64,000 nucleotides of DNA from Actinomycetes bacterium. Its GTDB lineage: Bacteria; Actinomycetota; Thermoleophilia; UBA2241. Location of the stretch: assembly GCA_029547745.1 (NCBI GenBank), contig JAKPOQ010000061.1, positions 18,399 through 82,398 on the forward strand, written 5' to 3'. Below the pieces are notes generated by a model. That model was not told the origin of the DNA. It saw only the letters and a list, made by a program, of their open reading frames with translations, and ran no database searches. The position numbers and the translations under genes were made by a program. This document shows positions 1 through 64,000 of this stretch, piece after piece (position 1 is the stretch's first letter; every line of letters starts with the position of its first letter).

Positions 1-226
1 CAACGCCGCGAGACCGAGCTCCAGCGACCGCAAGGCGGCCGGCTCCTCACTCGCCGAGGTTAGCAAGTCGACGGTGAAGAACACGGCCACGGCGAGCGCG
101 GCGCACGCGAGCACGGTGGACGATCTGCGGTGAAGGGCGTCGACACGCCGGTCGATCGCCGCGACACGCACAGCCAGGTAGAACGCGGCGAAGGCGACAG
201 CGACGATCATCGACTCGGCGAGCGCG
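1..226 (-). CDS. Partial small hydrophobic protein (N-terminal part only; the gene runs off the window start)
   Basis: Reverse-strand frame from ATG (rc at ~224-226) reads MIVAVAFAAFYLAVRVAAIDRRVDALHRRSSTVLACAALAVAVFFTVDLLTSASEEPAALRSLELGLAAL with no stop before position 1. Third positions are strongly GC-biased. There is no good SD and it is not in the ORF track because it has no stop. Confidence 0.25.
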
Positions 227-353
227 ATGGCACGACCTCCTGTAGAAGAGCCTCAAGTGCTCGGCCCCCGCAGGGTTCGACGCGAGAGCCCACGTCCCTG
301 TGCGCGCGGACCCCCGCGCCCGTAGGCTCAGCGGGAGTCCCGGCACCTGAGTC

Positions 354-1712
354 TCAGGCGGCGCCGTGCACTCGCCGCCGCTCGACGCTGTTGATCGGCA
401 ACTCCAGCAGGCGCGAGATGGCCGCCTTGGCCTCGGCGGGGCTCGGGTCGAACGGACGGGGAGCCTCCCCGTCCGCGATCCGCCCGAGCCCCAGGTCGCC
501 GCGGACCTCCTGCATCGCGGCGCAGTCGGAGAGATCGCCCTCAGCGACGCCGAGCCTGTCGGCGACGTAGGCCTTGGCTTCCGCGAGCCGCATACCTCTG
601 GCCATCTGCAGGCGCGCTACCAGATCTCCGGAAGCGCGCATGCCACCCATCCCTGCGGCGACACCGTGTGCCACGGGCATGCCGAAGATGTCTCCCGTCC
701 CGACCTACAGGCCGTCCAGACGCAGGACCTCGACGGTCGCCTTCGACACCCTCGAGACCGCATCGACGGGCGGCACCATGGCCATCGGCACGCCACCGAC
801 CCCCATCCCCACGTTCATGTGGACGGGGATGCGTGCGCCGGCCACGCACGGCTTCACGAGCGTCAGGGCGCGACTCGTGTTCCAGGCGAGACTGCGGCCG
901 GTGTTGACGTTGACCGCCGGCCCATAGATGGTCGCGCCGGCCTGTTGGACGAGCTCCTGCTGTCCCGCCGGCCACCGGCCGGCGACGCGCATGCCGTGGA
1001 ACTCGAGCTCGCCGTGAGTCCCGAGCACGCGCTCCGCCGCCATGCCGACCATGATCCCCATGTCTGGGTGGCGGGAGCGCAGTGTCTCGACTGCGCGCAA
1101 CGTCGCCAGCAGGTCGGCGTCGCCGGCGGCGCCGGCGGTGTCGAAGTTGACGCCGTCGGCGCCCGCCTCCCAGAGCGCCTCGGCGACGTGCACCATGTCC
1201 GCCGTCGCCAGCTCCATGGCCTCTTCCTGAGCCGTGCGCGCCTCGTCGATGCGCAGCTCGGGCAGGAGCGTCGACCAGTTGCGGCACGGCCCGTCGGGCT
1301 CAGAGTACCGTCCGAGATCGGGCTGCGCCCCGTAGTGCACCGGGATCGTCAGGCGCTCCTGGGCCTCCTTCATGGCCGCTTGCTCGTGCGGGACGAGCGT
1401 CTTCACGGCTTTGTACGAGTAGTCCTGGTGAAAGAGCTCCAGACTGTCCGAGGCCAGACACTGCTCGTAGAGCAGCAGGCCTGCGATACGGTCGAACTGC
1501 GCCGCCCCCGTGCCGTCGAAGCTCAGCATGACCTCGTCGCCGATGTCGACCGCGGTGAAGCGCGCCGGCGAGGCGAAGATGGCAAGGAGATGGTCGAGCT
1601 CATCCGCGGCGAGCGGATCGACCTTGGCCCGGCGGACGGCCTCGTCGACCCCGCCTTCGAGTTCCGTCCTGATCTCGGATCGCGTCAGCTCGATGAGGGA
1701 GCCGTCGGCCAT
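354..1712 (-). CDS. mtbB: Dimethylamine:corrinoid methyltransferase homolog (MtbB / Dimeth_PyL family) with an in-frame TAG at 705-707, presumed pyrrolysine read-through
   Basis: ORFs 705..1796 and 354..680 are in the same frame and separated only by TAG (rc of cta at 705-707) plus 8 codons (VGTGDIFG). The combined protein is ~452 aa. It carries motifs recalled from methanogen MtbB: GADGVNFDTAGAAGD, NVGMGVGGVP, AGMGG..SGDLVARLQMA, INSV. The paralog at 5035..6422 has TAG at the identical position. RBS GAGGA sits 9 nt before ATG 1710-1712. A start at the upstream GTG (VEPRIPTRM..) is also possible. Confidence 0.7.
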
Positions 1713-1921
1713 GCGCGTCGGGATCCTCGGTTCCACGTGCCCCCTTTCGGCCTGAGGGCCGGGCGAAGGGACCGCCGGCCCACCCTGCGTCCGCAAGCAT
1801 CGTAGTCACTGCGCCGCGGCGGGAGCAACGGCGGATTCTTGGACGAACGTCACACCGGGGGCGCACGAAGTTGGCGCGCCGCCGGTCGCGCCCTACTAGC
1901 TGGCGCGCCGCCGGCCGCGCC

Positions 1922-2731
1922 CTACTCGAGGAGCAGTCGGTCGACCGCGAAGGCCTCACCGGCGACCTTGTGGAACATGTCGATGAGGTCGCTCACCTGC
2001 AGGGCCTCCTTCTCGGTCGGGCCGAGATCCAGCACCACGCGGCCCTCGTGCATCATGATCAGCCGCTCGCCGTAGCGCAGCGCCAGCTCCATGTTGTGGG
2101 TCACCATGAGCGTCGTGAGGCCCCGCTCCGAGACCATCTTCGCGGTGAGGTCCATGATGGTCGCCGCGACCTTGGGATCGAGCGCCGCCGTATGCTCGTC
2201 CAGAAGGAGGATGCTCGGCTCGGACTCCGTCGCCATGAGCAACGACATCGCCTGCCGTTGACCCCCGGAGAGCTTGTTGACCTGGGCCTTGAGACGATGC
2301 TCGAGGCCCATGCCGAGAGGCTCCAGATGCGTACGCATGAACTCGCGGCGCCGGTTTGTGACGCCGAGACGCAAGCCGCTGCGACGTTCGCGCATGAACG
2401 AGATCGCCAGGTTCTCTTCGATCGTCATGCTGGGAGCGGTCCCCGCCGTAGGGTCCTGGAAGACGCGACCGATCAGACGACTGCGCTGGAACTCGCGTTG
2501 CCGAGTGACGTCTACACCGTCCAGCAGGACACAGCCCGAGCTCACCGGGTACATGCCCGCGATCGTGTTGAGGAGCGTCGACTTGCCGGACCCGTTCGAC
2601 CCGATGATGCTGACGAACTGGCCCACAGGAACTTCGAGGTCGATGCCGTTCAGGGCCACGACCTCGTTGGCGGTGCCCGGGAAAAAGACCTTGCGCACCG
2701 CCTGCAGTTCCAGACTGGCGGGCCGGCTCAT
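1922..2731 (-). CDS. ABC transporter ATP-binding protein (COG1101-type; partner of the COG4120 permease and COG2984 binding protein)
   Basis: Walker A GSNGSGKST, signature LSGGQRQ, Walker B LLLDEHTAALD. The true start MSRPASLELQAV is at 2731 and overlaps the permease stop by 4 nt. The gene ends with TAG (1922-1924). Confidence 0.8.
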   Translation of the reverse strand: MSRPASLELQAVRKVFFPGTANEVVALNGIDLEVPVGQFVSIIGSNGSGKSTLLNTIAGMYPVSSGCVLLDGVDVTRQREFQRSRLIGRVFQDPTAGTAPSMTIEENLAISFMRERRSGLRLGVTNRRREFMRTHLEPLGMGLEHRLKAQVNKLSGGQRQAMSLLMATESEPSILLLDEHTAALDPKVAATIMDLTAKMVSERGLTTLMVTHNMELALRYGERLIMMHEGRVVLDLGPTEKEALQVSDLIDMFHKVAGEAFAVDRLLLE

Positions 2732-3636
2732 ATACGCACCACCTTCTTGCGGACCGTCGGGATCGACAGCGCGATCACGACGAGGACGGCGGTGAGGAGC
2801 TTGAGGTCCGTGGGCGCGATGCCTAGCCGCAGGCTCACGGCGATGAGCAGCCGATACACGATCGAGCCGCCGATCACGCTGAACAGCACCCAACTCACGC
2901 TGCGCTCACCGAAGAGCACCTCGCCCATGATGACGCCGGCCAGGCCGGCGACGATGGTGCCGATTCCCATGCCGACGTCGGCGAACCCCTGCTGCTGAGC
3001 TACCAGGGCGCCGGTGAGGGCGACGAGGGCGTTGGCGATGCCGAGGCCGACGATGCGGGTGAAGGCCGTGTTGGTGCCCATGGCGCGGATCATCTGCTCG
3101 TTGTCGCCCGTGGCCCGTAGACAGAGTCCGAACTCCGTGCGCAGAAACCAGTCGATGACGTACTTCACGATCACGGCGAGCGCAACAAGGGCGATGATGA
3201 GGTTCCACCCGCTCATCGCGACGCCGAACAGATCCTCGATCTGCTCGAACACGCCGTCCAGGCCGAGGAGCGGCGTATTGCTCTTGCCCATCACCCGCAG
3301 GTTAACGGTGTACAGGCCGGTCATGGTGAGGATGCCGGCCAGAAGCTTGGCGCCGTAGTTGGCGGCGGCGCTGCCGCTCGACCCCAAGCCGAGCAGCAAG
3401 TGCAGGATGCCGGTGACGAAGCCGGCGCAGAGCCCCGCCGCCACACCGGCCAGGGTCGCCGTCCACGGAGACTGCCCGCCGGAGATCATCGCCGCCGTCA
3501 CCGCAGCCCCCAACGGGAGACTGCCGTCCACAGTCAGGTCGGGGAAGTCCAGCACGCGGAAGGTGATGTACACGCCCAGCACCATGAAGCAGTACAGGAG
3601 GCCCTGCTCCAATCCGCTCGTGATGATCGCTTCCAC
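2728..3636 (-). CDS. ABC transporter permease (COG4120-like, multi-pass membrane)
   Basis: 302 aa hydrophobic protein with ~8 predicted TM segments, translationally coupled to the downstream ATPase. Confidence 0.8.
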   Translation of the reverse strand: MEAIITSGLEQGLLYCFMVLGVYITFRVLDFPDLTVDGSLPLGAAVTAAMISGGQSPWTATLAGVAAGLCAGFVTGILHLLLGLGSSGSAAANYGAKLLAGILTMTGLYTVNLRVMGKSNTPLLGLDGVFEQIEDLFGVAMSGWNLIIALVALAVIVKYVIDWFLRTEFGLCLRATGDNEQMIRAMGTNTAFTRIVGLGIANALVALTGALVAQQQGFADVGMGIGTIVAGLAGVIMGEVLFGERSVSWVLFSVIGGSIVYRLLIAVSLRLGIAPTDLKLLTAVLVVIALSIPTVRKKVVRI

Positions 3637-3659
3637 GTCAGATGGCTCCGAACATCCGT

Positions 3660-3693
3660 GACAGAGGCAGGGGCTTCAGCCCCTGCCTCTGTC
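3660..3693. other. Intra-operon perfect stem-loop (15-bp arms, loop TTCA) between the binding-protein and permease genes
   Basis: GACAGAGGCAGGGGC-ttca-GCCCCTGCCTCTGTC. No U-tract follows on the transcribed (minus) strand. This is a typical mRNA-stabilising hairpin after a binding-protein cistron. Confidence 0.45.
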
Positions 3694-3737
3694 GGTCGAT
3701 TACACCACGCGCCGCTGGTCACCCGACGCGGCGCCGG

Positions 3738-4754
3738 TCACTCTCCGAAAATATTGTCCGCCTTCGCGAGGACGTCCTCGGGCAGGGTGACGCCCATGGC
3801 CTTCGCCGAAGCGGGGTTGACGGACAGTTGCAGGGACTCAGCGAACTGCACCGGGATCTCGGCGATCGGCGTGCCGCTGAGGATCTCCGCCGCGATGTAC
3901 CCCGCCTGCACGCCCAGGTCCTTATAGTCGAACGCGTACGCCGCTGCAGAACCGCGCTTCACGCTGTCGGTGTCTCCCGAGATGAGCGGGATGTCGTTCT
4001 GCTGGCACACCTTGACGACGCTCTCGAGCGCGGACACCACGGTGTTGTCGGTGAGCACGGAGATCGCATCGACGCGGCCGACCAGGGAGTCGGCAGCCGC
4101 CTTGACCTCGGAGGAGTTGCTTGCCGTGGCCTCGACGACCTTCAGCCCCATGGCCGCCGCGGCCTTCTTCTCCTGCTCGACGGAGAACACCGAGTTAGCC
4201 TCGCCCGCGTTGTACAGCACACCGATCGTCTTGACGTCCGGCACGATCTGTTTGATGAGATCCAGGTGCGGCTTGACCGGCAGCATGTCGCTCACGCCCG
4301 TGACGTTGGCGCCCGGCGCCTCGGGGTCGTCGACGAGACCGGCGCCGACCGGGTCCGTGACGGCGGTGAACACGATCGGGGTCGTAGTGACGGCCTTGGC
4401 GACCGCCTGCGACGTGGGCGTCGCCACGCCCAGGATGAGGTCGAGATCCTCGCTGGCGAAAGCCTGGGCGATGCTCGAGGCCGTCGCCATGTCGCCCTCA
4501 GCGTTCTTGACTTCGTAGGTGACGTTGGTGAAGCCCTTCTCGGCCAGACCCTGCTTGAAACCCTCCACGGACGCATCGAGGGCGGGATGCGTGACGATCT
4601 GGGTGATGCCGATGGTATAGGCCTGAGCCTGTGGACTCGCGGAAGCGTCGCCGCCGTCGCCCTCGTCCGAGCCACTGCAGGCGACGAGGGAGAGAGACAG
4701 GGCCAGGACGGCGGCCAGCGCAGACAACGCGGCCAGGGTACGTGCACGACGCAT
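3738..4754 (-). CDS. ABC transporter substrate-binding lipoprotein (COG2984 / ABC_sub_bind family)
   Basis: Signal peptide with lipobox (LSLSLVAC) starting at MRRARTLAAL, followed by a periplasmic binding-protein-like fold. It is followed by a 15-bp-arm stem-loop. Confidence 0.75.
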   Translation of the reverse strand: MRRARTLAALSALAAVLALSLSLVACSGSDEGDGGDASASPQAQAYTIGITQIVTHPALDASVEGFKQGLAEKGFTNVTYEVKNAEGDMATASSIAQAFASEDLDLILGVATPTSQAVAKAVTTTPIVFTAVTDPVGAGLVDDPEAPGANVTGVSDMLPVKPHLDLIKQIVPDVKTIGVLYNAGEANSVFSVEQEKKAAAAMGLKVVEATASNSSEVKAAADSLVGRVDAISVLTDNTVVSALESVVKVCQQNDIPLISGDTDSVKRGSAAAYAFDYKDLGVQAGYIAAEILSGTPIAEIPVQFAESLQLSVNPASAKAMGVTLPEDVLAKADNIFGE

Positions 4755-4928
4755 CGTTCTCCTTTCGCTGAGAGGGTGTGTCATTCTACGTACGCGCCCC
4801 GGAGCACACAAGCCGCCTCCTCATCATTATGCACGTCATCCGCGTAGACCGGCCCACGAGTGAGGCACGGAGCAGGCCTCGCGGACGAGTTGATGCCGGT
4901 CTGTCGCATCCTCGGTCATCCGCGCGCA

Positions 4929-4968
4929 GGTCGGGCGGGGCGCCGCCACCGCGGCGCCCCGCCCGACC
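4929..4968. other. Perfect 18-bp-arm stem-loop between mtbB2 and the ABC binding-protein gene
   Basis: GGTCGGGCGGGGCGCCGC-cacc-GCGGCGCCCCGCCCGACC, located ~65 nt downstream of the TAG that ends mtbB2. Confidence 0.45.
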
Positions 4969-5034
4969 GTTCCGTCTTCTCGCATCCGGGCTCGTCGGGG
5001 GCGGACCTCCCGCCCGCCGCCGGCCCGTGCATGA

Positions 5035-6422
5035 CTATCGTTGCAGACCGACGCGGTCCTTGAAGCGCGCGACCGAGTTGATCGGCACGTCGAGCAGCTC
5101 ACTGATGTTGAACTTCGCCTCGATCATGCCGGGCTCGGCAGGATGGACTGCCGAGGTGCAGGCCAGCGTGCCGAGGCCGTGGTCGACCCGGATGGTCTCC
5201 ATGGCCACCGGGTCGGACAGATCGCGCACGGAGCAGCCGAGCTTGTCGGCCACGTAACGCTTCGCTTCACCGAGACGCATCCTGCGGGCCATCTGCATCC
5301 GGGCGACCAGGTCTCCGGCCGTCCGGTAACCGCCCATGCCCGCGGCGTGTGCGTGCGCGCCCTCCATGCCCTGGGCGTCGCCGGTACCCGCCTAGTAGCC
5401 GTCGATGCGCAGGATCTCGACGAACGCCTTCGCCGCCCGCGAGGTGGCGTCGGCCGGCGGGTAGGCGCAGGTCGGCACCCCGCCGACGCCCATGCCCACA
5501 TTAACGTGGATGGGGATCTCGGCGATCTCCATGCAGGGCTTGATGATGGTGATCGCGCGGGCGATGTTCCAAGCGGTCGACTTGCCCGTGTTGATGTTGA
5601 CGCAGGGCCCGAAGATGCTCGCTCCGGCCTGCTGCACGAGCTCCAACTGGGCCTTCGGCCAGAGGCCAGCGAGGCGCGTGCCGCGATGCGTGACCTGGCC
5701 GTGCATGCCGATCACGAACTCGCCCGCCATGCCGATCTCGATGCCGAGGTCGGGGTACTTGGCACGCAGCCGCTCGCAGGCCTCGAGGGCGGCGAGGAAG
5801 TCGCAGTCGCCGGCCGCCCCGGTCGTGTCCATGTCGATGCCGTCGGCGCCGGCCGCGACGAGGTGGTCGGCGACGAACTCGATGTCGTCGACGAGCACCG
5901 CCGCGGCCTCTTCCTGCGAGCGGCGCGCCTCGTCGATCTTCCCCAGGGGGAGCAGCTCGGACCAGTTGGGGAACGGCCCGTCGGGGGCCGAGTAACGTCC
6001 CAGGTCGGGCATCGCCCCGTACTGCACCGGGTTCGTGACGAGCAGTTGGGCCATCTTCATCCACTGGGCTTCGTGGTGGACGTTCGTCTTGACGGCCTTG
6101 TAGGAGTAGTCGGTCTGCCAGAGTTCGACGATGTCGACGCCGACCACCTGCTCGTAGGTCTGCAGGTCGGCGCCGACGCTGCCCACATACTTGGTGCCGG
6201 TGCCGTCGTTGCTGAGCACGACCTCGTCGCCGATGTCGACGGCGGCGAAGCGCGCCGGCGAGGCGTAGATGTCGAGCAGATGGTCGAGCTCGTCTTGGGT
6301 GAGCTCCGCGACCTTCGCCTTCTTGGCCGCGATCTGCGTGCCCTCTTCGAGATCGGCCTTGATCTCGGAGCGCGTCATCTCGACGAGCGCGCCGTCACCC
6401 ATTCGCGTCGGGATCTTGGGTT
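5035..6422 (-). CDS. mtbB: Second dimethylamine methyltransferase homolog (MtbB family) with an in-frame TAG at 5392-5394, presumed pyrrolysine read-through; it also terminates with TAG
   Basis: ORFs 5392..6630 and 5035..5367 are in the same frame (6630-5367=1263) and separated by TAG (rc of cta at 5392-5394) plus 8 codons (AGTGDAQG). It is a paralog of 354..1712; the post-TAG octapeptide has conserved amino acids but differs at synonymous sites. RBS GGAGGTG lies before ATG 6420-6422 (MLLEPKIPTRMGDG..). The N-terminal extension in the ORF track (MSFAS..) is unlikely to be real. Confidence 0.7.
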
Positions 6423-6642
6423 CCAACAGCATCACCTCCAGCACGTCGTCGGGACCGGAGTCAGGACGGTAGCCTACCGTACCCGTCGTCACCGGCGCCA
6501 CCGGGTCTGCGGCAGCCCCAGCAGACGATACTGCGGCACCCTGGCGAGGCCCGCGCCTCGGGCTCTCTTGATGGTCCGCACAGTGCCAGCCAGCCGCACC
6601 CTGGCCGCGCCTCGTCGAGGCGAAGGACAAGGCACAGCCTGC

Positions 6643-6718
6643 TGGAGCCGGCGGGCGGGCTCGAACCGCCGACCTGCCGCTTACAAGGCGGCTGCTCTGC
6701 CAACTGAGCTACGCCGGC
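6643..6718 (-). tRNA. tRNA-Thr (anticodon UGU)
   Basis: The reverse complement folds as a canonical cloverleaf: acceptor GCCGGCG/CGCCGGC, D-arm GCTC-AGTTGGCA-GAGC, anticodon stem GCCGC/GCGGC with loop CTTGTAA, T-arm GGCGG-TTCGAGC-CCGCC, discriminator T, CCA encoded. Confidence 0.88.
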
Positions 6719-6733
6719 TCACGCCCGAGAAGT

Positions 6734-6775
6734 CTATCCGCTTTCCGCCCTTCGCTATCCGCTTTCCGTCCTTCG
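6734..6775. repeat. Tandem direct repeat 2 x 21 nt (CTATCCGCTTTCCG[C/T]CCTTCG) just upstream of the tRNA-Thr 5' end
   Basis: Two adjacent copies with a single mismatch. Confidence 0.7.
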
Positions 6776-7262
6776 CCGAACAGGAACACTGCGCCCGGCG
6801 GCCGCGGCATCATGTCCGCGGCGCCCATGTCCTTCGGGCCCGAGGGTGTGGCCCTGAACCGCTCCGCGCAGTGCGAGCCTGGTGTCTGGACCGGCAAGGA
6901 GATCCATCGGAAGAGAGAGTGGGTGGGAGCGGCCAGAGGGCCCGCGGGCGAAAGAGAGAGGCGCCCGGGGCTGGCAAGGGCCGCCTACTGCGGCCGGCCC
7001 CGGCCGCGGACATCGGTCCGCCCGGGGCCGGGGCGGACCAGAAGATAGGAGGCGCCGGCGCTGGACGCCGGCAGCGCGCTTCTTGGAGATGGGAAGCGTC
7101 CCAGACCGACCGTAGGACCGACGTGAGAGCACGACATCAGCGGAAGATCACGCCGTTTGAAGCGAGAGGAGCGTCGACCCTGCCCATGGTGATGCGGTCT
7201 GGTGAGCTTCGACTTCGATCTGGCGCCCCGTCACCCCGCCCACACGACCGCCCGAACGCGAA

Positions 7263-9389
<2,127 letters not shown>

Positions 9390-10088
9390 TCAGCGACCGA
9401 CCGCGCAGCCCTGACCGTGCAGGCACAGGTCGACCAGCTCCGCCGGCTCTTCCACCCAGTAGGCAGGCCCCGCTTCGAGCAGAGCCTCACGCGAGAAGAC
9501 GCCCCAGGCGACGGCGGCCGTGGTCACACCGGCCGCCCGACCGGCGCGGATGTCGACCGGACTGTCGCCGATGTAGATCGGCGCCGGCGAGCGGCCGGCG
9601 TCGCGCTCGTGCCCTGCTGCATCGGAGGGTGCCGCCCGGAGCCGCTTGAGACACAGCAAGATAGGCTCGGGAGCAGGTTTGTGCCGCTCGCTGTCGTCCG
9701 CCGTGACGACGACGTCGAACAGGTCGCGCAACCCGACGGCGGCGAAGGCCATCGCCGTCGTATCCCGGCTCTTCGACGTGACGATGCCCAGACGTCGGCC
9801 CGCGTCCCTGAGCACAGCGAGCGCTTCGGCGATGCCGTCGTACGACCGGATGAGCTCGTCATGCCGACGGTGGTTGTACTCGCGGTAGACGTTGTAGAGC
9901 TCCCCCGCCTTCTCCCTGGAAAGGCGCTCCATCTGGGTCATGAGCGGCTGCCCCACGCCGGCGGTGATGTACTCATCGGGAAGATCCTCGCCGAGCACGG
10001 TGCGTACGGCATGGCGGAACGACTGCACGATGAGCTCGACGGTGTCCACCACCGTTCCATCGAGGTCGAACAGGACCGGGTCGAAGCC
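9390..10088 (-). CDS. HAD-IA family hydrolase (phosphoglycolate phosphatase / PpaX-like)
   Basis: Motif I FDLDGTVVDT, motif II VTSK, C-terminal GDSPVDI. The start was moved to the GTG (VRGFDPVLFDLDGT) to avoid overlap with surE. Confidence 0.7.
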   Translation of the reverse strand, partial: GFDPVLFDLDGTVVDTVELIVQSFRHAVRTVLGEDLPDEYITAGVGQPLMTQMERLSREKAGELYNVYREYNHRRHDELIRSYDGIAEALAVLRDAGRRLGIVTSKSRDTTAMAFAAVGLRDLFDVVVTADDSERHKPAPEPILLCLKRLRAAPSDAAGHERDAGRSPAPIYIGDSPVDIRAGRAAGVTTAAVAWGVFSREALLEAGPAYWVEEPAELVDLCLHGQGCAVGR

Positions 10089-10104
10089 GCGCACCGCCGC
10101 CCCG

Positions 10105-10893
10105 CTACCTGCCGACCGCCTCGACGTCGAGGTCCCAGGCGGTGAGACGGGCAAGCAGTCCGCGATCCAGCAGGTCGTAACGCAGCGGCGTCAGGGCGAT
10201 GTACCCGGCGGCCACGACGTCGAAGTCGGTGGGAACCCCCGCGGCGTCGCCGTCGCCGGGCTCGTCGCACGGGACTCGATAGACACCTTCCCCGTCGCCG
10301 GCGAGCGTCAGACTGTCGTGGCAGCTCGCTCCCCCGAGGCGCGCCGGCCGCACGCCGCGGATCCCGGCCGGCGGAAGGTCCGGGAAGTTGACGTTGAGGA
10401 CCGTGTGCGGCGGGACGCCGTCTTCCATCGCCCGCCGCACGATCGCCCGGACCAACGGCACCACCTCGTCGAGCCAGCGAGGTTCCGTGCTCTCGACCGA
10501 CAGGGCGATGCCCGCGCCGCCACGCAACGCCGCCTCGAGGGCGGCGCCGACGGTGCCGGAGTAGGTCACGTCGGCGCCCAGGTTCGAGCCCAGATTGATA
10601 CCCGACACGACGAGGTCAGGCGTCGGCGTCAGCACTCCCAGCAAAGCCACGCGCACGCAGTCTGACGGCGTCCCGTCGAGCGCCAGTCCGGTGAAGCCGT
10701 CGCCGAACGAGGTACGCCTGGTGTCGAGGGCACGATCGACCGTGATGCTCCGCGCCACGGCGCTGCTGTCCCGGGCCGGCGCCAGGGTCGTCACCTCGCC
10801 GAGCCCCTCGAGGGCGCGACGCAGCGCCGCGATCCCGGGTGAGGCGATGCCGTCGTCGTTCGTGAGGAGGAGCTGCAGCGTCATGTCCGGCAT
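10105..10893 (-). CDS. surE: 5'/3'-nucleotidase SurE
   Basis: N-terminal LLLTNDDGIASPGI and SGINLGSNLG motifs. Length 262 aa. Confidence 0.85.
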   Translation of the reverse strand: MPDMTLQLLLTNDDGIASPGIAALRRALEGLGEVTTLAPARDSSAVARSITVDRALDTRRTSFGDGFTGLALDGTPSDCVRVALLGVLTPTPDLVVSGINLGSNLGADVTYSGTVGAALEAALRGGAGIALSVESTEPRWLDEVVPLVRAIVRRAMEDGVPPHTVLNVNFPDLPPAGIRGVRPARLGGASCHDSLTLAGDGEGVYRVPCDEPGDGDAAGVPTDFDVVAAGYIALTPLRYDLLDRGLLARLTAWDLDVEAVGR

Positions 10894-11103
10894 TGTACTT
10901 CACGGTCGGGGTCTGCCCTTCGGAGGACCCGCGACGCGACCGGCGTGCCGCCGGGCAGGAGAACGGGCGCGTCACGTCGCAAGACGAGCCGGGAAGACTG
11001 AGAAGGGGCCCGGATACCTGACTCGTGCCATTCCGGAGGTGACCGCGCCGTCCGGCTCAGCGTCTGACGGGAGCTACGCAGCGCCGCCGAGCGCGTCCGC
11101 CGA

Positions 11104-12417
11104 TCAGCGCGTGAAGGTCACGCGGGGCAAGCACGTGTCGGGCCGCGCATAGAGGTCGCCGCAGAACAGCTCCACACCGTTGCGGCGCAGGACCTCCTCC
11201 TGCTCCCCCGTGTGCACTCCGCTCGCCACGAGCTGCGCCTTGACCCGACCGGCGAAGCGCACCATGAGTTGCACGACCTCCACCGGCGTCAGCTCGGTGA
11301 CGACGCCGCCGACCAGGACGGGATCGAGGCACATGAAGTCGGGGGCCGCCTCGCCGACGAGCTCGAGCGTCGTGAGTTGCGCCCCGAGCCGGGAGAGGCA
11401 GATCTGGAACCCCATCTCGCGCACGCTCGCGAGCGTGCGCAGCGTCGAGGCCGTGTTGGTACGCAACTCGTCAGCGTCGATCTCGAGGACGACGTGCTGA
11501 GGGACGAGCGACCGGTTCAACGAGTAGAACTCGCTGAGGGCGACGACGGCCGCGTTCGGCAACTCGGTCGCGGCGCACCAGACGAACAGAAGCTCGTCGG
11601 CGCCGATGCCGGCAGCGGCCTCGACCGTCGCCGCGCGGGCCGCTACGCCGTACGCCGGCAGAAGCGTCGAGCGGCGGGCGACGTCGAGGAGGACGTCCGG
11701 CAACCGGAGCGGGGAATAGAAGGGCCCACGGACACTGCTGCGATACCCGATCGCGCTGCGCGCCTCGAGGTCGACGATCGGCTCGAACAGAGGCTCGAGC
11801 TCGCCCTCATCGATACAGTGGGCCAGGGTCTTCTCGAGTTCCGCGGCATAAACGGCCGCCTGCTCGTCGGCCGCCTGCATCGCGCGGGCGACGCCGCGCT
11901 GCAGGTTCTGTTCGAAGGTCAGCGTGTCGTCGCCTTCGAGGATCGCCGCGCCCACCGAGGGGTGAACGCGGTCGTAGACGCCAGGGGCCAGATCGTTCAG
12001 GAGCAGAGACTGCAGGCGCTCGTACACCCGCCGCGTGAGGAGGGTGAGGTCGTCGGCGGAGACGACGTCGGCGGAGCGTGGAGGGGACAGAAGGACGATG
12101 AACGCGTCGTCCGTGAGGGTGAAGTCGGCGACGACGTCCATGCGACGAAGGGTGCTGCCGACCATGCCGCTCAGGTTCGCCGCGACCGCGTCGAGGATCT
12201 CGCGCACGATGCGCCAGCCGAAGATGTGCTCGAGACGGCCGTAGCGGTCGAGCTTGATGTAGAGGATGGCGACGCTGCCGCGGCGCTCGAGCTCGAGGCG
12301 GATCGCGTCGGCGACCACGCTCAGGGCGGGCAGAGCCGAGCCGCCGTCGCTCACGAGGCTGCGCATCGTCGTCTGCGCGCGGCGGAGCGCGTCGTCGCCG
12401 GGGACGTCGCCGCTCAC
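11104..12417 (-). CDS. Signalling protein with a degenerate GGDEF-like N-domain and an EAL-like C-domain (c-di-GMP related; catalytic motifs diverged)
   Basis: N-terminal half resembles a GGDEF fold (ILYIKLDRYGRLEHIFGW.., FTLTDDAF in place of GGDEF). C-terminal half resembles EAL (EPIVDL.., VLEIDADEL, MCLDP). Confidence 0.5.
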   Translation of the reverse strand: MSGDVPGDDALRRAQTTMRSLVSDGGSALPALSVVADAIRLELERRGSVAILYIKLDRYGRLEHIFGWRIVREILDAVAANLSGMVGSTLRRMDVVADFTLTDDAFIVLLSPPRSADVVSADDLTLLTRRVYERLQSLLLNDLAPGVYDRVHPSVGAAILEGDDTLTFEQNLQRGVARAMQAADEQAAVYAAELEKTLAHCIDEGELEPLFEPIVDLEARSAIGYRSSVRGPFYSPLRLPDVLLDVARRSTLLPAYGVAARAATVEAAAGIGADELLFVWCAATELPNAAVVALSEFYSLNRSLVPQHVVLEIDADELRTNTASTLRTLASVREMGFQICLSRLGAQLTTLELVGEAAPDFMCLDPVLVGGVVTELTPVEVVQLMVRFAGRVKAQLVASGVHTGEQEEVLRRNGVELFCGDLYARPDTCLPRVTFTR

Positions 12418-12432
12418 CCAGCCTCCTCCGGG

Positions 12433-12762
12433 TCAGGACGCCCTTGACGCAGCGGCCTTGTCCGTCATGTGGACGGACTTCTCTTCCGACTTCGCGGTCG
12501 CAGCAGGGCTCGACTCCCGGCCGCCGCCCTCGTCCGTCTTCGGACCGCCCTCGGCGCTCTCTTTCGGTGGGCGATGTGACGACCCACGCCCGTAGTCGGT
12601 CGTGTAGAACCCGGAACCCTTGAAATGGATGGCGACCGGGTGGAGCACCTTGCGCAGACGGCCCCCGCATCGCTCGCAGACCTCGAGCGGGTCGTCGCTC
12701 ATCTTCTGCATGACCTCGAAGAGTGACTCGCAATCGTCACAGCGGTATTCGTAAATAGGCAT
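12433..12762 (-). CDS. FmdB family zinc-ribbon regulatory protein
   Basis: MPIYEYRCDDCESLFEV..CERCGG is the classic CxxC..CxxC FmdB N-terminus, followed by a low-complexity tail. Confidence 0.7.
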   Translation of the reverse strand: MPIYEYRCDDCESLFEVMQKMSDDPLEVCERCGGRLRKVLHPVAIHFKGSGFYTTDYGRGSSHRPPKESAEGGPKTDEGGGRESSPAATAKSEEKSVHMTDKAAASRAS

Positions 12763-12855
12763 TTGCAGACTCCCCAGGAACAACGCCTGATGTCTGAGTC
12801 TAGCACAGGGGCGCTCCGGCCTCGCGGCAGCGATCCTTCCGCAAGGCCGGTCCTC

Positions 12856-13599
12856 TCAGCCTTCCCCGCCGGGCAGCCGACCGTCCGGGAGACTGAACGG
12901 CGGGATGTGCCCCGCGATCACCCATCGCGGCGCCGGAGCGCGGATGCGGCGCCAAGAAGCGAGCAGGTCGGCCGCGTCGGGACCCGGATCGGGCCGCATG
13001 GCGAGGAACGCGTCGGGCGACGGCCCGACGACGTCGCCGCAGACGACGGTCAGGCCGTCGCCCGTGTCGACCGCATACGTGACCCCACCCGCCGTATGTC
13101 CCGGGGTGAGCACCCAGCGGACGCCGGGGGCGAGTTCCCCTTCGGCGCCCCTGAGCACGCGCAACTCGTGGGCTCCGAGGATGCCCTCCACGACCGGCCA
13201 GTGGGGAGCGCCGATCTCGGCTTCGTGGACGGCGACGGGCAACGGGAGGTCGACGCACGCGCAGGCGTGGTCGTCGTGCGCGTGCGTCAAGGCGACCAAG
13301 TCGACGTCGTCGACCCCGAGGCCCCGCGCGGCGAGTGCCTTGAGCACCGGTTCGTTCTGGAGCTGCAGACCGGGATCGATAAGGATCGTGGGCTCGCTGT
13401 GCGCTTGGTCGCCGCGCAGCAGCACCGTGTTCGGAAAGGTCGTCATGCCTACGATGGGGCGCTCTTCGCGCAACCGCCCATAGACGGCGTAGGCCTCCGG
13501 GGAGCGATACTCGGGGAGGACATCGACCACGCCGTCGTCCACGCTGAAGACGAAACGGGCCGTCGGGATCAGGATGTCGACGGTGTACGTCGTGACCAC
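12856..13599 (-). CDS. MBL-fold metallo-hydrolase
   Basis: HAHDDH and TPGHTAGG motifs. The start is placed at GTG (VVTTYTVD) after GGAGG; the S/T/R-rich N-extension in the ORF track looks non-coding. Confidence 0.65.
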   Translation of the reverse strand: MVTTYTVDILIPTARFVFSVDDGVVDVLPEYRSPEAYAVYGRLREERPIVGMTTFPNTVLLRGDQAHSEPTILIDPGLQLQNEPVLKALAARGLGVDDVDLVALTHAHDDHACACVDLPLPVAVHEAEIGAPHWPVVEGILGAHELRVLRGAEGELAPGVRWVLTPGHTAGGVTYAVDTGDGLTVVCGDVVGPSPDAFLAMRPDPGPDAADLLASWRRIRAPAPRWVIAGHIPPFSLPDGRLPGGEG

Positions 13600-13627
13600 C
13601 TCCTTCGCTGCCTCCGGGGCTCGCGTG

Positions 13628-14038
13628 TCACGCCGAGCCGGCCGGGCCGTCGCGGGATTCGGCCGCGTCACCCCCGACCCGATCACCGAGGGGCTCGACC
13701 GCGCTGCCACCCGCCTCTTGTCCTCGTGTCGCAGGCGCCGACACATCGTCGCGCGCGTAGAGGACATCCACCTTGTCGAGGTTGAGCACGACGAAAGGCG
13801 CCGAGTCGAGCAGGTCGCCCGAGCGTGCATCATGGATCGAGGCGTCCGCCAGCGTCAGACGCGAGTCATCGACCGAGCGGAGGAAGTCCGACGGGCGTCG
13901 CGAACTCGCCCGGAGTCCGACTCCGAAGCTCGCGACGCCGACTACTTTGAACCGCCCGACGAACGCCGTGACCTGCAGCTCGCGGAAGCTCCCCTTGACG
14001 TCGAGATAAGGTGGCACATCACCGACCGACCCGTTCAT
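13628..14038 (-). CDS. Hypothetical protein (~136 aa)
   Basis: ORF with a GGGAGGGGGA Shine-Dalgarno ~11 nt before ATG (MNGSVGDVPPYLDVKGSF..). It fills an otherwise 700-nt gap between the MBL hydrolase and the Clp ATPase. No family recognised. Confidence 0.4.
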   Translation of the reverse strand: MNGSVGDVPPYLDVKGSFRELQVTAFVGRFKVVGVASFGVGLRASSRRPSDFLRSVDDSRLTLADASIHDARSGDLLDSAPFVVLNLDKVDVLYARDDVSAPATRGQEAGGSAVEPLGDRVGGDAAESRDGPAGSA

Positions 14039-14323
14039 CGCCGCCTCACTCCCCCTCCCTTTGGGCATCGCTCCCGCATGCCGGCGCGGCTCGCGACGCG
14101 ACCTTCTCGTCTTCAGTGGAACACGGCGTGCCGGCGAACGCCGACACCTCGCCTCCGCGCCGCACGCGCCCCCACAGGCTCGCGAGCGCCTGCCGCCGGC
14201 CTGTCGCTCCTTGCGGCGGGACGAGCAGGCCGGCGACGGCGCTCGCGAGCGTCCGCCCGAGAGACGTCCGCGGATCCCGCAGGGCGCTCGACCGCCGCAC
14301 AGGGCTTGTGCGAGACACTCTCA

Positions 14324-16711
<2,388 letters not shown>

Positions 16712-16776
16712 ATGGTCACTGCCTTCCGTTTCTCGTCCCTGGACTGCTCCTCGTCATCGCGATCCTGGGCGCCGAT

Positions 16777-17193
16777 TCATCTCCGCCGCCGGCGACGCCC
16801 AGACACGGGCACCATCGCCGCTGAGGGCAGCGGCACGAGGTCGAACCTGTGCTCACGCTCAGCCTCGGCCACCGCCCTACGCGTCTCCTGCCCCGCCTGC
16901 GCGAGCCTCGCCTGCAGAAGGTCCACCTCATGCGCCATGGCCTCGAGGCGATCCTCCATCTCGAGGACGCGCGCGATCCCCGCAAGGTTGAGCCCCATGC
17001 CGGTCAGCTCATGGATGCGCCGCAAGCGGTCGACGTCCCGTCGCGAGTATCGCCGCGTGTTCTTCGCCGAGCGCTGCGGGCGCACCAGACCCCTGCGCTC
17101 GTAGAGGCGCAGGGTCTGCGGATGCATCCCGGCCAGCTCAGCCGCCACCGAGATCATGAACAGCGGAGCGTCGATGTCGTCCTCGAACCTCAT
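16777..17193 (-). CDS. hspR: MerR-family heat-shock repressor HspR
   Basis: N-terminal HTH LFMISVAAELAGMHPQTLRLYERRGLVRPQRSAKNTRRYSRRDVDRLRRI. Position is downstream of dnaJ. Confidence 0.85.
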   Translation of the reverse strand: MRFEDDIDAPLFMISVAAELAGMHPQTLRLYERRGLVRPQRSAKNTRRYSRRDVDRLRRIHELTGMGLNLAGIARVLEMEDRLEAMAHEVDLLQARLAQAGQETRRAVAEAEREHRFDLVPLPSAAMVPVSGRRRRRR

Positions 17194-17230
17194 CCGTCGT
17201 CCTCGAACCTTATCCGTCGTCTTCGTCGAC
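17176..17230. repeat. ~2.7-copy tandem 20-nt repeat (GTCGTCCTCGAACCT[C/T]ATCC) that duplicates the hspR translation-start region
   Basis: Copies at 17176-17195 and 17196-17215 plus a partial third. The hspR ATG (rc CAT at 17191-17193) lies in copy 1, so the 5'UTR repeats the first 6 codons (MRFEDD). Confidence 0.7.
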
Positions 17231-17260
17231 TCCTGTGCAGTATGCCGCGCTCAGGACGCG

Positions 17261-18406
17261 TCACACGCGGGCGAAGGCTGCCGCCCTGGGGTCACCCAGC
17301 GTCTCGCCCAGTTTCTGGAGCAGTTCCTTCTGCTCCCTCGTCAGCTTGTCGGGCACCACGACACGCAGGCGCACCAACAGGTCACCGCGCCCGCCCTTGA
17401 GCTTCGGCGCGCCCTTCCCGCGCACGCGGAGGGTGCGGCCGTCCTGACTGCCGGGTGGGACCTTGAGCGACACGCTGCCGCCCCCCGGCGTCGGGACCCT
17501 GACCTTGGTCCCGAGCGCCGCCTCGCTGATGGTGATCGGCACCTCCAGGACGAGGTCGTCGCCGCGGCGCTGGAAGAAATGGTCCGGCTCCACACGTACG
17601 ACCACATAGAGATCCCCGGCCGGTCCACCGCGCGACCCTGCCTCGCCCCTGCCTTTGATGCGGATGCGTGTGCCGTCCTTGACGCCGGCCGGGATCTTCA
17701 CCGCGTATCGACGCGTGCGCGTGCGGACACCGCGACCGCCGCACCGGGGGCACGGGTCTTCGATGATCGTCCCGTTCCCAAGACACCGCGGACACGGCTG
17801 TGACAAGGCAAAGACACCCTGGTTCTGGGCGACAACGCCGCGGCCCTGGCACTCGGGACAGATCTTCGGCGTCGTGCCGGCCTTTGCGCCCGTCCCGTGA
17901 CAGTCCTCGCACGCATCGGCCTTCGTCACCGGGACCCGCACAGTCGCGCCGCGCAGGGAGTCCTCGAACGAGACTGTGACCTCGGCCTGCAGATCGGCGC
18001 CGCGCTCGGCGGCCGGGCGCCCGCGGGCGCCCGGCCGCCGAGCGCCGGCGGCGCCACCGAACAGACCAGACAGCAGGTCGCCGAGGTCGCCCATGTCGAA
18101 CGTCGCCCCGCCCTGCTGGAACATGCGCGGGTCGAAGCCCTGGAACCCGCCCTGGCCGGGACGGAAGCCCCCGCCGGCTCCGGGGCCGAAGGCTCCGAGT
18201 CGGCTCAACTCGTCGTATTGCTTCCGCTTCTCCGGGTCGGACAGCGTCTCATAGGCCTGGTTGATCTCCTTGAACTTCTCTTCGGCCGCCTTGTCGCCCG
18301 GGTTCTTGTCGGGGTGGTACCGACGCGCAAGCTTGCGGAAAGCCTTCTTGATCTCGTCCTGAGAGGCCGACTTGGGAACGCCCAGTATCTGGTAGAAGTC
18401 AGCCAT
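17261..18406 (-). CDS. dnaJ: Chaperone DnaJ
   Basis: J-domain with HPD (YHPDKNP), G/F-rich region, four CxxCxGxG zinc-finger repeats and a C-terminal domain. Confidence 0.92.
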
Positions 18407-18409
18407 CGC

Positions 18410-19126
18410 TCACCTCGCGACGACCACCTTTGCAGGGCGCAGCAGGCGACCGTGGAGAAGGTATCCGGGTTCCAGCACCTGGAGCACGACACCCTCGTCA
18501 TGGTCATCGGACGACTGTGTCATCACGGCCTCGTGCACGGTGGGGTCGAACGGGTCGCCGACTGCAGTGGGGACCCGGGCGAGGCCGTATGCTGCGAGCA
18601 CGTCGTTCAACTGGCCGGCGACGAGCTGCAAGCCGCCGACGAGCTGGCCCTCCTCATGATGCGCTGCCGCCTCGAGGGCGCGCGCCATGTTGTCCATGAC
18701 CGGCAGCAGCGACTCGACCACATCCTCAGCGGCGCGCAGACGCAGCTCCTCGCTCTCGCGCCGGACACGTTTACGGTAGTTGTCGAACTCCGCCTGCAGG
18801 CGGCGCAGATTGTCCAGGTACTCGTCGCGCTGAGCGGTGAGACCGGCGACCACGTCGTCGGCGATCGGCTGCACCGCCTCACCGGCGACGGCTTCGACGC
18901 CTTGCTCGTCGCCGCCCGAGGCCACCCGATGAGCGCGCTGACGCGGCTCGCCCCGCTCGCGCTTGTGGCGCTCGCGTTTGTCCTGCTCGTGCTTCTTCTG
19001 CTCGTGCGTGTGCTCGTCGTGTTCGTGCTTCTCGTCGCTCATATCGTGGCGTCTCTCTCGATGCGGTTCGGTCGCGGTACGGACGGGGCGGCGCGGGTCC
19101 GGCGTGCCGGGCCCGCGCCGCCCCAC
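18410..19126 (-). CDS. grpE: Nucleotide exchange factor GrpE
   Basis: GrpE coiled-coil plus C-terminal beta domain (..DPFDPTVHEAV..). Lies between dnaK and dnaJ. Confidence 0.9.
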   Translation of the reverse strand: MGRRGPGTPDPRRPVRTATEPHRERRHDMSDEKHEHDEHTHEQKKHEQDKRERHKRERGEPRQRAHRVASGGDEQGVEAVAGEAVQPIADDVVAGLTAQRDEYLDNLRRLQAEFDNYRKRVRRESEELRLRAAEDVVESLLPVMDNMARALEAAAHHEEGQLVGGLQLVAGQLNDVLAAYGLARVPTAVGDPFDPTVHEAVMTQSSDDHDEGVVLQVLEPGYLLHGRLLRPAKVVVAR

Positions 19127-19135
19127 ACTGCCGCC

Positions 19136-19614
19136 TTACTTCTCGGCCTTCTTGGCCTCCACAGGTTCGGCCTTCTTGGCCTCGACGGCCTTCTTGGCCT
19201 TGACCTCGATGCGCTTCGGCTTCTCCTCTTCGGCCTTGGGCACGGTGACCGTGAGGATGCCATCCTCGTAGGCGGCCGAGATCTCATCGGCCTTCACGCC
19301 CTGCGGAAGAGCCAGGGCGCGCTGGAACGACCCATAGCGCCGCTCGACGCGGTAGTACCGCTCGTCGTCCACCTTCTCCTCGAAGCGACGCTCGCCCTTG
19401 ATCGTGAGGACGTTGTCCTCGACCTCGATCTGGATGTCGTTCGGGTCCATGCCGGCGAGCTCGGCCTTGACGACGACGGCGTCCTTCTGATCGAAGACGT
19501 CCACCGCCGGCAGCCAACTCTCTTGGCGCCCGCCCCAGACCTGATCGAAGAGCCGGCTGACCTGGTCCTGGACCTGGGTCATCTCACGGAACGGATCCCA
19601 TCTGATGATCGCCA
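19136..19614 (-). CDS. Hsp20 / alpha-crystallin family small heat-shock protein
   Basis: MAIIRWDPFREM.., ACD core (VDVFDQKDAVVVKAELAGM..GILTV). The start is set at MAIIRW with RBS AAAGGAGGTG. The ORF-track extension is non-coding. Confidence 0.85.
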
Positions 19615-19707
19615 TGGTCGACACCTCCTTTGGTCTTCGTTTTCGTCTCGCTTCTCGTACCGGCCCGCCCGACAGTTGGTCGAACTGGCCGCAATGACAC
19701 CTTCTTG

Positions 19708-21606
19708 TCACTTGGTCTCGTCGTCGTCGATCACCTCATAGTCCCCCTCCTCGACGTTCTCGTCGCCGGAAGTCGCCCCAGAGCCGTCGCCGCCCGCCGC
19801 CTGCTGCTGCTGGGCCTGCTGGTACACCGCCTCAGCGAGCTTGTGCGAGGCTTGCATCAAGGCTTCAGTCTTGGCTCTGATGTCGTCGACGTCATCGCCG
19901 TCCAGCGCCTTCTTCAGCTCGGCCGCCGCAGCCTCGATCTCCTGCCTGGTCGCGGCGTCCACCTTGTCGCCCATCTCGCGCAGCGACTTCTCGGTGGAGT
20001 ACACAAGGTTCTCGGCGTTGTTCTTGACGTCGGCCACCTCGCGCGCCCTGCGGTCTTCCTCCGCGTGCGCCTCGGCCTCCTTGACCATCCGCTCGATGTC
20101 CTGCTCACTGAGGCCGCTCGACGCGGTGATCGTGATCTTCTGCTCGTTGCCCGTGCCGAGATCCTTGGCGCTCACGTGCACGATGCCGTTGGCGTCGATG
20201 TCGAACGTCACTTCGATCTGGGGGACGCCGCGCGGCGCCGGCGGGATACCGACGAGCTGGAACTTGCCCAGCGTCTTGTTGTAACGCGCCATCTCGCGCT
20301 CGCCCTGGAGGACGTGGATCTCGACACTCGTCTGGTTGTCTTCGGCGGTCGAGAAGATCTCGCTCTTCCTGGTCGGGATCGTCGTGTTGCGCTCGATGAG
20401 TTTCGTGAACACGCCGCCCTTGGTCTCGATACCGAGACTCAGCGGCGTGACGTCGAGCAGCAGGACGTCCTTGACCTCGCCGGCGAGCACGCCGCCCTGG
20501 ATCGCGGCGCCGACGGCCACGACCTCGTCCGGGTTCACGCCCTTGTGCGGCTCCTTGCCGACGAGCTGCTTGACCCTCTCCTGGACGGCAGGGACGCGCG
20601 TCATGCCGCCGACAAGGATGATGTGGTCGATCTGGTCGGCACGCAGGTTCGCGTCCTTCAACGCCTGCTCGACCGGCCCGACGATACGTTCGAGCAGGTC
20701 GTGCGTGAGCTCGTCGAACTTCGCCCGCGTGAGCGTGAGGTCGAGGTGCTTGGGGCCGTTCTCGTCGGCCGTGATGAACGGCAGATTGATGTTCGTGCTG
20801 GTGGTCGTCGAGAGCTCGATCTTCGCCTTCTCGGCGGCCTCGTACAGACGCTGCAGGGCCATCTTGTCCTTGCTCAGGTCGATGCCCTGACTCTTCTTGA
20901 ACTCAGCCACCATCCAGTCCACGACGGCCTTGTCGAAGTTGTCTCCGCCGAGGTGCGTGTCTCCGTTGGTCGCCTTTACCTCGAACACGCCCTCACCGAT
21001 GTCGAGGATCGAGACGTCGAACGTGCCGCCACCGAGGTCGAAGACGAGGATGGTCTGGTCGTGCTCCTTGTCGAGGCCGTACGCCAGCGCCGCCGCCGTG
21101 GGCTCGTTGATGATGCGCTTGACGTCCAACCCGGCGATCTTGCCGGCGTCTTTGGTGGCCTGGCGCTGCGAGTCGTTGAAGTACGCCGGGACGGTTATCA
21201 CGGCTTCGGACACCTTCTCGCCGAGATAGTCTTCGGCGTCGCGCTTCAACTTCTGCAGGATCATCGCCGAGATCTCCGGCGGCGTGTAGGTCTTCCCGCC
21301 GATCTCGACGACGGCATCCCCGTTCGGCGCCTTGGTCACCTTGTACGGCACGATCTTCATCTCTTCCGAGACGTCGCCGTACTTGCGCCCCATGAAGCGC
21401 TTGATGGAGAAGACCGTGTTCTCGGGGTTCGTGACCGCCTGGCGACGGGCAACGCTGCCCACGAGCCGCTCGCCCGTCTTTGAGAAGGCAACGACCGACG
21501 GAGTCGTGCGGCCGCCCTCGGAGTTCGGGATGACGGTCGGCTCGCCACCTTCAAGGACAGCCATACAACTGTTGGTCGTCCCCAGGTCGATGCCGATGAC
21601 CTTGCC
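19708..21606 (-). CDS. dnaK: Chaperone DnaK (Hsp70)
   Basis: [18 protein letters not shown].., [11 protein letters not shown]-terminal EEVD-like tail. The true start is ATG at 21604-21606; the 939-aa ORF-track extension is upstream non-coding sequence. Confidence 0.95.
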
Positions 21607-21915
21607 CATGAACGTTCCTCCTTGCCCGTGCAGGACCAGATTCCATACCTGCGTTACAGAAAACCTAAGCGTGACTGTGTCACATTTGTTGCCGCATGTC
21701 TGGCTGACTAAACCTCTGGGCGGCGCGCGACATCCGAGAGACGGGCGTCCACCCTCGAGTCGGGTGCACGACGAACGGCGATGGACCCTACGTCGCCAGA
21801 CCACCATCGTCGGCGTGAGCGAGAAGTACTGTCCCGAGTCGTGCGCAGAAGCTCGCTGAGGCGCGGACGGTCGTGGCATGAATGTGACGCCACCTCGCCC
21901 CTCGAAAGGGAGCAC

Positions 21916-22074
21916 ACCGTGACCCGCAGCAAGCTCAGGGCCCATGATCGCGACTCGAAAGCCCTGCTGCGCGACGACGCCGCCCTGATGGGCGAGATCC
22001 TCCCTGCCGTCGTCTCGCAGATCCTGGAGGCCGAGATGACGGAGCCCTCGGCCGTGCTCTACGCTGGAGCATGA
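21916..22074 (+). CDS. Candidate small protein (52 aa) in the dnaK / aminotransferase divergent region
   Basis: GTG start after AAAGGGAGCA. Strong GC3 bias (most third positions G/C) that is absent from the upstream part of the same ORF. TGA stop is followed by a perfect ~18-bp stem-loop plus a CUUCUCCGGUUCC tail. Confidence 0.3.
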
Positions 22075-22116
22075 GCCCGCCGACCGGACACGAGCGAACG
22101 GGGAAGGGCCAAGCGC

Positions 22117-22165
22117 AAGAGGGAGGGTGGCCCGGCCCGGGCCACCCTCCCTCTTCTCCGGTTCC
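22117..22165 (+). terminator. Stem-loop terminator candidate after the small ORF
   Basis: AAGAGGGAGGGTGGCCCGG / CCGGGCCACCCTCCCTCTT perfect inverted repeat followed by CTCCGGTTCC. Confidence 0.4.
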
Positions 22166-22256
22166 GACACGACGGACCGGCCGATGGCTTCGTCGCAGCC
22201 GCACTGATAGGCTGAGCAACACAGGTGGTGGGGGCTGACCTGCGTCGCACGCGGTG

Positions 22257-22319
22257 TTGCCGAATCGGCTGCCGAAACGGTCAATTTGTTGCCGAACCCT
22301 ACACTTTGTGCCGTTCCGG
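22257..22319. promoter_or_regulatory. Three direct TTGCCGAA / CTGCCGAA repeats plus a flanking 9-bp inverted repeat (CCGAAACGG..CCGTTCCGG) ~270 nt upstream of the aminotransferase gene
   Basis: TTGCCGAA at 22257, CTGCCGAA at 22269, TTGCCGAA at 22289. TACACT, a -10-like hexamer, follows at ~22300. Confidence 0.35.
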
Positions 22320-22588
22320 GAGTAGACTGTCGCGGCGCGCGATGCGCGCGGGCCGGGGGTACGTCGGCTCGCCCCCCAATGCTGCACGAAGAAGGGCGCC
22401 GGCGTTCGACACCTGGCAGCGGAAGAAGGTGATATCGCGTCGCCCAGCGCCAGCTAGTCGCAGTCAGGAAGCTTGCTCCGTCGGGGGCCTCAGAACCCGG
22501 ACGGGGCGCTTCGAACCGTTCAGGCATCCGCGCCGGAGGTGTCGGGCAGAGTCCTTCCGGCAGAAGTCAGACAAGGAGTGGATCGAAG

Positions 22589-23968
22589 ATGGCAGAGTGC
22601 GTCCCGAACCGCAAGCGCATCCAGGAGCTCACAGAGAAAGAAGAGAAGGTCCTCGAGGAGCGGACCCCCCAGTCCTACGAGCTCTATCAGCGCGCGGTCA
22701 AGGCGATGCCGATGGGTGTCGCCTCCACGTATCAGGCGCGCGACCCGTACCCCCTCTACTTCACCCACGGCAAGGGCTCGCGCATCTTCAGCGTCGACGG
22801 GCTTGAGCTCAGTGACTTCCACAACGGCTTCGGGTGCATGGTCCAGGGACATGCCCACCCGGTGATCGTCGAGACGATCAAGAAGCGCTGTGAGCTCGGC
22901 ACCCAGTTCGCGCTGCCGACCGAAGACTCGATCGCCGTCGCCGAGATCCTGGCGAAGAACTTCAAGCTTCCGCAGTGGCGGTTCGTGAACTCGGGCTCCG
23001 AAGCGACCATGGACGCCATCCGCGTCGCCCGCGCCTATACCGGCCGTGACAAGATCATGAAGATCTTCGGTTCGTACCACGGCCATCACGACTACGTCAT
23101 GGTGTCGATCGGCGCCGTCGACTATGGCCAGATCGGGCCGCGCGACAACTACGCCTCCCTGCCCTACGGCGGCGGTATCCCCCAGTCGGTCGCCGACATG
23201 ACCATCCCCGTCCCCTTCAATGACGCTCCCATGATGGAAGCGCGCCTCGAGAGGATGGCGGCCGAGAACGATCTGCCGGCCTGCCTAATCATGGAGCCGG
23301 CGATGATGAACCTGGGCGTCGTGTTGCCCGAGGACGGCTACCTGCAGGCCGTGCGCGACATCACGAGGAAGTACGGTATCGTCTTGATCTTCGACGAGGT
23401 CAAGACCGGCATCTGCACCGCGGCCGGCGGCGCCGTCGAGCGTTGGGGTGTCGTCCCTGACATGGTGACCCTCGCCAAGGCGCTCGGCGCCGGGCTGCCG
23501 TCGGGAGCCATCGGCGGTACCGACGAGATCATGGAGGTCGTGAGCAGCGGCAAGGTCTTCCAGGTCGGGACCTACGCCGGCAACCCGCTCTCCATGGCGA
23601 CCGCCCGGGCGAGCCTCGAGCGCGTCATGACACCCGATGCCTACAAGCACCTCAACTACCTGAACGACCGCCTCATCAAGGAGTGCGACGCCGTCTGCGC
23701 CAAGTACGACTTCCCCGGCTACACGGTCGGCATCTCGTCCAAGGGCTGCGTCAACTTCGCCATCGGCAAGATCACCGACTACGAGTCGTTCATCAAGAAC
23801 CAGGACCACGAGCTTGTCGCTCTCGCATGGCTCTACAACATCAACCGCGGCGTCATCATCGCCCCCGGCCGCGAGGAAGAGTGGACTCTCTCGATCCAGC
23901 ACAACGACGAGGACATCGACCGTTACGTCAACGCGTTCGAAGAGCTTGTGCGCGACGTGACCGCCTGA
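22589..23968 (+). CDS. Class-III PLP-dependent aminotransferase / aminomutase (glutamate-1-semialdehyde aminomutase-like, not canonical HemL)
   Basis: 459 aa. Motifs NSGSEATMDAIRVARAYTG and FDEVKTG (Lys-bearing segment) with a GNPL.MA tail. RBS AAGGAG. Local GC ~62% against ~72% for the window. Confidence 0.8.
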   Translation: MAECVPNRKRIQELTEKEEKVLEERTPQSYELYQRAVKAMPMGVASTYQARDPYPLYFTHGKGSRIFSVDGLELSDFHNGFGCMVQGHAHPVIVETIKKRCELGTQFALPTEDSIAVAEILAKNFKLPQWRFVNSGSEATMDAIRVARAYTGRDKIMKIFGSYHGHHDYVMVSIGAVDYGQIGPRDNYASLPYGGGIPQSVADMTIPVPFNDAPMMEARLERMAAENDLPACLIMEPAMMNLGVVLPEDGYLQAVRDITRKYGIVLIFDEVKTGICTAAGGAVERWGVVPDMVTLAKALGAGLPSGAIGGTDEIMEVVSSGKVFQVGTYAGNPLSMATARASLERVMTPDAYKHLNYLNDRLIKECDAVCAKYDFPGYTVGISSKGCVNFAIGKITDYESFIKNQDHELVALAWLYNINRGVIIAPGREEEWTLSIQHNDEDIDRYVNAFEELVRDVTA

Positions 23969-24007
23969 GCGGCGAGGCGAGGCACGTCCGGGCGCAAGCG
24001 CCCGGTC

Positions 24008-24058
24008 GGCGACGGGGCGGGCGGGCCGTATGGCCCGCCCGCCCCGTCGCCTCTTTGC
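24008..24058. terminator. Bidirectional rho-independent terminator (20-bp perfect stem, GTAT loop, TCTTTG tail)
   Basis: GGCGACGGGGCGGGCGGGCC-gtat-GGCCCGCCCGCCCCGTCGCC followed by TCTTTGCG. It lies between the convergent aminotransferase and DUF4388 genes. Confidence 0.65.
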
Positions 24059-24101
24059 GCCCACGCAGACTCGCGCCGTCGACCGGAAATCCGACGCGCC
24101 G

Positions 24102-24953
24102 TCAGGCCGGCGGGGACGCGGCGTCGCCGCAGGCGGACGCCGCGTCCCCGCCGGCGAGATCGTCGAGCAGCGCGCTGACCTCAGCCCAGACGCTGTCACG
24201 GTGCGCCTTCAACTCCTGGTCGTCCTCGGCCCGCGTCTGCTTCTCGGCCTTGACGAGGAGGACGCCCGCCTCGGCGAGCACCCCGAGGATGCTCACCACG
24301 GTGATCTCCTCGAGCGACGTCGCCGCGGTGATCTCACGGACTGTACGGTGATCATCGACCTGGGCGAGCACGTAGAACTCGTCCCGCCCCATGGAGAGGG
24401 AGTGCCGTGGCAGGGTGTCGTAGTCGCGGTTGCGGACAAGGACCGTGTTGGCCTGTCCGAGGACCTCGACCGCAAGACAGTAGTCGCCGCCCAGCGAGGA
24501 GATGTCCATCAGCACGGCATGCGTGTCGATGGTGACGAAGTCGACGGGCCTCGCAGCCTTGTCGGCGACGAACACGAAGCTCCCGGCCGTCTCGACCTTG
24601 ACCGCCACGAGGGTGTTCGCGACCTGGCGTGACAGCACCTCGCGCAGGTCGCGCTCGTGCAGGTGTCCGCGCTCGACCAGAAGGGTGCCCAGCGGCCGCG
24701 GGCTGCGTTCCTGTACGGCGAGGGTCTCCTTGAGCTGAGCCTCGTTCACGAGGGCCCGCTTGAGCAACTGGCTGCCGAGGACGGAATCGGTGAAGACGCG
24801 CGTCGAGTCGCGCGTCTCGGCGATGCGGCCGCCGACGAAGTGGACGTCGACCTGGCGGTTGGGACACTCGATGTGCAGCGTCCCCGAGCTTCTCGTCCTG
24901 GCGAGCATCTGCAGGATCTCGACGACGCTGAAGGTGTCAAGCGTGCCCTGCAT
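24102..24953 (-). CDS. DUF4388 domain protein
   Basis: N-terminal MQGTLDTFSVVEILQMLARTRSSGTLHIE.. is the DUF4388 signature. The start was moved to the second Met to avoid a 12-nt overlap with the divergent PHP gene. Confidence 0.55.
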   Translation of the reverse strand: MQGTLDTFSVVEILQMLARTRSSGTLHIECPNRQVDVHFVGGRIAETRDSTRVFTDSVLGSQLLKRALVNEAQLKETLAVQERSPRPLGTLLVERGHLHERDLREVLSRQVANTLVAVKVETAGSFVFVADKAARPVDFVTIDTHAVLMDISSLGGDYCLAVEVLGQANTVLVRNRDYDTLPRHSLSMGRDEFYVLAQVDDHRTVREITAATSLEEITVVSILGVLAEAGVLLVKAEKQTRAEDDQELKAHRDSVWAEVSALLDDLAGGDAASACGDAASPPA

Positions 24954-24971
24954 GAGTGGGCGAAGTGTATA

Positions 24972-25632
24972 CTCGCCCGGCATGAACGTCGACCTTCACA
25001 CGCACACCTACCCCGCGTCGACGTGCTCTCGGATCACCTACCGCGACTACATCGCGTGGTGCACGGCACAGCAGGTCGAAGCCGTCGCCCTGACCAACCA
25101 CGGGGACGTGACCGACAACCGCAAGCTTGAGCACGCCCTCGCCGCCGAGGGCGTGCTCCTCATCCACGGTGTCGAGGTCTCGACCATGCTCGGCGACCTC
25201 GTCGTGCTCTCGCCCGACCTCGACTACCTGGCGACGTTCAAGGACGTGCAGGAGGCTCCGCGCCCCGGCAGCGTGGCCGCCGACGCCGCCGTCGTTTGGG
25301 TGCACCCCGCCGCGGGTGGGGGACGCAGCGGGTCTTCGTACTATCCCGGCCTGGAGCGACTCGCCGGTCCCATCATCGACGCTGTCGAGGTGTACAACGG
25401 CTCGTGGCTCGACGACCGCTTCGTCCGCACCGCCGAACAGATCGCCGACCAGCTCGGCGTGGCGCGCACCGGCGGCAGCGACGCCCACGAGCCCGACGGT
25501 CTGATGACGTGCTTCACCGAGTTCCCGGACCCGATCCGTTCGACCGCCGACGTCGTCGACGCCCTCAAGCGCCGCGTCACCGTCCCGCACCGCGGCGCGG
25601 TCAAGGCACGACGCCGGTTCGGGCTGTTCTGA
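24972..25632 (+). CDS. PHP-domain (polymerase/histidinol-phosphatase-like) metal-dependent phosphoesterase
   Basis: MNVDLHTHTYPAS.. HG.E.. GSDAHEP motifs. Confidence 0.7.
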
Positions 25633-25654
25633 CCCGGCGCGAAGGAGCGGCCAT

Positions 25655-26057
25655 GCTCACCATCTCGCTCGAGACGCCCCGTCGCGTCGGCTTCGTCGAC
25701 ATCACCGGCCGGGTCGAGGATGCCTGTGAGCGGCTGGGGGTCGTCACCGGCGCGCTGGTCGTGTACGTGCCCCACACCACCGCCGGCGTGACGATCAACG
25801 AGAACGCCGACCCGTCGGTGCGCGCCGATCTCGAGTCCGCGCTCCAGCGGTTGGTCCCTGAGGACTCGCCGTTCACCCACCTTGAGGGCAACGCCGACGC
25901 CCACGTCAAAGCCAGCCTCGTGGGGAGCAGCGTGACGATCCCGGTCAGCGACGGTCGCCTCTGCCTTGGCACTTGGCAGGGCGTGTACTTCGCGGAGTTC
26001 GACGGGCCGCGACGGCGGAGAGTCCACGTCGTGGGACTCTCCGCCGTCGCGGCCTGA
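25655..26057 (+). CDS. YjbQ / UPF0047 family protein (secondary thiamine-phosphate synthase-like)
   Basis: 134 aa. RVGFVDITGRVEDA .. HTTAGVTINEN .. HLEGNADAHVKASL. Confidence 0.75.
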
Positions 26058-26073
26058 CATCCCCGCGTACGCG

Positions 26074-27570
26074 TCAGCGGCCCAGGATACGCTCGATATG
26101 GTGGACGATCTGGTCAGTGCCCAGCATGCCGCCATCGTTCTTGAGCAGGAGCTGCTCGGCGGTGAACTTCTGGCCGAGACCCCACAGGCGCTTCACGAAC
26201 GCCCCGGCTCCGGGGTCGGTGAACCACTCCCAGCCGAAGCGGTCCTGGAGCATCATCCTCAGGGCGCCCTCGAGCATCCAGGCGCGCAGGTAACTCGCGA
26301 CGTAGAGCCCTGCGTCGATGTCGGCGAGGTAACTCTCGGCAGGGACGTCGATCATGAGCGCCTGGGAGAGCCGCCGTCGATAGGTCTCGGCCAGACCGTC
26401 GAGGGAGCCGTCGCAGACGTGGAACTCCGTCTCGTACGCCAGCTTCGCCGCGTAGCGACGCAGGTAGAAGAGGTCGGAGACGGTGGCGAAACGGACGTAC
26501 TCGTCGCACTCGGTGAACCCGAGGTAGCGCGCGAGCCAAGCTCGGTTGAGCATGAGGTGGTCGAAGAGGAAGGCGAAGGCCTCGGTCACCGCGTTGTCGC
26601 CGAGGAGGCGGTACTCGAACGGAAGGTCGGCCGGAACGTGGGCGAAATGCTCCGTGTGCCCGGCCTCGTGCAGCAGGGCGCTGTAGTCGTCTTGCCCTCC
26701 CTGGGGGTAGACGACGAGATGGATCTCGTCCGGCACCCGGACCGGTGAACAGAAGGCGCGCGGGGTCTTGCCCTCGCGGACCTCGGTGTCGAGATGGACG
26801 TTCGCCTGGGACTCGAGGTCGATGCCCATGTCAGTCAGCATCCGTCCGAGCGTCGGGATGAGCCCGGAGGCGGTGAAGACGTCGTCGTACGAAGGCGCGC
26901 GCCAGAGGTACGGCAGGTCGGCGTAGCGAAGCTCGCTCAGCGGGATGCCGAGACGCTCGCGCGACAGGCGGTCCATGGTGCGTTCGTACAGGGCGGCCGT
27001 GTCGTGCAGGAAGGCTTCGGCCTTCGCCTGCAGGGCGAAGTAGTCGATACCCCGGACCTCGCCGTAGAGGTCGAGGTAGTGCTCGCGCCCGAGACCGCGG
27101 GCGAGCTCGTGACAGCAGCGCCACTGACGGTCGAGCAACGGATTGAGCTCGGCGGCGATGGCCGCAAGCCGCGCCTCTTCGATACGCCGGCGGCGCTCTC
27201 GGTCGGGCTCGTTGGCCATGACGACGGGCGCCGCGCGCAGACCTATCTCTTCGCCGTCGACGGTGATCGTCGCGCGGCTCTCGGCGTTGGCGATCTCGTC
27301 GCTCAGATGGCGGGTCTCGGCACCCATGTACCCGTCGACGGCGAAGGCCAGCAGGTAGGCGAGGCGCCGCTTCTCGTCGTCGCGGGCGGAGGCGTACAGC
27401 CGGTCCAGCTCGTCGATCGCCGTCTGCGTGAACAGGTCAGCGAAGCGGTCGTAGACCGCGGCGAAGTCACACACCGACTTCTGTCCCGAGAAGTGACGGT
27501 AGGCCTCGTCCTCGAGGGCGGCGAGGAAGGCCTCGGCGTCGCGACGGTACTGTTCGAGGTCGAACGGCAT
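26074..27570 (-). CDS. Zinc metallopeptidase, M3-like oligoendopeptidase family (HEAGH motif)
   Basis: HEAGHTEH zinc motif in a ~500-aa all-helical protein. The likely start is MPFDLEQYRR; the ORF-track N-extension is doubtful. Confidence 0.5.
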   Translation of the reverse strand: MPFDLEQYRRDAEAFLAALEDEAYRHFSGQKSVCDFAAVYDRFADLFTQTAIDELDRLYASARDDEKRRLAYLLAFAVDGYMGAETRHLSDEIANAESRATITVDGEEIGLRAAPVVMANEPDRERRRRIEEARLAAIAAELNPLLDRQWRCCHELARGLGREHYLDLYGEVRGIDYFALQAKAEAFLHDTAALYERTMDRLSRERLGIPLSELRYADLPYLWRAPSYDDVFTASGLIPTLGRMLTDMGIDLESQANVHLDTEVREGKTPRAFCSPVRVPDEIHLVVYPQGGQDDYSALLHEAGHTEHFAHVPADLPFEYRLLGDNAVTEAFAFLFDHLMLNRAWLARYLGFTECDEYVRFATVSDLFYLRRYAAKLAYETEFHVCDGSLDGLAETYRRRLSQALMIDVPAESYLADIDAGLYVASYLRAWMLEGALRMMLQDRFGWEWFTDPGAGAFVKRLWGLGQKFTAEQLLLKNDGGMLGTDQIVHHIERILGR

Positions 27571-27632
27571 CGACTGCGTCTCCTTGGTCGGGGTCATCGG
27601 CGCCGTCGGCGCCGCTCTTGGCACTGTAACAG

Positions 27633-29111
27633 ATGACTCGGCCGCTGAGTGCCCGCTGGCAAGCGCCAAGGAGTAGACAATCGCCCGGGCCCAGCCCGCT
27701 CGCCACGCCGCGGACGGACGGCTACACTCCCACCGTGCCTCCCCGACCCGGCGACATCCTCGAACTGCGCATCGACACGCTCGCGTACGGCGGGCAAGGC
27801 GTCGCGCGCGACCACGACTTCGTCGTGTTCGTGCGCGGCGCGGCGCCGGGCGACGTGGTGCGGGCTCAAATCACGCGGCGTAGACAGCGGCACGCCGAGG
27901 CGCGGCTGCTCGAGATCATCGCTCCGTCGCCCGCCCGCGTGCCGGCTCCGTGCGCTCACGCCGAGACGTGCGGCGGATGCGAGTGGCAGACCCTCGGCTA
28001 CGCGACGCAGCTCGAGTTCAAGCAGCGCCAGGTGGTGGAGTCCCTGGAGCACATCGGCGGACTGCGCGACTTCGCGCTGGAGCCGATCGCCGGAATGGAC
28101 GACCCGTGGCGCTACCGCAACAAGATGGAGTTCTCGTTCGCCGAAGACGACGGACGTCTCGTCCTTGGCCTGCACCGGCGAGGGTCGTGGCGTGACGTCG
28201 TCGAGACGAGCGACTGCCTTTTGGCGTCGGCGCGCATGAACGGCGCCCGGCAGGCGGTCGTCGACGCCTGCCGGGCGCTCGGCCTGCGCGCCTACGATCG
28301 CGGCGCCGGTCGGCACGAGACGCCCCGCGGCCTCCTGCGCCACCTCGTCGTGCGCGAGACGACGTGCGGCGACCTCGCAGTCCACCTCTTCGTCGCGACC
28401 CGCTTCCCCGAGGAGGCGGCTCTCGCTGAGCGCGTCGTCGCGGCCTGCGGCGCCACCGCGTTCGCGGTGACGGTGAACGCCTCGCGCGCCGACGCCGCCG
28501 TCGGCGACGGCCCGCACATGATCGCCGGCGAGCCGTACCTCACGGAGCGCCTCGCCGGCGTCGAGCTGGCCGTTCCGTTCACGGCCTTCCTGCAGACGAA
28601 CGCAGCCATGTGCGAAGTCCTGTACGCGACCGCTTTGCGCTTCGCCGCCGCCGACCCGAGGCGTGACGCCTATGACCTCTACTGCGGTATCGGCTCGTTG
28701 TCACTGCCGCTGGCGCGGGGGGCCGCGCAGGTGCACGCGATCGAGATCCAGGAGCAGGCGATCGCCGCGGCGCGCGCGAACGCGCGCCGGAACGCGATCG
28801 CCAACGTCGACTTCCGCGCCGGCGACGTGCGCCGACTGCTCAAGGAGGCGCTCGCTGCGCCGGACTCCGCGCCGCCCGCCGTCGTCGTCGCCGACCCACC
28901 GCGGGCCGGCATGGCGCGCAAGGCGCTGCAGCGCGCCGCCGCGCTGCACGCCGAGCGCTTCGTCTACGTCTCGTGCAACCCGACGACCCTGGCCGGCAAC
29001 GGCGCCGAGCTCCGCGATCTCGGCTATCGTCTGGCATGCGTCGCGCCCGTCGACATGTTCCCACAGACGCACCACGTCGAGACCGTCGCGCTCTTCCTCC
29101 GCGAGGAGTGA
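27633..29111 (+). CDS. rlmD: 23S rRNA (uracil-C5)-methyltransferase RlmD/RumA family (TRAM + SAM-MTase, Fe-S cysteines)
   Basis: TRAM domain (ILELRIDTLAYGGQGVAR), cysteine cluster CAHAETCGGCEWQ, SAM-binding DLYCGIGSLSLPLA, catalytic SCNPTTLA. The start may be ~100 nt downstream (GTG). Confidence 0.8.
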   Translation: MTRPLSARWQAPRSRQSPGPSPLATPRTDGYTPTVPPRPGDILELRIDTLAYGGQGVARDHDFVVFVRGAAPGDVVRAQITRRRQRHAEARLLEIIAPSPARVPAPCAHAETCGGCEWQTLGYATQLEFKQRQVVESLEHIGGLRDFALEPIAGMDDPWRYRNKMEFSFAEDDGRLVLGLHRRGSWRDVVETSDCLLASARMNGARQAVVDACRALGLRAYDRGAGRHETPRGLLRHLVVRETTCGDLAVHLFVATRFPEEAALAERVVAACGATAFAVTVNASRADAAVGDGPHMIAGEPYLTERLAGVELAVPFTAFLQTNAAMCEVLYATALRFAAADPRRDAYDLYCGIGSLSLPLARGAAQVHAIEIQEQAIAAARANARRNAIANVDFRAGDVRRLLKEALAAPDSAPPAVVVADPPRAGMARKALQRAAALHAERFVYVSCNPTTLAGNGAELRDLGYRLACVAPVDMFPQTHHVETVALFLREE

Positions 29112-29180
29112 CAGGGAGATGGGGCGGCGGGACGGAGACCCAGCGTTCACACTCGCCGTGCCAGAGGTATGACGGCCGTC

Positions 29181-29273
29181 GCAGGCGGCGTCGTCAGCCG
29201 CCTCTGCGCGGCGCCGTCAGCCGCCTCTGCGCGGCGCCGTCAGCCGCCTCTGCGCGGCGCCGTCAGCCGCCTC
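29181..29273. repeat. Intergenic tandem repeat, 4 copies x 23 nt (CCGTCAGCCGCCTCTGCGCGGCG)
   Basis: TCAGCC recurs at 29185, 29208, 29231 and 29254. The period is not a multiple of 3. It lies between rlmD and the convergent membrane-protein gene. Confidence 0.8.
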
Positions 29274-29384
29274 TGCGCGGCGTGGGACGACGACGCTGAG
29301 GCACGGCCGATGTGACCGCGGCCGATAGCGCGGCCGGCCTCACGCCCTCGTCGGGCCCGCCCGCACCGCCGCGAGGGCGTGCCC

Positions 29385-30095
29385 TTACACCTCCGTCGGG
29401 CCGGCCCCTCGCTGCCGCCACAACCGGTCGGCGTTGACGGCGAGGAACGCAGCCGAGAGCAAAGGCAGCGCCGGCAGGGCGTCCCACCACAGCGCGGCGG
29501 CGATCGTGACGAGGAACGACGCGGCCATCGCCGCCGCGCTGACCACGGGACGCAGGCCGAAGCGGCGGGCCGCCGCGAAGTACAGGGCGAAGAACACGAC
29601 GTCGCTCACGCCGAGAGCCGTGTACCCTGCCGAGGGCGCATACCCGATCCAGGTGAGCGCCACCGTGAAGTAACCCACGACCCGAGGCCCTTCCTCGAGC
29701 AACTGCCGCGTCGGACCTCCATAGACGCTCACCACGTCGACGACCGCCGAAACCGCAGCGACCAGCACCACCCAGCTCACGCGCTCGAGGTTCTCGGCCA
29801 CCCAAGTTCCCAGCGCGACCGCCCCCGCGACCTTGGCCACGTTGGCAAGCGGGGGGAGCCCGGCCCAAGTGAGGACGGCCCCGAGCGGCAGGGCCACGGC
29901 GGCCACCAGCAGCAGCCGGTGCCCGAGTCTCCGCGTCGGGTACAGAGCGGCGACCAACCAGGCGATGACGGCCAGGCTGATGGCGGCCGAGACGACGATG
30001 TCCGGGCGCAGGGCGAAGGCGGGCAGCCGGCCGCTGAGCGCGCCGAGTGCGACGAGCACCGCGGCGGCCGCCAGGGCGGACCTCAGGGAACGCAT
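29385..30095 (-). CDS. Hypothetical polytopic membrane protein
   Basis: 236 aa, ~7 hydrophobic segments, no recognised motif. Confidence 0.5.
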   Translation of the reverse strand: MRSLRSALAAAAVLVALGALSGRLPAFALRPDIVVSAAISLAVIAWLVAALYPTRRLGHRLLLVAAVALPLGAVLTWAGLPPLANVAKVAGAVALGTWVAENLERVSWVVLVAAVSAVVDVVSVYGGPTRQLLEEGPRVVGYFTVALTWIGYAPSAGYTALGVSDVVFFALYFAAARRFGLRPVVSAAAMAASFLVTIAAALWWDALPALPLLSAAFLAVNADRLWRQRGAGPTEV

Positions 30096-30099
30096 GGGA

Positions 30100-30702
30100 T
30101 CAGTACGGCGGGATCGAGTCGTACCACTCGCCGAGGCGCCGGAACGCGCGCCAGAAGCCCGCCTTCGACCGTTCCTCGTCGAGCGACGCGTCGATGTCGG
30201 GCGTGATGAGCGCCTCGATCCCCGGAGTGAACTCGCTGATCTCGCCGACCGCGTAGCCGAGCTCGCGCGACAGCGGGACCTGGGCGGAGTTGAGGGCGGC
30301 GACCGTCGTCTCGCCCATGACGACGATGATCTTCGGCTCGACGATGGCGAGCTCGCGGCGAAGGTGGTCGAGACACCGCGCCTCGGCCTCGGGATCGCGC
30401 ACGTCCCCGCACTTCACGACGTTGGAGCCATAGAGCTGCAGCGGGTCGATCTTGAGCCGCTGGCAACTCTTCATCAGGGCGGTACCGCTGCGGCCGAAGA
30501 AGGCGACGCCCTCGTGGCACTCGCTCGGGCGCGCCTGGTACTTGAGCAGGAAGATGTCGGCCAGCGGATGGCCCGAGCCGATGACGGGCATCGTCCCGGC
30601 GTGCGCGCACCTGCGGCAGCGGAGGACCTCGTCCGTCAGCTCGTTGATCTCGGCGATCGCCCGCGTCAGGTATCTGTCGTAGATCTCGTTCGGTCGTGCC
30701 AC
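30100..30702 (-). CDS. Uracil-DNA glycosylase, family 4 (4Fe-4S, thermostable type)
   Basis: CRRC..C cysteines, GSGHPLADIFLLKYQA, GETTVAAL motifs. Length 200 aa. Confidence 0.8.
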   Translation of the reverse strand: MARPNEIYDRYLTRAIAEINELTDEVLRCRRCAHAGTMPVIGSGHPLADIFLLKYQARPSECHEGVAFFGRSGTALMKSCQRLKIDPLQLYGSNVVKCGDVRDPEAEARCLDHLRRELAIVEPKIIVVMGETTVAALNSAQVPLSRELGYAVGEISEFTPGIEALITPDIDASLDEERSKAGFWRAFRRLGEWYDSIPPY

Positions 30703-30851
30703 CGTGACCCCGGTCCGTAGGGAACGCCTCAGGAGTTCGCCGGGGAAGGGCGCTTTCCTCGCCTCGACGGCCGCGCCACCACTCGGACGCAGGCCGCGCA
30801 GGCGGCCGCGCCTGCCCCTTCGGCGGCGCGGCCGCCCGCCGCGCCGCCCGC

Positions 30852-32738
30852 CTACTCCTCGCCTTGCCTGCGCCCCCTACCCGTCTGTCCCTCAAGACTG
30901 GTCTGCACAAGCTTGAGCGACTGCAGGTACAGATAGTTCTTGGGGCGGCGCACGATGCGGCTCTCGGACAGGGCGGCGACGAAGTCCTTCGCCCCGGTGA
31001 ACTCGTCCATGCCCGTCAAGGCCGTCCCCAAGCTGGCGAGGACGTGGGCGTCGCTGCCCGCCGCCGCCGGGACGCGGTAGCGGCGGGCGAACCGCTCCGC
31101 TTGCTCGTTGAACCCGGGGAACGCGAGCCGCGAGTTGAAGACCTCGAGGACGTCGATGTCGGTGACGTTGGCGCGCAGCAGGGCAGCGCTGGGCACCGTG
31201 TGGAGACGGTCGAACGGATGAGGCACATAGACGATGCCGCCCTGCTCCTTGATGGCCGCGACCGTGTCGGCGAACGTCATCCCCGGCGGGACGGCGCGCT
31301 CGAGGAAGAGGCCGATCACCTCGCCCTCCGCGGATTTCACCTCCTCGCCGACGACGACGCGCACGCCATAGCGGTCGCCGAGCTCACGCGCCTCGAGACC
31401 GCCGGCGATGGAGTCGTGATCGGTGATGGCGACGACGTCGAGACCGACCTCGCGCGCGCGCTCCAGGATGTCCTCCACGGTCGAGACGCAGTCCTTGCTG
31501 TGGTGCGAATGCACGTGGAAGTCGCCGAAGACCTCGCTTTGCCGGCGGCGGCGGCGCCCTGCGGCGCGCCGCCGCCGCGCGACCTCGTCGTAGAGCTCCT
31601 CGTGCTGATCGACGACCCTTCCCCAGTCGAAGCGCGCGGCCGTGCGCACGCCCGCAGCCGCGAGCCGCTCGCGCGTCTGCGGCTCGCGCACCATCGTGCG
31701 CAGGGCGGCGGCCAGCGCCGCGGCGTCGCGGACCGGGACGAGCAACCCCTCGTGACCGTCGCCGACCGCCTCCCGATGTCCAGGGACGTCGCTCGCGATG
31801 ATCGCCGTCCCCGCCGCCATCGCTTCAAGGAGGACGAAGCCGGCGGACTCCGGACCGAGCGAGGGTGCGCAGAGGACGTCGGCATCCCGCAGAACCTCCT
31901 CCATGGCGTCGCGCGACAGGCGGCCGTGGAAGGTCACGCGCTCGGCGAGCGCGCCGGGGACGCGGTGGCCGAACCGGCTCTCTTGAGCGTCGTGGCCGCA
32001 GACGTGAAGTTCGAGCTCCTCGGCCACATCGTCGAGACGGCGGAGCGCGCGAAGCAGCAGGCCCAGTCCCTGACGTCGCGACTGGCTGGCGGCGAACACC
32101 ACGCGAACCGGTCCGGGACGACGCGCCGCGGGCGGCCGCAACGCGCCGACGTCCACGCCGGGAGGGATGATCCGGTAGGCGCCGGGGAACTCGCGCGCAG
32201 TGGCGTCACGGACCGTCGCGCAACCGGCGACGGCGACGTCCAGCGAGTCGAACAGGCGCTGCTGGCGCGAGCGCGGCATCAGGTCCTGGACGAACCTCTC
32301 GTCCTCGCTGAGGAACGTGGCCACGAGCGGACAGGCGGTGTGCCTCAGGGCCGCCCAGCCCACCGACGGCGCGAACGGCTCGTAGAGGTGCAGGACATCG
32401 AGGTCGTCGGCCTCGAGGAGGACGTCGATGTTGGCGATGAGGTCGGCAGGGGCGGTGAACACGGGACGCGGCCGTCGGGAGTCGACGTACGTGCGGCCGG
32501 CGAAGAAGTAGCGCGGCGAGGCCTCGTCGGGCAAGAACACGGTCTCGCGCTCCCCCAGCAACACCGCCTGCACCCTCGCCCGCGCCTCGCGTACCGCGGC
32601 CCTGTCGGCACTGGGGGCGATGACGGTCACGCGGTGGCCACGGTCAGCCAGACGCTGCGCGAGTCCCGCGACCTGGTCGTTCACCTCGCTCGGCGTCGTC
32701 CACGGGTACGGGGTGAGAAGTCCGATGCTGTGACCCAC
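30852..32738 (-). CDS. Fusion protein: N-terminal PimA-like GT4 (phosphatidylinositol alpha-mannosyltransferase) + C-terminal PHP phosphoesterase domain
   Basis: Residues 1-~390 align along their length with mycobacterial PimA (IGLLTPYPW.., LDVLHLYEP, LVATF, GPESAGFVLLEAMAAGTAIIASDVPG..GLLVP). Residues ~420-628 form a PHP domain (FGDFHVHSHHS.., ITDHD, VPHPFD, GSDAH). Confidence 0.75.
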   Translation of the reverse strand: MGHSIGLLTPYPWTTPSEVNDQVAGLAQRLADRGHRVTVIAPSADRAAVREARARVQAVLLGERETVFLPDEASPRYFFAGRTYVDSRRPRPVFTAPADLIANIDVLLEADDLDVLHLYEPFAPSVGWAALRHTACPLVATFLSEDERFVQDLMPRSRQQRLFDSLDVAVAGCATVRDATAREFPGAYRIIPPGVDVGALRPPAARRPGPVRVVFAASQSRRQGLGLLLRALRRLDDVAEELELHVCGHDAQESRFGHRVPGALAERVTFHGRLSRDAMEEVLRDADVLCAPSLGPESAGFVLLEAMAAGTAIIASDVPGHREAVGDGHEGLLVPVRDAAALAAALRTMVREPQTRERLAAAGVRTAARFDWGRVVDQHEELYDEVARRRRAAGRRRRRQSEVFGDFHVHSHHSKDCVSTVEDILERAREVGLDVVAITDHDSIAGGLEARELGDRYGVRVVVGEEVKSAEGEVIGLFLERAVPPGMTFADTVAAIKEQGGIVYVPHPFDRLHTVPSAALLRANVTDIDVLEVFNSRLAFPGFNEQAERFARRYRVPAAAGSDAHVLASLGTALTGMDEFTGAKDFVAALSESRIVRRPKNYLYLQSLKLVQTSLEGQTGRGRRQGEE

Positions 32739-32900
32739 AGGGCAATGCTACCGCAGGAACGACGGCTGCAGCCGACTTGAGCGTGAAGCCGCCGCCGCGC
32801 CCCGCCGGCGGACGGCCCAGCGATGATCGGACGGGATGCGCGACGGGCCGGGGCCTCACGGCCCCGGCCCGTCGCGCTCAGCTCGGTATGAAGCGTACCC

Positions 32901-34091
32901 TCAGCCCTGGCACACGGCGGTCGCGCCGCGTCCCTCGCCGGCGATGAACTCCTCGGTCAGGCGACGGCACTCGTCGTCCGGATGCTGGACCGGCGGCGAC
33001 TTCATGAAGTACGAGCTCGGTCCCTCGAGCGAGCCGCTCATGCCGCGGTCGAGGGCGATCTTCGCGCAGCGCACGGCGTCGATGACGATGCCGGCCGAGT
33101 TGGGCGAGTCGACCACCTCGAGCTTGAGCTCGATGTTGAGAGGCACGTCGCCGAACGTGCGGCCCTCCATGCGGATATAGGCCCACTTGCGGTCTTCGAG
33201 CCACTCGACGTAGTCGCTGGGACCGATGTGGACGTTCTTCGCGCCCATGTCGTAGTCGAGCTGGCTGGTGACGGCGTTGGTCTTGGAGATCTTCTTCGAC
33301 TCGAGCCGTTCGCGTTCGAGCATGTTCAGGAAGTCGGTGTTGCCGCCGACGTTGAGCTGGCTCGTCCGCTCGAGGCGTACGCCGCGCTCGCGCATGAGGC
33401 GCGTCAGCACGCGATGGACGATGGTCGCCCCGACCTGGCTCTTGATGTCGTCGCCGATGATCGGCACGCCGGCCTCGGTGAACCGGCGCTGCCAGTACGC
33501 CTCGCGGGAGATGAACACGGGGATGCAGTTCACCATGGCGCAGCCGGCGGTGAGGATCTGCTCCGTGTACCACTTCGTCGCCTCTTCGCTGCCCACCGGC
33601 AAGTAGTTGACGACGACGTCCGTCTGCGTGTCCTTGAGGATGCCGACGATGTCGTCGGTCTTGCCGGGAGCCTTCTCGATGATCTGCGAGAGGTACTTGC
33701 CGAGACCGTCGTGGGTCATCCCGCGAGCGACCGTCACCCCCGTCGCCGGCACGTCGCAGAAGCGCGTCGTGCAGTTCGGCTTCGTGTAGATCGCTTCGGC
33801 AAGGTCCTTGCCCACCTTGTTCTTGTCGATGTCGATCGCAGCGACGAACTCGATATCTTTGACGTGGTAACCCCCGACCACGGGGTGCATGAGCCCCGGC
33901 ACGAAGTCGGACTTCTTCGCGTTCTTGTAGAACTCGACGCCTTGTACGAACGACGAGGCGCAGTTCCCGACGCCGATGATCGCGACGCGTACTGGATTGG
34001 CCAAGGTCGGTCTACCTCCACGGGGGCCGGCGGCCTGCCGGCCGGTCAGGTCCACACGCCGCGGTCCCGACGTGCCGAAGACCGGGCGCAA
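32901..34091 (-). CDS. ino1: myo-Inositol-1-phosphate synthase (actinobacterial/archaeal short type)
   Basis: [25 protein letters not shown]-binding start, LxSxT.. catalytic region. ~370 aa from the plausible start. Confidence 0.85.
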
Positions 34092-34171
34092 AAATCGCGG
34101 GCGAGTATATCACGGGCCGCCGGCCGGCCCGGCCGCAGGTGGCCTCACCGGCCGCCCCGGCCACAGGCGAC

Positions 34172-34807
34172 TCAGGTCGACGAAGACTGCTCGCGTTCCG
34201 CAGCCCGGAGACGACTCATGACGTAGGTCAGCCGGCGGACCACCGTGAGCGGCGTCAGGACGGCGATGGCGAGGAGCATCAGCGTGAGGACGCTCACGCC
34301 GAACGGCTCGAAGCCGGCGAACGCGAAGCCGACGAGCAGGGCGACCAGGCGCTCGGGACGCGACATGAACCCTACCGTGCAGTCGGTCCCGAGCGCCTCG
34401 GCCCGGGCCCGGGTGTACGAGACCATCAGCGCCGACCCGAGGCACACGAGCGTTGCGACGAACTCCCACATCCGGCCGCCGTCAGCCATGGCGTAAGCGA
34501 GAGCGCCGAAGACGATGATCTCGGAGATGCGGTCGAGGGTGGAATCGAGGAAGGCGCCGGAACGCGTCGGCCCGCGGCCGGCGCGCGCCACGGCGCCGTC
34601 CATCCCGTCGCAGGCCGCCGCGACGCCGAACGCGACCGCCGTCCAGAAGAAGTGCCCCTCGACGATGAGCCACCCGGCGACCACGCTGAGGGCGAGACCC
34701 GCCGCCGTCAGCATGTTCGCGCTGACGCCCATGTGCGAAAGGACCACGCCGAGCCGGTAGAACCCCCGTCGGGCACCGTTCGTATACGCCGTCTTGATGC
34801 CGGCCAT
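34172..34807 (-). CDS. CDP-alcohol phosphatidyltransferase (phosphatidylinositol-phosphate synthase-like, PgsA1/Pips family)
   Basis: D-G..AR....(S/T)..G..LD...D motif (CDGMDGAVARA..GAFLDSTLDRISE). Membrane protein adjacent to ino1. Confidence 0.75.
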   Translation of the reverse strand: MAGIKTAYTNGARRGFYRLGVVLSHMGVSANMLTAAGLALSVVAGWLIVEGHFFWTAVAFGVAAACDGMDGAVARAGRGPTRSGAFLDSTLDRISEIIVFGALAYAMADGGRMWEFVATLVCLGSALMVSYTRARAEALGTDCTVGFMSRPERLVALLVGFAFAGFEPFGVSVLTLMLLAIAVLTPLTVVRRLTYVMSRLRAAEREQSSST

Positions 34808-34859
34808 GCAGCCTCACCCGTCGCCGTCGGCGAGCCACACCGGCACCCCGGCAAGCCGC

Positions 34860-35654
34860 CTATAACTCGTAATCACGGATGGTCAGGATGCGTTCGCGCT
34901 GGATCTCGGCGGCCGGCATGCGCACCGCCACCACCCAAGCCACGAGGACGGCCACGCCACCCATGACGGCGTCAAGGATGAAGTGGTTGCCGGTGACGAC
35001 GATGGCGAGGAAGCACACGGTCGGATAGATGAAGGCCGCGCGACGCAGCCACAGCGGCCGGACGAGCATGTACAGGCACAGGGCGACGAACAACGCATAG
35101 GCGAAATGCAGGCTGGGCATTGCCGCGTACGGGTTGGCGAAGATGCTCGGCGCCGTCGCGAAGGCCACGTCGTCCCGGTACAGATACGCCATGTCGACCA
35201 CACCCGACCACGACAACATCCGTGGCGGCGCCGTCGGCACGAGCGTGTACCCGATGAGGCCGATGAGGTTGAGCGAGAGAAACCAGTTGCGGAACAGCGG
35301 CCACACGTCGCGGTGGCGCATGAACACCCACGAAAGACAGACGACGATCACCGGCAGATGGACCTCCTGGTAGAACCAGATCATGGCCTGCATGAGGGGT
35401 TCAAAGCCGCTGAACCGGGCCTGGAGCCAGGGCTCGACGTAGATGCCGAGGGCGCGTTCGGCGCGCACCACGGCGTCGGCGTTCGCGAAGGCCGCGTCCT
35501 CCTGTCCCTGCGCGACGGCGCGCGTGATGCGGTACAGGTAGTACAGCGCGTACATGATGGAGAACTGGACGAGGACGTCGCGACCGCCCCGCGGAGCGGT
35601 CGCGGCCATGAAGTCGCGCGCCAGACGCCGCACACCGGTCCACACACGTGTCAT
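34860..35654 (-). CDS. PAP2-superfamily membrane protein (PAP2_C / Aur1-like inositol-phosphotransferase or lipid phosphatase)
   Basis: Polytopic protein with PSLHFAYAL and GNHFILDAV motifs matching the acid-phosphatase motifs 2-3. Confidence 0.55.
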   Translation of the reverse strand: MTRVWTGVRRLARDFMAATAPRGGRDVLVQFSIMYALYYLYRITRAVAQGQEDAAFANADAVVRAERALGIYVEPWLQARFSGFEPLMQAMIWFYQEVHLPVIVVCLSWVFMRHRDVWPLFRNWFLSLNLIGLIGYTLVPTAPPRMLSWSGVVDMAYLYRDDVAFATAPSIFANPYAAMPSLHFAYALFVALCLYMLVRPLWLRRAAFIYPTVCFLAIVVTGNHFILDAVMGGVAVLVAWVVAVRMPAAEIQRERILTIRDYEL

Positions 35655-35765
35655 CGTTGCACCCGATCCGTCAGGAAGACGAGGGGCGTCTTCGTGCGCC
35701 CCGATTCACTGGAACGATACCAAGGACGAACGACTCGAACAACAGCCTGACGTTGAGAAGAGGGC

Positions 35766-35841
35766 TGGTGGGCCGTGAAGGATTCGAACCTTCGACCTTG
35801 GGATTAAGAGTCCCCTGCTCTACCAGCTAAGCTAACGGCCC
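35766..35841 (-). tRNA. tRNA-Lys (anticodon CUU)
   Basis: The reverse complement GGGCCGTTAGCTTAGCTGGTAGAGCAGGGGACTCTTAATCCCAAGGTCGAAGGTTCGAATCCTTCACGGCCCACCA folds as a cloverleaf with anticodon loop CTCTTAA. Confidence 0.85.
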
Positions 35842-35947
35842 AGAGTCGAGAGGTGACTTTAGCAGCCTCGCGACGACCTGCCAAACCCGCGGCCGCTGTA
35901 GACGTTCACGCCTGCGAACATCGCCGGGCGCGTTCCCGCGATGGTCC

Positions 35948-36184
35948 TCAGCCGTCGCCGGGACGCGCGCCGGCGATGGTGTATCCCTGTTCCTCGATGG
36001 CGCTCGCGATGCGCTGACGATCGATGCTCGCACCGTCGAAGACCACGTCGACGTTCCTCGCCGCGACGTCGACCCTCACGGACTCGACGCCGTCCAGCTT
36101 CGTCACGGCGTCCTCGATTGCCATCTTGCAGTGGACGCAACTGATATCGGGCACGTCGAACACCACGCGCTCAGTCCCGTTCAT
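35948..36184 (-). CDS. copZ: Heavy-metal-associated (HMA) copper chaperone
   Basis: 78 aa with an MxCxxC-type motif (ISCVHC) in a ferredoxin-like fold. Confidence 0.8.
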   Translation of the reverse strand: MNGTERVVFDVPDISCVHCKMAIEDAVTKLDGVESVRVDVAARNVDVVFDGASIDRQRIASAIEEQGYTIAGARPGDG

Positions 36185-36993
36185 GACCGCTCCTCCTTGC
36201 CACCCTCCGGCCCGAGCTCGGAAAGTCTGTAGGTCGCCGTCCGCCCCTCCCCCAGGTCGACGACCACGCTCTCAGCCGGAGCGAGGAGCTCGATCACCCT
36301 TCCTTCCCCGACCGGCGTCGTCACGACCGTACCGCGGCGCGGGGCGCACTGGCGGAAGGAGACGTAGGCGGCATGCTCGTACTTGAGGCAGCACATGAGC
36401 CTGCCGCAACACCCGGAGATCTTGCTCGGGTTGAGCGGCAGGCTCTGGTCCTTGGCCATGCGGATCGAGACGGGTTGCTGGTCGCCGGCGAACGTCGCGC
36501 AGCAGAGGCTGCGTCCACAGGGGCCGTAGCCGCCCACACTCCGCGCCTCGTCGCGAGCCCCGACCTGCTTGAGCTCGACGCGCCGCCCGAGGCGGTCACT
36601 CAACTTCACGACGAGCCGGCGGAAGTCGACACGATCCTCGGCGAAGAACGTCACCGTGAGCTTGCCGCCCTCGAACGATTGCTCGGCGCCGACGACCTTC
36701 ATGTCGAGACCGAGCTCACGAGCGAGCTCACGGCACGCCGCCTTGGCTTCGTCCTCGGCGGCGCAGTTGGCGGCGAGACGTTCCAGGTCGGCCGCAGTCG
36801 CGCGGCGGCGGACCTTCTTGAGCCCGCCGGGCGGCCCCTCGTCGCCGTGCGTCACCCTGACGACGGTGCCCAGATCGGCGCCCCGCGCAGTCTCGACGAC
36901 GACCTTGTCGCCGGGACTGAGCTCGAGACCGCCGGCGTCGAACTCATACACCTTGCCGCCGCCGCGGAACACGACGCTCGCGATGTCAGGCAC
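36181..36993 (-). CDS. PSP1 C-terminal domain protein (YaaT/RicT-like)
   Basis: GCCGRLMCCLKYE cysteine motif. Conserved position downstream of holB as in Firmicutes/Actinobacteria. Confidence 0.8.
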   Translation of the reverse strand: MPDIASVVFRGGGKVYEFDAGGLELSPGDKVVVETARGADLGTVVRVTHGDEGPPGGLKKVRRRATAADLERLAANCAAEDEAKAACRELARELGLDMKVVGAEQSFEGGKLTVTFFAEDRVDFRRLVVKLSDRLGRRVELKQVGARDEARSVGGYGPCGRSLCCATFAGDQQPVSIRMAKDQSLPLNPSKISGCCGRLMCCLKYEHAAYVSFRQCAPRRGTVVTTPVGEGRVIELLAPAESVVVDLGEGRTATYRLSELGPEGGKEERS

Positions 36994-38122
36994 TGCGTGC
37001 CACCTCCTCGAAGCGCGCGAACATGCCTTGCAGCGCGAGCTTCTGATCGACGTTCAGGTAAAGGTCCTTGCGCGTCGCGGCGGCGGTGGCGAGCATCCTT
37101 GCATACTGTTCCGGCCGCACGTCCGCCGCTGCGGACAACTCCGCCGCATGGTCGCAGTTGAGGACGGCGTCGCCGGCGTCGCAGGCCGTCACCAGCAGGT
37201 CCCGGACCCAGGCCACGACCATGTCGAGCGCGTCGAGCGCCGCCTGTCGTGACCGCCTGTCACGCTCGCGCCTGGTGAAAACCTCGGCGCGCTTTCGATG
37301 CCAGTTGCGCGTCTTCTCGTCGGCGAACTGGGCGTCGAGCTCGGCGAGGCGGCGCTCAAGATCGGCCTGCGTCTCGTCGGCGATGGCTCTGGTGCGCGCC
37401 TCGAGGACGCCGAGGAACGCCGCCACGGGACGCTTCTCAGGCGTGCCGTCCTCCCCACCGTCGAACAGGCGGCTCACGTGATGCAGGTACTGGTCGCGCA
37501 GGTGGGCGCCGCGCGCGTCCGCGGCGAAGCGCGCGGCCCGCTCGAACGACCCGCGCGCAAGGCGTGCCAGCGCGCGGCCCTCCTCCCCACCCAGCCCCTG
37601 GACATCGCGGAGATAGGCCTCGACCTCGGCGTCTGAGAGCGGGTGGAACTCGACGACCTGGCAGCGCGACACGATCGTCGGCAGCACACGCTCGATGCGA
37701 TCGGTCACGAGCAGGAAGTGCACGTGCGCGGGAGGCTCCTCGATGCTCTTCAGGAGCTTGTTCGCCGCCTCCGGCATGAGCTGCTCGGCCTCGGGCAGCA
37801 CCCATACGCGACGCTCTGCAGTGAACGGCTTGAGCGCGAGCTCGGCGACGAGCGGCTCGACTTGCTCGAGCCTGACGCGTTCGCCCTCGCGCTCGATCAC
37901 GCGCAGGTCGGGGTGGACGCCGCGCCGCGCCCGTTCGCACTCGGCGCATGTCCCGCACCCGCCGCACGAGGCGACGAGGGCGACGCCGACCTCGCGCGCG
38001 AACTGGACCTTCCCCAGGCCCTCCGGACCGGTGAGCAGGTAGGCGTGGCTGACGGCACCCTCATCCAGAGCGCGACGGAACAGCGCCTTGGCCCGCTCCT
38101 GGCCGGGGATGCCGTCAAACAC
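36986..38122 (-). CDS. holB: DNA polymerase III delta' subunit
   Basis: AAA+ clamp-loader fold: HAYLLTGPEGLGK Walker A, Zn module CGGCGTCAEC, SRC motif (TIVSRCQVVEF). Confidence 0.8.
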   Translation of the reverse strand: MFDGIPGQERAKALFRRALDEGAVSHAYLLTGPEGLGKVQFAREVGVALVASCGGCGTCAECERARRGVHPDLRVIEREGERVRLEQVEPLVAELALKPFTAERRVWVLPEAEQLMPEAANKLLKSIEEPPAHVHFLLVTDRIERVLPTIVSRCQVVEFHPLSDAEVEAYLRDVQGLGGEEGRALARLARGSFERAARFAADARGAHLRDQYLHHVSRLFDGGEDGTPEKRPVAAFLGVLEARTRAIADETQADLERRLAELDAQFADEKTRNWHRKRAEVFTRRERDRRSRQAALDALDMVVAWVRDLLVTACDAGDAVLNCDHAAELSAAADVRPEQYARMLATAAATRKDLYLNVDQKLALQGMFARFEEVARSA

Positions 38123-38804
38123 CGCGACCCTCCACGAGCGGCGCCACCAGCGCCGTCACGTCGGCGGCCACAGCGGCGACCGGACGCTCACCGTCCACCA
38201 GGCGGATCCTCTGGGGAAAGCGGCGCGCCAGCTCGGCGAAGCCGTCGGCCACGCGCCGCTGCAGCGCGATGCCCTCGCGCTCGATGCGGTCGCGCACACC
38301 CGTCGCGCGCCCGAGACCGGTCGCCGGGGCGACGGCGAGCACGACCGTGAGGGCAGGCATGGCGTCGCCGACCGCTGGAGCATTGACGGCGAGCACAGCG
38401 TCGATGCCCAGCCCGCGGGCGTACCCCTGATAGGCGAGCGACGAGTCGATGTACCGGTCGAGCACGAGCACGCGACCCGCGGCGAGACCGGGGCGCAGGA
38501 CGCGGGCCACGAGCTCGGCCCTCGCCGCGGCGTAGAGCATAGTCTCGGTCCAGGGAGCGAGAGAGTCGGGGCCGTGGAGGAGGATGTCGCGCACAGCCTC
38601 CCCGGCCGGCGTGCCGCCGGGCTCACGCAGCACGGTGCCCGGCGCCCCCGCCGGCCCCACGGGCAGGCCGCGCGCGACGAGCGCCTCGCACAGCAGAGCG
38701 GCCTGCGTCGACTTGCCGCAACCGTCGATGCCTTCGATGGTGATGAGTACGCCGTCGCCCACCGTCAGGCGACCTCCCCGAAGCGCGTCCGCCGCCCCGG
38801 TGAC
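38115..38804 (-). CDS. tmk: Thymidylate kinase
   Basis: P-loop IEGIDGCGKST, LID/DRY region (LDRYIDSSLAYQG). The start was trimmed to GTG at 38802-38804; the ORF-track N-extension overlaps topA and is R-rich junk. Confidence 0.75.
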   Translation of the reverse strand, partial: VTGAADALRGGRLTVGDGVLITIEGIDGCGKSTQAALLCEALVARGLPVGPAGAPGTVLREPGGTPAGEAVRDILLHGPDSLAPWTETMLYAAARAELVARVLRPGLAAGRVLVLDRYIDSSLAYQGYARGLGIDAVLAVNAPAVGDAMPALTVVLAVAPATGLGRATGVRDRIEREGIALQRRVADGFAELARRFPQRIRLVDGERPVAAVAADVTALVAPLVEGRGV

Positions 38805-38811
38805 GACGTCG

Positions 38812-41190
38812 TCAGGAGCGCTTGCGGGTCCGCGCGCGGTACTTCTCTTTGCTGGGACAATCGATATCGATGCAGAGCACCCACGGACGACCGCGGCCGC
38901 TCGCACCAGTGACCTTGATCTCCGGCCACCCGCACTCTGGGCAGGTCCTTCCGGTCGGCACGATGGTACCACGCTGGGGAAGCGGGAACGTCTGTCCGCA
39001 CCCGCGCCGCGGCCGCGCGGCCGGCGTACCCGCACCTTCGCCATCGCCGGCCGCTCGTGTCGTCGCGCCTGCCCCTTCGCCGGCCGCCGGCACCCGCGCG
39101 CTCTCCGTCCGGTCGGTGCCCGGCACCCCCGCCGCGCTGCGCGCCCCTTCTTCCGGCGCGTGGGCGCCGTCATCCGCGGGACCGACGCAGGCCGCGAAGC
39201 GCTTACCCGTCTTGCCCCTCAACACGCGCACCTGTCCGCCGCAGTTCTTGCACACGCCGAGGGTGAGGTCTTCGCGGGCCCCGCTCCGGATGCGCTCGCG
39301 GATCTGCTCGATGTGGCCGTCGAGGAGCTTCCACGCCTGCTCGAGCATGCGCTGACTCTCGGCCACCACCTCCTCGCGACGCAACTCGCCCTCGCTGATG
39401 CGGTCCATCTCGCGCTCGAGCTCCGCGGTCATGTCGCTGGACGAGATGTCGAGCGGAGCCTCCTTCATGGCGACGTCGAAGGCCGCGATGAGGGCGAGAC
39501 CGAGTTCGGTCGGTTCGACCGGGTTGTCGCGGACGTAGTTGCGGTCGTAGAGGTGCTGGATGATGTCGGGGCGCGTCGCCTTGGTGCCGAGGCCGAGCTC
39601 CTCCATCTTCTCGATCAGCGGGCCCTGGCCATAGCGGGCGGGAGGCTGTGTCTCTTTGGCCTCGGAACGCACCCCGAGCACCTCGAGCTCGTCGCCGGGG
39701 GAGAGGGGCGGCAGCGGCTTGTCGCGCTTCGCCGCGTAGCGCTCGTAGACTTCGAGGAAGCCGGGCTGAGCGACACGACTGCCACGCGCCAGATAGGGCT
39801 GCCGACCGATGCGCACGTCAAGGCGCTGTCCTTCGACGACCGCGCCCGGCAGGAGCGTCGCGAGAAAGCGTCGGGCGACCAGGTCGTAGACCTTCGCCTG
39901 GTCGCCCGTCAGCTCGCGTCGCGGCGCCCCGACCGGGTGGATCGGCGGATGGTCGGTCGTGCGCTTCTTGCCCCGCGTCGGCGTGAGCTTGCCGGCGCCC
40001 GCCAGCCTTGCCGCCACCCCAGCCACGGGGGCATGGTCGACGAGGGCGCGCAGACTCGCGCGCAGGTCGAGCGATGCCGGATACACCGTGTTGTCGGTCC
40101 GCGGATAGCTGATCAGCCCCTCGAGGTACAACGACTCGGCGGCGCGCATCGCCCGCGCGGGAGCGACACCGACACCGGAGGCCGCGCTCATGAGCGCCGT
40201 CGTGTTGAAAGGCACAGGTGGCGCTACGGTACGCGGCTTGGCCTCGTAGTTCGTGACGACGGCCATATCGTCTTGCGACTCCGCGAGCGCAGATGCCGCC
40301 TCCGCCTCGTTGTCGAAGCGGCCGTGAGCGTGCGCGACTTCGAGCTCGTCGCCGTCGTGGCGGAGAAGCGCCTTGACCTCCCAGTACGGGACGGGGACGA
40401 ACGCGCGCCGCTCGAGCTCGCGATCGACGACCAGCCTCAGGGTCGGCGTCTGCACGCGGCCCACGGAGAGGTAGTCGGACCCGTAGCGGTAAGACGCGAG
40501 CGACATGAAGCGTGTGAGGACCGCGCCCCAGATGAGGTCGATGTCTTGCCTCGTGTGGGCGGCCTCGGCGAGGTTGAAGTCCACGGTCGTGGGCTTGGCG
40601 AACGCGCCCTTGACCTCGGCGGGTGTGAGCGCCGAGTAGCGGGCGCGGCGATGCCGGTCGACGACCTTGGCCGGCAGCATCGCCTTGATCAGGTCGCCCG
40701 GCTCGCCGTCTTGCGCGGCGACGTCATCGCTCGCCGCGGCCGGTCGGCGCGCCCTCTTCCCCTTCTCCGTCCCGTCGTGCGGATGACGTCTGTGCGCGTC
40801 ACCGCGCAAGATGGTGAGCGCCTCGTGACCGATGAGCTCGCCCTCACGGTCATAGTCGGTGGCGATGTAGAGCTCGTCCGCCCCCTTGGCGGCGGCGCGC
40901 AGCGCGGCGAGCGTGGTCGCGGCGCCGCCGTCCACGACCCAGGCGAGGTCGGGCTCGCGGATCATCCGCTCCAGGTGTTTCAGGCTCCAGCGCTTGTACC
41001 TGTCGGGGAACACGCTCTGCATGACATGGCCCCGCAGGCCGATAGCCGTCGCCGGCGCGCCGTCCCAGTCGAAGGAGTACGAGCGCACCTTTTGGCGACC
41101 GCGCCCGTGTTCGTGCACGGCGACCTGGCCGCCGAGGATGTCGGCGATCTTGCGCGCCGCGGAGTCTTTCTCTGTGACGATGAGCTTCAT
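38812..41190 (-). CDS. topA: DNA topoisomerase I
   Basis: Toprim start MKLIVTEKDSAARKIADILGG, catalytic-Tyr region, C-terminal Zn-ribbon (CPECGW..) and a basic tail. Start MKLIV is at ~41190. Confidence 0.9.
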   Translation of the reverse strand: MKLIVTEKDSAARKIADILGGQVAVHEHGRGRQKVRSYSFDWDGAPATAIGLRGHVMQSVFPDRYKRWSLKHLERMIREPDLAWVVDGGAATTLAALRAAAKGADELYIATDYDREGELIGHEALTILRGDAHRRHPHDGTEKGKRARRPAAASDDVAAQDGEPGDLIKAMLPAKVVDRHRRARYSALTPAEVKGAFAKPTTVDFNLAEAAHTRQDIDLIWGAVLTRFMSLASYRYGSDYLSVGRVQTPTLRLVVDRELERRAFVPVPYWEVKALLRHDGDELEVAHAHGRFDNEAEAASALAESQDDMAVVTNYEAKPRTVAPPVPFNTTALMSAASGVGVAPARAMRAAESLYLEGLISYPRTDNTVYPASLDLRASLRALVDHAPVAGVAARLAGAGKLTPTRGKKRTTDHPPIHPVGAPRRELTGDQAKVYDLVARRFLATLLPGAVVEGQRLDVRIGRQPYLARGSRVAQPGFLEVYERYAAKRDKPLPPLSPGDELEVLGVRSEAKETQPPARYGQGPLIEKMEELGLGTKATRPDIIQHLYDRNYVRDNPVEPTELGLALIAAFDVAMKEAPLDISSSDMTAELEREMDRISEGELRREEVVAESQRMLEQAWKLLDGHIEQIRERIRSGAREDLTLGVCKNCGGQVRVLRGKTGKRFAACVGPADDGAHAPEEGARSAAGVPGTDRTESARVPAAGEGAGATTRAAGDGEGAGTPAARPRRGCGQTFPLPQRGTIVPTGRTCPECGWPEIKVTGASGRGRPWVLCIDIDCPSKEKYRARTRKRS

Positions 41191-41370
41191 ACCGTTCTGA
41201 GTCGTGGCCCATGTTCCCGGCGAGTCGTCGTTCGACACGCGGGAGACCGGCGTCGCGTGGTGATACCACACGGCGCCGGTCTGGTCGAGATGACGATCGC
41301 CGGGATCGCCGCGTCGCCCGCCGGCGTACCACCTGTGCCGCCGTCGACGCGGTCTGCGTTCCGCGGCACC

Positions 41371-41757
41371 TCAGCCCAAGGCGGCGACGGCCGCGTCGCG
41401 CGTCGCGTGGATCGTGAACACCCGATCCAGACCGGTGAGCGTCAGCACGCGCTCGACGGGGCGCGTGGCGACGACGAGCGCCATGCGCCCGTCGGTCTCG
41501 CGAAGACGGCGTACGCCCCCGATGAGCACGCCGAGGGCCGTCGAGTCGATGAAGGTGACGTCGGTGAGGTCGACCACGACTTCCGTCGCGCCGTCGTCGA
41601 TGAGCTTGACGAGTTGCTCCTTGAGGCGCGGAGCCGTGTAGATGTCGACCTCGCCCCGGACGTTCACGAGGCCGCGTCGAGGGCCGAGCGACTGCGCGGC
41701 GACGGCGAACTCGACGCTCACTGCGCCGACGCTCCAGGCGAGTGCTCTTCGATCCAC
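41371..41757 (-). CDS. STAS-domain anti-sigma-factor antagonist
   Basis: VDLTDVTFIDSTALGVLIGG motif; ~110-120 aa. Confidence 0.7.
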   Translation of the reverse strand: MDRRALAWSVGAVSVEFAVAAQSLGPRRGLVNVRGEVDIYTAPRLKEQLVKLIDDGATEVVVDLTDVTFIDSTALGVLIGGVRRLRETDGRMALVVATRPVERVLTLTGLDRVFTIHATRDAAVAALG

Positions 41758-42404
41758 CGCCGCACCTGGTCCGCCTGTGGGGAATCGGGGGCGAGCTCCA
41801 AGTAGCGACCGAAGGCGAGCAACGCCGTGTCGGTGTCGTCGGCGCTGATCGCCACCCGTCCCATGTCGTAGAAGTACTCGGCGTCGTTCGGCCGTAGCGC
41901 CGTGATGCGGCCGTACACGTTCGTCACACGCTCGTAGTCGCCGAGCATGAGGTAGACCTTGGCGAGGTCGACGAGGGCGGCGACCTGGCGGCGTTCGGCC
42001 TGCTTCACCTCGGCCTTCGTCCCCTTCGTGCGCGCCAGCTTCTTGATGTACGCCTCGTACGCCGCCGCTGCCGCCTCGAGATCGGAGGTCCGACCCGCCG
42101 AGCCCTCGGCTTGCTGGTTCGCGCGGCGGACGTACGACTCGGCAAGTTGGAGGCGCGCCTCGAGGTCGCCTGGAGACGCCGTGATCCGCCTCTCTAAAGC
42201 GGCGATGCGTTCATCGAGTGTCGAAGTCGCCTGCTGTTCGCCGGTGCAGCCGACCCATCGGCTGACGGGGATGCTGACGAGCCACAGGGCCATGAGGATG
42301 GCCATGATGCCGAACACCCACTTCTGCCAGAACTTGACCCTCCTGCGGTCGAGGAGCACGCGACCTACCTCTCCCGTCCTGATGTGACCGGCGCGGGGCG
42401 CCAC
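41718..42404 (-). CDS. TPR-repeat protein with an N-terminal transmembrane anchor
   Basis: N-terminal hydrophobic helix followed by TPR-like repeats (LAKVYLMLGDYERV.., YFYDMGRVAISADD..). Confidence 0.6.
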   Translation of the reverse strand: MAPRAGHIRTGEVGRVLLDRRRVKFWQKWVFGIMAILMALWLVSIPVSRWVGCTGEQQATSTLDERIAALERRITASPGDLEARLQLAESYVRRANQQAEGSAGRTSDLEAAAAAYEAYIKKLARTKGTKAEVKQAERRQVAALVDLAKVYLMLGDYERVTNVYGRITALRPNDAEYFYDMGRVAISADDTDTALLAFGRYLELAPDSPQADQVRRWIEEHSPGASAQ

Positions 42405-43823
42405 CAGCCAGACCCGGCGGCTCCCACCTGCACGCCCTCGCGGACGCGCTCCTGGAGCCGCTCCCGCACGGTCTGCGCGGCGCGACGCACGGCGGCATCG
42501 TCCACAGCGGTGAAGGCCCGGTCGCGATAGAGGATCCGGCCGGCGACCACGGTCAGGAAGACGTCGTCCTGGTTGGCGCCGTAGACGAGCGCGGAGTACG
42601 GGTTCGCGATGGGCTCGAACCGCGAGCGTGAGACGTCGACGGCGATGAAGTCGGCGGCCTTGCCGGGCTCGAGGCTGCCGATCTCCCCGGCGAGGCCGAG
42701 GGCCTCTGCCCCGCCGAGCGTCGCAAGACGTACGCAGCGCTCGGCGTCGAGGACCGACACGTCGCGCTCGGTCGCGCGGTGGAGGAGCAGCATCGTGCGC
42801 ATCTCGTCGAACATGTCCATGATGTTACTCGACGCCGGGCTGTCCGTGCCGAGGCCGACGCGCACCCCCTGGTGGAGGATGTCGGCCAAGGGGGCGACGC
42901 CACAGCCCAGCTTGGCGTTGCTCTTCGGACAGTGGGCGACGGCCGTGTCTTTGGCGCGCAGGATACGGATGTCGTCGAGCGTGGCCTGGGTGCAGTGGAC
43001 GGCGAGGAAGTCGCGATCGAACACGCCCCACTGTTGCAGATACTTGACCGGACTGACTCCATACGGTTGCACGAGCATCCGTTCCCAACCGAGCTTCTCG
43101 CGGAAGTCGTGGGCGAACTTGCCCGAGCCGGCGCGCACATACGTGAGTTCGTGGCGGCTCTCGGCGACGTGGCTCGCGACCGGCAGGCCCTCGGCGCGGC
43201 TCCGCTCGGCGATCGCCTCGTAGAGCCGGCTCGACACCGTGTAGGGTGCGTGCGGCATGAGTCCCACGCCGATATGGTCGGCGTGGATGGAACGCGCCGC
43301 CTCAAGCCGCCGGTCGACCGTCCGCAAGGTCTCGTCGATGCGCGTGTCGTCGATGCCATAGACCTCGAGGTAGACGCGTCCCCGCAGACCCGCCTCGCCG
43401 GCGGCCCTGATGGAGAGGCCGGTGTAGCTCGTGTCGGCGACCGTCGTGATACCTGAGGCCACGCACTCGGCGGCGCCAAGACGCGCGCTGTCAAGGTACT
43501 CGTCGGGCGTGAGCGATGCCTTGACGTCGACAAGCTGGAGGATCCAGTCTCCGAACTCGGCGTCGTCGAGGATGCCGCGGAAGGTCGTGTACTCGAGATG
43601 GCTGTGGCAGTTGACGAACCCCGGCAGGACGATCGCCCGTCCGAGATCGACGACCTCGGCGCCGGGGTGGGCCGCCTCGAGATCGGCCGCCGGGCCGACG
43701 GCGACGATACGGTCGCCCGCGACCAGCAGGCCGCCGTCGGCCAGCACCGGCGCCGACACGGGCAGGACCCAGTCGGCTCGGTACAGGGTTGCGCGATCGT
43801 TCGCGGTTGCGGTCTCGGTCATC
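42365..43823 (-). CDS. Amidohydrolase-superfamily metal-dependent deaminase/hydrolase (cytosine deaminase / MtaD / chlorohydrolase-like)
   Basis: Start MTETATAND. HSH metal-binding (FVNCHSHLEYT), HCT., later HD motifs. 485 aa after trimming the non-coding N-extension. Confidence 0.75.
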
Positions 43824-43979
43824 GGTGGCAGCGCGGGAAGGCAGCGGATGGCCCGCGCGAGCGTCGAGTATAGGGGAGCCCCCGGGGCGGGCGCAAACAC
43901 ACGCGGCGGCCGGCGCCCGGACATCCGTGGCGCCGGCCGCCGCGCTATACTCGCCGGGCACATCGATCGCGAGGTCACG

Positions 43980-44324
43980 ATGACCGCCACGCCCAAGCCC
44001 AGCCTGTCGCCCGAGGTCCTCACCCAGTCGGTATGGGACGCGGTCAAGGACGTCCCGGGCGTCCATGACCTCTACCGCAAGCCCCTGCAGAGCCTCGGCG
44101 AGCGCGTCCACATCGACCGATACGGACCTGTCCGCCTCGAGGAGGACGACGACGGGTACCTCCTGGAGGTCCATCTCGTCGCGACACCGGACACTCACCT
44201 GCCGACGCTCGGCGACGCGGTCGGTCGCGCCAGCCTGACGTACCTCGCGCGCACGACCGGGACGCCGATCGAACGCGTCAGGGTCTGCATCGACGACCTC
44301 GCCCTGGCGCCAGACGACGAGTGA
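43980..44324 (+). CDS. Asp23/Gls24-family (alkaline shock protein-like) small protein
   Basis: 114 aa. Pattern V..HDLYRKPLQSLG..VRLEEDDDGYLLEVHLVAT..RVRVCIDDL is consistent with Asp23. Confidence 0.55.
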   Translation: MTATPKPSLSPEVLTQSVWDAVKDVPGVHDLYRKPLQSLGERVHIDRYGPVRLEEDDDGYLLEVHLVATPDTHLPTLGDAVGRASLTYLARTTGTPIERVRVCIDDLALAPDDE

Positions 44325-44340
44325 CGGCGACCCGCCGCAG

Positions 44341-44940
44341 ATGAGGGCGGTCGACCTCAACGCAGCGACGCGCGACCTCCTCGCCCCTGTCTGCCGCTCC
44401 TGCACGTGGTGGCAGACCGGCGTACGGGTCCGTGAAGGGAGCGACGTCCGCGCCCAGTGGGAGAGCGCCGTCGAGCGCGAGGCCGGGATGTTCGGCCGCG
44501 CCCTCGTCGACGGCGAGCGGGTCGTCGGCTCGATGCAAGCGGCGCCGGCGGCCCTCCTCCCTCGCGCCCGGCGCCTCCCCGCCGGGCCGCCGAGCTCCGA
44601 CGCATGGCTCCTGACCTGCGCCTACCTCCTGGACGAAGAGTCACTCGATCAGTTCGAGCGGCTGCTCCTCGAGCTCGAGGCGGCCCTCAAGCAGCGCCGC
44701 GTCGGCGCCCTCGAGGCCTTCGCCCTGCGACGCGCGCCGGCGGGCGCTCCACGGTGCGGCTATCTTCGCCGCCAGAACCTCTTCCACCCTGAGGCGCTCG
44801 AGCGCGGCGGGTTCCGGGTCGTGTCCGCGAGCGGCGCGGTCGCCCGCTACCGCCTCGACCTCACCGCGGTCGTCGTCGCCGCCCAATACAGCCGGGCCCA
44901 GAAGCGCGTCGAGCGGGGCACGGCGGCACAGCCGGTGTGA
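44341..44940 (+). CDS. Hypothetical protein
   Basis: 199-aa ORF with GC3 bias. No family recognised. Confidence 0.35.
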   Translation: MRAVDLNAATRDLLAPVCRSCTWWQTGVRVREGSDVRAQWESAVEREAGMFGRALVDGERVVGSMQAAPAALLPRARRLPAGPPSSDAWLLTCAYLLDEESLDQFERLLLELEAALKQRRVGALEAFALRRAPAGAPRCGYLRRQNLFHPEALERGGFRVVSASGAVARYRLDLTAVVVAAQYSRAQKRVERGTAAQPV

Positions 44941-44952
44941 GCGTCCGCGACG

Positions 44953-46239
44953 TCAGCCGAACAGACGCGGCAGCCGATGCTTCCAGTCTTCGGGCAGGAT
45001 GGCGTCGAGGGCGTCGTCGAGGGTCACGATGCCCAGCAGACGCTGCTCGTCGTCGACCACGGGGACGGCAAGGAGGTTGTACTTGGTCATGAGCCGCCCC
45101 ACCTCTTCCTCGTCGGTGTCTGCGCTCACGGTGACGAGATCGTCCTCCATGATCTCGTCCACGCGCTGCTCCGGGTCCGCGAGCACGAGCTCGCGCAGGC
45201 TCAGGGCGCCGGCGAGACGCCCTTCCCCGTCGAGCACGTAGACGTACGACATCGCGTGCTGGTCGGGACGCTCGCGTCGCAGACGGCCGATCGCGTCGCC
45301 GGCCGTCGTCCCGGCCTCGACGGCGACGAACTCGAGGGTCATGAGCCCGCCGGCGGTGTCCTCGGCGTGACGGGTGAGGCCGCGCAGGTCGCGCTCCCGC
45401 TCGTCGCTCTGGAGAGCGAGCAGTTCCTCGGCGAGGTCGTCGGGCAGGTCGGCAAGGAGGTCGGCGGCCACGTCGGCGTCGAGCTTCTCGAGGATCTTCG
45501 CGGCGCGCGCCACCGGCATCTCGGCGAGCGCCGCGACCCGGGCGTCCTCATCCATCTCCTGAAGGGTGTCCGCGGCCAGAGACGCGTCAAGGGCGCCGAG
45601 GACGGCGGCGCGTTCACGCGGCCCGACCTGGCCGACGACGTCGGCGATGTCGGCCGGGTGCAGCTTCGCCAGCTCTGCGAAAGCTTCGACGAAGTTGAGC
45701 CGCGAGAGACGTAGCGAGATGGCGTTGACATCGTGCCACGGGACGAAGTCGCCGTTGCGCCGCGGCAGCCGCCGGGCGAGAAAGCCCAGCCCGAAACGGC
45801 GGGCGAGCGCCGCCCTGCTCGCGTCGACGCCGGCCACGACCAGGTCGCCGTCGCGCGCCTCAAGGATGACGTCCTGCACGCGCACGAACGAGCGGTCGCG
45901 CATGTCGACCACCTGTTTGTCGAGGACGGCGTCGACGAGCGCGATCTCACCGGCGCGCAGCGAGGCCGCCCCGAGCGCGCAGGCTGGGCAGTTCAGCAGC
46001 AGTCGCTGCCCGTCGACGTCGATCTCCGCGACCTGGCCCCACGAGGCGGCGAGCTGCTCGTCCCCACGGGCGATGAAGAAGGCGCGGATGACGGGCGCCT
46101 CGGACGAGAACTCGGCGACGACGTCGATCAGCTCGCCGACCTCTTCGCCGGCGCTGTCGACCACCTTCAGGGACTCGAGTTCGGACAGGGCGAGCGAGCC
46201 TGACTCCGGCTCCACGGGACGGCTCACATCCTTTCGCAT
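44953..46239 (-). CDS. CBS-pair protein with PRC-barrel-like and MgtE-N-like domains (no MgtE membrane domain)
   Basis: C-terminal CBS pair (DDLVTVSADTDEEEVGRLMTKYNLLAVPVVDDEQRLLGIVTLDD), acidic helical MgtE_N-like middle region. The start was moved to MRKDV because the upstream extension overlaps a permease relic on the other strand. Confidence 0.6.
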   Translation of the reverse strand: MRKDVSRPVEPESGSLALSELESLKVVDSAGEEVGELIDVVAEFSSEAPVIRAFFIARGDEQLAASWGQVAEIDVDGQRLLLNCPACALGAASLRAGEIALVDAVLDKQVVDMRDRSFVRVQDVILEARDGDLVVAGVDASRAALARRFGLGFLARRLPRRNGDFVPWHDVNAISLRLSRLNFVEAFAELAKLHPADIADVVGQVGPRERAAVLGALDASLAADTLQEMDEDARVAALAEMPVARAAKILEKLDADVAADLLADLPDDLAEELLALQSDERERDLRGLTRHAEDTAGGLMTLEFVAVEAGTTAGDAIGRLRRERPDQHAMSYVYVLDGEGRLAGALSLRELVLADPEQRVDEIMEDDLVTVSADTDEEEVGRLMTKYNLLAVPVVDDEQRLLGIVTLDDALDAILPEDWKHRLPRLFG

Positions 46240-46285
46240 GCGCGCGCCGCGAACATACCGGGGCCGCGCGACACTGTCAAACAGC

Positions 46286-46570
46286 GCCGGCGGGATACTG
46301 CTCGCGAGGTTCTTCTCACCCGTCGCCGGCGTCGTGCCCGCGCAAGCCAGCTCGGCCGCGCTCCTCGTCGACGGGACATCCATGACGGCGACGTTGACCA
46401 TAGCCGAAGCGGAAGCCGGGCTGTCGACAACAAGCTCAAGGCGGGCATCTCATTCGGCAAGCTCGAGTCCGGCCTCCTGGCGGTCCTCGTCATGACGTTC
46501 ATGCCGCTGACGTACGGCATCACCGACGAGATGGGGTTCGACCTCATCGCCCACACGCTGATCGGCGTCG
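46286..46570 (+). pseudogene. Relic of an NCS2/AzgA-family purine permease (C-terminal ~95 codons only, internal frameshift, no proper stop)
   Basis: Frame 2 reads AGGILLARFFSPVAGVVPAQASSAALLVDGTSM, matching the ..FFSPL.G.IPs.ATAPALIiVG.LM.. region of AzgA/PbuG. The frame shifts near 46390-46400. Frame 1 then reads GKLESGLLAVLVMTFMPLTYGITDEMGFDLIAHTLIGVVRGK, matching the ..A.PAFLTI..MPLTYSIA.GI.FGFI.Y.. C-terminus. The N-terminal ~330 codons are absent and the reading frame then runs on antisense through terC. Confidence 0.4.
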
Positions 46571-46692
46571 TGCGGGGCAAGGCACGCCACGTGAACCGGT
46601 TGCTCCGGGTCGCGGACGATCGCCTTCCTGGCCTGCTTCACGTGGCCTTACCTGGCGGCCAAGGGCTGGGGCTGAGGGCCACTTGGCCTAAG

Positions 46693-47469
46693 TCAGCCGT
46701 GCGCCTTGCTGTCGTCTACATCGAGAGCTGCGGCCTCGTGTCCGTCTGGTCGCAGAGCCCACATGCTGCCGAGGACCAGGATGAGGATCGTCACGCCCCA
46801 GAACGCGATCTTCGGCAGTTCGAGCGCCAGTTCCGGACGAGACGCCCACTCGGTGAACGCCGTCCAGCCTTCGACGACCAGTTTGATGCCCGCCCAGCCG
46901 ACGAGCACGTAGGCGACGTGCTCGAAGCGAGGATGACGCTCCATGACGCCGACGAACCAGCCGGCCGCCAGACGCAGCATGAAGATGCCGATGAACACCC
47001 CGGTGTAGATGACCCAGAGGTTCTTGGTCATGGCGACGGCCACGAGAGCGGAGTCGACGGCGAAAGCCAGGTCCATGAACTCCACGGTCGCCACCGTCCG
47101 CCAGAACCTGGCCTTGCTGACGGTGAGCTCGGCCGGCGACGTCTCGCCCTCGAGACCGGCCGTGTGAGCCGTCGCCTCCGTCTCGGTCTCGCGGCGGGTG
47201 GCGACGACAAGGTGTCTCCCAGCGAGGAAGAGGAGGTAGCCGGCGCCGGCGAGCTGCGCCCACCACAACTGGGTGAGGTACGCGACCGCGGCGATCATGA
47301 GACCGCGCAGCACGTAGCCGCCGACGAGGCCGTAGAGCAGCGCCCGCTGCCGCCAGCGACCAGGCAGCGGCCGCACGAGGACGGCGAGGACCATGGCGTT
47401 GTCGGCGGAGAGAAGGCCTTCGAGCAGGATGAGCGAAACGATGATGAGCAGGGCTTCGGGAACGGTCAT
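46693..47469 (-). CDS. TerC-family integral membrane protein
   Basis: LLEGLLSADNAMVLAVL.. and a second FAVDSALVAV repeat. Length 258 aa. Confidence 0.8.
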   Translation of the reverse strand: MTVPEALLIIVSLILLEGLLSADNAMVLAVLVRPLPGRWRQRALLYGLVGGYVLRGLMIAAVAYLTQLWWAQLAGAGYLLFLAGRHLVVATRRETETEATAHTAGLEGETSPAELTVSKARFWRTVATVEFMDLAFAVDSALVAVAMTKNLWVIYTGVFIGIFMLRLAAGWFVGVMERHPRFEHVAYVLVGWAGIKLVVEGWTAFTEWASRPELALELPKIAFWGVTILILVLGSMWALRPDGHEAAALDVDDSKAHG

Positions 47470-47570
47470 GATCGTCTCATTCTCTCAGCCCGGCAGCGCT
47501 CAGCAACCCGAGGCGGGATGACGACCGGGAGAGGGGGGCGGCGGGCTGCGGATGCCGCCCGCCGCCCCCC

Positions 47571-49430
<1,860 letters not shown>

Positions 49431-49497
49431 CTTCGCTACTCCTTGTCATCGCTGCTCTTGTCACGTACCACACGACGCGCCGACTCCCTCCGCCCGC

Positions 49498-50937
49498 TCA
49501 CGGCCGCCGACCCGCGGCCAGGGCGGCGCGCATGACCTTGGCGGCCAACGGCGCGGCCTCGGCGCCGCCGGTCGCCAGGGTGTCCTCGACGACGACCGCG
49601 ACCGCCACCTCGGGATCGGAGGCCGGCGCGAAGCCGATGAACCACGCGAGGTTGGTGCTGTCGCCGCGCTCGGCCGTCCCGGTCTTGCCGGCCACCTCGA
49701 CCCCCTCGATGGCCGCCCCCGTCCCCGTGCCCGAGGTCACGACGCGGCGCATCATCTCGTTGAGCGTCAACGCCGTCTGCGGATCCATGGCAGTCGACCA
49801 TCGCGACGGCTTCGCCTCGTCGACCACCCTGCCGTCGCGCGTGCGGACCTCCTCGACGACGTACGGGACCATTATCTCGCCGCCGTTCGCCACCGCCGCG
49901 GCGACGAGCGCCATCTGGAGCGGCGTGGCCAGGACCCGCTCCTGGCCGCAGGCGGCCCACGCGACGGCGAGAGGGTCCATCTTCGCCTCCGGCGAGAGGA
50001 GCTCCTCGCCGTCGTAGCGGCCGCTGGCCACGACCGACCCCGGAGGCAGGTCGAGAGGAGGCACCTTCCAGAAGCCGAAAGCGCGCATCTTCCTGACCAA
50101 CCGCCCCCGCCCGAGCTTGTCGCCCACCTTGGCGAACGTCGTGTTGATCGACTGCGTGAGCGCGGTCTCGAAGTCGTGTGGGCCGTAGACCGCGTCGCCG
50201 TAGTTGGTGACCTTGCCGCCGTAGATGACGAAGGTACCGGTGTCGACGAACTGCGCCTCGGGCGTCACCACACCCTCCTCGAGAGCGGCCGCGGCGGTGA
50301 CCACCTTGAAGGACGACCCCGGCGCGTAGAGCCCCTGCGTGACGCGGTTCAGCAGCGGCGCGTCCTCGGCGACGGTGAGCTCGGCCCACTCGTCCTCAAG
50401 ACCGCGCTGGTCGTAGGTCGGTGACGAGGCGTCGGCGAGCAGGGCCCCCGTCGCCGGGTCGAGCGCCACGATGGCGCCGCGCTTGCCGATGAGCGCCTGC
50501 TGGGCGACACGCTGCACCTCGGCCGAGAGGGTCGTGACGACGTCGGCGCCCGTGGGGCGGCGTCCGAGGAGCTGGTCGAGCCAGCTCCGGACGCCGAGCT
50601 CGGGCGCCCTCCCCAGCAGGACCTCGTTCATCTGCTTCTCGAGGCCGCTGCGGCCGTAGCGCACGGAGTCGTAGCCGACGAGCTGCGGCGCCAGGCTGCC
50701 CTCGGGGTACGTGCGATGGTAGAACCCGGAGCGACGCACCGACTTGGCGAGGACGACGCCGTCATAGCTGAGGATGGCGCCCCGCCTGATGCGCAGCTCC
50801 TTCGCGAGCTGGCGCTTGTTCTCCGGCCGCGCGGCGAGCCGGTCGGCGGCGACGACCTGCAGGTACGTCAGGTTGACGATAAGGGCGAGGAACAGGACCA
50901 CGCCGACGACGAACACCCGTGTGATGGCCTTGTTCAT
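49498..50937 (-). CDS. pbpA: Class B penicillin-binding protein (PbpA-like transpeptidase)
   Basis: SxxK (SSFK), SxN, KTG(T) motifs (VAGKTGTAE). N-terminal TM helix. Confidence 0.85.
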   Translation of the reverse strand: MNKAITRVFVVGVVLFLALIVNLTYLQVVAADRLAARPENKRQLAKELRIRRGAILSYDGVVLAKSVRRSGFYHRTYPEGSLAPQLVGYDSVRYGRSGLEKQMNEVLLGRAPELGVRSWLDQLLGRRPTGADVVTTLSAEVQRVAQQALIGKRGAIVALDPATGALLADASSPTYDQRGLEDEWAELTVAEDAPLLNRVTQGLYAPGSSFKVVTAAAALEEGVVTPEAQFVDTGTFVIYGGKVTNYGDAVYGPHDFETALTQSINTTFAKVGDKLGRGRLVRKMRAFGFWKVPPLDLPPGSVVASGRYDGEELLSPEAKMDPLAVAWAACGQERVLATPLQMALVAAAVANGGEIMVPYVVEEVRTRDGRVVDEAKPSRWSTAMDPQTALTLNEMMRRVVTSGTGTGAAIEGVEVAGKTGTAERGDSTNLAWFIGFAPASDPEVAVAVVVEDTLATGGAEAAPLAAKVMRAALAAGRRP

Positions 50938-51000
50938 GATGTCACGCGCCTCATCGTGTGCGTCGCGCGCCTCATCGTGTGCGTCTCGCGCATGCCCGCT

Positions 51001-52323
51001 TCACCCCAGTTCCGCCAGACGGCGGCGCTCGACCTCGGTCCCGGCGCGCACGACATTGGTGCGATGCGAGACCATGAGAAGGAGGGCGAGCAGGATCAGG
51101 TTCGCGGTGATCGAGCTGCCGCCGTAGCTTACGAACGGCAGCGTCAGCCCGGTGAGCGGGATGAGCCGCGTCACCCCTCCGAGGATGATGAACGTCTGCA
51201 GGCCGAACGCCGCCGCAAGCCCGCCGGCGAGCAGCTTGGAGAACCCGTCCGGCGCCTGGGTGGCGATGCGCATGCCGCGCCAGAAGAAGAGCAGGAAGCA
51301 GAGGACCACGGCGACGCCGCCGAGCAGCCCTATCTCGTTGGCGATGGCAGCGAAGATGAAGTCGGTCTGCAGGTCAGGCACGACCGGCTGGCGGTCCGCA
51401 TAGAGGAGGAAGCCACGACCAAAGCCGGCGCCGAGCAGGCCGCCGTCGGCGATCGTGAACAGCGATTGCAGAAGCTGGTACCCGGTCGTGTCGGCCTTCG
51501 CCCAAGGGTCCAGCCAGATGCTGAAACGGTCGCCGACGTGCGGTACGAGCCAGACGGCGAGCGCGGCGGCCGCGGCGAAGAGACCACCCCCGGCCGCGAC
51601 GTAGACGATCCGGTCGGTCGCCATGTAGAGGAGGGCGACGAACACGGCCATGAAGAGCAGCGACATGCCGAAGTCCTTCATGAAGACCAGCATGACCAGC
51701 GCCAGTCCTCCCATGAGGACGAGGGGCCCGAAGTACTTGGCCGCAGGCACAGGGACGCCGAGCACGTGCCGGGTGGGCACCGAGAGCAGCACCTTCTTGT
51801 CGTCGAGGTAGCCGGCGAGAAAGACGACGATGGCGATCTTGGCGAACTCGGACGGCTGGATCGACATGCCGAAGGCGCGGATCCACAGCTTCGCGCCGTT
51901 GACGGTGGTGCCGGCGACGATGGGGAAGACGAGCAGCGCGAGCCCGAGGACGCCGATCAGGTAGCGGTAGCGGTCGAGCCGCACGTGGTCGCGGACGATG
52001 ACGACCGTGAGGGCGAACAGCAGCGCGCCGACGATCAGCCACTGTCCCTGCAGAAGGGCGAGCGACGGCTTGATGCGGAAGATCTCGGTGAGGCCGATCG
52101 CGGCGAGCAGCGCGGTGACCGGCAACAGGTACGGGTCGGCCTGCGGAAGGTAGATGCGCACCACGACGTGCAGGACGAGGAAGATGACGACGAACACCAG
52201 GCCGTACAGGATCGACCGCCGGTCGATCTCGTGGAAGCGGCCGGCGTAGACCGAGACGTAGGCCATCGTGCTCACCGCCCCGGCGAGCACGAGGTAGAGG
52301 AGCTCGGTGGTGCGCCGGCTCAC
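51001..52323 (-). CDS. rodA: SEDS-family peptidoglycan polymerase RodA/FtsW
   Basis: 10-TM SEDS protein. Overlaps pstP by 4 nt. Confidence 0.85.
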   Translation of the reverse strand: MSRRTTELLYLVLAGAVSTMAYVSVYAGRFHEIDRRSILYGLVFVVIFLVLHVVVRIYLPQADPYLLPVTALLAAIGLTEIFRIKPSLALLQGQWLIVGALLFALTVVIVRDHVRLDRYRYLIGVLGLALLVFPIVAGTTVNGAKLWIRAFGMSIQPSEFAKIAIVVFLAGYLDDKKVLLSVPTRHVLGVPVPAAKYFGPLVLMGGLALVMLVFMKDFGMSLLFMAVFVALLYMATDRIVYVAAGGGLFAAAAALAVWLVPHVGDRFSIWLDPWAKADTTGYQLLQSLFTIADGGLLGAGFGRGFLLYADRQPVVPDLQTDFIFAAIANEIGLLGGVAVVLCFLLFFWRGMRIATQAPDGFSKLLAGGLAAAFGLQTFIILGGVTRLIPLTGLTLPFVSYGGSSITANLILLALLLMVSHRTNVVRAGTEVERRRLAELG

Positions 52324-53462
52324 GGGACCATCCCCAGTTCCTCGGCGAGGCGGAGAGCCTCGTCCTTGCTGTGGATCTCATGCGCATCGACGAGCGCCCG
52401 TTCGGACTCATCGAGAAGGACGTACGGTCGGGTGCTGCGTAAGTAGATGCTGTGCAGCTCGAGCGGGCCGATCGACCAGGGAAGCCCGCTGTACACGGCA
52501 AGCGTCCCGTCGTCGACGCCGACGAAGTAGCAGGTGTTGACGACGACCACGCCCGCCAGGCCGAGCAGGGCGACGAGAGCGAGCACGACGACGAGCGTGA
52601 TCAGGCGACGGCGCGCGGCGCGCGGCGCGGGCGTCTTCGAGGGGGCCGCGGCTACGGGGGCCGCCGGTGCGGCGGCCCCCGTAGCCGCGGCCCCCTCACC
52701 GCCGCGCACGTCCGCGCCGCGCACGTCCGCGGCGCCCGAGTCGGCGCTCGCGTCGGTCTCACCACCCTCTTCGATCCTGATCACCACCACGGTCACGTTG
52801 TCGTGGCCGCCGGCCGCGCGGGCGGCGTCGACCAGGGCACGTGCAGCCTCGGCCGGCGTCGCCGCGCCGAGCATCTCGCGGATCTCGTCGTCACTGACCT
52901 CGCTCGTCAGTCCGTCACTGCAGAGAAGCAGCACGTCCCCGGAACGCAGATCGACGGAGAACCGGTCGATCTCGACCTCGGCCTCCGTCCCCAACGCCCT
53001 GCTCAGGACGCTGCGATGCGGGTGTGCGGCGGCCTCCTCCGGGGTCAGGCGCCCTTCGCGCACCATCTCGCCGACCAACGAGTGGTCGGCGCTGAGCTGC
53101 TCGAGAACGCCGTCGCGCAGCCGGTACGCGCGGCTGTCGCCGACGTGGGCGAAGTGGCCCTGGTCCTCGTCGACGACGAGGGCGGTGAGCGTCGTCCCCA
53201 TGCCCGACTCCTCGCGCCGTTCACTCGCCCGGGCGTAGACGGCGGCGTTGGCGGCCCGCGCCGCGGCGACGATGCCCTCGCCGGCGGCGAAGCGCGCCGC
53301 GAGCGTCTCGACCGCCAATCCGGCGGCGACCTCGCCGGCCTCGGCGCCGCCCATGCCGTCGCAGACGGCGAACAGGGGCGGCGCGACGATGAACCGGTCC
53401 TCGTTCGACCTCCGATGGAGGCCGATGTCGGTGAGGGCGGCGTGCCTGGCGACCAGGGTCAC
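52320..53462 (-). CDS. pstP: PP2C-family Ser/Thr phosphatase (PstP-like) with a C-terminal TM helix
   Basis: FAVCDGMGG, DGxxxE.., DNVTVVV motifs. The C-terminal hydrophobic helix is preceded by a low-complexity linker. Confidence 0.85.
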   Translation of the reverse strand: MTLVARHAALTDIGLHRRSNEDRFIVAPPLFAVCDGMGGAEAGEVAAGLAVETLAARFAAGEGIVAAARAANAAVYARASERREESGMGTTLTALVVDEDQGHFAHVGDSRAYRLRDGVLEQLSADHSLVGEMVREGRLTPEEAAAHPHRSVLSRALGTEAEVEIDRFSVDLRSGDVLLLCSDGLTSEVSDDEIREMLGAATPAEAARALVDAARAAGGHDNVTVVVIRIEEGGETDASADSGAADVRGADVRGGEGAAATGAAAPAAPVAAAPSKTPAPRAARRRLITLVVVLALVALLGLAGVVVVNTCYFVGVDDGTLAVYSGLPWSIGPLELHSIYLRSTRPYVLLDESERALVDAHEIHSKDEALRLAEELGMVP

Positions 53463-53469
53463 CGCCGAC

Positions 53470-54003
53470 TCACTCCTCGTACCGAAAGACGGTGTCGCCG
53501 ATGCGCAAGCGCGCGTCGAGCCTGAGGGGAGCCTCGGTCACGGCCCTGTCGTTGACGAACGTCCCGTTCGTGCTGCCGAGGTCCTCGACGACGTAGACCT
53601 GGTCGCGGGGGACAAGGCGCGCATGGGTGCTCGAGACGAACGGCTCGTCGAGCACGATGTCGCTCGTCGGGGCGCGACCGATGGTGACCCACCCCTCGAG
53701 GGGGAAGATCACGCCCGCCGGGACGATCGGGCTCTGTTCGACGATGAGCCGCGGGCTGATGTGTCGGGTGAGGTCCATCACCTGGCCGGACTCGGTCCGT
53801 TCCGCGATGCGCTGCTCGCGTCGCCGGCGCCGCTCTTCGGGCGTCGGCACGACCACCGGCGGGGAGCCGTCGGGCAGGGCGACGTCCGGCGCCGCCCCGG
53901 AACCGCGCACATCGGCGACCGCCCCCCTCACGACCTGCCAGATGAACAGGTAGAGGAGGACGAGGATGGCGATCTTCAGGACGAGCAGCACGATGTCGAT
54001 CAT
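53470..54003 (-). CDS. fhaB: FHA-domain protein FhaB (FipA-like), N-terminal TM helix
   Basis: N-terminal membrane helix; C-terminal FHA (..GR...DI.L.D..VSS.HARL.....V.DLGSTNGT.VN). Confidence 0.8.
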   Translation of the reverse strand: MIDIVLLVLKIAILVLLYLFIWQVVRGAVADVRGSGAAPDVALPDGSPPVVVPTPEERRRRREQRIAERTESGQVMDLTRHISPRLIVEQSPIVPAGVIFPLEGWVTIGRAPTSDIVLDEPFVSSTHARLVPRDQVYVVEDLGSTNGTFVNDRAVTEAPLRLDARLRIGDTVFRYEE

Positions 54004-54112
54004 GGGCCTCTCCCGCGGCGCGAGGGCGCCGGTCCCGTCTACGCGGCTCGCAGCGCGGGGGCGGACGGCATCGACCTCCCGCCGGCGCGAGCCGGCATGA
54101 CGAGGACGTCCC

Positions 54113-54931
54113 TCACGCGCGCCTCTCGAAGAGCAACTCGGTGGTGCCGACCTCGATCCGGTCGCCGGGCCGCAGGACGGCCTGGGTGACGGCGCGCCGG
54201 TTCACGCGTGTGCCGTTGGTGGACCCGAGGTCGCGGAGCACGACCTGCGAGCCCGTCAGCCGCAGCTCGGCGTGCTGCCGGGAGACGTTCGGGTCGGTGA
54301 GCACGATGTCGCAGCGGCGACTGCGACCGATGAGGTTCACAGCATTCGTGAGCTCGACGTCGATGCCCGGTCCGCGGACCGCGTAGCGCACAGCCGGCGC
54401 CGGCGGGCGCTCGTAGAGCACGGTCTGCGCCGGCGAGGCGCCGGCCGGCGGCGCGAGCGACGTTCCCGGCGCCGCAGCCGCGGCGGCCGCCGCGGCGACA
54501 GGCGCCGCAGGAGCCGGCCTCGCCGCCCCGGGCGCCGCCGCGACCTGCGCCGCCGCGTCGTCGACCGACACCGTGCGCGTGGCGATGCCGAACTCGCCCG
54601 TGCGCAAGTCGTCGTCCCGCTTCAGCTCGATGCGCGGTGCGGCCACCATCGTCCAGCCCTCACGACGGGCAAAGGCGGTGAGGTAGTTGGCGAGCTCGGT
54701 CTTCAGCGCGTCGCCGAGCGACGACAGCTTCTCGTGGTCGTCGCCGCCCAGGTAGACCTCGTACTCGTTGGGGACGAAGACGCTGGAGACGCCGAGCGTC
54801 TTGTGGTCGCCCATCTCTTTGGCCAGCTTGTGGGCGAGCTCCACGGGCTGGACGCTCGCCTTGAAGGCGCGCCCGAAGACGCCTTCGACCAGGCCCTCGA
54901 GCTTGCGCTCAGCCGACTTCAGCACGTTCAT
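54113..54931 (-). CDS. fhaA: FHA-domain protein FhaA (DUF3662 N-domain + FHA)
   Basis: MNVLKSAERKLEGLVEGVFGRAF DUF3662 start, C-terminal FHA (GRSRRCDIVLTDPNVSRQHAELRL..DLGSTNGTRVN). The start was trimmed to MNVLK. Confidence 0.8.
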   Translation of the reverse strand: MNVLKSAERKLEGLVEGVFGRAFKASVQPVELAHKLAKEMGDHKTLGVSSVFVPNEYEVYLGGDDHEKLSSLGDALKTELANYLTAFARREGWTMVAAPRIELKRDDDLRTGEFGIATRTVSVDDAAAQVAAAPGAARPAPAAPVAAAAAAAAAPGTSLAPPAGASPAQTVLYERPPAPAVRYAVRGPGIDVELTNAVNLIGRSRRCDIVLTDPNVSRQHAELRLTGSQVVLRDLGSTNGTRVNRRAVTQAVLRPGDRIEVGTTELLFERRA

Positions 54932-56612
54932 CGATTGGACCTTCCGTGGTGGGACTCGGCCACAGGAGCAGCGGCAAGAGTACCACGGCGGCTCCGACGA
55001 CGACACTCGCGAGGAGGTCGGTCAGGGCCGCCCTGTACCCCCACGCCGCGATCGGCACCGCACGGTACACCGTGAACAGCATCGCGAACCCGAGGGCCCA
55101 TATCCAGAGTCGCCGCACGGCCCCGCGGGCGCGGAGAGCGGCGCCCATCACGGCCGCGAGCGCGGCCCACACCGCCATCTGTGTGAGGCACGGCCACGAC
55201 AAGGCCACCCCGAGCACGTCGCGGGCCACCTCCAAAGGACCGTCCGCGCGGGCGAGTTCGCGGGCCAGGTGGCCGCGAGGCTGGAAGCCCGTGAACGGGC
55301 CCCGCGGGGCGCGCTCGAGGAGCAAAAAGAACATGGTCGCGGCGCCGGCCCAGGCGGCCGTGAGCGGGCCGCGCACGCGGCCCAGCACGGCCGCCCCCGC
55401 CGGCGCCAGGAGCGTGAGGTACAAGGGCGTGAGCAAGAGGGCGAGCACGGGCCACAGGGCGCACACCGGCCTCCCCCCTGTGAGCAGGAACAGGATGACG
55501 GCGAAGACGAGGTAGGCGATGCCGACACCGAGCGACACGTTGAACATCGGGAAGGCCATGACGGCGAGCAGCCAGGCGAGCCCGGCCCGTGGCACGACGG
55601 CCCACGCGCCCACGCTCAGGGCGACCAGGGGCAAGGTCCAGCTCGCCGGGTACGCCGGCAGCTTGGCGAGGACCGCGGCCGCCGCGACGCCCGCCAGGGC
55701 CGCGCCGCCGCCGCGCTCGACGACCGCGGCGGCGCGGCCCAGCGGGCGCACCACGCTCTGCGCGCGACGAAGCGCGCTCGTACCCAGCGCGCCGCTCTCG
55801 AGCAGGGCGCGCAGCGCATCGCTGAGCTCGCAGGCGTTCGGCCGCCGGCCCGGCTGCGCCTCGCAGGCGGCATCGATCAGCTCCGCCAAGCCCTCCGTCA
55901 GGTCGGGGCGCAGCTCACGCAGCGGCGGCAGCCGGTGCGCGGCGACGTTGGAAAGCGTCTCGGCCGCGCTCTCGCCACGCAGCGGGTTCCGGCCGGCCAG
56001 CAGCTCGTAGAGCACGATGCCGGCCGAGTACACGTCGCTCGCGGGACCGGCGCGCCGGCCGGCCGCCTGCTCCGGCGACATGTAGGCGAGCGTGCCGATC
56101 ACGTCGCCTTCCGCGGTGAGCGTCTCGGCGTCGATCATCAGAGCGATGCCGAAGTCCATGACCTTGACGCGCCCGTGTTCGTCGAGCATGACGTTCTGCG
56201 GTTTCACGTCACGGTGGACGATGCGTTGGCCGTGCGCATAGCCGAGGGCATCGAGGAGCTCGCTGCCGACGGCCGCCACGTCGGCGTCACTCAGGCGGCC
56301 GCCGAGCTCGGCGAGCGACCGCCCCACGACGAGCTCCCACACCAGGTAGCTCCGCTGACCGTCACTGAAGTAGTCGTACAGCGAGACGATGTTGGGGTGG
56401 CTCAGGGCGGTGGCCGCCTCGATCTCGCGGACGACCCGCGCCGCCATGCCCCGGCCTTCGCCGACGACCTTCAGGGCGACGTGTCGTCCGGTACGGCGGT
56501 CGCGCGCCTCGAAGACCTCGGCGAAGCCGCCGCTACCGAGGCGCGCGAGCACCTCGTAGCGCTCGCGCCAGGCGAGGTCAAGGGGGGTCGCGTTCTGTGT
56601 CGCCGCAGGCAT
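54909..56612 (-). CDS. Ser/Thr protein kinase with a large polytopic (>=8 TM) C-terminal membrane domain
   Basis: Kinase motifs GSGGFAEVF, HRDVKPQN, DFGIA, SPEQ. C-terminal ~300 aa highly hydrophobic. Confidence 0.8.
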   Translation of the reverse strand: MPAATQNATPLDLAWRERYEVLARLGSGGFAEVFEARDRRTGRHVALKVVGEGRGMAARVVREIEAATALSHPNIVSLYDYFSDGQRSYLVWELVVGRSLAELGGRLSDADVAAVGSELLDALGYAHGQRIVHRDVKPQNVMLDEHGRVKVMDFGIALMIDAETLTAEGDVIGTLAYMSPEQAAGRRAGPASDVYSAGIVLYELLAGRNPLRGESAAETLSNVAAHRLPPLRELRPDLTEGLAELIDAACEAQPGRRPNACELSDALRALLESGALGTSALRRAQSVVRPLGRAAAVVERGGGAALAGVAAAAVLAKLPAYPASWTLPLVALSVGAWAVVPRAGLAWLLAVMAFPMFNVSLGVGIAYLVFAVILFLLTGGRPVCALWPVLALLLTPLYLTLLAPAGAAVLGRVRGPLTAAWAGAATMFFLLLERAPRGPFTGFQPRGHLARELARADGPLEVARDVLGVALSWPCLTQMAVWAALAAVMGAALRARGAVRRLWIWALGFAMLFTVYRAVPIAAWGYRAALTDLLASVVVGAAVVLLPLLLWPSPTTEGPIDERAEVG

Positions 56613-56704
56613 GGAGGTTCGTTCGGTCCGCCCTCGCAGGCGGCGTTCGAAGATCGTCGTCGTGAGTATTCGGTATGGTACAATCCTGTCCCTGTACCGG
56701 CCGC

Positions 56705-56791
56705 TGGGCGAGTGGCGGAATTGGCAGACGCGCTAGGTTCAGGGTCTAGTGCACGTACGTGCATGCGGGTTCAAGTCCCGCCTCGCCCACC
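56705..56791 (+). tRNA. tRNA-Leu (anticodon CAG), long variable arm
   Basis: GGGCGAG-TG-GCGG-AATTGGCAG-ACGC..CTAGG-TTCAGGG-TCTAG..long variable arm..GCGGGTTCAAGTCCCGC-CTCGCCC-A-CCA. Near-identical architecture to E. coli tRNA-Leu(CAG). Confidence 0.88.
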
Positions 56792-56818
56792 ATCAGCCTC
56801 AGGGAGGGGGTTCGCTGC

Positions 56819-57901
56819 GTGGACTTCTTCGACGACGACGCGGACGCCGAGGCGCTTCCCCCCAGTCCACGGCCTCGCCGCCGCTCGAACCGCCGCCGTC
56901 TGCGCGTCCAGCGGCTGATCATCGCCCTCGCCATCCTCTTCGTCCTCATCTTCCTTCTCGCCTGGGGCGTGAGGAGCTGTCAGCACGAGCGCAAGGTCCA
57001 GTCCTATCGCGACTACCTGGGCTCCGTCGGCACGGCGATCGCCGACTCCGACGAGATCGGCAAGCAACTCGCCAAGATCGTCGCCGACCCCGGCAAGTAC
57101 GGCAGCGGCGACGAACTCAAGGCCGCCCTCGCCGACCTCGTCACCCGCCACGACGAGATCGCCACGCGCGTGGCGCGGCTCGACCACCCAGATGCTCTCG
57201 CCGCCGAGGCCGACGTCGTCGCCACCGGCATGAAGGTGCGCACGCGGGGACTCGACCTGGTGCGTAAGGCGATCGCCGCCGCGCTCAACCAGAAGAAGGG
57301 CGTCAAGCCGTCCGCGGTCACGGCGCTGGCCGGCTACCTGAGCGGACCGGACGCCTATTATCAGGCGCTGTTCTACGGCCCGGCACGACGGGCCATGAAG
57401 AACGACGGCGTCCAGGGCGTCAAGGTGCCCCTGTCCACGTACTACCTCAAGGCCGACATCCTCTCCGAAGCGAACGTCACCGCCATGCTCGAGCGACTCG
57501 GCGGCTCGGCGAAGCTCGGCGGCACGCACGGCGTCGCCCTCGACGGCGTGACCGCCCAGCCGTCGGGGACCGCCCTGGTGCGCGGCAAGAGCGTGCCGAT
57601 CCCTGCCTCGGCCGACCTGTCGTTCGAGGTGACGGTGGAAAACCAGGGCGACTCCGCCGAGGCCGACGTGCCGGTCGAAGTCGTGCTCATCCTCCCCGGC
57701 GGCGACAAGCTCAAGGAGACGGCGACGATCGCCGCCGTGGCCGCCGGCAAGAAGGCCACCGTCGCCGTCGAGGGCTTCCTGATGCCCGAGACGGCGATCA
57801 GCCGTGTGAGCACTCTGCGCGTCAAGGTCGGACCGGTCCCCAAGGAGCGGACGGTCACGAACAACTCGGCCACGTACCAGTTCCTGCTCCAGCTCCAGTA
57901 G
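56819..57901 (+). CDS. Hypothetical membrane-anchored/secreted protein
   Basis: Acidic/Arg-rich N-terminus, one TM helix (LIIALAILFVLIFLLAWGV), soluble ~300-aa C-domain. The ORF-track start overlaps the tRNA; the start was moved to GTG ~56819 (uncertain). Confidence 0.45.
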   Translation: MDFFDDDADAEALPPSPRPRRRSNRRRLRVQRLIIALAILFVLIFLLAWGVRSCQHERKVQSYRDYLGSVGTAIADSDEIGKQLAKIVADPGKYGSGDELKAALADLVTRHDEIATRVARLDHPDALAAEADVVATGMKVRTRGLDLVRKAIAAALNQKKGVKPSAVTALAGYLSGPDAYYQALFYGPARRAMKNDGVQGVKVPLSTYYLKADILSEANVTAMLERLGGSAKLGGTHGVALDGVTAQPSGTALVRGKSVPIPASADLSFEVTVENQGDSAEADVPVEVVLILPGGDKLKETATIAAVAAGKKATVAVEGFLMPETAISRVSTLRVKVGPVPKERTVTNNSATYQFLLQLQ

Positions 57902-57905
57902 CGTC

Positions 57906-58466
57906 GTGACGGAGACGCTACGCGACATCGCCCCGTACCTGGCGGCCGCCGCCCTCCTCGCCGCGGTCGTCCTCGCCGTCCTGCTGGTGCTGCAGTGGCG
58001 CGCCCTGCGTGCGCTGCGGCGCGCCCAGCTCGTCATTCTCGGCAGTCACGACGAGCGCGACATCATCGATCATGTGCAGACGCTCGACTCGGGAGTGCGC
58101 AACCTGCGCGAGGCAGTCGAGATCCTCACCGGTGAGGTCGCCGAGCAAGGACGGCGCCTGGACGAAGCGCTCACCAACCGAGCCGTCGTACGCTACGACG
58201 CCTTCCGCGACGCCGGGGGCGAGCAGAGCGCCTCGCTCGCCCTCCTCGACAACCACCGTTCCGGCATCGTCGTGAGCACGATCGCCGCCCGCGACTTCGC
58301 CCGTCTGTATGTGAAACACCTCGACCACGGCGTTCCCGACCGCGAGCTCTCACCCGAGGAGCGACGAGCCGTCGAGCAAGCCGTCCCGCGGCCCCTGTCG
58401 ATGACCGAGGACGACACAAGGGTGGTCGAAGACCGCCGAGAGGAGGCTGCTCGTGACCGAGAGTGA
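57906..58466 (+). CDS. DUF4446-family protein (N-terminal TM helix)
   Basis: 186 aa. Pattern and the position immediately upstream of pheA match actinobacterial DUF4446 genes. Confidence 0.5.
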   Translation: MTETLRDIAPYLAAAALLAAVVLAVLLVLQWRALRALRRAQLVILGSHDERDIIDHVQTLDSGVRNLREAVEILTGEVAEQGRRLDEALTNRAVVRYDAFRDAGGEQSASLALLDNHRSGIVVSTIAARDFARLYVKHLDHGVPDRELSPEERRAVEQAVPRPLSMTEDDTRVVEDRREEAARDRE

Positions 58467-59301
58467 CACGAAGAGGCGGGTGGCCTTCCTCGGTCCCGAA
58501 GGGACGTTCACCGAAGAGGCGCTCCTCGCCAACATGCCCGGTGAGGGGCTGCACCCGTTCCCGTACCCTTCCATCCGCGACGTCCTGAACGCCGTGAGGG
58601 ACGGCGCGGCCGACCTCGGCCTCGTACCCATCGAGAATTCCCTCGAAGGCTCCGTCGCGCTCACGCTCGACCTGCTCGCCTTCGACGTCGACGACCTCAC
58701 CATCGTCCGCGAGGTCACCCATCCCGTCCACCATCAGCTCATCGCCCGGCGGCCGCTCGAGCTCGGGGAGATCACCAAGGTCATCAGCCACCCCCACGCC
58801 TACGGGCAGTGCCGCGCCTTCCTCGAGGAGCACCTCCCCGGGGTCGAGCACGAAGCGGCGAACTCGACGGCCGAGGCGGTGCGCACCGTGAGCCGTGTCG
58901 ACCGCCCCTGGGCGGCGATCGGCACACGCCTGTCAGCCGAGATGTACGAGGGCGTCGTCGTGCGCGAGGACATCGAGGATTCGCCCGAGAACCGCACGCG
59001 CTTCGTCTTCCTCGCCCGCGACGCCGCCCCGCAGGACCTCGATGCCCCCTACAAGACGAGCATCATCTGCGGGATCGGCCAGGACGAGCCCGGCAGCCTG
59101 CTGCTGATCCTCTCTGAGTTCGCCTACCGGCGCATCAACCTCACGAAAGTCGAGTCGCGACCTTCCAAGCTCGCCCTCGGCCACTACATCTTCTTCATCG
59201 ACTTCGAAGGACGTGCCGGGGACGACCGGGCGGCGCAGACGCTCAAGTGCCTCGCCTGCAAGCTTCCCTGGCTGAAGGTCCTCGGTTCATACCCGACCTG
59301 A
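58453..59301 (+). CDS. pheA: Prephenate dehydratase
   Basis: PDT domain (VAFLGPEGTFTEEA.., ESRP signature TRFVFL) plus C-terminal ACT domain. Confidence 0.85.
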   Translation: MTESDTKRRVAFLGPEGTFTEEALLANMPGEGLHPFPYPSIRDVLNAVRDGAADLGLVPIENSLEGSVALTLDLLAFDVDDLTIVREVTHPVHHQLIARRPLELGEITKVISHPHAYGQCRAFLEEHLPGVEHEAANSTAEAVRTVSRVDRPWAAIGTRLSAEMYEGVVVREDIEDSPENRTRFVFLARDAAPQDLDAPYKTSIICGIGQDEPGSLLLILSEFAYRRINLTKVESRPSKLALGHYIFFIDFEGRAGDDRAAQTLKCLACKLPWLKVLGSYPT

Positions 59302-59325
59302 GACCCGACCTCAGGAGGTGCGACG

Positions 59326-59790
59326 ATGACAGACCTCAAGGTCACGATCCGTGAAGCGACGCCCGCCGACCACGGCATGCTGCTGCTCCTCGCCGACGAG
59401 TGCCTGCTGCCGCTCGCCCGTCGCGCCGGGCACCCGGAACGATATCAGCGAAGCCGCCTGCTCGAGCTCTTCCGGCGCGCCCAGCTCTATGTCGCCGAGT
59501 CGGAGGGGCGCGAGATCGCCGGGTGGGTCGCCTTCGAAGAGGACGGAGGCGACGTCGAACTGCGTTGCTTCTGTGTCAACCCCGGGTTCGAGGCGGAGAA
59601 GGTGGCAAACCACCTGCTCGACTGGGTCGAGGGTCTCGCCATCGCCCGCGGGCGTGAGCGGCTGACCGCCTTCGTGCCGACGGTCGACGGGCCTTCGCTC
59701 CACTTGTACCACGGCCACGGATTCACGACCCATGCCGACGAGGAGCGCCCCGACATGATCGTCGTCGACAAACCACTGCCGCGCGGCTGA
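59326..59790 (+). CDS. GNAT-family N-acetyltransferase
   Basis: 154 aa. Acetyl-CoA motif A region (LRCFCVNPGFEAEKVANHLLDWV). Confidence 0.75.
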   Translation: MTDLKVTIREATPADHGMLLLLADECLLPLARRAGHPERYQRSRLLELFRRAQLYVAESEGREIAGWVAFEEDGGDVELRCFCVNPGFEAEKVANHLLDWVEGLAIARGRERLTAFVPTVDGPSLHLYHGHGFTTHADEERPDMIVVDKPLPRG

Positions 59791-59805
59791 CCAGGAGCGA
59801 AGGCG

Positions 59806-60681
59806 ATGCGGATCACTGTTCTCAGCGTGCCATACGACCTCGGACGTGAAGGAGAAGGGGTGGCGCTGGGACCCGGGAGGTATCTGGACGGAGGCCTGGT
59901 GGCCGCGCTCTGCGAGCGCGGCCACCAGGCCTCCGTCGTCGCCGTCGAGCGCCCGGAACCCTTCACCGACGAACTCAGCGCCGTCGTCGGCATCGCCCGC
60001 GTCCTGGCCGGGGAGGCACGGCGAGCCGTCGCATCCGGGTCGTTCCCTCTCGTCGCCGGCGGCAACTGTAACGTCGCCCTGGGCATGACGGCCGGCTTGG
60101 GCCCTGCCGACACGGCGGTGGTGTGGTTTGACGCCCATGGCGACTACAACACCCCGCAGACGACGCCGAGCGGCTTCCTCGACGGCATGCCGCTCGCGAT
60201 GGCGACCGGACGCGCGCACGGCGACGCCTGGGCGCAGAAGATGGGCGCCGTCGACCCGCGCGCCGTCATCCACATCGGCGGCCGAGATCTCGACCCGGGA
60301 GAGGTCGAGGGGTTCGCGGCCGACGGGGTGCACGTCGTGACAGGCGCGGGCGGCGAGGGGGGCGAGGGCGGCCTCGCCGCCCTCGCCCCCCTCGCCGCCC
60401 GCGCCTACGTGCACGTCGACATCGATGTCCTCGACCTTGCCGTGGCCCCCGGCGTCGACTTCCCCTCGCCGGGCGGCCTCACCCCGGAAGAGGTCGTCGC
60501 CGCGACCACCGTCATTGCCGCGGCACTGCCCGTCGCGGGGCTGTCAGTGACGTCCTACGACCCGAGCCGCGACGACGCGCGCGGCACGACACTGGCGACG
60601 GGCATCGACCTCATGTGCCGCCTCGTCGACACGGTCGCGTCCGCCCGACGCTCTAGGCGCGACGCGACGCGGCTTCAGTAG
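59806..60681 (+). CDS. Arginase-family hydrolase (arginase / agmatinase / formiminoglutamase-like); terminates with TAG
   Basis: Mn-binding motifs FDAHGDYNT, HVDIDVLD, (S)xDxDxxDP region. Contains a 25-bp-arm perfect palindrome encoding GAGGEGGEGGLAALAPLAARA. Confidence 0.75.
   Translation: MRITVLSVPYDLGREGEGVALGPGRYLDGGLVAALCERGHQASVVAVERPEPFTDELSAVVGIARVLAGEARRAVASGSFPLVAGGNCNVALGMTAGLGPADTAVVWFDAHGDYNTPQTTPSGFLDGMPLAMATGRAHGDAWAQKMGAVDPRAVIHIGGRDLDPGEVEGFAADGVHVVTGAGGEGGEGGLAALAPLAARAYVHVDIDVLDLAVAPGVDFPSPGGLTPEEVVAATTVIAAALPVAGLSVTSYDPSRDDARGTTLATGIDLMCRLVDTVASARRSRRDATRLQ
60347..60401. repeat. Perfect inverted repeat (25-bp arms, 5-nt spacer) inside the arginase-family coding sequence
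   Basis: CGGGCGGCGAGGGGGGCGAGGGCGG-cctcg-CCGCCCTCGCCCCCCTCGCCGCCCG. Both strands encode almost the same peptide. Confidence 0.8.
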
Positions 60682-61949
60682 TACAGGTACAGCCGCTCGC
60701 CGACGAAGGCGCGGTCGTAGACCCAGTCGCACACCCACAGCGGCTCGCGCACGCAGCCGTGACTTGCGGGATACGGGGGCACGACCGGGTAGCCGTGGAT
60801 ACCCATCTCGCCGTAGAAGGTCATGAAGCGCGGCAGCGGGACCGTGCCGTCGTACGTCGCGCTCACCGGGTTCTTGGCGAGGATGCGGAAGGCGCCCTCC
60901 GGGGTGTTGCCGGTCGCCCCCGTGGACACGGGGACGACGCCGATGACGGCGCGGTCGCGCACCAGCATCAGGATCTGACGACCCTCGTCGATCTCGAGGT
61001 GCCGCGCCGGTGATCCGTACCTCGGCTTCACGAGGGTCGCGCGGTCGAGCTTCCGCCAGTCGGCCTCGTTCATGATGTAGTCGCGGGCGACGCGGTACGT
61101 CTTCTGGAAGCAGACGACGGCGTCCGCGACCTGGCGCGTGTACGTCGTACCGGTGCCGGGGGTGCAGATACGCAGCCGCCGGAGCTGGACGAGCACGCCT
61201 TTCACGCGCAAGCCCTTCGAACCCACGGCCAAGCGTCGCCACTCGAGCTTCACGGTCTTCTTGACCTCACGCGCGCCGTAGGCGGCCGTCGGCTCCAGGG
61301 CGAAGCGCACGTTGAACCAGCCGATGCCGCGCAGCGGGACGAGCAGGACGGCGCGACCGTCGCGGACGCGCCCGCGGACGGTCGCCACCCGGCGGTCGTG
61401 ATGGAAGACCCGTGCCGTGACCGCGCTGTCGTAGACGGCCGGGCCGACGTTCAACACGAAGCGCGCCCGAAGGAAGGGGATGAGCTTGCCGTGCGTGACG
61501 TCGACCGCGGGACGGACGACAAGCGGGACCGCAGGGCCGAGCGTCCCGTCGGCGCTCAGGCGCGCGACGACGTCGCCGCTCCGCGCCGGCGTGAACTCGA
61601 GCGCATAGGCCCCGGTCGCGTCGGTGAGCGCCACGCCGACGTCCACGCCGGCGAGAGCGACGACGACCTCCTGACCCTCGACGGCCGGGTCGACGAGGCC
61701 GCCGGCGACGACGGCGCCGCCGTACACCACGCTCGCCTGTGAAAGCTGCAGAGTCACGGTGGCCGCCGCCGCAGGGGCGGCCGCCGTCAGAGCGCTCGCG
61801 GCGCACGCCGCGAGCGCCAGCAGCGCGGCCGCCCACAGCCGGCGGCGACGTCCCGGCCCACGACGGGCGCCGCGGTGTGCGCCGTGGTGTGCTGACCCGA
61901 GCGCGCACGGACGCGCGATCTCACCGTTCTTTCGGACGATCCCGCTCAT
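60675..61949 (-). CDS. L,D-transpeptidase (YkuD domain) with a signal peptide and Ig-like/beta-rich N-terminal region
   Basis: C-terminal YkuD catalytic motif (HGYPVVPPYPASHGCVRE). A signal peptide lies after MSGIVRK... It is convergent with and overlaps the arginase gene by 7 nt. Confidence 0.75.
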   Translation of the reverse strand: MSGIVRKNGEIARPCALGSAHHGAHRGARRGPGRRRRLWAAALLALAACAASALTAAAPAAAATVTLQLSQASVVYGGAVVAGGLVDPAVEGQEVVVALAGVDVGVALTDATGAYALEFTPARSGDVVARLSADGTLGPAVPLVVRPAVDVTHGKLIPFLRARFVLNVGPAVYDSAVTARVFHHDRRVATVRGRVRDGRAVLLVPLRGIGWFNVRFALEPTAAYGAREVKKTVKLEWRRLAVGSKGLRVKGVLVQLRRLRICTPGTGTTYTRQVADAVVCFQKTYRVARDYIMNEADWRKLDRATLVKPRYGSPARHLEIDEGRQILMLVRDRAVIGVVPVSTGATGNTPEGAFRILAKNPVSATYDGTVPLPRFMTFYGEMGIHGYPVVPPYPASHGCVREPLWVCDWVYDRAFVGERLYLYY

Positions 61950-62006
61950 GCACCATCCAGTATCGGATGAAGGCCGCGATTCCTGCACTGCCGACGCCGC
62001 TTCCCG

Positions 62007-62042
62007 TCTCGCCCCGCGACGAGACTCTCGCCCCGCGACGAG
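62007..62042. repeat. Tandem 17-19-nt direct repeat (CTCTCGCCCCGCGACGAG x2) in the ykuD/serS divergent promoter region
   Basis: Two adjacent copies. Confidence 0.6.
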
Positions 62043-62197
62043 GCACTCGCAGCTCGAACAGGCTCTCGTCCCGCGCCCACGCTCTCGCTGCGCCGGCACG
62101 CCCGCGCTCGCGGCAGCCTAATGTAGCATTATCTGCAGCCGCGGGCGCGCGTTCCGGCGCCGGCCCGCGGCCGGCCCTGCCCACGCGAGGAGTCCGC

Positions 62198-63454
62198 ATG
62201 CTCGACATCAAGCTGATCCGCTCGAACCCGGAGCTGGTGCGCGCATCCCTGCAGCGCCGGGGCAGCACCCAGTCCCTGGATGAGTTCCTCGCCGTCGAGG
62301 CCGAGCGTCGCCGACTCACGACCGAGGTCGAGGCCATGCGCGCGCGGCGCAAGTCCGCCTCGGACGAGATCGCCAGGGTGAAGAAGGCAGGCGGCGACGC
62401 CGCCGAGGCGATCGCCGCCATGCGCGCCCTGGGCGAGACCATCAAGGAGCGCGAACGCGCGCTCGACGAGATCGAGTCCCGCCTGCGCGCCATGCTCCTC
62501 GAGATCCCCAACCTCGTCCTCGACGACGTCCCTCCCGGCGGCGAGGACGACGCCGTTGAACTCCGCCGCATCGGCGAGCCGCCGTCGTTCGACTTCGCCC
62601 CCAAGGACCACCTCGACCTCGGCACCGCCCTCGACCTCATCGACATGGAGCGCGCCGCCAAGGCGAGCGGCTCCCGCTTCGCCTACCTGAAGGGCGACCT
62701 CGTCACGCTGCAGTTCGCCCTCGTGCGCCTCGGCCTGGAGATCGTCGCCGGCAGGGGCTTCCGCCCCGTCGTTCCGCCTGTCCTCGTGCGCGAAGAGGCC
62801 ATGTACGGGACGGGCTTCCTTCCCACCGACGAGCAGCAGATCTACCGCACGACCGACGGCGACTGCCTCGTCGGCACCTCGGAGGTCCCCCTCGCCGCCA
62901 TGCACATGGACGAGTTCCTCGAGGCCGAGCGCCTTCCCCTGCGCTATGCCGGCTACTCGACCTGCTTCCGTCGCGAGGCCGGAGCCGCCGGCAAGGACAC
63001 GCGCGGCATCCTGCGCGTCCACCAGTTCGACAAGCTCGAGATGTTCTCGTTCTGCCTGCCGGAGCAGGCCGAGGCCGAACACGCGCTCATCTTGTCGGTC
63101 CAGGAAGAGATCCTCCGACTCCTCGGGATCCCGTACCGCGTGGTCAACATCGCCGCCGGTGACTTGGGTGCTCCGGCGGCGAAGAAGTACGACTGCGAGG
63201 CGTGGCTCCCCGGTCAGGGCCGCTACCGCGAGGTGACGAGCTGCTCGAACTGCACCGACTACCAGGCGCGGCGTTTGAACTGCCGCTACCGCACCGACAA
63301 GGGTCCGCGTTTCGTCTACACGCTGAACGGGACGTGCATCGCCATCGGGCGGACGATCATCGCCATCATGGAGAACTACCAGCGCGCCGACGGCAGTATC
63401 GCGGTGCCCGAGGCCCTGCGCCCGTACATGGGCAAGGAGACGCTGGGAAGCTGA
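62198..63454 (+). CDS. serS: Seryl-tRNA synthetase
   Basis: MLDIKLIRSNPELV start, N-terminal coiled-coil, class II motifs 1-3 (..FRRE.., GLYRVHQFDKLEMF.., G.GRT..A..E). 418 aa, RBS GAGGAG. Confidence 0.92.
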   Translation: MLDIKLIRSNPELVRASLQRRGSTQSLDEFLAVEAERRRLTTEVEAMRARRKSASDEIARVKKAGGDAAEAIAAMRALGETIKERERALDEIESRLRAMLLEIPNLVLDDVPPGGEDDAVELRRIGEPPSFDFAPKDHLDLGTALDLIDMERAAKASGSRFAYLKGDLVTLQFALVRLGLEIVAGRGFRPVVPPVLVREEAMYGTGFLPTDEQQIYRTTDGDCLVGTSEVPLAAMHMDEFLEAERLPLRYAGYSTCFRREAGAAGKDTRGILRVHQFDKLEMFSFCLPEQAEAEHALILSVQEEILRLLGIPYRVVNIAAGDLGAPAAKKYDCEAWLPGQGRYREVTSCSNCTDYQARRLNCRYRTDKGPRFVYTLNGTCIAIGRTIIAIMENYQRADGSIAVPEALRPYMGKETLGS

Positions 63455-63513
63455 GCGCCCGGCATACACCGGCGGCGCGACGCGGTCTCACGGCGACCCT
63501 CGCGTCAGGTGTG

Positions 63514-63537
63514 GACGCGCCCGAGCGCGGGCGCGTC
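63514..63537. terminator. Stem-loop (10-bp arms) between the convergent serS and the downstream minus-strand gene, nested with a second 6-bp inverted repeat
   Basis: GACGCGCCCG-agcg-CGGGCGCGTC, preceded by CGCGTC-aggtgtg-GACGCG. Confidence 0.4.
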
Positions 63538-63964
63538 AGTCGACCGGCTCGGCGTCGCCGAACCCCGGCCCGGCGCCGTTCTCGCGCCACGGGATGAGGT
63601 AGCAGCTCACGTCCAGGGCAGGGAACGCGTTCTCGATGAGAGTGCGTACCCGACGCAGATCGCGTGCGAGGATCTCTTCCTGGTCGAACCCGAGTCCGCC
63701 GAGGGCGCGCTCATAGGCACGGCAGTCCTGATGCGAGACGAGGACCACCTTGCGCACGCCGTTGCCCTCGACGAGAGTCGTGAGGCACCCCATCGCCACC
63801 CGCCGTTCCATGCCGGGACGGACGAGCACGAGCGGCCCGCCGGGGACGAGCATGCGGTCCGCGGCCTCGATCCCGAGCTGAGAGAGAAGACGCGCGAGCG
63901 GCTCGGCCAGGCGGCCGTCGCTGCAAGCGATGACGAGGTGCTCCATGGGGGCGCAGTATCCCAT
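63536..63964 (-). CDS. Hypothetical protein (142 aa)
   Basis: ORF with GC3 bias. A weak CSDGR ... HQDC pattern is reminiscent of a beta-carbonic-anhydrase-like Zn site, but the protein is too short to call. Confidence 0.35.
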   Translation of the reverse strand: MGYCAPMEHLVIACSDGRLAEPLARLLSQLGIEAADRMLVPGGPLVLVRPGMERRVAMGCLTTLVEGNGVRKVVLVSHQDCRAYERALGGLGFDQEEILARDLRRVRTLIENAFPALDVSCYLIPWRENGAGPGFGDAEPVD

Positions 63965-64000
63965 ACGGATGGGTGACCGGCCACCGGGCGCGCGCCCGCC

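Follow-up and report, generated by a model that had tools for sequence, protein, structure and literature searches.

Pyrrolysine (Pyl) is the 22nd amino acid, and in the best-studied bacterial cases it resides in MttB. Within the Actinobacteria, PylRS was described in 'two Actinobacteria' by Guo 2022 (PMC9630628), and expressed Pyl-type mtbB and mttB genes were reported by Ellenbogen 2023 in Actinobacteriota metagenome-assembled genomes (MAGs) from Stordalen Mire (PMC10805028). In these two papers pyrrolysine was inferred from gene truncation or from the presence of PylRS; locus anatomy, the sequence of pylT and the hairpin discussed below are not described. The product names PylD and PylS also stand already on Thermoleophilia MAGs at NCBI. 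The trait is thus on record for this bacterial group and the lineage is not new, contrary to the sequence-only reading of the present DNA, which took it for a lineage in which pyrrolysine was not known.

The locus lies in a 64-kb window (the whole stretch of DNA analysed here) from an anaerobic-digester Thermoleophilia species, represented at NCBI by the TPA MAGs GCA_035419265.1 and GCA_035424825.1. The window carries the expected actinobacterial core synteny (pknB, pbpA, rodA, pstP, fhaB and fhaA; clpB, hspR, dnaJ and dnaK) at a GC content of 69.4%, where 72% had been given. On its minus strand, mtbB-a (354..1712), a dimethylamine:corrinoid methyltransferase gene, comprises 452 codons with a single in-frame UAG: a 335-codon ORF (708-1712), the TAG (705-707), a 116-codon in-frame continuation (357-704) and a TGA terminator (354-356). 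The product would be 335 aa, a predicted Pyl and 116 aa; the sequence-only reading had the layout right and the counts wrong (~347 aa, TAG, ~117 aa). As it had proposed, the two reverse-strand ORFs share one frame throughout. The open frame of the first spans 705..1796, with the start placed by gene callers at the ATG at 1712 (MADGS..., 335 aa), and eight sense codons (VGTGDIFG) lie between the TAG and the ATG of the second (354..680). The residues spanning the TAG are LDGL-O-VGTGDIFGMPVAHGVAAGMGGMR, where O is the predicted Pyl. The read-through protein matches PF09505 over residues 1-447 of 452 and HMM positions 7-461 of 463 (E 9.6e-156, 519 bits, cut-off 25) and the equivalog TIGR02368 with 410 bits (cut-off 369.1), in support of the earlier assignment to MtbB with a single in-frame amber; the motifs on which that assignment had drawn (AGADGVNFDTAGAAGD, NVGMGVGGVP, AGMGGMRASGDLVARLQMA and INSV) are all present. 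The split layout is far beyond chance and, by these full-length matches, mtbB-a is one gene unit and a member of the MtbB family. A sequence search of the PDB returned no MtbB relative.

A second paralogue, mtbB-b (5035..~6402, minus strand), lies ~4.7 kb away and is 59% identical to mtbB-a. The sequence-only reading of mtbB-a leaves it undescribed, though the label 'mtbB1' used there hints at awareness of a further copy. It has a like layout of 335 aa, a predicted Pyl and 118 aa (roughly 454 aa; gene callers place a longer start at 6492), with the predicted pyrrolysine codon at 5392..5394 on the same strand and IDGY-O-AGTGDAQGMEGAHAHAAGMGGYR as the residues around it. Its matches are equally strong (PF09505, E 9.8e-162, 539 bits, cut-off 25, HMM to 462 of 463; TIGR02368, 413 bits, cut-off 369.1), and its own terminator is also TAG (5035-5037). 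A strain variant (L002) bears an extra TAA nonsense codon in mtbB-b, so this copy can decay. Between the paralogues, and likewise on the minus strand, sit genes for an ABC transporter: an ATPase (1922..2731, PF00005), a BPD_transp_2 permease (2728..3636, assigned by domain match and synteny) and a PF04392 (ABC_sub_bind) substrate-binding protein (3738..4754), a candidate for methylamine uptake. Seven related MAG loci have the same genes between their two mtbB genes, a conserved synteny suggesting that the transporter may be a substrate importer.

By alignment, the UAG of both mtbB genes stands at the pyrrolysine site of the family, as had been claimed for mtbB-a. Rfam RF02509 places its UAG (model positions 1-3) on 705-707 and on 5392-5394, and in a search of 1.84 billion representatives five homologues matching the whole query at 37-49% identity all stop at ...DG[LV], exactly at the TAG residue; one distant full-length homologue (P0314) has Trp there. 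The site is TAG in 89 of 95 tblastn hits to the mtbB copies, and TGA or TAA in 0. Fourteen of these hits are the window and duplicate contigs; the remaining 81 come from 31 assemblies, namely 30 Actinomycetota/Thermoleophilia MAGs and one labelled Thorarchaeota. The same TAG is kept in 71 distinct Thermoleophilia mtbB sequences with an intact reading frame downstream, where a conserved xGxGD...GMGGxRxxGDLVAR follows. In some copies Gln replaces Met at the sole nearby start-codon position, and the tail is therefore unable to start independently in these. Substitutions after the TAG, relative to orthologues, are concentrated at codon position three (e.g. 13/16/40 and 15/12/50), which indicates that the frame downstream is under purifying selection. 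The number of diverged mtbB paralogues per genome of the lineage reaches six or more.

The stretch following each UAG also matches Rfam PYLIS_2 (RF02509, 'pyrrolysine insertion sequence mtbB'), at 608..707 on the minus strand for mtbB-a (63.4 bits) and at 5295-5394 for mtbB-b (46.8 bits), against a gathering score of 36; conservation of the coding sequence supplies much of this score. The 3' helix of the model (helix 2, columns 73-80 with columns 85-92 downstream of the UAG) is an 8-bp hairpin over the codons A-A/S-G-D-L-V-A; 93.3% of its cells are paired, and compensatory changes occur at two wobble-wobble pairs. It is found in the minimum-free-energy fold at 616..635 in mtbB-a and, by alignment and fold alike, at 5303..5322 in mtbB-b, both on the minus strand. 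The 5' helix (helix 1, columns 7-38, adjoining the UAG) is 59.9% paired in this lineage with many mismatches, and it is probably not a conserved structure there. Taken whole, the 100-nt post-UAG segments have no folding advantage over shuffled sequence (z about -0.3). We know of no demonstrated function of the mtbB PYLIS element, and a contribution of the hairpin 73-92 nt past the UAG to decoding is speculative.

ARAGORN, Rfam and ORF inspection found no pyl gene, pylT or corrinoid protein in the window; its only tRNAs by ARAGORN and Rfam are tRNA-Thr, Lys and Leu, none with a CUA anticodon, and pyl genes are absent from the 10 kb past its left edge. In the same species, other contigs bear pylB, pylC, pylD, pylT (CUA), pylSn, a gene for an MtbC-like corrinoid protein, and pylSc, so that every gene named for the genome check by the sequence-only reading (pylT, pylSn, pylSc, pylB, pylC and pylD) was found. 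On one of them (L201), the products score above the cut-offs of their models: PylB (TIGR03910, 439.7 bits, cut-off 348.2), PylC (TIGR03909, 362.8, cut-off 248.3), PylD (TIGR03911, 178.5, cut-off 150.05), PylSn (TIGR03912, 121.6, cut-off 51.15) and PylSc (TIGR02367, 298.7, cut-off 178.15). The corrinoid protein of this locus (16181-16819) passes TIGR02370 (218.8 bits, cut-off 215.3) and lies under the MtbC equivalog cut-off (216 vs 350). The genes extend over about 10 kb and are interspersed with genes for a Germane-domain protein, a beta-lactamase, a radical SAM protein and the corrinoid protein; pylSc runs in the same direction as a gene for a cell-wall amidase. The tRNA-Pyl, with anticodon CUA, is present on contigs L201-L203 and L110 (the last being part of the L202 contig) and folds as a cloverleaf with a short D-loop. 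A methyl-acceptor methyltransferase and a corrinoid reactivation protein were not found.

The window and the pyl locus are on separate contigs in this organism; they are linked by co-binning, read from accession blocks, and by co-occurrence in samples, a link reached via a pylT pattern scan of metagenomes and the PylD cluster. That cluster (at least 90% identity) includes HOT23875.1, HQJ97836.1, HQG03136.1 and HQG54723.1 at NCBI, where PylD is named in four MAGs whose accession blocks also contain proteins of the window. Three blocks hold its exact LigA/ClpB (HOT22988.1/HOT22995.1, HQJ97966.1/HQJ97959.1 and HQG04060.1/HQG03899.1), and the fourth a partial LigA variant (HQG54808.1) in the same 90%-identity cluster as the window's LigA. 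Four samples contain the pyl locus (JGI 3300010345, 3300009676 and 3300010342, and ENA ERZ27257438), and each of them also has the window's exact LigA. In the closest long-read relative, MFD00032.bin.2.201, a syntenic pyl locus and a TAG-containing mtbB are together on Contig_33337 (640,917 bp). Judged by these associations, the genome of the same species very probably has the whole set of pyl genes outside the window. The absence of pylTSBCD, which the sequence-only reading had named as evidence against pyrrolysine, is thus not borne out for the species, and Pyl read-through is strongly supported.

Other PylSc sequences were considered on the way to this locus. A tblastn search with an approximate M. 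mazei PylRS query had a sole match among the first 56 loci (L027), which has pylSc and lacks pylT and pylBCD within 10 kb. Five candidates for the window organism's PylSc (P0063, P0004, P0025, P0043 and P0012) were rejected, as all come, judged by sample and record names, from other Thermoleophilia; their origins are apparently lake, wastewater and other sources. These five showed a conserved pyl neighbourhood and pylT.

From the sequence evidence, mtbB-a and mtbB-b very probably encode full-length MtbB, with the single internal UAG read as pyrrolysine by an amber-reading tRNA(Pyl). The mechanism that we propose follows what is established for methanogen MtbB/MtbC (work of Krzycki and colleagues, with a summary in PMC9842639). 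Pyrrolysine would be made from two lysines by PylBCD, and tRNA(Pyl) would be charged by a split PylSn+PylSc synthetase. Dimethylamine, perhaps imported by the ABC transporter between the paralogues, would be bound and oriented by the pyrrolysine ring, and a methyl group passed to the Co(I) corrinoid protein, from which a second methyltransferase would carry it onward, with tetrahydrofolate the probable acceptor in this anaerobe. About 10 of the 51 ordinary ORFs in the window, mtbB-b itself among them, end in TAG with no back-up stop close by, and unregulated read-through of UAG would therefore be costly. As UAG still ends about one gene in five, its decoding must involve competition, context or regulation, as it does in other bacteria that use Pyl.

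Were the TAG a true stop, the 335-aa N-part and a C-part of ~108 aa would be two polypeptides that assemble. Standard gene callers do return two ORFs, mtbB-a has an ATG eight codons past the TAG, and other ORFs of the window use TAG as a normal stop. But those eight codons are conserved as protein (xGxGD), several paralogues have the Gln in place of the start Met, and the interrupting codon is only ever TAG, with neither TAA nor TGA among the copies, even though TGA, at 40 of 53 ORFs, is the commonest stop of the window. With a full Pyl-decoding set in the species besides, we regard a split gene as very unlikely. A pseudogene reading, in which the TAG arose recently by nonsense mutation and the gene is decaying, has in its favour the L002 variant of mtbB-b, which shows that inactivation does happen; set against it are the identical TAG in 71 distinct sequences and 31 assemblies, its presence in both paralogues, and a downstream frame that stays intact and keeps its third-position bias. 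Given the conservation data, that reading is effectively refuted, its probability being close to nil.

Read-through with a canonical amino acid, by another suppressor tRNA or near-cognate decoding, would leave the gene whole and remove pyrrolysine from it. The identity of the residue is sequence-based here, and the Trp of P0314 argues that a residue other than Pyl can fit the site. The intact PylSn, PylSc and PylBCD of the same species, with a dedicated tRNA(CUA) bearing tRNA-Pyl features, and a 64-kb window devoid of CUA-anticodon tRNAs make such read-through highly improbable. A further alternative concerns function only: both proteins would be Pyl enzymes, and one or both would use a methylated amine other than dimethylamine. 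The 59% identity of the two copies, the diverged paralogues of the lineage and TIGR02368 scores modestly over the cut-off speak for it. Both copies nevertheless pass this equivalog-level model, and the classical arrangement is seen in related loci, where mtbB adjoins a Pyl-type mttB (which makes dimethylamine) and a gene for a corrinoid protein; we consider another substrate unlikely.

Pyrrolysine at the two UAG codons would change the annotation of the locus to two Pyl enzymes, of 452 aa and roughly 454 aa, in place of four fragments, and would extend the list of known Pyl-decoding bacteria by a Thermoleophilia species of anaerobic digesters; current understanding is not overturned. In digesters, peat and lake sediments dimethylamine is a direct precursor of methane, and bacteria that demethylate it are competitors of the methylotrophic methanogens. 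For work on the genetic code, a PylSn/PylSc/tRNA(Pyl) set from a high-GC bacterium is available in this lineage, and mtbB-b would be a natural case of sense and stop UAG in one mRNA. It is possible, though doubtful, that many Thermoleophilia lineages form a large overlooked Pyl-using clade with multi-copy mtbB/mttB and about one-fifth of genes UAG-stopped, in which the hairpin, and perhaps regulated pyl expression, may separate sense from stop UAG and the ABC importer may be dedicated. Its scope would be the 30 Actinomycetota MAGs and the 110 metagenome contigs on which the pattern scan found the 32-nt pylT core, in habitats apparently including peat, lakes, sediments and digesters. If so, these would be significant bacterial competitors of methylotrophic methanogens for methylamines.

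Among the known systems, the Stordalen Mire Actinobacteriota and the 'two Actinobacteria' with PylRS share the phylum and the gene family of the locus; the relatives recovered here include the Stordalen MAGs palsa_647, fen_672 and palsa_645 (62-77% identity), and the window differs in coming from a digester species. Identity of mtbB to non-Thermoleophilia representatives is only about 37-49%. MtbB1/2/3 of Methanosarcina barkeri, with MtbC, belong to the same Pfam/TIGRFAM family over the full length and have one UAG at the homologous position and the same post-Pyl motif, and the window species has an MtbC-type corrinoid protein. In contrast, the Thermoleophilia host is a bacterium and not a methanogen, which rules out coenzyme M (via MtbA) as methyl acceptor, and the two mtbB copies of the window have no adjoining corrinoid gene, the ABC transporter lying between them instead. 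Compared with Rfam PYLIS_2 and the Methanosarcina mtmB PYLIS, both post-UAG stretches exceed the gathering threshold and keep the 3' helix, whereas the 5' helix beside the UAG is poorly paired in this lineage. With the Pyl systems of Desulfitobacterium hafniense, Acetohalobium arabaticum and Bilophila the species shares a split PylSn/PylSc, a pylT adjoining pylBCD and a TAG that stays a common ordinary stop, but here the pyl genes are spread among unrelated genes. Finally, unlike the best-studied bacterial systems with Pyl in MttB, the present one has mtbB in multiple copies.

The predicted dimethylamine methyltransferase gene mtbB-a (354..1712, reverse strand) is composed of an upstream open reading frame (ORF) that ends at 705 and a second ORF, 354-680, in the same frame, with TAG (705-707) and eight sense codons (VGTGDIFG) lying between them, as the sequence-only reading had described. 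For the upstream ORF, gene callers choose the ATG at 1712 as start, which gives 335 codons, the TAG, 116 codons and TGA; the order proposed earlier stands, with these counts replacing the approximately 347 and 117 residues. Every MtbB motif quoted in that reading is found in mtbB-a, and the conceptual read-through protein, with a placeholder residue put at the TAG, gives a near full-length profile match: Pfam PF09505 (Dimeth_Pyl) over residues 1-447 (HMM 7-461/463, E 9.6e-156), and 410 bits against the equivalog TIGR02368, above its cut-off of 369.1. The GC content measured across the window is 69.4%, lower than the 72% assumed before. The paralogue mtbB-b (5035-~6402, reverse strand) has the same anatomy, scores E 9.8e-162 and 413 bits against the same two models and is 59% identical to mtbB-a. 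Its frame holds two TAGs, of which the internal one (5392-5394) is the predicted pyrrolysine (Pyl) codon and the last (5035-5037) the terminator, with 82 codons to the next in-frame stop. In one metagenome population (L002, ENA ERZ778037, ~1259-1261) the Tyr codon TAC of ...LRAKYPDLG in mtbB-b is replaced by TAA (ochre), cutting the N-part into 245 and 112 aa; this is either strain-level inactivation or an assembly error.

Three independent results, all from sequence comparison, place the TAG of both genes at the Pyl position of the family. The Rfam model RF02509 (PYLIS_2, "pyrrolysine insertion sequence mtbB"), whose first codon is the Pyl UAG, scores 63.4 bits on 608-707 and 46.8 bits on 5295-5394 (gathering score 36), with model positions 1-3 falling on the TAG of mtbB-a and of mtbB-b. 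By hand translation, the Rfam consensus reads O-I-G-V-G-D-P-M-G-M...A-A-G-D-L-V-A-R-M (O, Pyl), and the window segment aligning with it reads *-V-G-T-G-D-I-F-G-M...A-S-G-D-L-V-A-R-L. When 1.84 billion representative proteins were searched exhaustively with HMMER, no more than 359 relatives came up; only five of them span the full query (37-49% identity, 353-356 aa), and each stops in ...DG[L/V] exactly at the TAG of the window, which indicates that gene callers cut them at the same codon. With one genome scanned for each GTDB species, 50 mtbB loci were obtained from 31 assemblies, 30 of them MAGs of Thermoleophilia or other Actinomycetota and one labelled Thorarchaeota. TAG occupies the Pyl position in 89 of 95 tblastn hits, a total that includes 14 from the window and duplicate contigs. 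Six hits depart from this: one is an mtbB copy without the codon altogether, and the majority of the six appear to be products of frameshifts or of offset alignments in long-read (MFD) assemblies. The codon at this position is never TGA or TAA, though TGA is the main stop in the window (40/53 ORFs), and 71 distinct 100-nt segments begin with TAG with the frame kept.

An mtbB in MAG ELA582 (L034, ~1895, reverse strand) reads ...LDGLSSGDSFGM..., without the TAG and with a junction two residues shorter, and may represent either a variant that does without Pyl or a copy that has been damaged. In P0314 (463 aa), an MtbB-like protein that is full-length but only distantly related, Trp (VDMLWATTGDPY) stands at the Pyl position; its identity to mtbB-a is 33% in alignment A2 and 30% in the HMMER search, and it hints at a non-Pyl MtbB branch analogous to the non-Pyl MttB homologues. 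The MAG labelled Candidatus Thorarchaeota (L056, CAVSBO010000010.1) bears an mtbB with the same TAG, ~53% identical to mtbB-a in its N-part and 75% identical over the 60 residues before the TAG. The presence of this mtbB there could be a matter of mis-binning or of transfer.

If the gene were split, the TAG would be a true stop and the tail a separate product. However, the residues at the junction are conserved (LDGL-TAG-xGxGD), and the only nearby Met of mtbB-a (GM) is Gln (GQ) in several paralogues, so that an independent start there is not conserved. Compared with orthologues of ~85-90% identity, substitutions after the TAG concentrate at third codon positions (for example 13/16/40, 11/16/42 and 15/12/50 over positions 1/2/3), and synonymous codon changes exceed non-synonymous ones. 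This substitution pattern in the tail rules out a pseudogene and, together with the junction, argues strongly against a split gene. As read from these comparisons, mtbB-a and mtbB-b are each a single unit of the MtbB family, and the tail after the TAG is under selective constraint.

We counted the Rfam PYLIS_2 structure on 71 aligned Thermoleophilia mtbB sequences (alignment A1). The helix on the 5' side, adjoining the UAG, is not conserved (only 59.9% paired). The 8-bp hairpin at A1 columns 73-80/85-92 (window 616-635 and 5303-5322, reverse strand) is 93.3% paired in the 71 sequences; slid controls for the PYLIS_2 structure give 34-42%. Pairs 75-90 (CG 43, GC 14, UG 7, UA 5, AU 1) and 78-87 (CG 43, UG 15, GC 12), which join third codon positions on both sides, display compensatory changes, and each is broken in one sequence only. 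For both helices together, the cells changed on both sides number 65 versus 34.3 ± 5.5 in shuffles (0/500 reach 65). The other hairpin pairs are largely fixed by the conserved peptide A-A-G-D-L-V-A, the 71 sequences are kin, and entire 100-nt segments show no folding advantage over shuffled sequence. The pattern is suggestive of selection on the hairpin and is not proof of a role in Pyl insertion.

Within the window, ARAGORN and Rfam detect only tRNA-Thr, tRNA-Lys and tRNA-Leu and no pylT; there are no pyl genes among its ORFs, the others of which are housekeeping, or in the 10 kb past its left edge. The first PylSc probe was an M. mazei PylRS sequence employed solely as a tblastn query; its match in one related MAG locus is a PylSc (TIGR02367, 314 bits, cut-off 178). 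PylSc relatives are numerous, some named by NCBI as [quoted passage not shown], and their contigs share the order amidase, pylSc, corrinoid protein, radical SAM, pylSn, Germane-domain protein, pylT, pylD, pylC and pylB. Ten short-read contigs shown for PylSc P0025 (L078-L087) all end ~30-270 bp past the gene, which suggests a repeated element that may be an mtbB or corrinoid gene in several copies, as at the locus L027; a repeat next to pylSc may account for the frequent absence of pyl loci from bins. The pylT gene is 97-100% identical among the Thermoleophilia lineages compared, and a metagenome scan with its 32-nt core gave 110 contigs. Among them is Ga0116187_1000204 of JGI 3300009676, a sample in which the exact LigA of the window is likewise present on a contig.

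The PylD of Ga0116187_1000204 shares a 90%-identity cluster with HOT23875.1, HQJ97836.1, HQG03136.1 and HQG54723.1, all named by NCBI as PylD of "Thermoleophilia bacterium". The exact LigA/ClpB of the window are HOT22988.1/HOT22995.1, HQJ97966.1/HQJ97959.1 and HQG04060.1/HQG03899.1, and the fourth accession block holds HQG54808.1, a partial LigA variant of the same 90%-identity cluster. Assuming sequential accessions within a submission, we infer four independent MAG submissions with both window genes and PylD. Four samples (JGI 3300010345, 3300009676 and 3300010342; ENA ERZ27257438) contain these PylD variants, and all four contain the LigA of the window as well. The pyl locus assigned to the species (L201, part of a 78.9-kb contig) has seven pyl-related components: PylB (TIGR03910, 439.7 bits, cut-off 348.2), PylC (TIGR03909, 362.8 bits, cut-off 248.3), PylD (TIGR03911, 178.5 bits, cut-off 150.05), tRNA-Pyl (CUA; ARAGORN), PylSn (TIGR03912, 121.6 bits, cut-off 51.15), a corrinoid protein (TIGR02370, 218.8 bits, cut-off 215.3) and PylSc (TIGR02367, 298.7 bits, cut-off 178.15). 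Folded as a cloverleaf, the tRNA has a single nucleotide separating the acceptor stem from the D stem, a D-loop of 5 nt and a long anticodon stem closed by the loop CUCUAAA, all of them typical marks of tRNA(Pyl). The closest long-read relative, MFD00032.bin.2.201, has an mtbB-a orthologue of 87% identity in a syntenic locus, and one of its contigs (640,917 bp) carries both a syntenic pyl locus and an mtbB paralogue with the TAG. With the L201 set, pylT, pylS and pylBCD genes are accounted for on contigs assigned to the species of the window, and the one-contig linkage in the relative agrees with this; the lack of pylTSBCD that would have spoken against the Pyl reading is therefore not what we found. 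Accession blocks and shared samples, rather than a contig joining the window to the pyl locus, link to the species a complete predicted set for Pyl decoding and biosynthesis, together with an MtbC-like corrinoid protein.

Between mtbB-a and mtbB-b lies an ABC transporter (1922-4754, reverse strand; substrate-binding protein of PF04392 type, permease, ATPase), whose place is kept in seven related MAG loci (L007, L009, L015, L019, L020, L024 and L052) with 67-84% identity in the binding protein. This conserved place suggests substrate uptake, and makes the transporter a candidate methylamine importer. A tRNA-Thr (UGU) gene (6643-6718, reverse strand) is directly upstream of mtbB-b and recurs in eight or more related mtbB loci. 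The neighbours of mtbB in related loci include an mttB of Pyl type, a corrinoid protein and a full-length gene of the MttB family without Pyl; the TAG of the Pyl-type mttB falls between Pfam MTTB positions 334 and 341. In L031 (11115-12890), L040 (11161-13548) and L017 (6264-7748), the trimethylamine methyltransferase gene mttB directly follows mtbB and has an in-frame TAG of its own. In L031, the one locus Pfam-scanned, the corrinoid protein and the non-Pyl gene follow it.

By these assignments mtbB-a and mtbB-b are MtbB family members and the organism is a predicted Pyl-decoding bacterium with split PylSn/PylSc. The sequence-only reading regarded the lineage as one without known pyrrolysine, but the trait had already been recorded there. 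Guo et al. 2022 noted PylRS genes in "two Actinobacteria" (PMC9630628). Ellenbogen et al. (2023, PMC10805028) reported expressed mtbB/mttB of Pyl type in Actinobacteriota MAGs from Stordalen Mire, and their palsa and fen MAGs are among the relatives recovered in the GTDB-species scan. NCBI already names PylD and PylS in Thermoleophilia MAGs, including those of the species of the window. A full-text literature search found no dedicated study of pyrrolysine in Thermoleophilia. The present analysis adds the link of the trait to the digester species of the window, its breadth across Thermoleophilia, the anatomy of the pyl neighbourhood with its near-invariant pylT, and the hairpin after the Pyl UAG.

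With the Pyl/MtbB system of methanogens as the model for mechanism (summarised in PMC9842639), dimethylamine would be bound by Pyl at residue 336 and one of its methyl groups offered to the corrinoid protein in its Co(I) state. A second methyltransferase would then remove the methyl from the corrinoid and, in a non-methanogenic anaerobe, probably pass it to tetrahydrofolate; this second enzyme was not found. TAG ends 12/53 confident window ORFs, two of the 12 being Pyl sites. The other ten (~10/51 ordinary ORFs), the mtbB-b terminator included, have no nearby back-up stops, and sense and stop UAG therefore coexist. Release-factor competition or regulated pyl expression would have to limit the damage from UAG read-through. 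In this coexistence of sense and stop UAG, the organism resembles other Pyl-using bacteria.

What the first reader, a model, noticed from the sequence alone, without database searches (positions are those of the whole stretch)
354..6718. Methylamine-utilisation island candidate: mtbB2 - ABC importer (COG2984/4120/1101) - mtbB1 on one strand, directly 3' of tRNA-Thr
All five genes are co-directional with short gaps and are separated by two unusually long perfect hairpins (3660-3693, 4929-4968). The cluster begins 75 nt... more precisely, mtbB2's start at 6422 lies ~220 nt from the 3' end of tRNA-Thr(UGU) at 6643, and 3' of a tRNA is the classic insertion point for acquired DNA. The binding-protein-dependent ABC system of this type has no assigned substrate; sandwiched between two dimethylamine methyltransferases it is a candidate methylamine importer. 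No corrinoid protein (MtbC), MtbA/MtaA-like methylcobamide:acceptor methyltransferase, RamA activator or pyl genes are inside the window. They must be elsewhere, possibly beyond position 1 where a partial gene continues.
Basis: inference. Interest (0 to 1): 0.7.

Follow-up and report, generated by a model that had tools for sequence, protein, structure and literature searches.

The report
Pyrrolysine-dependent dimethylamine operon, not an island
An uncultured high-GC soil/digester bacterium (class Thermoleophilia) carries two dimethylamine methyltransferase genes, each needing the rare 22nd amino acid pyrrolysine, on either side of a nutrient importer; the cluster is real, but it is an old, inherited part of the chromosome, not a recently acquired island.

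Summary
tRNA-Thr(UGU), two mtbB genes, a COG2984-type ABC importer and two long perfect hairpins lie at the stated coordinates on the minus strand.

The key feature is an in-frame TAG in each mtbB (705-707 and 5392-5394), at the pyrrolysine codon of methanogen mtbB. It is conserved in 133 of 134 copies from relatives, and the coding sequence continues beyond it.

- surE-HAD-ligA-tRNA-Thr-mtbB-ABC is syntenic in about 20 species-level Thermoleophilia MAGs at 60-80% protein identity.
- There is no repeat of the tRNA 3' end, no integrase and no compositional anomaly.

The partners are not in the window, nor within 7.3 kb beyond position 1. Relatives encode them at an unlinked, conserved locus: pylSc, pylSn, pylT, pylD, pylC, pylB and a corrinoid protein, all above curated cut-offs. 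Three MAGs carry both that locus and a TAG-containing mtbB. This was not shown for the window's own genome.

The binding-protein family does have assigned substrates (Tyr, Phe, Trp). The mtbB-linked copies have a clade-specific acidic motif, GD(T/P)DS, at the specificity position. Methylamine import is therefore plausible but untested.

Pyl-encoding mtbB in Actinobacteriota is already published, so this is a new member of a known kind.

The parts
6643..6718 (-). tRNA-Thr(UGU), conserved neighbour of the cluster
   Evidence: ARAGORN and Rfam RF00005, 69.3 bits. The same tRNA lies between ligA and mtbB in about 30 related loci.
5035..6426 (-). The likely start is TTG 6426, 8 nt after GGAGG. It ends in TAG at 5035-5037.
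   Evidence: PF09505 542 bits across profile positions 4-462 of 463. TIGR02368 415 bits against a cut-off of 369.1. The start context was read. Orthologues in relatives are 75-92% identical.
5392..5394 (-). In-frame TAG (predicted pyrrolysine codon) of the upstream mtbB, in the context ...RIDGY-TAG-AGTGD...
   Evidence: Aligned to positions 1-3 (UAG) of Rfam PYLIS_2. TAG is present at this codon in 133 of 134 homologous copies.
5295..5394 (-). Match to Rfam PYLIS_2 (RF02509), mostly coding-sequence conservation
   Evidence: 46.8 bits against a gathering score of 36. Several helix-1 pairs are marked non-canonical here. Across 111 copies most helix-1 pairs are only 13-58% canonical, while helix 2 is 88-100% apart from one pair at 54%.
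4929..4968 (.). Perfect hairpin with an 18-bp stem between the upstream mtbB and the binding-protein gene. Probably an attenuator or a stabilising 3' stem-loop.
   Evidence: About -47.7 kcal/mol, and comparable hairpins (stems of 13 bp or more) sit at the same position in 9 of 15 relatives. No U-tract follows.
3738..4754 (-). ABC substrate-binding lipoprotein (COG2984/PF04392, TrpX/CD0873/VC_1101 family). It has a lipobox (LVAC) and a clade-specific GDTDS motif.
   Evidence: PF04392 310 bits. 3LKV E = 2e-73, 6HNI 6e-66, 3LFT 3e-55. NF041285 TrpX 284 bits, below the 390 cut-off. The motif is conserved in 19 orthologues.
3660..3693 (.). Perfect hairpin with a 16-bp stem between the binding-protein and permease genes
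   Evidence: About -32.9 kcal/mol, and stems of 14 bp or more sit at the same position in 12 of 15 relatives, with different sequences.
2728..3636 (-). ABC permease (COG4120, PF02653)
   Evidence: The identical protein is encoded on 23 public contigs. Orthologues are 76-81% identical.
1922..2731 (-). ABC ATPase (COG1101, PF00005). Its start overlaps the permease stop by 4 nt, and it ends in TAG.
354..1736 (-). Starts at GTG 1736 and ends at TGA 354-356.
   Evidence: PF09505 521 bits. TIGR02368 410.6 bits against 369.1. Paralogue identity.
705..707 (-). In-frame TAG (predicted pyrrolysine codon) of the downstream mtbB, in the context ...RLDGL-TAG-VGTGD...
608..707 (-). Match to Rfam PYLIS_2 (RF02509)
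   Evidence: 63.4 bits. The structural support is weak.

Best explanation
What it is
This is a chromosomal, vertically inherited methylamine-utilisation operon of an uncultured Thermoleophilia (Actinomycetota) bacterium.

How it works
- Two paralogous MtbB enzymes would transfer a methyl group from dimethylamine to the Co(I) form of a corrinoid protein.
- Each mtbB mRNA carries an in-frame UAG that must be translated as pyrrolysine by Pyl-tRNA(CUA).
- The tRNA, its two-subunit synthetase (PylSn and PylSc), the PylBCD biosynthesis genes, the MtbC-like corrinoid protein and a RACo-type reductive activator are encoded at other loci.
- UAG is not reassigned genome-wide. 18% of window genes still end in TAG, so decoding is ambiguous or conditional, as in other Pyl bacteria.
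- The ABC importer between the two mtbB genes most likely supplies the amine substrate or a precursor of it.
- The conserved GC-rich hairpins after the upstream mtbB and after the binding-protein gene most likely act as partial terminators or 3' stabilisers that set the ratio of the cistrons.

What is shown
- Gene identities.
- The homologous and conserved position of the TAG.
- Synteny across relatives.
- Presence of the Pyl cassette, corrinoid protein and activator in the lineage, and in three MAGs that also carry a TAG-containing mtbB.

What is inferred
- That this genome has the cassette.
- That the substrate is dimethylamine.
- The importer's ligand.
- The role of the hairpins.
- The methyl acceptor downstream of the corrinoid protein.
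For: Gene identity
- Both MtbB match the family models across the TAG and exceed the NCBIfam equivalog cut-off.

The TAG codon
- It aligns to the UAG that opens Rfam PYLIS_2.
- 133 of 134 copies in 74 related loci keep TAG.
- No in-frame stop occurs in the next 32 codons of 111 distinct copies, and many of those residues are more than 95% conserved.
- Nearly all of the 120 best of 1715 database homologues are about 344-aa fragments that end at this codon.

Lineage
- The relatives are almost all Thermoleophilia MAGs.
- The window has the actinobacterial pknB-pbpA-rodA-pstP-fhaB-fhaA block.

Synteny

Pyl machinery in the lineage
- The M. mazei PylRS seed matched at 100%. A representative search followed, then 2878 PylSc relatives, some named '[Thermoleophilia bacterium]'.
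- The locus order is amidase-pylSc-(corrinoid)-(radical SAM)-pylSn-Germane-pylT-pylD-pylC-pylB.
- tRNA-Pyl(CUA) was found in 5 of 6 loci.
- NCBIfam scores against cut-offs: PylSc 301/178, PylSn 123/51, PylD 199/150, PylC 309.5/248, PylB 426/348, corrinoid TIGR02370 225/215.

Same-MAG links
- JAAZAR (L072 and L089), JBAZPK (L025 and L091), and JADGPQ (L010, which has mtbB-SBP-permease-ATPase, and L092).

Other partners near mtbB in relatives
- Corrinoid proteins, Pyl-type and non-Pyl MttB, and a RACo activator.

Expression
- Actinobacteriota MAGs, including genus Bog-752, express Pyl-encoding mtbB (PMC10805028). bog_752 is locus L019.
Against: - The pyl genes, corrinoid protein and activator were not located in the window's own MAG (GCA_035374325.1 / GCA_035419265.1). 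Only 64 kb plus 7.3 kb could be read.
- No methylcobamide:THF (MtbA/MtqA/MtgA-like) methyltransferase was identified anywhere in the lineage here.
- The binding protein is about 47% identical (my count from the alignment) to a phenylalanine-binding protein, and it keeps the family's conserved motifs. That fits an amino-acid-like ligand better than free dimethylamine.
- The ABC cassette is missing between the two mtbB genes in several relatives: L018-L021, L026, L027, L059 and L068. It is therefore not obligatory for mtbB function.
- The hairpins lack U-tracts.
- No biochemical data exist for any bacterial MtbB.
Confidence: 0.78

Rival explanations
1. One reading: the cluster 354-6640 is a recently acquired genomic island that integrated at the 3' end of tRNA-Thr.
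For: - The cluster begins 216 nt 3' of tRNA-Thr.
- Across relatives the stretch between the tRNA and the upstream mtbB varies from 0.2 to 2.7 kb and holds different small genes, such as a SASA esterase or a GYD protein. The site does tolerate small insertions.
- The ABC region is 2-3% lower in GC than its flanks.
Against: - The same order, ligA-tRNA-Thr-mtbB-ABC, occurs in about 20 species-level MAGs. Divergence is similar to that of the housekeeping genes: LigA 66-78%, permease 76-81%, upstream MtbB 75-92%.
- Both flanks (ligA side, and GGDEF plus DeoC side) are syntenic with L018 and L020.
- There is no repeat of 13 nt or more of the tRNA 3' half, and no integrase.
- The tetranucleotide distance lies within the window's normal range.
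Confidence: 0.05
2. The ABC system is an ordinary aromatic or other amino-acid importer (TrpX/CD0873-like). It has no functional connection to dimethylamine metabolism, and its position between the mtbB genes is historical accident.
For: - All three solved homologues bind Tyr, Phe or Trp (PMC6816091).
- It is about 47% identical to VC_1101, and the family motifs HPALDA, ATPT.QA, TDPVGA, NVTGVSD and DNT are all retained.
- The cassette is absent from the same position in several relatives.
Against: - It scores below the TrpX equivalog cut-off (284 against 390).
- No T-box or other Rfam leader is present.
- An invariant Asp sits at the side-chain specificity position (Ala in the Phe and Trp binders, Glu in the Tyr binder), with a second Asp two residues on. 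This holds in all 19 mtbB-linked orthologues and in three metagenome fragments, but not in a 42%-identical homologue from an unrelated context.
- The cassette is always directly 3' of an mtbB when present.
- From my own knowledge, Methanosarcina methylamine operons also embed their presumed permeases (mttP, mtbP).
Confidence: 0.3
3. The mtbB genes are pseudogenes, or are made only as truncated N-terminal fragments, and the TAGs are true stops.
For: - TAG is a normal terminator for 8 of 45 window genes.
- The NCBI records list no gene call at the mtbB positions.
- Pyl genes were not demonstrated in this genome.
Against: - TAG is conserved at exactly one codon in 133 of 134 copies.
- The 110-aa region after it is conserved, stop-free and in frame, and matches the C-terminal part of the family models.
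- A complete Pyl cassette is present in the lineage, including in MAGs that carry these genes.
Confidence: 0.03

Closest known systems
Methanosarcina mtbB1/2/3 and their mtbC-mtbB(-mtbP) operons (Paul, Ferguson & Krzycki 2000, cited in PMC10805028)
   Same: - The enzyme family is the same (TIGR02368 equivalog, PF09505).
- A single in-frame UAG sits at the homologous codon.
- Each genome has several paralogues.
- A transporter gene is embedded among the methyltransferase genes.
   Different: - The host is a bacterium with 68% GC.
- No corrinoid gene is adjacent in this organism.
- The transporter is a binding-protein-dependent ABC system, not a single permease.
- The methyl acceptor is presumably tetrahydrofolate, not coenzyme M (inferred).
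- The first helix of the Rfam PYLIS_2 model is not maintained.
Bacterial Pyl systems with split PylS (Desulfitobacterium hafniense, Acetohalobium arabaticum, Bilophila)
   Same: - Relatives have split pylSn and pylSc, with pylT and pylBCD, all above the NCBIfam cut-offs.
- UAG is kept as an ordinary stop elsewhere.
   Different: - The phylum is Actinomycetota. Two recent Pyl reviews do not mention it.
- The cassette is dispersed over about 6 kb and interleaved with unrelated genes (amidase, Germane-domain protein, radical SAM protein).
- The cassette is not linked to the mtbB operon described here.
Actinobacteriota MAGs of Stordalen Mire (genera Bog-752, RBG-16-64-13; PMC10805028)
   Same: - They belong to the same lineage: bog_752 and palsa_647 are among the related loci (L019, L031, L034, L044).
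- They were reported to express Pyl-encoding mttB and mtbB.
   Different: - In the passages read, that paper inferred Pyl from gene truncation only. Those passages do not mention the pyl cassette, the ligA-tRNA-Thr synteny or the ABC importer.
TrpXYZ / CD0873 / VC_1101 / SP1069 aromatic amino-acid ABC importers (PF04392; PDB 6HNI, 3LKV, 3LFT)
   Same: - The binding-protein fold family and the three-gene architecture (COG2984/4120/1101) are the same.
- The lipoprotein anchor is the same.
- The conserved family motifs are retained.
   Different: - It scores below the TrpX equivalog cut-off.
- Asp replaces Ala or Glu at the specificity position, and a second Asp follows (GD[T/P]DS).
- No T-box leader is present.
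- It is embedded between Pyl-type mtbB genes.

Membership tests
MtbB, Pyl-dependent [dimethylamine--corrinoid protein] Co-methyltransferase (TIGR02368 / PF09505) | Full-length match above the curated equivalog cut-off | tested here: met
   415 and 410.6 bits against 369.1. Pfam 542 and 521 bits over about 458 of 463 profile positions.
MtbB, Pyl-dependent [dimethylamine--corrinoid protein] Co-methyltransferase (TIGR02368 / PF09505) | Single in-frame UAG at the conserved Pyl position, with the coding sequence continuing | tested here: met
   TAG at 705-707 and 5392-5394 aligns to the UAG at positions 1-3 of RF02509. It is conserved in 133 of 134 copies, and the downstream 32 codons are stop-free and conserved.
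MtbB, Pyl-dependent [dimethylamine--corrinoid protein] Co-methyltransferase (TIGR02368 / PF09505) | pylT, pylS and pylBCD present in the same genome | not testable with these tools
   They are absent from the window and from 7.3 kb beyond it. They are present in relatives, including three MAGs that also hold a TAG-containing mtbB. The rest of this MAG could not be read.
MtbB, Pyl-dependent [dimethylamine--corrinoid protein] Co-methyltransferase (TIGR02368 / PF09505) | Cognate corrinoid protein (MtbC-like) and a reductive activator | tested here: inconclusive
   None is in the window. In relatives, corrinoid proteins lie near mtbB and beside pylSc (TIGR02370 225 bits against 215), and a RACo-type activator lies in L042.
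MtbB, Pyl-dependent [dimethylamine--corrinoid protein] Co-methyltransferase (TIGR02368 / PF09505) | Methylation of the corrinoid protein by dimethylamine | not testable with these tools
   This needs biochemistry. No MtbB structure exists in the PDB by sequence search.
PYLIS_2 cis-element (Rfam RF02509) | Score above the gathering threshold | tested here: met
   63.4 and 46.8 bits against 36.
PYLIS_2 cis-element (Rfam RF02509) | The model's base pairs are maintained | tested here: inconclusive
   In 111 copies, 7 of the 11 helix-1 pairs are canonical in only 13-58% of copies. Helix 2 is 88-100% canonical apart from one pair at 54%, with CG, GC and TG at one pair. Overall pairing is 70%, against 34-41% when the partners are shifted, but much of that is invariant coding sequence.
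tRNA-associated genomic island | Direct repeat of the tRNA 3' end at the far boundary | tested here: not met
   There is no match of 13 nt or more to tRNA positions 40-76 in the cluster or in the 7.3 kb beyond it. The only longer hit matches the 5' half, on the opposite strand, about 5 kb outside the window.
tRNA-associated genomic island | Integrase or other mobility genes | tested here: not met
   None appeared in Pfam scans of the cluster and both flanks.
tRNA-associated genomic island | Composition that differs from the host genome | tested here: not met
   GC is 0.68 against about 0.69. Tetranucleotide distance is +1.0 to +1.8 sd, lower than for the dnaK region.
tRNA-associated genomic island | Patchy presence among relatives, with an empty site in some | tested here: not met
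   The arrangement is syntenic in about 20 species-level MAGs. Only the internal ABC cassette and small genes next to the tRNA vary.
TrpX-type tryptophan/aromatic amino-acid ABC binding protein (NF041285; PF04392) | Domain family and fold relatives | tested here: met
   PF04392 310 bits. 3LKV, 6HNI and 3LFT match with E = 2e-73 to 3e-55.
TrpX-type tryptophan/aromatic amino-acid ABC binding protein (NF041285; PF04392) | Equivalog score cut-off | tested here: not met
   284.2 bits against a cut-off of 390.
TrpX-type tryptophan/aromatic amino-acid ABC binding protein (NF041285; PF04392) | Specificity residues (VC_1101 Ala246 / CD0873 Glu263, and Tyr262 / Tyr279 / Gln284) | tested here: not met
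   The first position is Asp and the second is Tyr. Asp is invariant in the mtbB-linked orthologues (residue roles from PMC6816091).
TrpX-type tryptophan/aromatic amino-acid ABC binding protein (NF041285; PF04392) | T-box leader | tested here: not met
   No Rfam match at E of 0.01 or below in 300-6800, other than the tRNA and PYLIS_2.
Canonical intrinsic terminator | GC-rich stem followed by a U-tract | tested here: not met
   The stems are present, but neither hairpin was picked up by the terminator scan, because no T-run follows.

The most novel reading that the evidence does not exclude
The mtbB-linked ABC system, whose binding protein belongs to the aromatic amino-acid family but carries an invariant acidic GD(T/P)DS pocket motif, may be the first binding-protein-dependent importer for dimethylamine. 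Alternatively it may import a larger dimethylamino compound, such as a dimethylated amino acid or an aromatic amine. In that case at least one of the Thermoleophilia Pyl-MtbB paralogues would act on a substrate other than free dimethylamine.
Probability: 0.2. Interest if true: 0.65.

Novelty: new member of a known kind. Interest (0 to 1): 0.4.

Why it matters
Pyrrolysine is usually presented as a trait of methanogens plus a few Firmicutes and Deltaproteobacteria. Two recent reviews checked here do not mention Actinomycetota.

This locus and its relatives show that a widespread, uncultured soil, peat and digester lineage of Thermoleophilia carries several Pyl-type mtbB and mttB genes and a complete pylT/Sn/Sc/B/C/D cassette. 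The searches found 548 or more mtbB relatives in species genomes and 2878 PylSc relatives in the protein collection.

Such bacteria would compete with methylotrophic methanogens for methylamines, and so would affect methane budgets. This agrees with the expression data from Stordalen Mire.

The conserved link to a TrpX-family ABC importer with an altered pocket gives a concrete, testable candidate for methylamine uptake, for which no binding-protein-dependent system has been characterised.

For annotation: the NCBI records list no gene at either mtbB position, and the other gene callers split each into two ORFs.

Tried and rejected
Pyl genes near mtbB
- I looked for pyl genes in the window and in 74 mtbB-anchored loci, using phmmer with M. 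mazei PylRS and ARAGORN. Nothing was found. The cassette is unlinked to mtbB.

Reaching the lineage's PylS
- A word-indexed protein search with the M. mazei PylRS catalytic domain returned only Methanosarcina.
- It took an exhaustive representative search, followed by picking a sequence with high-GC composition.

Locating PylSc in the window's own MAG
- Nine look-ups all landed in other MAGs: P0408, P0391, P0407, P0507, P0413, P0429, P0403, P0531 and P0552.
- One cluster listing did not help either. This question stays unresolved.

Testing the mtbB linkage from the binding-protein side
- A metagenome scan anchored on the binding protein returned only 4 short loci, so the test has no power.

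Binding-site residues
- I looked for the residues that bind the amino-acid backbone in two papers. Only the two side-chain specificity positions are given in the text.

Rejected readings
- The Rfam PYLIS_2 hits are not evidence for an RNA structure, because helix 1 is not maintained.
- No remnant of a third mtbB lies between ligA and tRNA-Thr, although many relatives have one there. tblastn of the window finds none.
- TAG is neither depleted as a stop nor backed up by a nearby second stop.

Full report
**What is in the sequence**

The window has about 68% GC. On the minus strand, from high to low coordinates, lie:
- tRNA-Thr(UGU), 6643-6718;
- an mtbB gene, 6426-5035;
- a perfect 18-bp hairpin, 4929-4968;
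- a lipoprotein ABC substrate-binding protein, 4754-3738;
- a perfect 16-bp hairpin, 3660-3693;
- a permease, 3636-2728;
- an ATPase, 2731-1922, whose start overlaps the permease stop;
- a second mtbB, 1736-354.

Both MtbB proteins match Pfam PF09505 over almost the whole profile (542 and 521 bits). Both exceed the NCBIfam equivalog cut-off for dimethylamine methyltransferase (415 and 410.6 bits against 369.1).

**The in-frame TAG**

Each mtbB is interrupted by one in-frame TAG (5392-5394 and 705-707).
- Rfam's PYLIS_2 model is built on methanogen mtbB and begins with the pyrrolysine UAG. It aligns its first three positions to exactly these codons.
- Of the 120 best of 1715 homologues in the protein collection, nearly all are about 344-residue fragments that stop at the same residue.
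- In 74 related genomic loci, 133 of 134 mtbB copies have TAG at this codon.
- The next 32 codons contain no stop in 111 distinct copies, and many of their residues are more than 95% conserved.

These are therefore pyrrolysine-type genes, not pseudogenes.

The PYLIS_2 hit itself is mostly coding-sequence conservation. Most pairs of the model's first helix are canonical in only 13-58% of copies. The short second helix is kept.

**Whose genome it is**

The rest of the window is housekeeping: ligA, surE, clpB, dnaJ-grpE-dnaK, topA, holB, serS and the actinobacterial pknB-pbpA-rodA-pstP-fhaB-fhaA block. The identical permease is encoded on 23 public contigs, including MAGs GCA_035374325.1 and GCA_035419265.1. 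A scan of species-representative genomes found at least 548 mtbB relatives. The best 80 come almost entirely from uncultured Thermoleophilia MAGs, including bog_752, palsa_647 and UBA2241.

**Island or not**

- The order surE-HAD-ligA ... tRNA-Thr(UGU) ... mtbB-binding protein-permease-ATPase recurs in about 20 species-level MAGs.
- Protein identities to the window are LigA 66-78%, permease 76-81%, ATPase 72-79%, binding protein 61-78% and upstream MtbB 75-92%. The cluster has diverged to a similar degree as its housekeeping neighbours.
- The far flank (a GGDEF protein and a DeoC aldolase) is also syntenic with L018 and L020.
- No repeat of 13 nt or more of the tRNA's 3' half exists. There is no integrase. 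Tetranucleotide distance is +1.0 to +1.8 sd, less deviant than the dnaK region.

Three things do vary among relatives:
- a third mtbB between ligA and the tRNA, absent here with no remnant;
- 0.2-2.7 kb of small genes just 3' of the tRNA;
- the ABC cassette itself, which is present between the two mtbB genes in the window, L007 and L016 but absent in eight other loci.

**Where the partners are**

None is in the window. The 7.3 kb beyond position 1 encode unrelated proteins.

To ask whether the lineage can decode UAG at all, I seeded a search with the M. mazei PylRS catalytic domain. I recalled that sequence from memory, and it was confirmed as a 100% match. An exhaustive representative search followed. 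From it I picked a PylSc of high-GC composition (P0255) and searched again. That gave 2878 relatives, some named 'pyrrolysine--tRNA(Pyl) ligase large subunit [Thermoleophilia bacterium]'.

Their contigs show a conserved locus: amidase-pylSc-(corrinoid protein)-(radical SAM)-pylSn-Germane protein-pylT-pylD-pylC-pylB. ARAGORN calls tRNA-Pyl(CUA) in five of six loci. Every component exceeds its NCBIfam cut-off.

Three MAGs hold both this locus and a TAG-containing mtbB: JAAZAR, JBAZPK and JADGPQ. JADGPQ also has the mtbB-ABC arrangement. Corrinoid proteins, Pyl-type and non-Pyl MttB, and a RACo-type reductive activator lie near mtbB in other relatives.

I could not find the cassette in the window's own MAG. 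Nine look-ups landed elsewhere. That step is inferred from the lineage. A methylcobamide:tetrahydrofolate methyltransferase was not identified.

**UAG usage**

TAG still terminates 8 of 45 window genes (18%), including the ABC ATPase and the upstream mtbB itself. There is no nearby back-up stop: the median distance to the next in-frame stop is 49.5 codons, against 50 for TGA genes. UAG is therefore ambiguous or conditionally decoded, as described for other Pyl organisms.

**The importer**

The claim that this transporter type has no assigned substrate is outdated. The binding protein matches 3LKV, 6HNI and 3LFT with E = 2e-73 to 3e-55, and these bind Phe, Tyr and Trp (PMC6816091). TrpX is a tryptophan uptake protein (PMC9382623).

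The window protein keeps the family's conserved motifs but falls below the TrpX equivalog cut-off (284 against 390). At the position that selects the ligand side chain (Ala in the Phe and Trp binders, Glu in the Tyr binder) it has Asp, followed two residues later by a second Asp.
- GD(T/P)DS is invariant in all 19 mtbB-linked orthologues and in three metagenome fragments.
- It is absent from a 42%-identical homologue in an unrelated context.

When present, the cassette always sits directly after an mtbB, but those loci were found by anchoring on mtbB. A scan anchored on the binding protein returned too little to test the link.

My reading is that the cassette imports the amine substrate or a related cationic compound, at roughly 50%, with about 20% of that being the more novel variants. 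An unrelated amino-acid importer stands at roughly 30%.

**The hairpins**

Both are far beyond chance. Long GC-rich hairpins with different sequences occupy the same two intergenic positions in 9 of 15 and 12 of 15 relatives. They lack U-tracts. I infer, without a test, that they are partial terminators or protective 3' stem-loops that raise the yield of the upstream mtbB and the binding protein relative to the membrane components.

**Comparison with what is known**

The enzymes are members of the MtbB family. The Pyl cassette in relatives is the bacterial split-PylS type. A 2023 study of Stordalen Mire already reported Actinobacteriota MAGs, including genus Bog-752, that express Pyl-encoding mttB and mtbB (PMC10805028). 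Two recent Pyl reviews do not mention the phylum.

This is a new member of a known kind. What this analysis adds is the conserved chromosomal context, the unlinked pyl locus, and a candidate importer with an altered pocket.

**Verdict**

Interest is moderate.

Noticed in passing
window 1922-1924, 5035-5037 and six other gene ends: TAG is an ordinary terminator for 8 of 45 window genes (18%), including the ABC ATPase and the upstream mtbB itself. The next in-frame stop is a median 49.5 codons away, the same as for TGA genes. There is thus no sign of UAG avoidance or back-up stops in a presumed Pyl decoder.
   Followed up: yes
window about 6734-6768 (minus strand), just 5' of tRNA-Thr: A 14-nt direct repeat, CGGAAAGCGGATAG, occurs twice 21 nt apart, immediately upstream of the tRNA-Thr gene. 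It may belong to the tRNA promoter region.
   Followed up: no
L001 18971-18996 (about 5.3 kb beyond window position 1): A 26-nt, 92% match to the 5' half of tRNA-Thr lies on the opposite strand. It is probably another tRNA gene or a fragment. It is not an att-type repeat, because it matches the 5' part and not the 3' part.
   Followed up: partly
window 30852-32738 (-), with 32901-35654: A GT4 glycosyltransferase is fused to a PHP phosphoesterase domain. It sits next to inositol-1-phosphate synthase, a CDP-alcohol phosphatidyltransferase and a PAP2 protein. A second stand-alone PHP protein lies at 24760-25632.
   Followed up: no
L007, L009, L012, L013, L017, L023, L045, L058, L066, L068, L069: Many relatives carry a third mtbB between ligA and tRNA-Thr, so mtbB genes flank the tRNA on both sides. 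The window has only 544 bp there and no remnant.
   Followed up: yes
L018-L021, L026, L027, L059, L068 compared with window, L007, L016: The ABC cassette between the two mtbB genes is present in some species and absent in others. Among the species that lack it is the relative closest by LigA and SurE identity (L020).
   Followed up: partly
L042 16788-19930: A RACo-type corrinoid reductive activator (Fer2 plus RACo domains) sits next to a lysine-2,3-aminomutase-like radical SAM protein, inside a cluster of MttB-family genes and an mtbB.
   Followed up: partly
L012 16053-18272 (-), similar in L013: One ORF joins a B12-binding_2 domain to an APC-family amino-acid permease. It is either a real fusion or an ORF-calling artefact across a frameshift.
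   Followed up: no
P0119 (protein collection, Logan assemblies): This full-length, 468-aa MtbB homologue (50% identity) has Gln where the others have the TAG codon. It is either a non-Pyl MtbB or a translation made with a different code.
   Followed up: no
L081-L093 (pyl loci of relatives): The Thermoleophilia pylT is nearly invariant: 73 nt, with 0-1 differences among five MAGs. The pyl genes are interleaved with an amidase, a Germane/Gmad2 protein and a small radical SAM protein, in a conserved TldD/PmbA-OsmC-BacA neighbourhood.
   Followed up: partly
L002, L003 (NCBI records of the window's contig): The gene lists for the NCBI records contain no gene at either mtbB position. The ENA gene calls split each mtbB into two ORFs. 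Standard annotation therefore hides these genes.
   Followed up: partly

Follow-up and report, generated by a model that had tools for sequence, protein, structure and literature searches.

Two mtbB genes of an uncultured Thermoleophilia bacterium probably encode pyrrolysine at an in-frame TAG codon

Background

Does a TAG codon in the middle of a bacterial gene end the protein, or is it translated? The question is raised by two paralogous genes, hereafter copies A and B, in the window, that is, the whole 64-kb stretch of DNA analyzed here. In copy B, ORFs 5392..6630 and 5035..5367 lie on the minus strand in a shared frame, and the gap between them consists of TAG and eight codons (AGTGDAQG) followed by a Met. 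A sequence-only reading of the locus had described this arrangement correctly. It had further proposed that the two genes are MtbB paralogs with TAG at an identical position, and that the segment past TAG is translated as part of one protein, being neither a decayed pseudogene nor a second gene.

Pyrrolysine (Pyl)-containing MtbB is textbook knowledge for Methanosarcina, and the split pyrrolysyl-tRNA synthetase PylSc/PylSn is known in Firmicutes and Deltaproteobacteria. We present evidence that copies A and B both work as Pyl-encoding mtbB genes in an uncultured Thermoleophilia bacterium (Actinomycetota), a reading to which we assign a probability of roughly 0.9. As judged from sequence, the internal TAG of copy B almost certainly encodes pyrrolysine.

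Two mtbB genes, each crossed by a single TAG

The features of the window are collected in Table 1. Copy B had been given the limits 5035-6422; we extend it to 6426, where a probable TTG start follows a GGAGG Shine-Dalgarno motif by 8 nt. This spacing, together with an N-terminal part of 344 residues as in typical homologs, led us to prefer TTG over an alternative ATG at 6432. When copy B leaders are aligned, the Shine-Dalgarno motif and the start region are the sole conserved part; upstream of copy A, the leader shows no significant fold.

Profile matches support the assignment of both paralogs to MtbB. Copy B scores 541.6 bits against PF09505 (cutoff 25), over profile positions 4-462 of 463, and 415 bits against TIGR02368 (cutoff 369.1), over positions 7-465 of 466, both alignments running across TAG. 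The corresponding scores of copy A are 520.9 and 410.6 bits. Both copies exceed these curated Pfam and NCBIfam cutoffs over their full length solely when TAG is read through. Their proteins are 59% identical and TAG occupies the homologous codon in each, preceded by RLDGL and followed by VGTGDIFG-M in copy A, and preceded by RIDGY in copy B; these flanking residues agree with the sequence-only reading. So does the use of TAG as the terminal codon of copy B (5035-5037), where copy A has TGA. Read-through of this terminal TAG would lead to an 82-codon extension.

Table 1. Positions of the mtbB genes and neighboring features in the window
Feature	Position	Strand	Description
mtbB copy A	354-1736	minus	460 codons, GTG start at 1736, stop TGA, in-frame TAG at 705-707
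PYLIS_2 (Rfam RF02509), copy A	608-707	minus	starts at TAG; 63.4 bits (gathering threshold 36); hairpin ~616-635
ABC transporter ATPase	1922-2731	minus	profile match
ABC transporter permease	2728-3636	minus	BPD_transp_2
ABC transporter substrate-binding protein	3738-4811	minus	PF04392, TrpX-like
Hairpin after copy B	4929-4968	minus	perfect 18-bp stem, GC-rich, 67 nt past the copy B stop, no U-tract
mtbB copy B	5035-6426	minus	dimethylamine:corrinoid methyltransferase gene, 463 codons, sole interruption TAG at 5392-5394
PYLIS_2 (Rfam RF02509), copy B	5295-5394	minus	starts at TAG; 46.8 bits (gathering threshold 36); 7-bp hairpin ~5303-5322
In-frame TAG, copy B	5392-5394	minus	codon 345 from the TTG start; proposed pyrrolysine codon
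tRNA-Thr(UGU)	6643-6718	minus	directly upstream of copy B; conserved synteny marker

Three TrpX-like ABC transporter genes sit between copies A and B, all on one strand, and the placement of the TrpX-like substrate-binding gene beside mtbB is kept in relatives. The stem-loop reported downstream of copy B is indeed a perfect hairpin: the 141-nt stretch that contains it (4900-5040) has a folding energy of -92.6 kcal/mol (z-score -5.8 relative to shuffled sequences). It is probably a terminator or attenuator ahead of the transporter genes. A consensus terminator scan missed it for want of a T run, and consensus promoter and terminator scans are in any case uninformative on DNA this GC-rich (69% G+C over the window). 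The tRNA upstream of copy B is a tRNA-Thr(UGU) and not a suppressor.

The remainder of the window is ordinary actinobacterial chromosome, with ligA, surE, dnaK-grpE-dnaJ-hspR-clpB, topA and fhaA-fhaB-pstP-rodA-pbpA-pknB, and relatives share the order clpB ... surE, HAD, ligA, tRNA-Thr, mtbB ... mtbB, ABC transporter. No cognate corrinoid protein (MtbC) is encoded within the 64 kb. Proteins of the window are matched exactly in the metagenome-assembled genome (MAG) GCA_035419265.1, in JGI sample 3300010342 and in several ENA metagenomes. Gene callers split mtbB into two ORFs in every metagenome copy that we looked at, including both genes of the window.

An invariant TAG in related loci

A scan with one genome per GTDB species returned relatives of the protein, at least 578 in number; nearly all of the best 80 come from MAGs labeled Thermoleophilia or, more broadly, Actinomycetota/Actinomycetes. 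Among the best 120 database homologs, nearly all are fragments of about 344 residues covering 74% of the query, a length that results from gene callers halting at the same TAG codon. We gathered 77 related loci, nearly all labeled Thermoleophilia, by N-terminal peptide motifs independent of the TAG region, so that the loci were not selected for that region. They include loci from the Stordalen Mire MAGs bog_752 and palsa_647 (our loci L021, L031 and L036, bog_752 being L021).

An in-frame TAG followed by xGxGD occurs at the same aligned column in 77 of 77 independently found loci, and the codon at the Pyl site is TAG in all 125 mtbB copies that they contain. The true stops of these genes are mixed: 95 TGA, 19 TAG and 10 TAA. 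The TAGs of copies A and B share their alignment column with 110 aligned relatives. Of the 124 copies for which the fetched DNA reaches the downstream stop, 117 keep the frame open for 102-134 codons past TAG. The Met found nine codons after TAG (Met+9) is present in 96 of the 110 relatives and replaced by Gln or Val in the other 14, which means that re-initiation at this residue cannot be a general mechanism.

The gene has also multiplied within the clade. At 72% identity we distinguish at least nine mtbB paralog classes, and up to four copies are found within 21 kb. With this many classes, the copies may differ in substrate specificity, with a range of methylated amines as possible substrates.

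Selection across the TAG codon

The sequence-only reading had seen a signature of purifying selection in the two octapeptides following TAG, where the paralogs differ at third codon positions (ggg/ggt, acg/acc, gga/ggc). These differences are real; taken alone, however, the pair is thin evidence, with 4.5 synonymous and 5.5 non-synonymous differences over the eight codons. The dN/dS comparison of the two paralogs across TAG that it had suggested was run, and is weakly informative at 59% identity. We therefore turned to the clade, where 110 Thermoleophilia mtbB genes supplied 52 independent pairs. Here dN/dS is 0.26 before TAG and 0.31 after it; limited to the first eight codons past TAG (+1 to +8) it is 0.19, and limited to the first 26 (+1 to +26) it is 0.22. 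The proposed selection on the octapeptide segment is thus borne out by the clade set. For orthologs of copy B sharing 90% and 80% identity with it, dN/dS past TAG is 0.26 and 0.20, respectively.

Single residues tell the same story. Invariant positions past TAG (His+13, Ala+16, Gly+21 and Arg+23) are each encoded by several synonymous codons; for Gly+21 the counts are GGC 11, GGT 36, GGG 38 and GGA 25. At the finest scale, comparison of the window with six metagenome versions of the exact locus yields 14 distinct synonymous SNPs, 1 non-synonymous SNP and 1 nonsense SNP, the last being a TAC to TAA change in copy B seen in one 5.5x-coverage assembly only. In the window itself, the reading frame is intact on either side of TAG in both copies. 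Five independent lines, namely the lengths of database homologs, the invariance of TAG, the signs of selection in the clade, the loss of Met+9 in some relatives and the strain SNPs, together uphold the earlier claim that the post-TAG segment is translated within one MtbB.

The pyrrolysine machinery

No pyl gene and no tRNA-Pyl is found in the 64-kb window, in the 10 kb past its left edge or in the 10-kb flanks of the 77 related mtbB loci. A tblastn search over 1.5 Mb, made up of the window and every mtbB locus, with Methanosarcina mazei PylRS and Desulfitobacterium hafniense PylSc as queries, detected no PylS; of the two queries, the latter was checked against PDB entry 3dsq. Weak PylS matches in three loci (L017, L019 and L051) were discarded, as each falls on the strand opposite a TAG-containing mttB gene.

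When proteins were searched with D. hafniense PylSc, the best 120 matches were all from Firmicutes. The actinobacterial PylSc clade was reached through an exhaustive search of cluster representatives, which yielded 194 PylSc-like clusters, and by picking candidates of high-GC amino-acid composition. One such candidate (P0242) has 2878 relatives, two of which, from a Thermoleophilia and an Actinobacteria bacterium respectively, are named "pyrrolysine--tRNA(Pyl) ligase large subunit" by NCBI. In three MAGs, PylSc and TAG-containing mtbB occur together: JBAZPK01 (PylSc on contig 196, mtbB locus L027), JAAZAR01 (contig 71, JAAZAR010000071.1; mtbB locus L059) and JADGPQ01 (contig 21; mtbB loci L014 and L077).

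At the pyl locus of JAAZAR01 (L098), NCBIfam cutoffs are exceeded by PylSc, PylSn, PylB, PylC and PylD and also by an MtbC-like corrinoid protein; the last, encoded beside pylSc, scores 225 bits against TIGR02370 (cutoff 215). ARAGORN places a tRNA-Pyl(cta) just downstream of pylD. The gene order in Thermoleophilia is pylSc, corrinoid protein, pylSn, then pylT-pylD-pylC-pylB on the opposite strand. The 73-nt pylT of the clade, GGGGGGTCGATCGRAAGGATCAGCGTGGGCTCTAAACCCACGYAGGCGGGTGTGACTCCCGCACTCCCCGCCA, hardly varies from species to species and is near-identical in five loci (L090, L091, L098, L099 and L101) representing three sampled populations. It is the sole tRNA with a CUA anticodon found in the clade: a typical tRNA-Pyl, adjoining pylBCD. 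No tRNA with this anticodon is present in the window.

Scanning for pylT retrieved 104 metagenome contigs, 0 of which come from the JGI sample of the window organism (Ga0116252). Likewise, six PylSc proteins (P0408, P0413, P0507, P0588, P0403 and P0477) all belong to other species or samples, with none in the samples or the MAG of the window organism, and a comparison of PylSc on bioreactor contigs gave no match to any listed PylSc protein. As the machinery was found in relatives only, it is from the clade that we infer the presence of pyl genes elsewhere in the genome of the window organism.

Sequence context of the TAG and its use as a stop

Both TAGs of the window align to position 1 (UAG) of the Rfam family PYLIS_2. 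Much of the PYLIS_2 score is owed to conserved coding sequence. Across 96 distinct sequences, helix 1 of the model is formed in only 60% of cells, and in both window copies most of it is disrupted. Helix 2, a 7-bp hairpin located 72-92 nt past UAG, is formed in 92% of cells in the same set, and it contains an invariant GGAGAY. Covariation is seen at one of its pairs, which links two third codon positions: the two bases pair in 88.5% of sequences versus 44% in shuffled ones, and 0 of 5000 shuffles reached the observed value. The +72 to +92 hairpin and GGAGAY may help the ribosome separate a Pyl UAG from a terminating UAG.

TAG is the ordinary stop of 8 of the 46 genes of the window (about 17%), with no back-up stop nearby, so that decoding of UAG must be context-dependent or conditional, as in other Pyl bacteria.

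Alternative readings

The most direct alternative is that UAG is a true stop and that the C-terminal part, of about 110 residues, is re-initiated at the downstream Met, the two polypeptides then assembling without pyrrolysine. An ATG does lie eight codons past TAG in both window copies, Met+9 is common among relatives and gene callers annotate two ORFs. Against this, the codons between TAG and Met are under purifying selection and carry xGxGD in every locus; Met+9 is missing in 14 of the 110 copies; no Shine-Dalgarno motif precedes the downstream ATG; and an ordinary stop would be expected to drift to TGA, the dominant stop of these genomes, yet TAG is retained throughout. We consider this alternative highly improbable. 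We see scarcely more room for the idea that the pyl system was lost or never present and that the mtbB copies are non-functional remnants, or serve through their N-terminal fragment alone. It draws on the lack of pyl genes in or beside the window, on a pyl locus that is found in relatives with none tied to the window organism, and on the one strain variant with a TAA nonsense mutation in copy B. A remnant, however, should not keep its frame intact on both sides of TAG in both copies, nor should its SNPs be so predominantly synonymous or its copy B orthologs show such low dN/dS past TAG; moreover, a complete pyl set exists in relatives of the clade. This is very unlikely in our view.

The least probable alternative concerns the residue itself: another suppressor tRNA, or near-cognate decoding, could insert a canonical amino acid at UAG. 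That Pyl is deduced from sequence, and that the window holds no tRNA with a CUA anticodon, leave this reading a very slight chance. Yet the only such tRNA found in the clade is a typical tRNA-Pyl next to pylBCD, and the site corresponds to the UAG with which the Rfam mtbB PYLIS model, derived from this family, begins. Were a canonical residue enough, sense codons would be expected in some copies, and they are found in 0 of 125.

A model for MtbB in Thermoleophilia

Returning to Pyl-encoding mtbB genes, we propose that the single internal UAG is read by tRNA-Pyl(CUA) charged by a split PylSc/PylSn synthetase, with pyrrolysine made by PylB, PylC and PylD, whose genes would lie elsewhere in the genome. 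Read-through of UAG would yield proteins of 463 residues from copy B and 460 from copy A. By analogy with characterized MtbB, the pyrrolysine side chain would bind and activate dimethylamine, and the methyl group would pass to the cognate corrinoid protein and from there, in a bacterium, presumably to tetrahydrofolate. The TrpX-like ABC transporter may import the substrate, as its position and conserved linkage to mtbB suggest. We infer Pyl as the inserted residue, dimethylamine as the substrate of the enzyme and import as the role of the transporter. The model predicts a copy B tryptic peptide spanning UAG, IDGY-O-AGTGDAQGMEGAHAHAAGMGGYR, in which O has a residue mass of about 237.15 Da.

Structure comparison adds little to this model. 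A search of the PDB retrieved no sequence matching MtbB; an AlphaFold2 model (pLDDT 78, pTM 0.83) is of low confidence around the Pyl site, and its matches are generic TIM barrels with TM-scores of 0.2-0.3.

Relation to known systems

Over their full length, the window proteins belong to the family of MtbB1-3 of Methanosarcina barkeri (PF09505, TIGR02368). Their genes likewise have one in-frame UAG, which stands at the homologous position and ahead of the xGxGD motif, and the post-UAG sequence also matches the Rfam mtbB PYLIS model. The setting is different. The host is a high-GC actinobacterium and not a methanogen, mtbB has an ABC transporter for a neighbor where methanogens have mtbC and an mtbP-type permease, and the methyl group would presumably be passed to tetrahydrofolate instead of coenzyme M. 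The sole full-length relative that we saw outside the Thermoleophilia is about 50% identical.

The machinery of the clade recalls that of bacteria using split PylSc/PylSn, such as D. hafniense, Acetohalobium arabaticum and Bilophila wadsworthia. In the clade, too, PylSn is encoded separately, PylSc shares 43-51% identity with that of D. hafniense, and PylB, PylC, PylD and tRNA-Pyl are present. TAG is still a common stop codon in split-PylS bacteria, as it is in the Thermoleophilia clade. The pyl genes of Thermoleophilia differ in standing apart from the methyltransferase genes. A further comparison is offered by the non-Pyl members of the MttB superfamily, such as the glycine betaine methyltransferase MtgB, which are likewise corrinoid-dependent methyltransferases of non-methanogenic bacteria; they fall in another sequence family, MttB, and use a sense codon where Pyl would stand, in contrast to the TAG found in every copy of the window clade.

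Pyl-encoding genes have been reported from the same phylum and the same gene family. Ellenbogen et al. (2023, PMC10805028) describe expression of Pyl-encoding mttB and mtbB by Actinobacteriota MAGs from Stordalen Mire, including the genus Bog-752, and Guo et al. (2022, PMC9630628) describe PylRS genes in two actinobacterial genomes. The relevant passages of these two papers cover truncated amber genes and their expression, and within them TAG conservation, selection across TAG and the pyl locus are not analyzed. The window represents a species different from the Stordalen Mire MAGs and occurs in several other metagenomes.

Given these reports, and the NCBI naming of Thermoleophilia PylS, the phenomenon itself is already on record: the call made for the window genes is correct and concerns a lineage that has seen little description, and it overturns nothing in current knowledge. 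In the literature searched, we found no report of the scale of the clade (hundreds of species), of its nine or more paralog classes or of the separation of the pyl and mtbB loci. It is tempting to view Thermoleophilia as a large and scarcely described reservoir of Pyl-decoding bacteria, combining a radiation of mtbB, a coupling to a TrpX-like importer and hairpin-aided discrimination of UAG; taken jointly, these propositions are tentative and rather unlikely to hold in full.

For annotation, the consequence is that each mtbB gene of the window should be entered as one Pyl-containing protein in place of the present two ORFs. The clade further supplies about a hundred diverged mtbB copies that share a UAG context, from genomes in which UAG commonly serves as a stop as well, and these make useful data for the question of how UAG-Pyl is told from UAG-stop. 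On the ecological side, the genes add sequence-based evidence that uncultured Thermoleophilia may demethylate dimethylamine. Such organisms would compete with methylotrophic methanogens, or feed them. The habitats of the clade include peat and lake samples and, going by sample and isolate names, bioreactors and anaerobic digesters.

A conserved hairpin downstream of the probable pyrrolysine codon

Both mtbB paralogs of the window, copy A and copy B, contain an internal UAG codon that is most likely read as pyrrolysine, followed by a short hairpin that corresponds to part of an Rfam model, PYLIS_2 (RF02509). The table lists this hairpin with the other features considered here.

Features in and around the mtbB cluster (window positions)
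Feature	Position	Strand	Remarks
7-bp hairpin, copy B	5303-5322	minus	72-92 nt 3' of UAG; helix 2 of PYLIS_2
7-bp hairpin, copy A	616-635	minus	72-92 nt 3' of UAG; helix 2 of PYLIS_2
Perfect 18-bp GC hairpin without U-tract	4929-4968	minus	separates copy B from transporter genes
TrpX-like ABC transporter	1922-4811	minus	flanked by both mtbB genes
24-nt direct repeat TAGGGCGCGRCCGGCGGCGCGCCA, two occurrences	1872-1895 and 1901-1924	minus	

Across 96 distinct relatives, the pairing of helix 2 is retained in 92% of cells. Covariation is observed in a helix 2 pair that links two third-codon positions, which are paired in 88.5% of cases vs 44% in shuffled sequences. Furthermore, the motif GGAGAY shows no variation (96 of 96 sequences), and Gly+26, counted in codons from the TAG, is encoded by GGA in 109 of 110 copies, although GC3 is about 0.9. 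Together, these sequence patterns point to a constraint at the RNA level on the hairpin region downstream of UAG.

Stop codon usage and the pyl locus

Among 46 GC3-supported genes of the window, 37 terminate with TGA, 8 with TAG and 1 with TAA, and in the TAG-ended genes the next in-frame stop lies 12-125 codons further on. Termination at UAG is thus not avoided, and it has no back-up stop, in an organism that is inferred to read this codon as pyrrolysine.

The layout of the pyl locus, as seen in a clade relative (L098, 9001-16961) and in two further loci (L090 and L099), is conserved in Thermoleophilia. An amidase gene comes first, its stop overlapping the start of pylSc. Next in order are a corrinoid gene (MtbC-like), a radical SAM gene of 292 residues and a separate pylSn; pylB-pylC-pylD-pylT are found on the strand opposite to the pylSc side. 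The pyl locus never lies less than 10 kb from mtbB.

mtbB paralogs and their neighbors

TAG-containing mtbB genes of Thermoleophilia MAGs (loci L011-L087) form at least nine multi-member paralog classes at 72% identity, with as many as four copies inside 21 kb. The commonest class includes copy B and is syntenic with ligA and tRNA-Thr; the class of copy A is rare, with three members. Adjoining another mtbB in a related locus (L019, 16048-20880, minus strand), we observed three further features: mttB, for a trimethylamine methyltransferase, interrupted by an in-frame TAG; a corrinoid protein; and an MttB-like ORF that is long and devoid of TAG. All three were identified by reading translations rather than by family search.

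The linkage of mtbB to the TrpX-like transporter is kept in three relatives (L019, L088 and L089). Its substrate-binding protein scores 284 bits against NF041285, under the cutoff of 390, and the transporter may be a putative methylamine importer. A role as terminator or attenuator, of a type known from high-GC bacteria, is possible for the 18-bp hairpin. Upstream of copy A, the first TAGGGCGCGRCCGGCGGCGCGCCA copy begins at the stop codon that ends the ABC ATPase gene.

Two MAGs labeled as Proteobacteria also contain Thermoleophilia-type mtbB loci: L034 (CAWHEJ01, delta proteobacterium), 78% identical to copy B and with the tRNA-Thr synteny marker, and L072 (CAVZVP01, Alphaproteobacteria), 60% identical. 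Both labels likely result from mis-binning or mislabeling. The sole full-length homolog among top matches, P0119 (468 residues, Logan source), has Gln at the pyrrolysine position, probably through a gene call with a genetic code reading TAG as Gln rather than a true sense codon. Lastly, one metagenome variant of copy B (L006 1260-1262; ENA ERZ778037, 5.5x coverage) has TAA instead of TAC at codon 226, which is explained either by an error in the assembly or by inactivation of copy B in that strain.
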